A DNA stretch of 64,000 nucleotides from Eledone cirrhosa (taxonomy: Eukaryota). Of this stretch, positions 1-64,000 are shown piece after piece (the first letter of the stretch is position 1; every line of letters starts with the position of its first letter). The position numbers were made by a program, and so were the translations under genes. The notes beneath the pieces are model-generated. The model saw only the letters and a list, made by a program, of their open reading frames with translations. It ran no database searches and was not told the DNA's origin. The DNA lies in contig OZ024743.1 of assembly GCA_964016885.1 (NCBI GenBank), forward strand, positions 252,960,001 through 253,024,000. Reading direction: 5' to 3'.

Positions 1-12767: not shown

Positions 12768-14849
12768 ATGGCTACGAAAAAGAAATTTCATACGTCACTC
12801 CCACTCATTCCGTCTTCTTCTTCCTCAATCATCACTACAGCAGAGAGAAGATTGTCTCTCTCCCTCCCTTCTTTAAATGTGTCTCTCTCCCTCCCTTCTC
12901 TTTCGCAAGTGACGAAAGAAAAGAAAAGTCTCGTGCAAAGCGTGCAAGGTTTCTCCACGACGACGACGACAGCGACGAAACAGGTGTGCGGGAAATACGA
13001 AAACCCAGTTCATTCGTCTGACGTCAGGAATAATAGCAGTAGCAGCCGTAATAACAACAGCAACAGTGACAATGAAAACAACAGTAGCAGCCGCAACAGC
13101 ATCACCAGCAGCATAAACAACAACAGCATTAGCAGCAGCAACACCAACAACAACCACAGCAACAGCGGCGGAGGCAGTAGTCGTAGTACCTGCAGCAACA
13201 ACAAAAGTACCAGCAGCTCTGACGACAACAACAACAGCAGAGAAAAACCAATCTCATTTGCAGGTATTGCGAAAAACTTGGAAACAATCCTCATAACAAA
13301 TGAGGAATTAGAGGAAGCGAAGAAGATGGTGACAAAGAACGGACACCGAGCAATCTGCAAGGCAGCGGGAAAATTTTTCGAAACCCAAGAGCACTGTACG
13401 GTCACGTACCGTACAGTAAGTACAAAATCCCATAGGGTGGAAAGAGCCACAGAGGCCCAAATACAAAAAGCCTTGGGGTCTGTGTGGCAGCGGAAAACGC
13501 ACATCACCCGAGGCAAAAAATATGCCACCATAGACGTACTTTTTGCCACACCCCAGGAGGCAAAGGCCCAATCAGTAGTGACCCTAAGGAGCGAGGAAAT
13601 GGTGTTGGTGCCCTCCTACTGCGGGCAAAAAATTGTGAGGGTCAAACTGACCCACGTCCCCCCCGGAATGACCCCTTCTTGGCTGGCCGCGTCTGTCCTC
13701 GTCGGAATCGAGGACAAAACAACTGTACTGCAAGTACAGAAAAAAGTAAGAGAAGATTGGGTCGGCTCCTCCATTGAGATGCTAATCCAAACCAACCAGG
13801 AGTGCATCGAAGCTATCCCGGATGTGATAGACTTCGATAACGGCACTCAACTGCCCATAAGTGTTGAGGGCAAACGCCCGAAATGCTTTCGCTGTGGATC
13901 GAAGACTCACCTCAGGGCCTTCTGCAACGAGAAGACCCTGAGAAAGGAGAAAACCCCCCTCCTTCCGAATCCGGCTCCACGGCTACCAGCAACAGGACAA
14001 GCGGCAACCAGGAACGATAGGTCCGTGGCACCCATACCCACGCCACGGAATTCAAAAACAGCAGCAGCAGTGGAAATATTAACAACAACAACAGCAATAC
14101 CAAATGCAGCTGCAACAGAGACTCCAGTGCAAACATCACCAACAACAACAACTGAAAGAGTGGAGCTGGTACCCCTCCCCGACCTCACAGAATCAGACAT
14201 GGAGTGTGAGGTGGGAGAGGGATGGCAAAAGGTCGCAAGAAGGCACAAACGCAGAAGCAGCGCATCGTCGCCTTTGAAAAGGGAGGAAAGAAATGAGAAA
14301 AGGGTAAAGTCTACTGCAAAGAGACCCACAGCAGCAACACCACCAACACCATCACCACCCACACTAGCACCACCATCACCACCGCCAACAACACCTTCAA
14401 CACCACCACCACAAGCACCAACATCGCAAACACAACAACAAAACACACACACCCAGCAACAACGACAAGAAAATAGCAGAACCACACCCCACCCCCAGAA
14501 AAACAAATGCACGGCAATAAATACACACAACAAGAAACTAATGACTTACATAATTGAACACACAGACATTTCACAACAGGACTACATAATACCAGCACCA
14601 ATCAAAACGCCAACTAACATAAGACTGCTAAAAATAGCACAGAAACAATACACAAATATTAAAACGAAATTCCCCAACGCAGTTGGTGATTTCAGGGACC
14701 TAGGAGGAACCATCAATCGAAGAGTATACTCAGACATTCTCTTAGAAGAGCCGACGACCAGCCGAAGGGACGATTCAACGGTCCCTTCACCAGACGATCA
14801 AGTGAAAAGGGATGTAAAAACCATCCCTCCTCTACCAAAAGTACGGTAA
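12768..14849 (+). CDS. Tx1 ORF1p (693 aa): N/S low-complexity N-terminus, central folded region, CCHC zinc knuckle, P/T/Q-rich tail; intact
   Basis: ATG in AAC-ATG-G context at 12768; VEGKRPKCFRCGSKTHLRAFC (CX2CX4HX4C); homologous to ORF1 of B and C. Confidence 0.9.
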   Translation: MATKKKFHTSLPLIPSSSSSIITTAERRLSLSLPSLNVSLSLPSLSQVTKEKKSLVQSVQGFSTTTTTATKQVCGKYENPVHSSDVRNNSSSSRNNNSNSDNENNSSSRNSITSSINNNSISSSNTNNNHSNSGGGSSRSTCSNNKSTSSSDDNNNSREKPISFAGIAKNLETILITNEELEEAKKMVTKNGHRAICKAAGKFFETQEHCTVTYRTVSTKSHRVERATEAQIQKALGSVWQRKTHITRGKKYATIDVLFATPQEAKAQSVVTLRSEEMVLVPSYCGQKIVRVKLTHVPPGMTPSWLAASVLVGIEDKTTVLQVQKKVREDWVGSSIEMLIQTNQECIEAIPDVIDFDNGTQLPISVEGKRPKCFRCGSKTHLRAFCNEKTLRKEKTPLLPNPAPRLPATGQAATRNDRSVAPIPTPRNSKTAAAVEILTTTTAIPNAAATETPVQTSPTTTTERVELVPLPDLTESDMECEVGEGWQKVARRHKRRSSASSPLKREERNEKRVKSTAKRPTAATPPTPSPPTLAPPSPPPTTPSTPPPQAPTSQTQQQNTHTQQQRQENSRTTPHPQKNKCTAINTHNKKLMTYIIEHTDISQQDYIIPAPIKTPTNIRLLKIAQKQYTNIKTKFPNAVGDFRDLGGTINRRVYSDILLEEPTTSRRDDSTVPSPDDQVKRDVKTIPPLPKVR

Positions 14850-14884
14850 GTGGTCTTTCCCATCTTTTCCACTCTATTTTAAAC

Positions 14885-17800
14885 ATGACCTCACTCAGAA
14901 TAGGCAGCATAAATGCGCGTGGCTTGGGATCATCATGGAAGCAGGGTCACCTGCTCAACGACCTCAGGTCACTAAACATAGATGTAGTGGCCATCAGCGA
15001 GACCAGAATCTCCGAAGCACGGGCCTTCGCACCGATCTTCGGCGGCTACGATGTGTACGCATCTCCCAGCCGTCCTGGATCCGGTGGAGGAGTTGCTGTG
15101 CTTTTTCGGAGAGGTTTGGATCTCGCCATACGGGCCATCTTCCTGGACCCAGAGGGTAAGCTGGTGGTGCTGGACGTGACCAGCGGAGACGGGCAAGCTT
15201 TCAGGCTAGTGGCCGTCTATGCCCCGACAGGAGCAGGGCGGCCTGATTTCTTCCGGCGTCTGGAGACCTTTCTTGGAACGTCCCGCTCTTTAGTGTTAGT
15301 GGGCGACTGGAACGGGATCTTAGATGCACGCTGGGACTGTGTGGGATTAGCGGATAGGGGTGGAGGGTGCAAGAGCCTCACCAACCTGCTCAGGCGTTTT
15401 GAACTGTCTGACAGGTACCGATTGGATTTCCCGAATGTGCCAATGTGGACTTGGACAAACCGCATAGGGTCATCCAGATCATATCTAGATAGAGTATTTT
15501 GTAGGGAAATAGATAGGTCTAGCATAGGCTGTCCACAATTCAAGATAGTCAGCTACACGGACCACAAATTCGTGATCTGTGTGCTTGACTTAGATAGGCT
15601 TCATAGACGAGGACCCGGCTACTGGAAGCTAAACGCGTCCTTACCAGCGCGCAAGGACTACAGAGACCGGATTAGCGAACTAGTTAAGCGGGCGTTGACG
15701 GGGGCCATCGTCAACAACAAGTGGTGGTTTGCTCTGAAAAGAGCGATTAGAATAGAATCGATTAGGTTTAGTAAGGCTTTAGCAATAGAGAAAAATAGAG
15801 CAGAGGGAGAACTAGTTAGAAAATTAGACGAGGCGCTTAGCAAAGGCATTGCGACCGACGTGCTTGCGGCGAAATTGGCCCTTGACCAATTCTTCAATGC
15901 AAAGCACGAAGGCTGCGTTGTCAGAGCTAGGGTGCGTGCTCTCAGACACAAGGGGACGAAAGCCGTTCAATGGGCCCGAGTGGCGGAGGCGCGTCGTGGC
16001 AACAAAGCCACGATCCGGTCTTTGGTGGACCACGACGGGCACATGCTACTCGATCCCGGGCAAATGTGTGAAGCTTTTCAGGGACACTTCGCTCAGCTGT
16101 TCGGGGGCAGCGGGGGGGCCGGGTAGAGGGATGGACTTTAGTGTCTACCTCGACGGACTGCCGCGGCTCTCGGCCACTGAGGCGAAGTGTTGCGAAAAGC
16201 CGATAACAACCGCTGAAGTAAGGGAGGCAATGACTGGCTGCACAAGGGGTAAATCGCCTGGTTTGGATGGTCTGCCCTATGAACTTTACGTACAGATGCC
16301 AGACTTGTTCGGAGGCCTCTTGGCGGACGTCTACTGCAACTGGCAACAGAACGGGAGAATTCCCAGTTCTGTGAGCCGAGGAGCGGTGGCACTGCTGAGA
16401 AAGGATCCGAACAAGGGGGATAACATAGAACATTTCCGGCCCATAACTCTGCTAAACACAGAGTTTAAGATTTTGGCCAAGGTGCTAGCAAAGAGGTTGG
16501 CGCTTGTCGTTGGTGGTCTGGTGGGAGAGGCGCAGACATGCGCTATTCCCGACAGATCCATCCACGACAACCTCCACCTCATGCGATACATCGTAGAGAG
16601 GGTAGCTAGGGAACCTGGCACGGGTGGGTCCTTGATCAATTTAGATCAGTCGAAAGCTTTCGATAGGGTCGACCATCGTTACCTAGCGGCAGTCCTGAGG
16701 GCGGCTGGCTTTGGGCCCGTCTTCAGAGGCTGGATCGCTGCCATGCACAGCGACATCTGCTCTGTGGTGAGAGTGAACGGTCACCTGTCGGAACCGTTCA
16801 ACATCATGCGCTCGGTCCGCCAATGATGTCCCCTCTCGTCCCTCTTGTACGTATTGACTCTCGAGCCATTACTGCACAAACTGGAGACGTTGAGGGGAGT
16901 CCCGCGCGAACTAGGATGCGGAAGATCCGTGTCAGCATATGCGGACGATGTCACCGTAGTGGTGTCGAACGCCAAACACATCGAGGCGATCGGCACTACA
17001 CTAAGAGAATACGAAGCGGTGACAGGAGCAATGATCAACCAGGAAAAGTCAGTGGGCCTGCAGCTCGGCACCTGGAGAGGCAGGTCCATGCCGTCCAACA
17101 GCGTCGTCGGACGCTGGACGGACGGACCGGTTAAATTGCTAGGGGTCTGGTTCGGTCCGGACCTCCAGACGGACAAAAACTGGGACGAGGTGACGAGCAG
17201 GGTGGCTTCTCTCACCCAGAAATGGGCGGAGAGGAAGCTATCCCTGAAAGGTCGAGCGGAGGTGGCTAACGCGTACATCGCGTCTGTCATCTGCTACCGC
17301 CTGACCGTCGTACCTTGTCCTAAGCCTCGCCTGACTGCGCTGGAGCGTTTGCTCTTTCGCTTTTTGTGGAAGGGACGTGCTCCGATGGTCAGGCGGTCCA
17401 TCTGTTGTCAACACCCGCTACGTGGAGGGCTGGGAATGCCGTGGCTGATGATGCGCAGGCACGCGCTCAGGCTACGACATCTCCACCTCTTCCTCGACGG
17501 TGATCAGGTGTGGTGGCCGTTTGCTAGGCGCGTATTTCCCCAGCTCGTTTCCTTGACGGAGCTGCAGTCCTGGGTCAAGCGAAGACCGAGAGGGAGCGCC
17601 TGGAGACTGGAATGTCTTCAGGCGCTCACAGCCCTCGACCAATCGGGCAATGTGATCGGTGGAAACTCCACCTCGGCGTTCTATAGAGGATTAGTGGAGG
17701 GGAAGAGCGACGACGTACTTGGGGAAACTCTAGGCGTCGACGAAAATCAACTAGCCAATCTCTTCGGAAGAACTTTCGGGCCGGGGCCTATGGACAACCT

Positions 17801-18305
17801 CCAGAAATCTCTGGCCTGGCAGTGCTACCGAGGAGCCTTGCCAGTTCGGGATAAACTCTACAGGCATGGAGGTGCCGTCAGCCGGGCATGTCCGAGATGC
17901 ACGCAGGGCGACGAAACCGTCCTGCACGCACTCGTCCAGTGTCCGAAAATTGCTGACTTGTGGGTTTATGTCGAACACCTGCTGTCGCGTTTAGGACGGA
18001 TCCGGCTATCATCTGAGTCCATCGTGAGGATTGCCCCGCCCTCCTCCTTTAGCCGGGAAGGGCAGGCAGTTTTTATCTGTCTGGTGGCCATGGCGAAAGA
18101 GATAGTATGGTGGACACGTTTGAAAGGGCTGAAGACGAGCACTTACCTCTTCGGTGATGCTCTGATTGACTTTTTCAAATTTCATTTGAAAAGGAAAATC
18201 AGAGTAGAGAGGGAAGTGTTCTCTTCCCAGCATTTTGTTGAAAGATGGGTGAGAGAAGCAAGAATGGCCCGAGTGAATGGGCCTACTCTGAGTATATATC
18301 TGTAA
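14885..18305 (+). pseudogene. Tx1 ORF2p (APE endonuclease, RT, C-terminal zinc finger) with one frameshift (~16110-16125, G run) and one TGA at 16824-16826
   Basis: IGSINARG, ISETR, GDWN, SYLDR, YTDH; KSPGLDG, FRPITLLN, LDQSKAFDRVDH, VRQ*CPLS, YADD; CPRC...HALVQC. Confidence 0.92.
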
Positions 18306-18797
18306 ATTAAAGGTGGAAAACTGGGAGAGGGCACTTGCCTTGGTGGTCAGGGTCATTGTGGCTTTTTACTGGGCTTTCTCCACAAATGTCCCTCCGAAGT
18401 CTCCCCCCCCTATTGGGGAATTTTTCATTGTTATTTTCATTGTTATTTTTGTTACATCCTCTGTTTTTGTTTTTTACACGCAGAAATGCCCATTTGTACC
18501 GTCCTGCATTGTCCTGCACTGTCCTTAATGTCTACTTTATGTAAACCCTTGTGGTTAATAAAGAAATCATTATTATTATTACTATTATTATTATCGGTCT
18601 GTTCGACACTTTTTGCTCGCTCCCAGTAAGACGCACTTATTTGCCTGCCACAATTATTTGTTGTTAAATATTTCTAGTTGTGTACGGGATATAATCCCCT
18701 AGACTTTGCCCCGTGACGGGGAATGTATTATATGTGGGCCTTTTGGCCCAAATATTTGAACATTTTACTTTTAAAATTATTTGAAAAAAAAAGAAAC

Positions 18798-20759
18798 ATG
18801 GCTGAGCCACGCTCCCCAGCAATATGTCCTATGTCCGCTGTCGAGTGACAACGGCGGCAAAGTTGAGAGGAGGGTTAGTGAAACTCATACAACAGACAAC
18901 ACTGAGAACACTAATTTTGAAAAAATTACCACACCAACTACAACAATAACAGTGTCAACCAAAATACAGACAACAGAAAAACAATGACAACAAAGGCAAC
19001 AACGATATTAACACCACTAACAAGACAATAAACAACGACAACACCAACAGCAACAATACAAATTGCACGGAAAGCAACAACAACGGTGGCAGCAAAAACA
19101 CAACCAACTACAACAGTGATAACAGCAACAACACCAACAACACCGTTTGTAGCAGTAACAACAGCAACAGCACTAACAACAAGACCAGTAATGGCAGCAA
19201 TAATGGTGCCGCTGAAAAAGGGGCCATTTCTTTCGCATGTGTGGCCAGAAATATAGAGACAGTGCTAGTTACGGAGGAAAGAGATGGCAGTCGCAAGAGC
19301 CATGGTGTCGAGAAACGACAATAGAGTTTCCCTGAAACCTCCACCCGATTTCTTCAAAGACCAGCAGCTGCGCACGGTGACTTACCGCACCATAAGCAAA
19401 ATGTCACATCAGGTGGAGAGAGCCACGGAGGCTCAAATCCAAAAGGCCTTGGGGTGCGTCTGGGCGCGAAAACCCACATCACCCGAGGCAAAATGTACGC
19501 CACAGTAGACGTACTTCTCGCCATCCCCCAAGAGGCGAAGTCTCACTCTTTGGAAACCATAGAGAGTGAGGAGATAGTCTTGGTGCCCTCCTACTACGGG
19601 CAGAACAATTTGAGGGTCAAAGTGTCCCAGGTCCCGCCAGACGTGCCCATACCGTGGCTGTCCGCGTCTGTACTGGCTGGAATCGAGGAGAAGACCACCA
19701 TACTGCAAATACAGATAATGGGCAGAGAGAACTGGTCAGGAATAGGCATGCAAATGCTAATACATACTGACCAGGAGTGCATCGAGGCCATCCCAGACAT
19801 CATACATCTCGAAGAAGGGCTCCAACTCCCTATAAGCGTGGGAGGAAGGCGCCCAAAGTGCAATCACTGTGAGCAGAAGGGTCACCTCAGGGCGTTCTGC
19901 CCGCAGAAGACAGCCAAGAAGACCCCCCCCCCACCTTCCGATGCCTGTTACGCTACTACCAAGAACAGGGCAGGAAACAGAAGCAGAAGACCCTTCCATA
20001 GTGAGTAGGAGGACAACGTCCGTGGCACCGATAGCAAGGCCATGGACAACTAAAGCAGCGGCAGCAGTGGCGGCAACACCAACAGTCGCAGTAGCCACAC
20101 CGGCGGCAAAATCGCTGGAGCGGGCTCCACTACCACCACCAACAGAGCTCATACCCCTCCCAGACGCCACGGAATCTGACATGGAGTATGAGGCGGGAGG
20201 GAAGTGGCAAACGGTCTGCCTAAAAAAAAACAAGAGGAAAAACCCCTTAGCTTCACCCTCCAAAAGCGAATGTAGACAAAGAGGGGTAAATGCTGCAAGC
20301 AGACTTGCAGCAACACCATCACCATCACAACCACAAGCATCACCACCAACAACATCCACGCCACCACCACCAAAAACACCAACATCGCAAACAACAAAAC
20401 ACACACACACCCAAAACCAACAACAAGAAAACAGCAACAAAATCACCCCTACCTGCCAAAAGTACACAGCCATAAACATGGCAAATAAAGAACTCATACA
20501 ACATATAAAGCAGCACACAGACATCACAGAAAAAAACTACTACACCCCACCAACACCAAGAACTCTCCCGACAAACATAAGCATCATTGAAATCAAAATA
20601 GAACAGTACAAACTTTTAAAACAAAAATTCAACAACGCAGTTGGAGACACCAGAGGGTCGGTTACCAAGAGGATATACACCGACATCCCCTTGGAAACAC
20701 CCATGTCCAGCCAAAGGGACGGTTCTACTATCCCTTCACCACACGATCAAGGTAAGTGA
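18798..20759 (+). pseudogene. Tx1 family-B ORF1 (frameshifted)
   Basis: Pieces 19284-19508, 19454-20008 (RPKCNHCEQKGHLRAFC) and 19869-20759 align to ORF1 of A. Confidence 0.85.
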
Positions 20760-20791
20760 TCCTTTCTCACTTGCCCCGTTTCTTATCCAAC

Positions 20792-23700
20792 ATGGCCGTA
20801 CATAGAATAGGCAGTATAAATGTACGTGGCCCGGGTCATCTTGTAAGCAGGGTTACCTTCTCAACGACCTGAGGACACTAAACATAGATGTGTTGGCTAT
20901 CAGCGAGACCAGAATCTCCGAAGCACGAGCCTTTGCACCGATCTTCGGTGGCTACCATGTATACGCATCTCCCAGCCGTCCAGGGTCGGGGGGAGGGGTT
21001 GCCGTGCTTTTTCGGATAGGCTTGGATCTCGCCATACGGGCCATCTTCCAGGACCCAGAAGGTAAGTCGGTGGTGCTGGACTTGACCGGCAGCGAAGGCA
21101 ATGCTTTCAGGCTAGTAGCCGTCTACGCCTCAACAGGGGCAGGACGGCCAGATTTCTTCAGACGTCTAGAAACCTTTCTTGCAACGTCCCGCTCTTTAGT
21201 GTTAGTGGGCAACTGGAACGGTATCTTAGATGGACGCTGGGATTATGTGGGGCTAGTAGACAGGGCAGGAGGGTGTAAAAGCCCCAACAACCTGCTCAGA
21301 CGTTTTGAACTGTCTGACAGGTATAGACTGGATTATCCGAATGTGCCAATGTGGACATGGGCAAACCGCATCACGTCATCCAGATCGTATTTAGATAAGG
21401 TATTCAGTAGGGAAACAGATAAGGCTAGTGTAGGTTGTCGACAATTTAAAGTAGTCGACTACATGGACCACAAATTTGTGATCTGTGAAGTTGACTTAGA
21501 TAGACTCCATAGGCAAGGGCCCGGCTACTGGAAGCTGAACGCGTCGTTCCCGGCTCGCAAAGCTTACAGAGACCGGATTAGCGAATTAGTTAAGCGTGCC
21601 TTGACGAATGCGGTCCTCAACAACAGGTGGTGGTTTACCCTGAAAAGGGCTATTAGAGTAGAATCGATAAGGTTTAGCAAAGGAGTATGATAGAGGAAAA
21701 TAGAGTAGAGGGAGAGTTATTTAGAAAGCTAGAAGAGGCGTTTAGGACAGGCATCGCAATCGACGTGCTTGGCACTCGACCAATTCTTCAACGCAAAGCA
21801 TGAAGGCTGCGTTGTCAGAGCTAGAGTGCGTGCTCTAAACACGAGGGGACAAAAGACGTTCAATGGACCCGGGTGGTGGAGGCGTGACGTGGCAACAAGC
21901 CCACAATTCGGTCTTTGCCTAATCAAAACGGGTGCATGTTGCTCGAACACGAGCAGATGTGTGCGGATTTTCAACAGCACTTGGCTCAATTATTCGGGAG
22001 CGGCGGCGGGCCGGATCGGAATATGGACTTCGGTGCATACTTCGATGGACTGCCGTGGCTCTCGCCGACCGCAGCGCAGTGCTGCGAAAAGCCGATAACA
22101 GCAGGTTAAATACGGGAAGCGATGTCTGACTGCACGAGGGGTAAATCGCCAGGTATTGATGGTCTGCCCTACGACCTTTATGCGTATATGCCAGACTTGT
22201 TCGGTGACCTCTTGACAGATGTCTACTGCAACTGGCAGCAGAACGGGAGCATTCCCAGATTTGTGAGCCGGGTAGCGGTGGCGCGGCTGAGAAAAAAACC
22301 GAACAAGGGGGACATTATTGACAAATTCAGGCCCATAACACTGCTAAACGCAGAGTTTAAGATTTTGGCCAAGGTGTTAGCAAAGAGATTGGCGCTTGTC
22401 GTCGATGATCTGGTAGGAGAGGCGCAGACATGCACCATTACGGACAGATCCATCCACGACAACCTCCATGTCATGCTATACATCATAGAGAGGGTGGTTA
22501 AGGAAGATGGCACGGCAGTGGCGCTTATCAAATTGGATCAATCTAAAGCATTTCATAGGGTCGACCATCGGTATCTGGCTGCAGTTTTCGAGGCGGCCGG
22601 CTTCGGGCCCGTTTTTAGGGGCGGGATCGCTGCGATGCACAGCGACATCTGCTCAGTTGTGAGGTTGAATGGTCACCTGTCACAGCCTTTCAGCATCATG
22701 CGCTCGGTCTGCCAGGGATGCCCCCTCTCATCACTCTTGTACGTGCTGGTCTTCGAGCCGTTACTGCACAAATAGGAGGCGATGACGGGGGTACCACGCG
22801 AACTGGGATGCGGGAGATCCGTGTCAGCTTACGCCGACGACGTCACCGTGGTGGTGTTGAGCACCAAACACGCCCAGATGCTCGGCACCGCTGTCAAGGA
22901 ATACGAAGCGATGACAGGAGCAAAGATAAACCAGGAAAAGTCGGTGGGCTTCCAGCTCGGCACTTGGAGAGGCAAGTCCATACCGTCCGACAGAATCTTG
23001 GGGCGCTGGACGGAAGGACCGGTTAAATTGCTCGGGCTCTGGTTCGGTCCGGAACTCCAGATGGAGAAAAACTGGAGCGAAGTGACGAGCAGATTGGTCT
23101 CTCTCACCCAGAAATAGGCCGAGAGGAGGATGTCTCTGAAATCTCGAGCGGAGATGGCGAATGCGTACATAGCGCCCATAGGGATAGCGCTTGGAAGCTG
23201 GAATGTCTCCAAGTGCTCACCGTCCTCTACCAGCTGGGCACTAGTATCGGTGGAACATTGACCTCGTCGTTCTATAAGAGCTAGTGGAGGGAAAGAGCGA
23301 CGGGGTTCTCGTGGAGCCCCTGGGCGTCGAAGACGATCAGCTGTTCGCTCTCTTCAAGAGAAGTTTCAGACCGGAGCCTAAGAACAACTTCCAGAAATCC
23401 TTGGCCTGGCAGTGCTACCGGGGAGCGTTGCCGGTTCGGGATAAGCTCTACAGGCATGGAGGTGTTATCAGCCGAGCCTGTCGGAGATGCGCGCAGAGCG
23501 ACGAAACCTTCCTGCACGCACTGGTTCAGTGCCCGAGGATTGCTGACTTGTGGAGCTATGTTGAACAGCTGCTGTCGCGTGTAGGACGGATCCGGTTATC
23601 GAGTGAATCCATTGTGCAGATATACCCGACATCCTCCTTTAAAGAGCAGGAAGGGCAGGCAGTCTTCATCTGCCTGGTGGCCGTGCCGAAAGAGATTGTG

Positions 23701-23897
23701 TAGTGGACAAGGTTGAAAGGGTTGAAGACGGACACTTTCTTCTCCGGCCAATCCCTGATTAACTTTTTCAAGTTTCACTTGAAGAGGAAAAATCAGGGTG
23801 GAGGGGCAAATGCTGTCTTCTAGTAATTGTTGAAAGGTGGGTGAATGTAGCGAGGCTGATCCGAGTGAACGGGCCCGCTCTGAGTATGCGCCTGTAG
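20792..23897 (+). pseudogene. Tx1 family-B ORF2 (multiple stops, frameshifts, deletion)
   Basis: EN 20890-21690, RT 22122-23117 (QGCPLS, YADD), zinc finger 23284-23703. Confidence 0.88.
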
Positions 23898-24385
23898 ACT
23901 GAGGAGTGGGAAAACAGAGAGAGGGCGCTTGCTCTGGTAGTCTGGTTGGCTGTGGCCTTTTTGTGTGGTTTTTGCCACGAGTGATCCTCGGAGGTTTCCC
24001 CCTATTTGGGGAATTTTTGTTGTTTGAATTTTTTTGATTTTTAGCCCAATTTTATTATCACCTGTTTACACGACCAAAACCCACTTTTGTATCGTCCTGT
24101 ACTGTTCTGTGCCGTCTCTAATGTTTTTCTTCGTGTTAGCCCTTGTAAGAAACCATTATTATTATTATTATTATTGACGAAAGTGGATGTACGTTTTTTG
24201 AAGCTCCGTGAGTAAGCAATTTTTTGAGGATTAATTGTGGAGAATTGTTTATTTTTTTGTACCGCTGAAGCATTATAAGACATTCATTTGTATCCTGTGA
24301 AGGAATAACTCATAATATTTGGGCCTTTTGGCCCAAATATTTGAACTTTATTTTGGAAAAATAATAATTCTTTTCTCAAAAAAAC

Positions 24386-26288
24386 ATGGCGGTGCCACGC
24401 CCCCTAGAGGCGGGTCTGCTGTCGTGCAACGGTGACTTGAGCGTTGAGAGGAGAGGTGGGGCGAGGAGCGCCACGAGCACGAGTGTGAGCAGCGACAGTG
24501 CCAGCACCAACGGGCCGAGCGGCGCGGAAGGTGGTAACAACACCAACACCAACAAGCCGAACAGCGCAGAAGGTGGTAATAGCGAGAGCACCAACAAAAC
24601 GAACAGCACAGAGAGTAATAGTAGCGACAGCAGCAGCACCAACAAGGCCAACAGCACAGAGGGTAACCACGACACAGGGGAGAACAACAACAGCAATAGC
24701 AGCAGCAACACCAACAAGAACAACAACAGTGACAACACCAACAAGAACACCTTCGCTGCTGTGGCAGCGGCTAAAAGGAGACCATGCTACAGCATCGACT
24801 TAACCAACAGAGAGTAAAAGTTGGCCCAGGCCTGGAAAATCATAAATCAAGAGCAGACCTGGGCAAACTTAACTGTCCCGGCAGAAGCCATTGAGGCAGT
24901 GGAAAAAAGAACGGTGCATTTCAGATGCATCTCAGTAGAGACAAAGAGGGCAGCGATAATCGCCCAAGCTGATATAGAAGCCGCACTGAAATACATCAGA
25001 GAGGACACAGACTTCATAGAGAGGGGCAGGCAATACGGCACCGTTTCGGTGCTGTTCAAGTCTGAAGCCCTCGCTGTGAAGCATTCAATGACCCCTTGCA
25101 AAACCAGCAAGGTCATAATGTACCCCTCCCACATGGGAAAACGAATAGCACGTGTGCGCATTCCCAGGATTCCACCAGGACTTGATATGTGGTGGATCCT
25201 GGGTTGCGTAATCGTGGAAGGAACGGATACAGTCCCGGTAGAGGCAACGAGAATTGCCAGGGACGACTGGTCCGGGGTTGATCTGGAGATACTGCTCCAA
25301 ATCAGACCCGAAAACGTAAAAGCAATCCCGGACCACATCCGCCTCCAAAACGGGAGGGTGTTGCATATAATGACTGAGGGCAAAAGGCCGCATTGTTTCC
25401 TTTGTGGGGAAATGACACACTTGCGAGCCTTCTGCCCTCAACTGCCGAAAAGCGCAAGGGGTCGAAAGATTCCACTGCTGGCGACGCCGGGACAAGGACC
25501 ACCAGCAACACCGTCAACAATGGAACCACCAAAATTGCACACCCAGGGGGGAAACGAGGAAAGCTCTCCCATTCCCCCTCCCCCCCAAAATACACACACG
25601 AACAAGAACATAAACACTCACTCAGACACAAACACGCTCACAGCCACAGACCCCTCATCCTCCAGCAGTGAAGATGAGGGAAAACCAAAGTCCCCCAAAA
25701 TACAAAAAACAAAACACAAAAAAAAAAGAAATCCACAAAGCACAAACACCCCCACAAAAAAATACACACACCACCCACACAAACATTTTCCCCACAGCAT
25801 CACCAACACAACCACCAAAATCCCCCAAACGCAAACAAGCTAAACAGACACAAGAACAAATAGACACACAAACATCAGAAACTACAGACACCCCACCCAC
25901 AACAAACGCAGACACAATAGAAACAACACTAACAAAGCTATCACCACCACAATCACACGAACAAATAAAACCCGAGCAACAAAACATTAAAAACTTCGTG
26001 CTTGCCAGAAGGGCCAACAAGGAATTGATGGCCCATGTAGCACGAAGCACAAACATCGAAAAAGAGGGGGAAACATTTGAAGCGAGCACATTTCGCGTAC
26101 CAGATAATTTGCTTCTGATGCGAATGTCGCTCGCTTCATACAAAGAAATTCGAAAGAGCTTTCCTCGGGATGTGGGAACCCCGTACGTAAAACCCACTTC
26201 AAGACTATTAAAGGGGTTCCCAAAAGAAACCCCACAAACCATGGAGGTCGAACCACCCGACCTTCACAAGACCTCGGAAGGTAAGTAA
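24386..26288 (+). pseudogene. Tx1 family-C ORF1 (in-frame TAA at 24815-24817; frameshift in A/C runs ~25680-25840)
   Basis: TEGKRPHCFLCGEMTHLRAFC knuckle; same domain order as A. Confidence 0.85.
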
Positions 26289-26317
26289 ACCTTTCCTCTC
26301 CCATTCATCCTGCCAGC

Positions 26318-29300
26318 ATGGCCATAAGAGTAGGAAGTTAAAATGTTCGTGGCCTGGGGTCGCCCTGGAAGCAAGGTCACTTGCTCAACGACCTCAGGTC
26401 ACTAGGAATGGATGTAATTGCCGTCAGCGAGACCAGAATTTCCGACACACGCGCACTGGCGCCGATTTTCGACGATTATCAGATCTTTGCATCTGTTAGT
26501 CGGCCGGGAATGGGAGGTGGAGTGGCTGTGCTGTTTAGGAAATGTCTGGATCTCGAGGTAAGGTCAATCTTCCGGGATCCTGACGGAAAGTTGGTGGTCC
26601 TGGACGTGAGCAATAGCGAAGGTGGTGCCTTTAGACTGGTGGCCGTCTACGCCCCTACTGGGGCCGGTCGGCCGGACTTCTTTAGGCGCCTGGAAAACTT
26701 TCTGCTTACGTCTCGCCCTTTACTGTTAATAGGGGATTGGAATGGCATCTTAGAAGCACGCTGGGATTGTGTGGGAGTATCTGATAGGAGCGGGGGGTGC
26801 AAAAGCCTCAAGTACCTGATCAGCCAGTTTCAACTGTCTGACAGGTACCGACTATATTTCCCTAATGCACCAGTATGGACCTGGACCAATCGCATAGGGT
26901 CATCTAGATCGTACATAGATAGGATTTTCATTAGGAAAAGAGATAGAAATAGTGTAGGATGTCCATATTTTAAAACGGTTGCCTATTCAGATCACAAGCT
27001 TGTGATCTGTATGGTCGACCTAGATAAGACACGTAGGTTAGGACCTAGCTACTGGAAGCTAAACATGTCGTTTCCGGCACGTAAAGCTTACAGGGACCGG
27101 GTCAACAACTTAGTTAAGCAAAAGTTGACAGGGGGGGTTGTCAACAACAGGTGGTGGGGGGCTCTCAAAAGAGTGATTAGAGCAACCTCAATAGGATTTA
27201 GCAAAGAAGTAGCAATAGAGAAAAATAGAAAGGAGGCAGGGCTGATAGCTAAGTTAGACGAGGCTATTTGTAGTGGCATTGCAACAGACGTGCTAGCGGC
27301 GAGAATGGCACTAGACCATTTCTTCAATGCGAAACACGAAGGTTGCATTGTCAGAGCTAAGGCGCGTGCTCTGAGGAACGAGGGAACCAAAGCTGCCCGA
27401 TGGGCTCGCTTTGCAGAGACGCAGCGTGGAAATAAAACCACAATTCGGTCTTTGACGGATCGAGATGGACACGAACTGAGCGATTCCAAGCAGATGTGTG
27501 AGGCCTTTCGCCAGCACTTTGCTCGATTGTTCGGGAGGATGGGTGAGTCGGAGACGGCGGCGGACTTCAGTCCCTACCTCGACGGCTTGCCACGCCTTTC
27601 GACGGCCGACGCTGAGCGCTGCGAAGAGCCGATAACATCAGTCGAAATTCAGGACGCCCTTGTCGGCTGCTCGAGTCACAAGTCACCCGGTTTGGATGGT
27701 CTGCCCTACGAGCTTTACGTAAATATGCCAGACTTGTTCTCCGATCTCCTCGAAGCGCTCTACTGCAACTGGCAGCAGAACGGGAGCATTCCCAGTTCTG
27801 TGAGCCGTGGCGTAGTGACGCTGATAAGGAAAGACGAGAACAAGAGGGACACACTAGATAATTTCAGGCCCATAACCCTGCTCAACACAGAGTTTAAGAT
27901 TTTGGCCAAGGTGTTAGCGAAAAGGTTGGCACTTGTCGTCAAAGATTTGGTTGGGGAGGCGCAAACTTGCGCAATCCCGACCAGGTACATACACGACAAC
28001 CTCCACCTCATGCGATACATCATAGAGAGGGTTGGGTGCAAACCTGGCTTCGGTGGGGCTCTGATCAATTTAGATCAATCGAAAGCATTCGATAGGGTCG
28101 ACCATCGGTACTTGGAGGCTGTCCTCGAGGCGGCTGGCTTCGGCCCCGTCTTCAGAAGCTGGATCGCTGCAATGTACAGCGGCATCTGCTCGGTGGTCAA
28201 AGTTAATGGCCACCTCTCGGAACCGTTTCAGATCTCTCGATCGGCCCGTCAAGGGTGCCCTCTCTCCTCACTTCTGTACGTATTGACTCTTGAGCCTCTA
28301 CTGCGGAAGCTGGAGTTGTTGCAGGGCATCCCGCTCGAACCGGGACGTAGAAAGGCTGCGTCCGCTTATGCGGACGACATCACCGTGATGGTGTCGGACA
28401 TCTCGGAAATCGAGGTGATCCGCACCCATTTGGAGGAATATGAAAGGTTGACGGGAGCAAAACTTAACCCGGAAAAGTCGGTGGGCTTGCAGCTCGGCAC
28501 CTGGAGAGGCAAGTCCATGCCGTCCAACAGCGTCGTTGGGTGCTGGACAGACGGACCGGTAAAGTTGCTCGGGGTTTGGTTCGGACCAGACCTCCAGGTG
28601 GATAAGAATTGGGACGAGGTGACGAGCAGGATAGCCAACCTCACCCAGAAATGGGCTGAGAGAAAGCTATCACTGAAAGGGCGGGCGGAGGTGGCGAACG
28701 CGTACATCGCGTCCGTCATTTACTACCGCCTGACCGTCGTGCCTTGCCCCCGTCCACGCCTCGCCAATTTGGAACGGCTCCTTTTCAAATTTTTGTGGAG
28801 GGGACGGGTCCCGTTGGTGAGGCGGTCCATCTGCTGCCAGCACCCTCTTCGTGGAGGGCTGGGCATGCCGTGGCTAATGATGCGCAGACATGCGCTGAGG
28901 CTGCGACATCTCCAGATATTTTGCCTAAACGGTGAACAGGTGTGGTCGCCGTTTGTTAGACGGGCCTTTCCGCAGCTCATCTCTTTGACTGAGCTGCAGT
29001 CCTGGGTCAAGAAGAGACCGAGACTGGGCGACTGGCATCTGGAATGTTGCCAGGCGCTCACTGCACTCTGCAAGGTGGGCAATGCGGTCAGTGGAACTTC
29101 CACTCAAGATTTCTATAGAGGATTAGTGGAGGGCAAGTACGATGACGTACTAGGAGAGGCTCTAGGCGTCAACGAAGTAGAACTGACCAGTATGTTCCGG
29201 AGGACTTTCGAGCCGGGGACGATGGATAACTTCCAGAAATCCCTCGCTTGGCAGTGCTACCGGGGGGCGCTGCCGGTTCGGGATAAACTCTACAGGCACG

Positions 29301-29737
29301 GAAGTGCTGTCAGACAAACCTGCCCGAGATGCGCGCAGAGCGACGAAACCGTTCTGCACGCACTCGTCCAGTGTCCGTGCATTGCTGACTTGTGGGGTTA
29401 TGTCGAACAGCTATTGTCGCGTGTAGAACGGATCCGGCTATCGTCCGAGTCCATAGTGAAGATTGACCCGCCGCCTTCTTTTGGTCAGGAAGGGCAGGCA
29501 ATTTTCCCCTGCCTGGTGGCAGTAGCGAAAGAGGTTGCATGGTGGACCAGGTTGAAAGGACTGAAGACAGACACTTTTCTCTTCGGCCAATCCCTCATCA
29601 ACTTCTTCAAGTTTCACTTGGAAAGGAAGGTGAGGGTGGAGAGAGAAGTGCTGCCCCCCAGTACATTTACTGAAAGGTGGGTGAATGTGGCGAGAATGGC
29701 CCGCGTGAGTGGGCCTACTCTGATCATGCGCCTGTAG
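26318..29737 (+). CDS. Tx1 family-C ORF2p (APE-RT-zinc finger), 1139 codons, open except TAA at codon 8 (26339-26341)
   Basis: ATG GCC ATA AGA GTA GGA AGT TAA AAT GTT CGT GGC, then in-frame 1118-aa ORF with all EN and RT motifs (GDWN, YSDH, RQGCPLS, YADD). Confidence 0.9.
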
Positions 29738-30005
29738 GCTGGTGAATTCGAGAAGGAGAGGGGTGCCCTTCTCGGGTGCCCTAGGAGCGTCGGGTGGCTC
29801 AGGACTGGTGGAGTGCTTGAGTCAACCCTGGGTGGTGATCCCTCTTATTGGGGAACTTTCATTGTTGTATTTTTATTGTTATTTTGTTTTTTGTTATTTA
29901 TACTTACTCGATCTCTATGTAAACCCCCACTGTCCCTGTCTATTGTGTTGTCCCCTATATGTCGGCCCTTGTGGCCAATAAATGAAATCATTATTATTAT
30001 TATTG

Positions 30006-30191
30006 GCGGTGAATTGGCAGTATTGGTAGAGAGTCGGACGCCATGGTTTGACGCATAGAGTTACGGCCCTTGCCATTCTGAGTTCAAATCCCGCCGAGGT
30101 TAACTTTGCCTTTCATCCTTACGGGGTCGATAAAATAAAGTACCAGTAATGCACTGGGTAATTGCTGGCCTTGTGCCTAAAGTAGAAACAA
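30006..30191 (+). mobile_element. SINE S1 copy
   Basis: Matches 9911-10098. Confidence 0.85.
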
Positions 30192-30251
30192 TTCTTCTTC
30201 TTATTATTATAGTTGCATTTGTCTTGCTTTATGTTCATACGACTTATCACC

Positions 30252-30508
30252 ATGCCACTACCTGCAGCCTCAGATATTCAGGACATATCGGAGGGTTCTT
30301 GCTGTTCCCAGCAAGCATGCCTTTTGAAGCGTTCCAAAAAGCGTGAAGGGGACAATTTTCTTTAACCATCCCTGGAAATTTTTGAGATAGTACCTAGTGC
30401 GCCTATGACAATCGGGACCACTTTGACTTCATGGCAGTTCCAAATCCTTTTTACCTCCCACTTTAAGTCCTGGTATCGGTTAATTTTCTCCTTCTCTTTC
30501 TCTTGCAC
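30252..30508 (-). mobile_element. R4/Dong-type 3' fragment, same family as 10174-10430
   Basis: ATGCCACTACCTGCAGCCTCAGATATTCAGGAC...GAGATAGTACCTAGTGCGCCTATGACAATCGGGACC shared. Confidence 0.85.
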
Positions 30509-30519
30509 TAATTATTATT

Positions 30520-30712
30520 AATATTATTATTATTATTAACACTATTTTTACAAATATGCAACTTAACAATAACCTGCATATCCGCCATTGACAATGCATA
30601 TAAGGCTGAAACCGGTATCGTATATAAATTAATGTTTTAATATTTCACTGAAAGAATCTCTTCAACATTTTCTATTAAAAACACTTTCTTTCTTTCTACT
30701 ATTTGTTTTTAT
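30520..30712 (+). repeat. Right arm of the stack-enclosing inverted repeat
   Basis: Reverse complement of 9407-9589. Confidence 0.9.
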
Positions 30713-30746
30713 ATATATCGACTCGTGTGCTACTTTTCTACATTTG

Positions 30747-30997
<251 letters not shown>

Positions 30998-31005
30998 TGC
31001 TTAAT

Positions 31006-31290
31006 GGTAGTATGATGCTTCCATAGGCGGTATACCAGTTGAGCACTCTATGTTCGTACAGAGCAGAGTGTAATATAATATAAAACGAAAAATCAGTGAT
31101 GCATCTGGACTCAATTTATTGTGTGTTACAATTGTTTCGCCGGCAGACACGATCGTCGAGACACGATCATTGTATGGATCTGTCAGACAGATCCATACAA
31201 TGATCGTGTCTGAAGCTGTCTGCCGGCAAACAATTCTAACACACAATAAAGTGAGTCCAGATGCATCACTGATTCTTCGTTTTATAATAT
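31006..31290. mobile_element. Palindromic copy of repeat family P1 (putative Penelope-like pseudo-LTR) with minus-strand tail
   Basis: Arms 31079-31185 and 31185-31285; shares CAGATGCATCACTGATT and GCATAGAGTGCTCAAC..TACCGCCTATGGAAGCATC with 50383-50727, 51150-51352 and 61455-61668. Confidence 0.7.
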
Positions 31291-31503
31291 ATATATATAT
31301 ATAGTGACTGTACAAAAAGTGTTTTATTATAGTGTATTGAGTTCATGAATTGATGATTTGATCAGAGACACACTGCGTGGAAATTCTGGTAAACTCGCCA
31401 CCTAACTAAGGAGACTTTTTGTTGAGTCAAACAACGCCGTACGTTAAAACTATCTATGGTACAGAGTACTGACAACCTCTAACTGGATTACCTTAAACGA
31501 TAA

Positions 31504-31566
<63 letters not shown>

Positions 31567-31757
31567 GTGGCGGGCTGGGTCTAAATATATTGGTTGTCCG
31601 GAGATGAAGAGGGCCCACCTACATATAGAATGGTATAATTTAATTCTTATAATGAAAAAATCATATTTTCGAAAAATGCATAAGTGGAAACAAAACATGC
31701 ATTTTGCGAATATGCATTTTGCGAATCCAGAGACTTTCAATAAGGAACAGATGTCGA

Positions 31758-32088
31758 CCCTAAATATTACTAATAAATCTAGGAAAGCCATGAACCACAT
31801 CTTTGTAACTTTGATTTTGAAAGTAGGTTTTTAATTATCAATTTTCATTATACTTTTCTAGCTGTTTCGGTGGCCTTGCTGGAGGAATCATAGACGGTGG
31901 TGATCCTCGTCTGAAGTTCGATCTTGGTCAGGATGTTTCTTTCTATTGGTTGTAAAATAAAAACTGAAAAAGGTTACATGCACCTCTTGCCCAGGATTGA
32001 ACCCAACATCTTGATTTCCACCGTCTCTACTTAAGGTCGACTTCTAAATCATTTGGGTGTTCCATAAATTACATCGTAGTTTTGTTCC
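31758..32088. repeat. Interspersed repeat, second copy at 36009-36468
   Basis: CCCTAAATATTACTAATA...GCTGGAGGAATCATAGACGGTGGTGATCCTCGTCTGAAG...AAATCATTTGGGTGTTCCATAAA shared. Confidence 0.8.
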
Positions 32089-32114
32089 TCAACTATCTAG
32101 ACTAAAGGTTCTCA

Positions 32115-32143
32115 AAAATCTACATATATATATATAAATATAC

Positions 32144-32207
<64 letters not shown>

Positions 32208-32266
32208 TTACATGCATACATATATTTATATATATATATATATATATATATAAATCTACATACATA

Positions 32267-32309
<43 letters not shown>

Positions 32310-32324
32310 CTACATACATACATA

Positions 32325-32361
<37 letters not shown>

Positions 32362-32376
32362 CTACATACATACATA

Positions 32377-32421
<45 letters not shown>

Positions 32422-32436
32422 CTACATACATACATA

Positions 32437-32477
<41 letters not shown>

Positions 32478-32532
32478 CTACATACATACATATATTTATA
32501 TATATATATATATAAATCTACATACATACATA

Positions 32533-32575
<43 letters not shown>

Positions 32576-32576
32576 C

Positions 32577-32637
<61 letters not shown>

Positions 32638-32652
32638 CTACATACATACATA

Positions 32653-32687
<35 letters not shown>

Positions 32688-32706
32688 CTACATACATACA
32701 TATATT

Positions 32707-32740
<34 letters not shown>

Positions 32741-32790
32741 CATATAAATCTGCATACATACATATAAATCTACATACATACATATATACA
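32115..32790. repeat. Compound minisatellite AAATCTACATACATACATATATTT(AT)n
   Basis: About 10 units with variable AT run. Confidence 0.9.
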
Positions 32791-32927
32791 TACATACTTT
32801 ACGTATGTATATAGCTATGCATTTGTATATATATACATGCATTTATATTTAAGTGTGTAAGGTTATATATACATACATATATATATATATTTATATAGTG
32901 TGTGTGTGTGTATAATATATACATTAT

Positions 32928-32972
<45 letters not shown>

Positions 32973-32974
32973 CG

Positions 32975-33185
32975 CAGTGTGACAAGAAGCTTGTTTCCCA
33001 ACCACATATTTCCGGGTTCAGTCCCACTGCCCGGGCCGACCAAAGCCCTGTGAGTGGATTTGATAGATCGAAACTAAAAGAAGCCCGTCGTATATATGTA
33101 TATATGTCTGTGTGTGTCTTTACGTTTGTGTTTGCCCTCCCACCAATGCTTGTTGGTTTGTTGACGTCCCCATAACTTACAAAGG
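32975..33185 (+). mobile_element. Second SINE family (S2) fragment
   Basis: GGGTTCAGTCCCACTG B-box-like motif, GACCAAAGCCCTGTGAGTGGATTTG, microsatellite-containing body; decayed minus copy near 47650-47790. Confidence 0.6.
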
Positions 33186-33262
33186 TGATGCTCCAGCATG
33201 GGCGTTGTCCAGAGACAGAAAAAAAGTTAAATATATATATATGTGCGTGTGTGTGTGTAGAA

Positions 33263-33668
33263 GAGGGATCTCAAACTCAAGGACACAAAAGGGCTATTAC
33301 GTCCTGGAGGAGAGGCACAGTGGGCCAAACGTGGTGGTGGGTGAACATTTTCACCAGTTATAATCATTTCTACTATAGGAACTAGGCATGACATTTTGGG
33401 TTTAGGGTTCAGTCGATTGCATCGATCCTAGTACACAACTGGTACTTAATTCATCGACCCCAAAAAGGATGTAAGGCAAAGTTGAGATCGGCGGAATTTG
33501 AACTCAGAACGTAAAAACGGAATAAATAGCTTTAAGCATTTCGCCAGATGTGCTAACGATTCCACCAGCTCGCCGCCTTATTTTCACCAGTTATAATGCG
33601 ATATGAAATTTTGGTTCTACCACGGGCCACAGATAAGTAGTTCGCGGGCCGCATGCGTGAGCCCCCTG
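33263..33668. mobile_element. hAT-type MITE interrupted by a SINE
   Basis: Ends GAGGGATCTCAAACTC / GCGGGCCGCATGCGTGAGCCCCCTG. Confidence 0.5.
33365..33579 (-). mobile_element. S1-related SINE with 18-bp TSD
   Basis: TSD ATTTTCACCAGTTATAAT at 33347-33364 and 33580-33597; TCTGAGTTCAAATTCCGCCGA on minus strand. Confidence 0.85.
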
Positions 33669-33690
33669 TTGGAGATAAATAGATAGATAA

Positions 33691-34431
33691 CTTTCTTTTT
33701 ATTTGCCACCAGGGCATCAAAAAGCGGGACAAGTACAATGGGGGGGGGTACATAAAAAGGCGTCCTCAATAAGGAGGAGGCAATAACAAAATATAAAAAT
33801 AATATATAAAATATAACAAAAATAAATTTAATAACAAAATCCTCAATAGGGAGGAGGCGCCTTGGGGGTCGCACACATCCCCGAAAAAAGTGTGCAACCC
33901 TTCTCCCCAGGAGCACAGAGATGGGGTGCTCCCTTGATCTTTCATCTTCCTCACCTATAGTCTGATGTAGAGTGAAGGCCCATTCACACGGGCCATTCTC
34001 ATCACTTTCACCCATCTTTCATAAAAACGGCTGGGGGGAAGCACCTCTCTCACCATCCCGATCCTTCTTCCGAAATGATATCGGAAGAAACGGACCAGTT
34101 GTTGGCCAGAGAGAAAGGTGTCTGACCTCAGTCCTTTCAGACGCGTCCAACATACAACCTCTTTCGCCATGGCTATTACGCACAGAAACACCGCCTCTTC
34201 ATCGTCACAATAGACTCGGTGGTCAACCGGATCGGTCCCACCCTTGACAGCAGTTGTTCGACATAGCCCCACAGATCTGCAATGCCCGAGCAGTGTACCA
34301 ATGCGTATGCAACGGTTTCCTCGTCGCACACGCATCTGGGACAGATCTTTTTCGAGGTGTCCCTACCCGGGCGTCCGTGTCTGTAGAGCCTTTCTCGAAC
34401 GGGCAGAGCCTCTCGGTAGCACTGCCAGGCT
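33691..34431 (-). mobile_element. 5'-truncated Tx1 element, family D, flanked by (GATA)n
   Basis: LAWQCYREALPVRERLYRHG...CPRC..ETVAYALVHC; 3' end CCCTGGTGGCAAATAAAAAGAAAG; GATA repeats at 33674-33690 and 34431-34450. Confidence 0.85.
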
Positions 34432-34681
34432 AGATAGATAGATAGATAGACGTGTACCAAATACACTCACATTTCTTACTCTCTCTGCCCCTCCCTCTTT
34501 ACCTCTTCATTATATGTGTGTGTGTTTGTGTGTGTGTGGAGCGTTGTTATTTGGCGTTGTTGAAAAGAGCTGTGGATTTTGACCTGGCAATAAAAAACTG
34601 GAGTCAAAATTCTTTCTGTACCAAGGCACACACACACACACACACACACACACAAGTTTGTGTGTGTGTATGTATATATAG

Positions 34682-34718
<37 letters not shown>

Positions 34719-35467
34719 TATCTATGTTTATATATAAGGGATAAAAATATTGCTTTCTCAGTCACCAAGCTTCTCAATTCATTCCTTACTACTTATTTTG
34801 CTACGAGGTATATTATTTTGCAAGGTACTATTTTTCCCCTGAGTTTGTGATTTCAGAGAATGGTAAGAAATTCTTCATATTTTGCATCTTTTGTATTTTG
34901 ACTTTACAGTTTCAATTGTAGAATTGTCTATCCACTCAAAATATTACAACAGCTAACAGTGAAATATAGAATTTAAAAAAAAAAGCTTTTTCGACTGAAA
35001 TCAAATGTTTTTTTTTTCATTTCAAAAATATATAATTTGAAATAGCTTGCTTTTGTTTTGGACTGAAACTTTTTTGTATTTAATTCGTACGAGTATTTTT
35101 TAAAGATTCTAACAACTTGATTTGGCCCAGTAATCTACTGATATCAAAATCAGTAGTATATTGACAAATGGAAAAATAGGGTAGAGGGCGGGGGGCGTTT
35201 CGTGATTTCGAGGGGCAAAAGGGGGCGTTTGGCCAAAATGAGTTGAGAACCTTTGATCTAGACTATATTTTAACCTGTAATCCATGTTTCATTTCTGTTG
35301 CACTTCATTTCTAACTACCGCCTCTCTTTCTCTCTCTGTCTCTCTCTCTCTTTCTCTCTGTGATATTTGAATCTACTATGATTTGGGCTTACTTTATTCA
35401 TATATATATATGTTTTTGCATGTCAGATTCCAACTTTAAATAATTTGGCATTATATATATATATATA

Positions 35468-35592
35468 TTTAATATAGAAAAGGCTTCTACAGGACTAGAA
35501 CTGTTTCATTCGGGAGAAATCATCAGGGCTTCCTGATCATTTGTCCCGAATGAAACAGTTCTAATCCTGTAGAAGCCTTTTCTATATTGAAT
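35468..35592. repeat. Palindrome with partial hammerhead core on the minus strand
   Basis: AATATAGAAAAGGCTTCTACAGGA...ATCAGG-GCTT-CCTGAT...TCCTGTAGAAGCCTTTTCTATATT; minus strand reads CTGATGA-TTTCTCCCGAAT-GAAAC-AGTTCTA-GTC. Confidence 0.8.
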
Positions 35593-35678
35593 ATTTATAC
35601 TCTGCTTTGTATTGAGTACCTTACTTACTGTGAATATCCCCGATTGAACCAGGGGTAAACTTATATATATATATATAT

Positions 35679-35789
35679 ATAGGAACGAGTAGGACCCCGA
35701 CGGCTGAGCTCAAGCCGTTTCGACAGCTAATTCTGGATTAGCCGTCGAAACGGCTTGAGCTCAGCCGTCAGGGTCCTACTCGTTCCTAT
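35679..35789. repeat. Palindrome of a hammerhead 3' half (GAAAC-stem III-GTC); related half-copy at ~8195-8238
   Basis: GTC-GAAAC-GGCT-TGAGCTC-AGCC-GTC-AGGGTCC on both arms. Confidence 0.8.
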
Positions 35790-35865
35790 TACCCACTCTA
35801 CTACCCTAAGTATTGAGTACTTTGGTGCGTTATGGTCCACCTGGTTCCTTACCAGATTTCCTTCG

Positions 35866-35910
<45 letters not shown>

Positions 35911-36954
35911 AATATTATTTGTTTGCTAAAATTAGCAAATTAAATTAATTCAACACACATAGACATAATAAGGTTGTTACTCTAAATGGCCAGAAGATTG
36001 AGAAGTCATCCCTAAATATTACTAATAGTACTAGGAGAGCCATGAACGAAACCATATCATTTTAACTTTTGAAAGTATGTTTATATTCATCAATTTTCAT
36101 TATACTTTAGTAGCTGTCTCGGTGCCCTAGCTGGAGGAATCATAGACGGTGGTGATCCTCGTCTGAAGATCGGTTCCCCGTAAACCTTTTCAGTTTTTAC
36201 CTATTGGTTGTAAAATAAAACATGAAAAAGTGTATATGTACCTCTTGACCAGGATTGAACCCGACATCAGGGTCTCTACCGTCTCTACTAACTACTGCTA
36301 GGCTACAGAGACAACTACGAAAATCTTATGAAAATTTATACTTATAAACATACTTTCAAAATGTTCAAAACAAAGTGTTTTGGTGTCCTTCATGTCTTTC
36401 TAAATGTTATTACTCCTCGACTTTTAAATCATTTGGGTGTTCCATAAACTTCATCCTTCTTTTGTTTCTTGTGTGTGTGTATCTGTGTGTCTATCTATCT
36501 TTCTATCTATATATCTTTATATGTGTATGTGCCTATATATGAATGTTTGCATGCATGAATGAATACACTAAGCTTTAGATTTAGTAGAATGTACAACCAC
36601 TGATTCCAGCTACTTGTACTATCGTATATTTTGATTTCTCGTAATTCCCTGGTCAATTGGTTGACCAAATGCTTTGTTTAACCACGGGTGGTTTTCTGCT
36701 AGCATGTGTAGTGTGTATATTGATATTGTATGTTGATATTATACATAAATATATATGCATGTAGATATGATACATCAAATAAAATCGTAATTGACAATAT
36801 ACACAAAAATTGAACGAAGTCTATGTTACACTGTCTTCTGTAATCAGAAACGTAATCCATGATACATTTAAAAAACTGCATTAGGAGAAAATTAGCGACG
36901 GAAATATATGCTATATTTTTATAAGTGTTATAATATTTTGCAGCATAGTTAGGT

Positions 36955-37900
36955 CCCTTTACGGTCTGAGTTCAAGTCCCGTCGAGGTTAACTTTGCCTT
37001 TCATCCTTACGGGGTCGATAAAATAAAGTACGAGTAATGCACTAGGATAATTGCTGGCCTCGTGCTTGAATTAGAAACAGTTATAATATAACGACCGCTA
37101 ACCGGAAGTGTTTACATTTGAAAATTTTAAAGAAGTGAATTTTAAAGGTCTTTAAATAAGCTATAAAATATATTTAATCAACAGTCACGAAATTTAGCAC
37201 ATAAATTATGTAATATTCATTCATTAGGTCGGACGCCATGCTTTGACGTATAGAGTTACGGCCCTTGCCATTCTGAGTTCAAATCCCGCCGAGGTTAACT
37301 TTGCCTTTTATCCTTACGGGGGTCGATAAAATAAAGTACTAGTAATACACTGGAATAATTGCTGGCCTTGTGCCAAAGGTAGAAAAAAATTATAAGTTTA
37401 TATAAGAATCTTTGATAAGTTATATCCCAAACACTAACATAATAATAAGAAAATTAGTTATTGTTATATCACTAAATTCCTCGAAATTCTTTATTATTTT
37501 CAAATTTTATTGGAAATCATGAACAGTATTTTCATTAGAACAATGGTCATGAATCGGTTAATTTTCTGTAAAATTTGTTAAATTATGTTCCCAGGCATTA
37601 ACTTTATAATGAGAAAGTTAATAATTGTTTCTACTTTTTGGCACAAGGCCAGCAAATACCCAGTACATTACTGGCACTTTATTTTATCGACTCCGTATGG
37701 ATGAAAGGCAAAGTTAACCTCGGCGGGATTTGAACTCAGATCGTTAAGGGACGTAAAGTTAATAATTGTTTCTACTTTTGGCACAAGGCCAGCAATTACC
37801 CAGTGCATTACTGGTACTTTATTTAATCGACCCCGTAAGGATGAAAGGCAAAGTTAACCTCGGCGGGATTTGAACTCAGATCGTTAAGGAACGTAAAGTT
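36955..37900. mobile_element. Cluster of four S1 SINE copies (two plus: ~36955-37081, ~37226-37390; two minus in tandem: ~37620-37760, ~37760-37900)
   Basis: Core TCTGAGTTCAAATCCCGCCGAGGTTAACTTTGCCTTTCATCC in both orientations. Confidence 0.85.
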
Positions 37901-38449
37901 AATAATGTTACTAAATCTCTCCAGATTCTTTATTTTTAAAATGATCATTGTTCTTTATTAGATTGGTGTTCTTTATTAGAAATAAAGGGTTAATTTAATC
38001 ATGTCATGTTCCTACTGCTTACTACAGTACCTTCTAATGAAATATGAGTGCACTTTTAGCTCAGATGGCAGCCAAGTTAAAAGGCAGGAGAATTCTTTCG
38101 ATTGCTTAAAAGACATCCCTGTATAAAATTTAAATGGATTTGCAGTGATTCACTGAAAACATTTAGAATCTTCTTGGAATCTTCTTGGAATCTTCTTGGA
38201 ACAGTTATTTAAAATTTATTGTTGTTTCACATCTAAGCTAATCTAAAACAGTTTCTATTTGTTAAAAACAGTATAATACAAAGCTGTAGTGTACTAATGT
38301 TTATACAGCATGGTATTTCCAAAAGTGTTTTCAAACATTACTACCCAAAGGGTACAGGCCTAGATGATGTTGGTTAGGGCTCTGGCTGTCTCATGGCTAC
38401 AATGGATAAAATAGAAACAGTTTAACCCAGAGGATGGTGAAGAAGACAT

Positions 38450-39120
38450 GTTGAAATAGCCATTCAAACTTGTGGGGATTATCTCTACAGGTGAACAACC
38501 CTACCCCAATATTAGTAGGGAAGTGATCTGGAATCAAGAATTCCGTGAGTCTCAACTGCTACACGTCTGATGACAAACCTATTGGAGGAAGGCCAATACT
38601 TTGACAGCTTGCGATTTTCAGCTTGTCGGGATGCAAAGCCTGACTCTGTTGCTGAATGGAATAGGCTGGCACTGGAAAAGGTATCACTGTATGTTGTGTC
38701 CCTGATAAAGTTCTTGCCAGTGCAGAACATGAAAATCATGATGCCTTCTACCATCCCTCAGTTCAAGCTGGAAAGAAAGACCTGTGGCATTCAAGTCAAG
38801 TTTATAATCTCATGTAGAGTGACATGGTGTGGTAGTCAGCTAGTACTGTAGTGGCATGTTAGAGAATGAAGGATGAAAGTGCTTACAGTGGATCAACAGT
38901 TGCAAATCTAAAAGCCAAGCCTCAATGAAACACCTATGTGCAGACAGTCACTGTCTAGCTGAGTACTGGTTGCTAGTGATGGTATGACATTAAGCCAAGC
39001 AATTCTGTTGAGTTGGGCGGCAGAGTGAAAACATACCAGATGGTGCTGGTCCAGAAGGAGCACAACGCTCTTCAAAGCCATGTGACACTTGATTGCATAA
39101 ATAGCGAATACATTTGACAC
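38450..39120 (-). mobile_element. Second CRE-clade LINE fragment (decayed)
   Basis: IAWLNVIPSLATSTQLDSDCLHIGVSLRLG (38908-39120) and GKNFIRDTTYSDTF...RQAENRKLSKY...VAVETHG (38512-38754). Confidence 0.65.
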
Positions 39121-39203
39121 ATTTAAATAGAATTCAACATGATTATAACTTCTTTAATTGTGATCCCCAACAATATATGTAATAATAATAATAATAATAA
39201 TAA

Positions 39204-40793
39204 TGCTTTCTTTATTAACTACAAGGGTTTACACAAAGTAAGACATTAAGGACAGTACAGGACAATACAGGACAATACAGGACGGTACAAATGGGCATTT
39301 CTGCGTGTAAAAAAACAAAAAACAGAGAATGTAACAAAAAAAGAAACAATGAAAAATTCCCCAATAAGGAGGAGACTTCCGAGGGCCAACGTGGAGAAAG
39401 CCCATAAAAAAAAGCCACGGTGACCTTGACCACCAGGGCAAGTGCCCTCTCCCAGTTTTCCTCCTTCAATTTACAGACACATACTCAGAGTAGGCCCATT
39501 CACACGGGCCATTCTTGCCTCTCTCACCCACCTTTCAACAAAATGCTGGGAAGAGAGCACTTCCCTCTGTACCCTGATTTTCCTTTTTAAATGAAATTTG
39601 AAAAAGTTAATCAGGGCATCACCGAAGAGTTAAGTGCTCGTCTTAAGTCCTTTCAAACACGTCCACCATACTATCTCTTTCGCCATGGCCACCTGAGAGA
39701 TAAAAATTGCCTGCCCTTCCCGGCTAAAGGAAGAGGGCGGGGCAATCCTCACGATGGACTCAGCTGATAGCCGGATCTGTCCTACATGCAACAGCAGGTG
39801 TTCAACATAAACCCACAATTCAGCAATGCTCGGACACTGGACGAGTGTGTGCAGGACGGTTTCATCGCCCTGCGCGCATCTTGGACATGCCCGGCTGACG
39901 GCACTTCCATGCCTGTGGAGTTTATCCCAAACTGGCAAAGCTCCTCGGTAGCACTGCCAGGCCAAGGATTTCTGGAAGTTGTCCATAGGCCCCGGCCCAA
40001 AAGTTCTTCCGAAGAGATTGGCTAGTTGATTTTCGTCGACGCCTAGAGTTTCCCCAAGTACGTCGTCGCTCTTCCCCTCAACTAGTCTTGTATAGAATGC
40101 TGAGGTGGAGTTTCCACCGATCACATTGCTCGATTGGTCGAGGGCTGGGAGCGCCTGAAGACATTCCAGTCTCCAAGCGATCCCTCTCGGTCTTCCCTTG
40201 ACCCAGGACTGCAGCTCCGTCAAGGAGATAAGCTGGGGAAAGATGTGTCTGGCAAACGGCGACCACACCTGATCATCGTCAAGGAAGAGGTGGAGATGTC
40301 GTAGCCTGAGCGCGAGTCTGTGCCTCATCAGCCACGGCATGCCCAGCCCTCCACGTAGCAGGTGTTGACAGCAGATGGACCACCTGACCATCGGAGCGCG
40401 TCCCTTCCACAAAAAGCGAAAGAGCAAATGCTCCAGTGCAGTCAGGCGAGGCTTAGGACAAGGTACGACGGTCAGGCAGTAGTAGATGACGGACGCGATA
40501 TACGCATTCGCAACCTCCGCTCAACCTTTCAGGGATAGCTTCCTCCCCGCACATTTCTGAGTGAGAGAAGCCACCCTGCTCATCACCTCGTCCCAGTTTT
40601 TGTCCGTCTGGAGGTCCGGACTGAACCCGACCTCCAGCAATTTAACTGGTCCGTCCGTCCACCGCCTGACGACACTGTTGGACGGCATGGACCTGCCTCT
40701 CCAGGTGCCGAGCTGCAGGCCCACTGACTTTTCCTGGTTGATCATTGCTCCTGTCACTGCTTCGTATTCTCTTAGTGTAGGGCCAATCGCCTC
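39204..40793 (-). mobile_element. 5'-truncated Tx1 family-A copy in (AAT)n
   Basis: Reverse-complement match to 16982-18568; (AAT)n at 39181-39203 and 40794-40815. Confidence 0.92.
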
Positions 40794-40819
40794 AATAATA
40801 ATAATAATAATAATAAAAA

Positions 40820-41365
40820 GAAGAAGAATGTGGATCACATAATTATGATTGAAACAGTGAACCACTTAATATCTAGATGCAAACTTTGCACCAGTAGAGT
40901 ATAAATTAAGACATGACAGAGTTGGTCAATATCTATATTGGTTTGTTGCTGGCATTGTAAAAGCAAAACTATTGACAAGTGGTATAAACATTACCCTGTG
41001 GCTGTAACTGAGGAAGAAAATGGAATGTTTCTTTGGGATTTTCTTGTACATATAAACAGGACCATCAAAACTAATAGACCGGATATTATTGTAAAAGACC
41101 AAAATAACAAAGTTATTGATTGATACAAATATCCCATGTGATCACAATATTGTAGCAAAAGAATTCAGCAAGCTCAGAAACATAAAGAATAGATGATTAA
41201 AACTGAAAATATGTGGCATCTCAAGATGGTTACAATATTAATGATTGTAGGAGCACTAGGAATGATAGAAATAGAAAAAAGAAAATTGAAAACCATCACT
41301 GCAATAAGTGCAAAAATGGTTTTAACTGGTACAGCATACATACTGATAAGCGCACTATCACTATG
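40820..41365 (+). mobile_element. Decayed R4/Dong-type fragment (zinc finger plus REL)
   Basis: ETVNHLISRCK, EYKLRHDRVG, FLWDFLVHINRTIKTNRPDIIVKD, IVGALG. Confidence 0.75.
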
Positions 41366-41744
41366 AGGATGATAATCCTCTATGTATTTTTTTTTACTTA
41401 CCTTTATTAGATTATATTCCATAATTATGTAAGATACAAATAATCGAGTACACTTATATAATTGATTATCATTTGGTTGTAAATATGATTTTAAACATAT
41501 AATGTCTAACCCATGCTAGCGTGGAAAATGGACGTTAAACAAAGATGATGATGATGATGATGATGAATGTGCACATGTATAAAGCAAATGTTATACTTGT
41601 GAATGCATAAAATTGGTAAAAACATGAACAATCTGGTGTGTTTATTTTTGTGACTTATAGAGTATAGAGTGAGTTTTTCTGTCCTATCTTTCAAGAAATG
41701 GAAACAAAACTGAAGGAAATGGAAAAATACAAATAATAATAATA

Positions 41745-42705
41745 ATAATTGTTTCTACTTTAGGTGCAAGGGCAGCAATTTTGGTGGAGAGGAAAGTCAA
41801 TTAAATCAACACCAGTGTATTATAGGTGCTTTATTTAATCAACCCCATAAGAATGAAAGGCAAAACTAACCTTGGAGGGATTTGATTTCAATACGTAAAG
41901 TGCCATAACTCTATGCTGCAAAGGATGATGTATGATGTTCCACTGATACAGCCAATCCACCACCCTACTTTTGGCACAAAGCCAGCAATTACCTCAGTAC
42001 ATTACTGGTACTTTATTTTATCGACCCTGTAAGGATGAAAGGCAAAGTGAACCTCGGCGGGATTTGAACTCAGACTGTAAAGGATTGTAACTTTATGCTG
42101 CAAAATATGGCGTCCGACCCTCTACGGATACTGCCAATCCACTGCCATAGTAATGATAATGACAACAACAACATGAAAAGAAAAAATTATTTGTATGAGT
42201 GTCCACAAGAAAATAACTTGAATAAAAATACAATGAAAACATTCCTAAAGTATCGACTCTTATGAAACAAGTGAAAAGCATTAGGAACACAAAGCACAAA
42301 CAGTACCAATAATTGTAGTTTGGCTTGGTGGAAGAATGGGAAAGGTTGAAAATATCTTGAAGTTCATAAAAAGTGTGATTTTCTGGAAAAGGAAACCATG
42401 CTCAGGAAAATCATCTTAGGTGTGGTACAACCAGGACCATGATTCTACCAATTGTAATAACATCATAGAACTGTAGATCCCTTTTAGGATGCCAGCCAAC
42501 AAATTTTGTTAGCTGGGACTTCGACTAAAAACAATTATAACACTTCCTATAATAATAATTGTTTCTACTTTTGGCACAAGGCCAGTAATTTCAATTCCCA
42601 TGCATTACTGGTACATTATTTTATCAACCCTCGTAAGGATTTGGACACAGACCGTAAAGCGCCATAACTCTATGCTGCAAAGCATGGCATCTGACGCTCT
42701 ACCGA
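41745..42705 (-). mobile_element. Three decayed S1 SINE copies (~41745-41965, ~41965-42148, ~42555-42705)
   Basis: AATTGTTTCTACTTT...GGATGAAAGGCAAAGT.AACCTCGGCGGGATTTGAACTCAGA; AAT tails. Confidence 0.75.
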
Positions 42706-42954
42706 AATGAAAAGTAAAGGCAAGAAGAAAATAGAGAAAAATGATAACTGTGAAAAATGATAAAATAGAGAAAAATGATAAATGATAACATCTTTAATAA
42801 GTGCAAAAAAAAAAAAGGCAGTAGTGTCACAAAAACAAGAGAGATGTTTCCTGGAGATGAGGTATGTTGCTGGCATGATTATACCAATAATATACTATAC
42901 AAGGTTAACAGAAGATTTTAATTTCTAATAAAATTAATTATACATAGATATTTA

Positions 42955-43140
42955 TGATAATGATGATGATAATAATAGTGATGATGATGATGAACATGAT
43001 GATGATGTTAGTACTGATAATGATGAAAAATGTATTGATGTTGATAGTGATGATAATGATAACTATATTGATGGTGATGGTGATAATGATAACAACAACA
43101 ACAATGACAATCCTGTCGGAAATGATGATGATGATGATCT
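42955..43140. repeat. Degenerate (GAT)n microsatellite
   Basis: Direct inspection. Confidence 0.9.
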
Positions 43141-43446
43141 TGATTGCAACAATAGAAATAAATTAAAAACCAAAACCAAACGAAATTAAATTAAATGAAT
43201 CATTCTTTTTTCTCACTTTAAAATGCTTTGATAAAAATTGAGTACGTCCCAAACACCCTACCGCCGTCAACCCTGCTGCCCTCCAATTTCAGCTTTAATA
43301 ATCACAATAATCATTTTAAAAAACGAAAGTCTCATTGTATATTTAAATGGACAGAATTTTTTTAATATTCCTTTATTTATTTATTTATTAACATTTTTAC
43401 ATCTTTTCAAAATGTTTCATTAATGGAGAATTCAATAGAAAATACA

Positions 43447-43482
<36 letters not shown>

Positions 43483-43527
43483 TTATATATATGTATGTAT
43501 ATGTATTTAAATATGTATATACGTGTG

Positions 43528-43566
<39 letters not shown>

Positions 43567-43676
43567 GAATTTCTTTTGTTATCAGTAACAGTAATGAATT
43601 AATGATCGCTTTCATTTGGAATTTTTCCAATGGCAAAAAATGTTTAAAAAACTATAACTATAACTACATATATATG

Positions 43677-43728
<52 letters not shown>

Positions 43729-43959
43729 CATTATATTGTAATTATCATTATTAATTTTTGTGCAAAATTTGAAAAGTTTTAGTCATAATGAATAAATGAT
43801 CATAAAAAAAAGTGGTTGGTTTGAAACATGCGGAATTTCTAAGTAACAGATAATGTATAGTTCTTTGCTGAAAAGCTGATACCTTTTCAATTGAATAATA
43901 ATAATGATAATAATAATAATAATGATAATAATAGTAATAATATTGATGATAAGAATAAT

Positions 43960-44830
43960 GATAAGATATTTATGAAGAGAATGATAAGAAAAAAGAAACG
44001 GTGAAAGGAATGATTAAAATCTAAATTGAAAAAAGAGACCTGAAAAATATCATATGAATGGATGTCAACAAAAAACCCTATATAGCCAATAAAGGAAAAA
44101 GCTCAATAAAGGGGAGGTAAACAAGGAAAATTCACAAAACTTGCTATGAGACACTGCTCTCACACCAAGAGTGAAGGATCCTTATTTGCTATGCAAGATC
44201 AAAGCCTCCACACCAGAAACCAAGAAATATACTTAATGAAGCAAAATAGAGTAACTGCAGAATATGAAAAGATGGGGAAGAAACAATTAACCACATTATA
44301 TCTTGCTGCCCAATATTAGATAATGAAGGATATTCAGAGGCATGACAGAGCTGGGATTTACATTCACATTACGAAATACCAACAGAAAAGAGGTGATAAA
44401 GACATTCACCAGTAAAGGTGTCAGAGTCTGACAAAACAACCATATTCTGGGATATCCAATATACAAAGATGGAAAAAGCAAAGCGAACCCACCAGATGTC
44501 ATAGAATAGAACATAAAGAAAATAGTATCTTCTAATCCACAGTCGATAACATATCTATCAGGGAAATGGAGAAATTATCCAAATATAAAGATCTGGAAAT
44601 AGAAATAACTCAGATGTGAATGATGAAAACAAAATTAATCTATATAGAAAAAAATAGGTATTCTGGGAATGATAAAAACACACAGACAGATACATAACCA
44701 AAACCCAGAAAATATAAATATATACAGCATACAGAAAATGGCACTGCATACAAAAAATACTTTTAGTACAATAGAAACAACACTGCACATATTCAAGTTA
44801 CACAGCGCTGTACTTGGAAATGCAGTGACA
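43960..44830 (+). mobile_element. Highly decayed R4/Dong-type fragment after (AAT)n
   Basis: AMQDQSLHTRN, EETINHI, RRHDRAG.YIH, TILWD, SKYKDLEIEI motifs across frames. Confidence 0.65.
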
Positions 44831-44984
44831 GTGCACAATGAAAAGAAGGAAGAAGATGAATGGTTTCTAACTTAGGCATAAGGCAAGTAACACAGTGGGA
44901 TACAAAAGTTCATAAAATTAACCCCAGTACTTTACTGGTACTTTAAAGGACCCCAAATGGATCACAAGCAAATAAATATTTTAA

Positions 44985-45372
44985 TGACTTCTTTATTAGC
45001 CACGTACGGCTGACAAGAAGTGAACATTAAAAACAGCACAAAATGGCTCTGGAGGATTTTCCCTTGTAAAAAATGTAATAACAAAAAACAACAAAAGAGT
45101 ACAAATTCAAACAAAAGAAAATTCCCCAATAGTGAAGAGACTTCCAAAAGGGCATGGCCTCTGACTGCTAGGGTAAGTGCCCCCTCCCAGCTGTTCTCCT
45201 CCAGCCTACAGGCAAATACTCAGAGTAAGCCCATGCTCATCACACCCATTCACCTTTCAACAAAGATACTGGAATGTAGTACTCCCCTCTCCATCAGGTT
45301 TTTCTCCTATCAAGTGAAAATTGACAGTTAATCAGGAATTCCCTGAAGAGGAATGTGTCAGTCCTTATCCCC
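44985..45372 (-). mobile_element. Tx1 3' end fragment followed by (AAT)n, an S1 SINE (45388-45615, minus) and another Tx1 tail (~45640-45860, minus)
   Basis: TTGAAAGGTGAATG...CTGTAGGCTGGAGGAG...CTATTGGGGAATTTT...GTGGCTAATAAAGAAG on minus strand. Confidence 0.7.
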
Positions 45373-45869
45373 TATAATAATAATAATGTTTTCTGATTTA
45401 GGCACACGGCTAACAACTTTGGAGGACAGGAAAGTCAATTAAATCAACCACAGTGCATTACTAGTATTTATCTTATCAATCCTGTAAGGATGAAAGACAG
45501 CGTTAACCTTAGCAGGATTTGTACTCAGAAAACAAAGGGCTATAACAATATGCCACAGATCATGTGCTCTACCAATTAAAAGAAAATGTGCCCTATCAAT
45601 TCTACCAACCCACCCCCTAATAATAATGATAATAATGAAGATTTCTTTACTAGCAACAGAGGGGTCACATTAAGAAAATATTAAAAAGGGTACATAATGA
45701 TGCAGTGTGGGTTTTTGTACGTAAAAATGTTATAACTAAAACTAAGAATATAGACAACTAAAAATCAAACAAACAAAAACAAATGATTCAATAGGGGAAG
45801 AACTCTGAGGGTCGAATGTAGCCTGAGCCCCAAAAGGCCACAGTTAACCAGTTGCCCTCCTGCAATTTA

Positions 45870-46165
45870 CATGCACACTGCTCCAGTTTACTCAGCTGTA
45901 GAAATGAGATGATAGGGACTGGGGTCCCTATCATTCCACTGCAAAGTGGTCGTGGAGGTGCCACGGCAAAAAAGCACCCAGCCCACACTGTAAAGAGGAC
46001 GTGGAGGCGCCACGGAAAAAAAATAAAAGCACCCAGCACTCATTGTAAATGAGGTTGCTGTTATGAAGGGCATCCAGCTGTAGAAATCAAGCCAGAATCA
46101 GTTCCCGTCCCACCCTTGCAAGCAGGAAAAAGCGGACGTGAAATGAAATGATGATGATGATGATG
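45870..46165 (+). mobile_element. SINE/LINE 3' fragment with (GAT)n tail
   Basis: GAAGGGCATCCAGCTGTAGAAA...AAAAGCGGACGTGAAATGAAATGATGATGATG; similar tails at 41510-41565 and ~50035. Confidence 0.55.
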
Positions 46166-46167
46166 AC

Positions 46168-47502
46168 ACCCAGAGCTGGCCCATTCATTTGGACCATGCT
46201 CGCCACTCTCACCCAACTTTCAACAAACAGGTTGGATGCATTTCCTATCCTACCTTGATTTTCCTTGTTAAGTAAAACCTTGAAAATTTAACCAGGTCTT
46301 TACCAAAATAGAACATGCTGGTCTACAACCCGTTCAAATGAGTCCAGGAGACAAGCCCTTTTGCTAATGCCACCAGACAGATAAAAACTGCCTGCCCTTC
46401 CCAGCAAAAGGAAGGTGTCAGGGTGATCTTCACAATGGACTCAGCTGATAATTGGATCCATCCTAGAAGTGACAGCAGGCATTCACCATAAACCAACAAG
46501 TCAGAAATACTTGGACACTCAATGAGTGCATTCAGGATGATTTTCTTGCCTTATGCACATCTTGGATATATTCTAAAAACAACGCTTCCATGCTTGTAGA
46601 GTTTCTCTTGAAGAGGTAATGCTCTCTAGTAGCTCTAACAGGCCAGGGATTTCTGGAAGTCATCCATTGACCCAGGACTGAAAGTCTTCTGGAAAAGAAT
46701 GGCTAGTTGAATTCTGTCAATGACCAGATTCTCCCCAAGAATGTCATCGTTTTCTCCCACTTCAACCCCTCTATAAAATGCTAAGGTGGAGTTTCCACCA
46801 ATCCTACTGTCTGATTTGGCAGAGAGTTGTGAGAGCTTGAAGACATGGGCATGGTGTTCAAGTGGTAGTAGATGATAGATGTGATATACATATTTACCAT
46901 TCCTTTCCAACATTTCAGAGATAGCTTCCTCTTGACCCATTTCTCGGTTAAAGTGGCAATCTTGGTCATTACCCATCCTAGTTTTTGTTAATTTGGAGGA
47001 CAGGACCAAACTAAACTCTGAGCAATATAACTGCTCTGTCTGTCCAGCAGCCAATGATGCTGTTGGATGGCATGGACCTGGTGCTCCAGGTGCTGTGTTG
47101 CAGGCCCACTGACTTTTTGCTCCTGTTACTGCTTAATACTCAAATGTGTTTGGTGTTCACATCCACAATGGTGACATTGTTGGTATATGCTGACACAAAT
47201 CTTTCATGTCCTACTTCATGCGGGATGCCCAGCGACATTTCTAATGTGTGTACTAGAGGTTCAAGAGTCAATACATACAACAGAGATGAGAGGGAAAAAC
47301 ATTGACAGACAAAGCATAGGATGTTGAATGGTTCTAAGGAGTGACCAATTAGCCTGACCACAGAGTAGATGTCATTGTGTATTGCAGTGATCCAGACTCT
47401 GAAAATAGGTCCAAAGCTGTTTGACTTGAGGACTGTAACCAGGTGCTAATGGTCAACCCTATCAAAGGCTTTCCATTGATCTAAATTGATCAGTGCCCCA
47501 TC
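46168..47502 (-). mobile_element. Old degenerate Tx1 ORF2 fragment
   Basis: LSSLLYVLTLEPL, VSAYTNNVT (YADD decayed), GGNSTLAFYRG, MDDFQKSLA. Confidence 0.8.
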
Positions 47503-49344
47503 CTTATATAGACCATGAGGGCCCAAAGTATTGCGAACAGTAGAAATGTGGAATACATATGAAAACATTTGGGGGTATCATGGGTGATATGGGATGAGAA
47601 TTTACCTGTTCATTAAATTAACAGTATCAACATGAGGCATAGAAATGATTCTCTGGGCTTCCAAACAGTGCCTTACTACCCAATTTCTCTCACAAGACTT
47701 AAGTCAAATCAAGACGATAATAAAAAAAAGAATTATGGCCCTTCACACCATGCAACATGGGACCTAGTGATCACTAACAAACTTCTTTGCCATTCAGCCA
47801 TGTCTGTGTAATGTAGAGATACAATGTTTTACATTGTTGAGGTCTTTTGAAAATTGGATAACTACTAGCTTAGTGGTTAGTAGTATTAAGCTCATAATCT
47901 TGTGGATTTGATTGCCAGTGGTGCATTGTGTCATTGAGCAAAATATTTTATCTCATGTTTACCATCCCACAAAGCGGTATCTGTAATTCAAAGGGTCAGT
48001 CATGTGACACAGTGTCTCAACCAAATCTCTCAAACAACTAAATTAAAGGTACATGTGGTAAGCCCAGCCACTGGCTGTTCTGTTGTTCAAACAACTTGAA
48101 CACTTGTTGTAACTGATGAAGTTCCAGCAACAACAAATGACCAAGTCATCAAAACATTTCCTTATTTTCTAAACATTATGACAACTTCACCAGACTTCTG
48201 GAATCCATCTTACATAAATATATATCTATTTTAAGACAAAAGTGAGATGGCAGAGACATTAAATCATTGAATTAAATGCTTCAGTGTTTGTTCCATTTCT
48301 CTGTGTTTTGAGTTCAAATCTTGCCAAATTGAACTTTGCCTTTAATTCTTTTAGGGTCAATAACTCAAGTAGCAATAAAGATTGAAGGAAGCATTATATA
48401 GTGGAAAGGGATGCTTTGCAATATCTATTAAGGCTCTGTGCATTCTTAGTTCACATTTCACTTTTTTCTGCCAGGCCTTGTAACCAGCAGATAGTATAAA
48501 CAATGGAAAGAAAACCAATGGAAACTTTGTTTTCTTGGTCCGATCTAACAATCAGCTTCTTTACATCTTCTCTTTTAGATAGTAAGGAAGTTACATGTTC
48601 TCTAGGAAAGGGGGAGGTGGTGGAGATGATTTTGTGTGAGTTCAGACATAGCCAACCTCTAAAAAAAAAGTTAAAAGAGAATTACAGAAAAAAACCTCTG
48701 GTATTGAACATGCGGCTGCTTTACTGCTACTTTCTCAACTATTATTATACTAGTTTGGAATAAAACAGACCATCGTTTTAGACAAGAAAAAAATAACAAT
48801 AAATAAATAAAGAAAGAATCTGAAAAACTATAAAAATTCCACTGATGCCTAATCAGTAAAAAAATAAGTATACAAAAAAAATAAAAATAAATATAAACCT
48901 TAAATAGGGTTGCCCTAAACTACTTTACCTACCTCGGTGATATTAAGAACTGATGCCAAGTTTATTCATTTTATAAACATCAGAGTTTGATTTCTAATGA
49001 AGTGTAAATATGTAATTTGCATTTCAGCTTCAGTGAGTTTTTCGTTAGTTTAAAGTTGTGTATTGCAGCCAAAAATACATCCATTGCAGCAGATAAAGCA
49101 TTGCTTATTATTTAAAATGACAATGACTCTGTTTCACCATTGTAAAGCAGTTAGACTTCTGAGTCATCGACTCCTACAATGCTTCCTCTTTCATTATTGA
49201 CTTTAAATTGATTTCCCATCACTTTCTCTCCTTCTAAACACATTATATATATGTATATATATATATATATATATATACCCAAACACACGATAATACGTAC
49301 AGATATATACATTTATACACCAATATTTAAAGACAGTTTCACAC

Positions 49345-49363
49345 AGACACACACACACACGCA

Positions 49364-49441
<78 letters not shown>

Positions 49442-49477
49442 TACATACATACATACATACATACATACATACATACA

Positions 49478-49546
<69 letters not shown>
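49345..49546. repeat. Compound (CA)n(CATA)n(TA)n microsatellite
   Basis: Direct inspection. Confidence 0.95.
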
Positions 49547-49548
<2 letters not shown>

Positions 49549-49806
49549 CCTCAATATACATCACTCTATCCCACTGACTTTCTTTTTAGCTATCACACTT
49601 GCTCTCTATCTCTGTCTCGCTTAAATGATAGCACATCATTTTATGCAACTCTGTCAGACTGCAGAACCAAAAATATCTATTTTGAACTGGAGTTAACACA
49701 CTCAAAAGATCTTACATGTACATATGTATGAATGTCCTATGAGTTATGTGAATTTATGAATATGTGTGTATACTAAAGGATATGCAAATATATATATATA
49801 TTATAT

Positions 49807-49864
<58 letters not shown>

Positions 49865-50091
49865 GAATAGTTCTATGTACATATACACATGGCTTGCATG
49901 TGTCTGAGGCTGTGTGTATACAAAGAGATATGCAACTACGCAACAATACACACACTCACACACACACACACATCTACAAATGTACATAAGTCACTGAAAA
50001 TACATTTATGTATATGTGTGATTGTGCATGGACTATGGACGTTAAATGATGATATTATATATACACATGTATATATATAGATACATGTGTA

Positions 50092-50161
50092 GCCTCTGAC
50101 GAAAGTCTTCTTCTCAATGAATTTTCCATTTATTTTGAGACTATAAACCGCGCGGTAAGGG
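50092..50161 (+). ncRNA. Type I hammerhead ribozyme candidate (one core mismatch)
   Basis: Stem I CCT/AGG; CTGACGA; stem II AGTCT...AGACT; TAAAC for GAAAC; palindromic stem III ACCGCGCGGT; GUA. Confidence 0.55.
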
Positions 50162-50382
50162 TAAATATAGTAGGTACAGTAAACTTTTTAAAATTTATTT
50201 TAAAACTTTTTCTCTATTTGCTAAACCTTGATTGTATATATATATATATATATACTCATCTTTTTCCATTTCTCCGAGGGTTCTTAACCCCACTATCAGG
50301 CTAAATAATTTCTGTAATTTCTTTAGTCAAAATACGGCGATAGCTAACATTCCTCCTAATATATATATATATATATATACAT

Positions 50383-50727
50383 ATATTATCAAGAAAACGA
50401 AAAATTAGTGATGCATCTGGACTTAGTTTAGTTCGTGTTACAAATGTTTCGCCGGCATGTAGCTCGAGTCATGGTCCTTGTATGGATCTGGCTGATTTGA
50501 TCCGGACATAACAGACGTGTCTGAAAGAACCCGCAGAAGTAGAATCAGCCATATCCATACAAGGACCATGACTCGAGCTACATGCCGGCGAAACATTTGT
50601 AACACGAAATAAACTAAGTCCAGATGCATCACTGATTTTTCGTTTTCTTGATAATATATACAATCTACTCTGATGAATATCGAGTGCTAATTTTGGCATA
50701 CCGCCGACGGAAGCAACATAGCTACCA
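50383..50727. mobile_element. P1 palindrome (arms ~50383-50498 and ~50543-50660) with hammerhead-like core 50516-50606 and tail
   Basis: CGTGT-CTGAAAGA...GAAAC-ATTT-GTA-ACACG; long near-perfect inverted arms. Confidence 0.75.
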
Positions 50728-50999
50728 CTATACACACATATATATATATATACATATACATGTATATATATATATACGTGTGTGTGTGTGTGCCACTCTG
50801 TGTGCATGTATGCGTATATTGTGCGACTAGTTATGTGTGTCTGTACACATTGATATGTGTATATGCTTCGGGGCGTGCATGTGTGAATGTAAGCACACAA
50901 GCTACTGTGTGTGTGCGTGTGTGTGTGTATGTGTGCAAGTGGGAGTGTGAGCTGACAAACACCAGTAATTTTGCCGATGGGTCAGTGGGTGAGTGACAG

Positions 51000-51352
51000 C
51001 TCACGCCATGACGGTCAGCGGGCTGCTACCAGTGGTCAGAATAATGATGACGTCACTAAGCAGTGACCAAACCAAGGACGCGCAGGGCGGTTGAAGGCAG
51101 ACGATACAGAGCTGTAGGGGTCAGAAACCACAGAAAGAGGATATGCTCCGAAATCAATAGACGTGTCCGAGGAACCTGCGAGTCTAGAGACAGATCGAAC
51201 CTCGAAGTGTTCACTAGGGAAACAATTGTAACACACATAAATTGAGTTCCGATGCATCACTGATTTTTCGTTTTCTATTCTAAAATACTCTGCTCTGTAA
51301 GAGCATAGAGTGCTCAACCGGCGTACCGCCTATGGAAGCATCTTAGCTACCT
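51000..51352 (+). mobile_element. P1 element with hammerhead-like core 51163-51234, abutting the giant TA array
   Basis: GTGT-CCGAGGA...GAAAC-AATT-GTA-ACAC; tail GAGCATAGAGTGCTCAACCGG..GGAAGCATCTTAGCTACC. Confidence 0.7.
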
Positions 51353-51357
51353 TTAGA

Positions 51358-59836
<8,479 letters not shown>

Positions 59837-60107
59837 AAAAATATAGAGCAACCGAACGATGGTAAATATTTGTACGATGGGAAAACGCCTCGGTAACTGA
59901 AATATATATAAATGTATGAAAATCAGCAAACCCTCCATCTCAATTCTACTTTTGAAAAGCACAAGAACTGCGCAAAACCGGTAAAGGAACCAAATAAATA
60001 TTCTTAAAAAGTCACTAGTTACATTTTCGAATTCATCTTTTTCCCCATGATTTCATTCATGTACATCTCGTTTTTTTTTCATTTTGTAAAACGAACCTCA
60101 TTTTCTA

Positions 60108-60207
<100 letters not shown>

Positions 60208-60254
60208 GCTGCATTTCGATTTCAAGAATTGCCACCACATAATAAGTGACATTT

Positions 60255-61310
60255 TGTACATTGCTTCTATGAAGACCAGTTTCACTGATGTAAATCCGGC
60301 CACACTCATTGCACATAAAATCAATTTGAGCACCTCAACATCCAGTTAAAGTAATATTGTGTTGTCACTTACGCAGACTCTTCTTCAATTTCTCATGCTC
60401 CGTACTTTCAATAATCCTGTTCTCAATTACAAATTGTTTTCCTCGAATATGATCGCTCTAAGGCAATGTTATTCCAGTTATCTTCTTTGAATTTTAGACT
60501 TCATCAAATCTCTTTTGATGCAGTCTTTATACCTGAGTTTTGGTTTATGCTTTGTCCGTTTGACTTTGACTAACTCCCCGTACACGGGGAGTTAGTCAAA
60601 GTCATTATTACAACATGGCCGCTCTAGCGCAATCTATATTGAATTATGAGAGTCTCAATACATTCAAAATTATTTCAACCCAGCCCCTCATCTTCATTCA
60701 TAAGTGATTGCCAATGTAAACCGAGTATTCGACGAAGAGACTGTTGGGGAAATGTTCAAGCATTTTTATATTTCGCTAGTATGTGACCCAAGTCGCCTCA
60801 ATACACATGTTCTGTACCCCTCTAACTTTGTATCAATGAAAATACCACTTCGAAACCAGACATGCCTATTTAATTTACCAGTGTAATTACTTGCTTTCTT
60901 TAGTCATACAAAGCTTTCATCAACAGCGTTTGTCACATTACTTACACAAATATATCCACAAATATCAATGTTTTGCCATACACATAAATGCTAGCCTCAG
61001 TGATTTCTCTGCCCGGAGCAGGTTGATACATGACAATTGTCTTAACTATAGTGATTGTTAGACTCAATTCACTTCTAAAAAGTATCCATCAGGTGCCAAA
61101 TTTAATTCTCTGAGAACAAGATCACAATCATGTGCATACAAAAATTCAGGCATTAAAGAAGTGAACAAATTGCCGGGCGAACGATATTTGATATAAATCC
61201 CATGTATACAGTCTTCAAATGCCGCAAGGAAAGCCCTACAGAAATACAAAAATACGGACAGTATAGTAGCTGGTGTATCACAACAAAAATGGGATCTGAC
61301 ACCTGTCTAC
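60255..61310 (-). mobile_element. Decayed RTE-clade LINE fragment
   Basis: GIYIKYRSPGNLF..EFLYAHDCDL (ADD decayed); YGELVKVKRTKHKPKLRYKDCIKRDL; C-terminal CNECGRIYISETGLH. Confidence 0.75.
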
Positions 61311-61372
61311 ATTATATATGACACGAAAACCTCTCAGATCTGATACAACCAAGACACACATACACATACACA

Positions 61373-61420
<48 letters not shown>

Positions 61421-61454
61421 TACATATATATATAAAGGGAACCTGGTTTGTAAC

Positions 61455-61668
61455 CAACAGACGTATCTGAGGAATTTGCGAATCCAGAGTCAGGTCCATC
61501 CACCAACAGATCGCACCTCGAGCTGTTCGCCGGAGAAACATTTGTAATACGCAATAAATTGAGTTCCGATGCATAACTGATTCTTCGTTTTCCATTTTAT
61601 CATACCCTACTCCGTAGGAGCATAGAGTGTTCAACCGGCATACCGCCTATGGAAGTATCTTAGCTACC
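61455..61668 (+). mobile_element. P1 element with best-preserved hammerhead core 61462-61551
   Basis: CGTAT-CTGAGGA...GCGAA/TTCGC...GAAAC-ATTT-GTA-ATACG; same tail as 51290-51352. Confidence 0.72.
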
Positions 61669-61864
61669 ATAAGACATATATATATATATATATACATACA
61701 TACACACTTATATTCACAGACACACACACACACACACAAACGCACGTTTGTGTGCTGATGGAAAATCTGCCTTATTCTTAAACAGACGTGAAGCTCGCCA
61801 CGATTTTTGGTCGGTGAGGTTAATAACACGTCGGACTGGTAGCATGGCAATGGAAAATTACATC

Positions 61865-61936
61865 TCGTTTGTCTGAAGAGAACATGTAAGTTGTTTATTA
61901 TATAACTACCTTACATCTTTGAAATGCGTATAACGA
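61865..61936 (+). ncRNA. Hammerhead ribozyme candidate
   Basis: TCGTT..-CTGAAGA-stem ATGTAAG/CTTACAT-GAAATGCGTA-TAACGA. Confidence 0.45.
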
Positions 61937-61972
61937 CTAAAATGGATGTGCGAATAAAACCGTCTCTCTTAT

Positions 61973-62022
<50 letters not shown>

Positions 62023-62274
62023 AATTATAACGTACCAGATATTATCTAGGGTCACCGATTCCCACACATTCAATGATTTTACAAAAATCGTGGGTTGCAA
62101 ATACGAATCTGCATATTAGAGCGAACAAAATACGTTACATAGTAGATAAACGGATTTTCGTGGGTAAACAAAATAATGCTCTGAACTGTATACAGTATCA
62201 TTACTGCACCCTTAGTGCTGCTGGCTCATTAGCAAAATACTGCAAACAGGGACCAAGTGGTAATTCGATAACAT

Positions 62275-62740
62275 CGGAAGCACTAGAGCACTATATAGCT
62301 CACCAAGGGAGGTTGGAGGGTCATTACATGGCACACCCATTGAGGAGGGAGCATTATATGGTACAACAAGGGATGAGGATGTAGTACTATATCTTGTAAG
62401 AGAGAAGGGAAGAGCCATATTATAGCACACAAGGAGAGGAGAGAGGGGTACAATATGGCAGGCTTTGAGAGGAGGGATTTGCACTGGATGGCCAACCAAA
62501 TAAGGAGGGGCGAATTATATGGTATATCAAGGGATAAGGATGGAGTACTATATGGCACATAAAGGGAGTGGTATTACATGGCTCACTAAGGGAGAAGGGA
62601 GGTGCCATAATATTGCAGGCCAATGTAAGAGAAGGGGCACTATATAGAACACCATAGGAGGAGGGGGCCTTATATGGCACACAAATGGATGAGGGAGAGG
62701 CACTATATGACACACCAAATAAGGTGCATTATATGGTACT
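62275..62740. repeat. Degenerate ~35-bp minisatellite
   Basis: GGAGAGGGGCACTATATGGCACAC..AAG repeated about 12 times. Confidence 0.75.
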
Positions 62741-62849
62741 AACTCCACCTTTTCCTGTGGTACACGACCATCATATTTAAAAAAACAGTTTAAAATGAAA
62801 TCGTGCAATATGTTCCTTGAATTAGAGATCACCCAGTTTGTTCTCAGCC

Positions 62850-63820
62850 CTATGTTGGTGTGTATTTACGTTTGTGTGTATATGGCGGTGTGTGTCTGTG
62901 TGATCATGTTTGTGTATGCGGCGTGTCGGTTTGTGTATGGTGGTGTGTGTATGTGTGTTGGTGTGTGTATGGTAATTTGTGTGTGTACAGTGGTGTCTCT
63001 GTGTTTGTGTGTATGGTGTGTTAGTGTGTATAAGTGTTGGTCTGTGTGGGGGTTATGATAGGGAGTGTGGTCTGTATGGTAGTGAGTGTGGTGTGTGTTT
63101 GTGTGTGATTTTGATGTATGTGTGGTGATTTGTATTGATATGTGTGTATGTATAAGTGTGCCTGGTAGTGCTGGTATGTGTTTTATGGTATGTGTGTGGT
63201 GGCGATTTCTTGTTTATATGTTGGTGTGGTGTGTGTTGTAAATGCGTGCAGTGTGTGTGTGTAAGGTTTGGTGTATTTGTGTTGGTGTTTGTGTGTCTGT
63301 GCATGTGTGTGTGTGTATCTGTGCTGTAATTATTAGTGTATTTTTGAGTGTGTCTTTGTTAGTGTATGTGTGTGTAGTGCTGGGGGTGTTGTGTGTATGT
63401 GTGGGTGTGAGTGGGTTTGTATGTGTGGGGCTGTGGTGTGTACGTGTGTTCATTTGTATGTGTTCGTCTTTTGATGTATGTGCTGGTGTGTGTGTATGTG
63501 TTAGAGCATGTGGGATTGTGTGTTTGTTTGTGTGTGATGTGGGGGTTGTGGAGTGTGTTGGTGTGGGTGTGTGTGTATTGGTGTGGGTGTGTTGTTGTAT
63601 GTGTATGGATGTATCGGTGTTTGTGTTTGTTTTCGTGTGTTGGTGTGAGTGTATGTTTGCATTTGTATATGCTGGTGTGTATGTGCTGATGTGTTGTGTA
63701 GGTGTGTGTGTGTTGATGAGTTAGGTTTTGGTGTAAGTGTATGTGTCGTCGTGTGTGGCGGTAAGTGTCTGTATACACCTTTGTATGTATTAGTGTATGT
63801 GCTGGGGCATGTGTGGGGCG
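62850..63820. repeat. Degenerate (TG)-rich low-complexity tract
   Basis: Direct inspection. Confidence 0.9.
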
Positions 63821-64000
63821 AAGGAAGAAACGGAAATGGTTTTTGTTGTTGATGACGTTCAAACAATGGTATGGTGTTGCTCTAAAGAGAACGATTGGTT
63901 TAAATGGCATAGCAAAACAAACGATGGTTGGCACATCATTTAACGTATTTTGGCATGGAGGATACTTAGCTGAACCAGAAACTGACTTTTGATAAATAGT

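Follow-up and report, generated by a model that had tools for sequence, protein, structure and literature searches.

LINEs are thought to make both of their proteins from one unspliced bicistronic RNA. In human L1, spliced forms (SpIREs and SpORF2) have been described whose main donor lies in the 5′UTR, and this splicing damages the promoter or ORF1, or yields an ORF2-only RNA (PMC5860796, PMC2896524). Spliced copies amount to about 2%, the commonest SpIRE makes up about 1.8% of copies, and splicing is judged harmful. The Arabidopsis Ty1/Copia element EVD uses a conserved U1-type donor, located late in its structural gene, to make an shGAG mRNA; this donor also suppresses premature termination, and unspliced RNA dominates (PMC5580714). 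In Drosophila copia, splicing removes most of the enzyme region and so yields a message for the capsid protein, which coexists with the full-length RNA (bioRxiv 10.1101/2023.12.20.572708). For Tx1 elements, the original prediction knew of no such mechanism, and our literature searches likewise turned up no donor at the end of ORF1.

The window analysed here is a 64,000-nucleotide stretch of Eledone cirrhosa DNA (contig OZ024743.1), and all features described lie on its + strand. It holds copies of LINE families A, B and C, which we presume to be Tx1 elements from the original prediction and from their architecture. ORF2 encodes an APE endonuclease (PF03372), a reverse transcriptase (PF00078) and a C-terminal zinc-binding domain (PF13966, zf-RVT), and a separate upstream ORF1 encodes a CCHC knuckle (CxxCxxxxHxxxxC in six ORF1s), as in L1/Tx1 elements; the likeness to Tx1 (L1-Tx1) extends to microsatellite tails, here (ATT)n or (ATCT)n after AATAAA, and to tandem arrays. 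The family A element (12536..18594, full length, (ATT)n tail, Pfam endonuclease) matches an intact genomic copy at 98.7% over 6,074 nt. Its ORF1 frame, from stop to stop (12717..14849), includes the CCHC knuckle and ends in CGG TAA, and its ORF2 (14885..18305), which has its own ATG, is broken in the window copy. Family C (24156..30004) also ends in an (ATT)n tail. The window copies of families B and C are damaged, and a premature ORF2 TAA at 26339-26341 occurs in this family C copy only.

The donor-like motif at the end of ORF1

The GTAAGT reported in all three families was confirmed in sequence and position, the first intron base being 14846 in A, 20752 in B and 26281 in C. The sites read ACG/GTAAGT in A (14843..14851, cut after 14845, ORF1 phase 2) and AAG/GTAAGT both in B (20749..20757, cut after 20751, phase 1, with the ORF1 stop TGA at 20757-20759) and in C (26278..26286, cut after 26280, phase 1, with the ORF1 stop TAA at 26286-26288). 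A pyrimidine tract follows each of them, and the ORF2 ATG lies 37-40 nt on (14885, 20792 and 26318). The family A donor sequence has 2,208 exact genomic copies, and GTAAGT was read in 29 of 30 family C loci.

The motif is kept across further families: of 17 subfamily representatives, 16 have AG/GTRAGT where ORF1 ends (it is weak in one), with all three ORF1 phases represented. Columns −2 to +6 are 82-100% invariant among the 17, against 35-71% for columns −10 to −3 and +7 to +11, with columns −1 to +2 fixed by construction because sites were located by the pattern GGTRR[GT]. At four-fold ORF2 sites, just 94 of 297 are invariant over five families. Conservation thus acts on the nucleotide sequence whatever the reading phase, as the original prediction had proposed, and it is bounded by the U1 pairing window. 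The motif is complementary to this genome's U1, as expected of the 5′ splice site of a U2-type intron, and among about 300 GT sites it is the one that pairs best with U1 in 10 of 13 representatives, ranking second in two and sixth in one. A hairpin that would sequester the donor was above shuffles in 0 of 14. Out of 18 loci examined, 13 were Tx1, and four of these, old or damaged, carried no donor (L202, L204, L207 and L210). We conclude that the ORF1-end motif is conserved beyond chance, and we infer that U1 binds it.

The donor motif is also found in 56 of 56 distinct copies of a distant relative whose ORF2 identity is 41.7% and whose four-fold identity of 0.26-0.30, against 0.26 by chance, indicates saturated silent sites. 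Its ORF1 stop lies upstream of the donor and is hence exonic, and its donor spacer has no pyrimidine tract. At the protein level only, ORF1 homologues end in DQGK, or PEGKS in Argonauta hians, the peptide footprint of a phase-1 donor. In the Octopus sinensis model XP_036364761.1, a GK stands a few residues before ORF1 ends. Two further ORF1 homologue searches gave no matches, and no viral contigs were found. Nor was such a donor seen in the nine of 36 metagenome loci (22-45% identity) with a readable ORF2 start, which are too distant to inform.

We then ask whether the conserved stretch could be a donor look-alike serving at the DNA level, either as a factor site or as an internal promoter that would start an ORF2 message at a pyrimidine initiator, or an inherited sequence with no role in splicing. 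Precedent comes from human L1, in which a donor is retained because it lies in a RUNX3 site (PMC5860796 / PMC2896524), and nearly all 17 representatives have pyrimidines at columns +12 to +16. However, the conserved stretch is exactly the U1 window, its commonest variant (G at +4) retains U1 pairing, and the relative with saturated silent sites lacks the tract. We therefore regard a DNA-level role as improbable.

Pairing of the spacer with the 3′ end of 18S rRNA, tethering the ribosome for re-initiation at ORF2, appears very improbable. Families A, A′ and E pair over 9-12 bp with the 3′ end of this genome's 18S at about −16 kcal/mol (p≤0.004 against shuffles), and the window copy of B reaches −16.7 kcal/mol. 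Striking as it is in A and B, this pairing was rejected as a general feature: with the 18S 3′ end as target, complementarity near the stop reached p<0.05 in 4 of 13 families and the other nine were not above shuffles. Conservation also ends at +6, ahead of the pairing stretch, and the distant relative has no pyrimidine tract to pair.

The proposed fusion of the two frames and the search for spliced copies

The original prediction held that a mini-intron of 50-60 nt deletes the ORF1 stop and fuses ORF1 to ORF2. In-frame AGs at 50-62 nt do occur in A, B, C, G and H, and family F has no ORF2 ATG although it has intact copies. All of the in-frame AGs originally listed exist, but the list omitted an in-frame GAG (50 nt) of family C and that family's first AG, a CAG at 26316 (36 nt, out of frame). 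The caveat that the in-frame AG is not the first in B and C was sound, the first AG being out of frame in B, C and F, which counts against fusion. The in-frame AGs stem from Arg and Ile/Val-Gly codons of the first strand of the endonuclease. Furthermore, the first in-frame AG of intact family F comes no sooner than 92 nt, introns of 39-42 nt would be required in D, D′ and E, and fusion is impossible in the distant relative because its ORF1 stop precedes the donor.

If a spliced RNA encoded ORF2p, its copying in cis should leave intron-less copies in the genome. None was found among 2,237 family A copies (upper 95% bound 0.13%), compared with about 1.8% for the commonest human SpIRE, or among the 14 C-lineage copies whose +2 base has changed; the search covered the predicted 3′UTR acceptor of A, second exons other than those beginning N-T-A, and C-lineage exons without T at +2. 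Not every family has an in-frame AG at a feasible distance. The fusion is largely refuted, and we give it hardly any credence. Two other candidates were examined. A conserved CTCAG/G 108-130 nt downstream was rejected as an acceptor, since its AG is present in 11 of 11 but weak and is in frame in phase-2 families only, and no family A copy is spliced there. One family A copy (L156) was rejected as a spliced copy; the 435 nt deleted from its donor onward show ACG microhomology, and an AG is absent.

Of six runs, none is recorded as RNA. Contigs of X3, X4 and X6 (library type not on record) bridge the family A donor unspliced. No joint at 14845 was present among the joints listed (15 of 326), and the single joint of a 501-nt stretch, with 6 of its 20 loose ends listed, was not at 14845; contigs drop rare forms, so these data are evidence neither for nor against splicing.

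Candidate acceptors and possible removal of ORF2

Of 11 aligned representatives, nine have YTRTAG at the stop of ORF2. In family B it is CCTGTAG (23891..23902, AG at 23896-23897), with a TGA in the ORF1 phase at 23900-23902; family C likewise has CCTGTAG (29731..29745, AG at 29736-29737) with a TGA in that phase at 29743-29745, giving a predicted intron of 3,457 nt. By an acceptor score that is a heuristic from typical frequencies without a branch point, the ORF2-stop AG ties for the best median among aligned AG columns and, out of about 250 AGs, stands first or second in 5 of 12 representatives and in the top 10 in 8 of 12. Its score is negative in 4 of 12, and only one of the 12 (F, p=0.014) rises above a synonymous-codon null. 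Family A ends ORF2 in TAA and so has no AG at the stop. Its 3′UTR carries a T tract followed by CACGCAG (18443..18483, AG at 18482-18483), the element's top-scoring AG by the same heuristic, which was present in 9 of 9 TAA-type A-like 3′ ends with a readable 3′UTR; family B 3′ ends had no AG at that position. In 8 of 8 representatives of the distant relative, a pyrimidine tract with TAG is kept about 250 nt into the 3′UTR. Family M was predicted to have its donor in phase 1, and the M pieces followed up were all 5′-truncated.

When the donor is joined to the ORF2-stop AG, 11 of 14 subfamilies meet a stop in the phase of ORF1 no more than three codons on, versus 6 of 28 other-phase slots, a tally that represents only 2-3 independent lineages on a tree whose rows I and J are unreliable, borrows the phases of three damaged representatives from relatives, and excludes A and A′ because both end in TAA. 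The match is in phase 1 in the B and C lineages, phase 2 in E, G, H and D151, and phase 0 in F; D147, D′ and J lack such a stop close by. For E, G, H and D151, the predicted splice would leave the ORF1 protein unchanged. A tandem-stop explanation would predict ORF2's frame instead.

From these sequence features, we put at about even the chance that the motif is a U1-type donor of an alternative intron that removes all of ORF2 and leaves an ORF1-only mRNA. Such an intron, of about 3.46 kb, would run from the ORF1 end to an acceptor placed either at the stop of ORF2 or within the 3′UTR, the strong 3′UTR site being the predicted partner in family A. The ORF1-only mRNA would be made alongside unspliced RNA, which, by analogy with the cis preference of human L1, would encode ORF2p and serve as the template for new copies. 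Spliced copies would then fail to accumulate because the unspliced RNA is the one copied; their absence is expected under strict cis preference, yet gives no support for splicing. By the 50-nt rule, the spliced message would escape junction-dependent decay with its donor placed at the ORF1 stop.

The donor is conserved far better than any acceptor, and this, together with the lack of spliced copies, also suits a function for U1 in which splicing is rare: docked at the ORF1 end, it would shield the growing transcript from early cleavage at poly(A) signals that lie in A-rich ORF1, or aid stability or export. The HIV-1 donor occludes an upstream poly(A) site. In EVD, U1 suppresses premature termination. 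Consistent with this, 9 of 11 representatives carry AATAAA or ATTAAA ≤500 nt ahead of the donor. In the distant relative, 47 of 47 copies bear another donor 14 nt past the ORF2 stop, with the GT(A/G)AGT variation typical of donors; this donor would be superfluous to an intron spanning ORF2. The relative's ORF2 stop makes a poor acceptor, one that 5 of 47 copies have lost. By contrast, hexamer frequency is about that expected from 37% A, the U-rich context is absent, the hexamers of the distant relative lie ≥790 nt from its donor, and the phase-matched stops after the ORF2 TAG and family A's 3′UTR acceptor are left unexplained. Docking of this kind is possible but rather unlikely as the main function. 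It is the chief rival of an ORF2-spanning intron yet compatible with it, and EVD does both. A U1 site and a donor for an ORF1-only mRNA, both offered as alternatives in the original prediction, are thus the two readings that survive.

Comparison with described systems

Retention of a U1 site at a LINE ORF1 stop past silent-site saturation would mean either that the Copia solution, in which splicing yields a structural-protein message, was reached independently or that U1 protects the RNA. In addition, thousands of young copies with strong donors could splice into host transcripts. A fuller proposal, to which we assign a little under an even chance, is that an old animal LINE lineage keeps ORF2 in a regulated, stop-to-stop spliceosomal intron, such that 1) the spliceosome sets the ratio of ORF1p to ORF2p; 2) the two ends co-evolve in phase; and 3) cis preference prevents intron loss through thousands of retrotranspositions.

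EVD is similar in having a U1-type donor towards the 3′ end of its structural gene and a structural-protein-only mRNA, the latter predicted for the present LINEs. Unlike these, EVD is an LTR element with a single gag-pol ORF, a short intron and premature polyadenylation; the elements here are non-LTR, have two ORFs and a predicted intron over all of ORF2, and are known from sequence alone. As two-ORF LINEs they fall outside the Ty1/Copia subgenomic gag class, though they may work alike. Copia resembles them in a structural-protein message obtained by splicing out the enzyme region, again predicted for the LINEs, but it is an LTR element with a demonstrated isoform, whereas here the predicted splice sites coincide with two stop codons. 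Human L1 is likewise a LINE whose splice sites are conserved, whose RNA stays mostly unspliced and which shows cis preference, the latter two being proposed for the present elements. These differ from human L1 in that no spliced copy was found and in that their donor is placed at the ORF1 stop.

The donor motif at the end of ORF1

The three Tx1-like LINEs of the window (A, B and C) lie head to tail, each within the (ATT)n tail of the preceding element, and a domain search found endonuclease, RT and zf-RVT domains in their ORF2. Across the 3.0-Gb genome, the ORF2-start pattern gave 12,507 matches against 284 for a reversed-pattern control. For A and for C, no fewer than 150 near-identical copies exist per family, many of them with an open ORF2. 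Named ORF1 homologues come from Octopus sinensis, O. bimaculoides and Argonauta hians, which makes an octopod host likely. Tails and targets track clade (18560-18600, 24150-24175 and 30000-30015; loci L132, L147 and L232): (ATT)n in A, B and C, (ATCT)n in families D, F and G. The LINEs nest in one another's tails to form mixed arrays, and family E is located among copies of a ~70-nt tandem repeat. A hairpin of the GGGCC TTTT GGCCC type stands immediately 5' of the ORF1 ATG (~18735-18760 and 24318-24345), with a comparable stem of other sequence in the 5'UTRs of A, D', E, F and G. Positions 52000-60000 hold ~8 kb of simple repeat with G+C below 10%.

Re-reading of the sequence confirmed the three GTAAGT donor-like sites of the original prediction (cut after 14845 in A, 20751 in B and 26280 in C), together with their ORF1 phases and the AGs proposed as acceptors. 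The motif, which had been expected to recur in related families, is present as AG|GTRAGT-like sequence in 16/17 subfamily representatives, the exception being family J with CAG|GTAAT. The representatives come from 30 loci and 60 longer stretches, picked among the 100 places listed first and in subsequent searches, a sample neither random nor complete. Column invariance is 82-100% from -2 to +6 (-1 to +2 being fixed by the pattern used to locate the site) and 35-71% in the flanks. The deep lineages share four-fold ORF2 identity of 0.51-0.57, and their ORF1 ends are unalignable. At the donor, ORF1 is in phase 2 in families A, D, E, G, H and J and in phase 1 in B and C. Family F has phase 0, and its ORF1 runs 12 codons past the site, indicating that the motif is distinct from the stop codon. 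Against this genome's U1, the donor ranks first of ~300 GT sites in 10/13 elements. In one set of 13 Tx1 loci it is absent from four, all old or damaged. At a single locus (L242/L207), an old copy has neither donor nor TAG stop, and its 3'UTR AG is missing too.

The proposed fusion of ORF1 to ORF2

The original prediction proposed that a 50-60-nt mini-intron would delete the ORF1 stop and fuse ORF1 to ORF2. As such a spliced RNA would encode ORF2p, cis-copied spliced genomic copies are expected; the commonest human SpIRE amounts to ~1.8% of full-length L1 (PMC5860796). In family A, 2,208 junctions genome-wide are exact and unspliced. We read all 13 copies whose +2 base differs from T and all 16 that keep T at +2 and have a base other than A at +3, and none is spliced: 26 are substitutions or 1-nt deletions, two are small deletions and one is a microhomology deletion without AG. 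These counts cover copies with an exact 16-nt exon side and second exons other than those starting N-T-A. In the C lineage, 14/14 copies with +2 not T likewise carry point changes or small indels, none spliced. Feasible in-frame AGs are also missing from several families, with none before 92 nt in F and introns of 39-42 nt needed in D, D' and E; in the remaining families they are the enzyme's Arg and Ile/Val-Gly codons. The fusion model fails; the motif is a real feature, and the mechanism first proposed for it is wrong.

Translation of ORF2 was considered as well. Uninterrupted pairing of the spacer to the 3' end of the genome's own 18S rRNA spans 12 pairs in A (14849-14860) and B (20755-20766) and nine in E, but such pairing holds in only 4/13 families and is not a general explanation. 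The 18S rRNA match at L061 and L062 extends to ~2,870 nt, ~1 kb beyond the Rfam model. In family F (L132, L133, L141, L245 and L246), ORF2 has no ATG; ATA stands in its place, with the Kozak-like context unchanged. Even so, both ORF1 (613 codons) and ORF2 (1,141 codons) are open in some copies. This suggests AUG-independent initiation of F ORF2, a mode also found in human L1.

Candidate acceptors at the ORF2 stop and in the 3'UTR

We infer splicing, U1 binding and purpose alike from sequence. The reading that we hold most likely, at an even chance, is that a fraction of the RNA would be spliced from the donor at the ORF1 stop to an AG at the ORF2 stop or in the 3'UTR, yielding additional ORF1p, while unspliced RNA would serve as ORF2 message and as template for copying. 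In an acceptor scan with a heuristic score, the ORF2 stop, YTRTAG, ranked among the top two aligned AG columns, with AG in 9/11 representatives. In 11/14 subfamilies, joining the donor to this AG places a stop no more than three codons on in the phase of ORF1 itself, compared with 6/28 other-phase slots (Fisher p=0.0007 on hand-entered counts, the tree showing only 2-3 independent lineages). The B and C lineages have this stop in phase 1, variously as TAA, TAG or TGA; E, G, H and D151 have it in phase 2. The two groups thus differ by one base at the stop, as they do at the donor. Against this reading, no nearby stop follows the join in D147, D' and J, and the ORF2-stop acceptor exceeds a synonymous null in only 1/12. 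In 3' ends of the E/H-like family M (L310, L315, L322 and L324), an extra T after the ORF2 TAG puts a downstream stop in phase 1.

A and A' stand outside this tally, their ORF2 ending in TAA. The best acceptor-like site of the element lies in the 3'UTR (18483), where splicing would append 19 residues to ORF1. It is found in 9/9 TAA-type A-like ends with readable 3'UTR and in J; B ends are without it.

A distant relative and known systems

P0002, a 42%-identical family, forms tandem arrays (L263-L301) on contigs catalogued as a bacterial MAG that are evidently animal DNA. About 18 contigs in the record, titled uncultured Arenicella MAG, are such arrays of an animal-type LINE; they are probably host DNA contaminating a GTDB genome. 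Compared with A, C and E, the family's four-fold identity is at chance level. AAG|GTAAGT stands 13 nt 5' of the ORF2 ATG in 56/56 distinct copies. The ORF1 stop lies just upstream of the cut and is exonic, which excludes fusion here. As an acceptor the ORF2 stop scores poorly here, at rank 41-51 of ~260 AGs, which also counts against the splicing-out of ORF2. A second GTRAGT lies 14 nt past the usual ORF2 stop in 47/47 distinct 3' ends, with a pyrimidine tract; a pyrimidine tract and TAG ~250 nt beyond it are kept in 8/8 representatives, and no spliced form was found at this donor among the 47 copies. One subfamily has an extended ORF2 whose stop overlaps the second donor, like the ORF1 end of family A.

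The second donor has no explanation under splicing-out of ORF2, which counts for the main rival, that U1 docks at the donor without productive splicing. We hold this rival to be possible, though doubtful; in EVD, both roles fall to a single donor (PMC5580714).

A literature search, with most subscription papers and Repbase notes outside its scope, found no report of such a donor in Tx1 elements; a term search of an Octopus vulgaris repeat paper (PMC13282606) found L1-Tx1 once, in a table, and splicing nowhere. Human L1 splicing begins in the 5'UTR (PMC5860796), unlike the donor at the ORF1 end here. Spliced ORF1 messages would work like the gag messages of Copia elements in Arabidopsis (EVD; PMC5580714) and Drosophila, here in a LINE.
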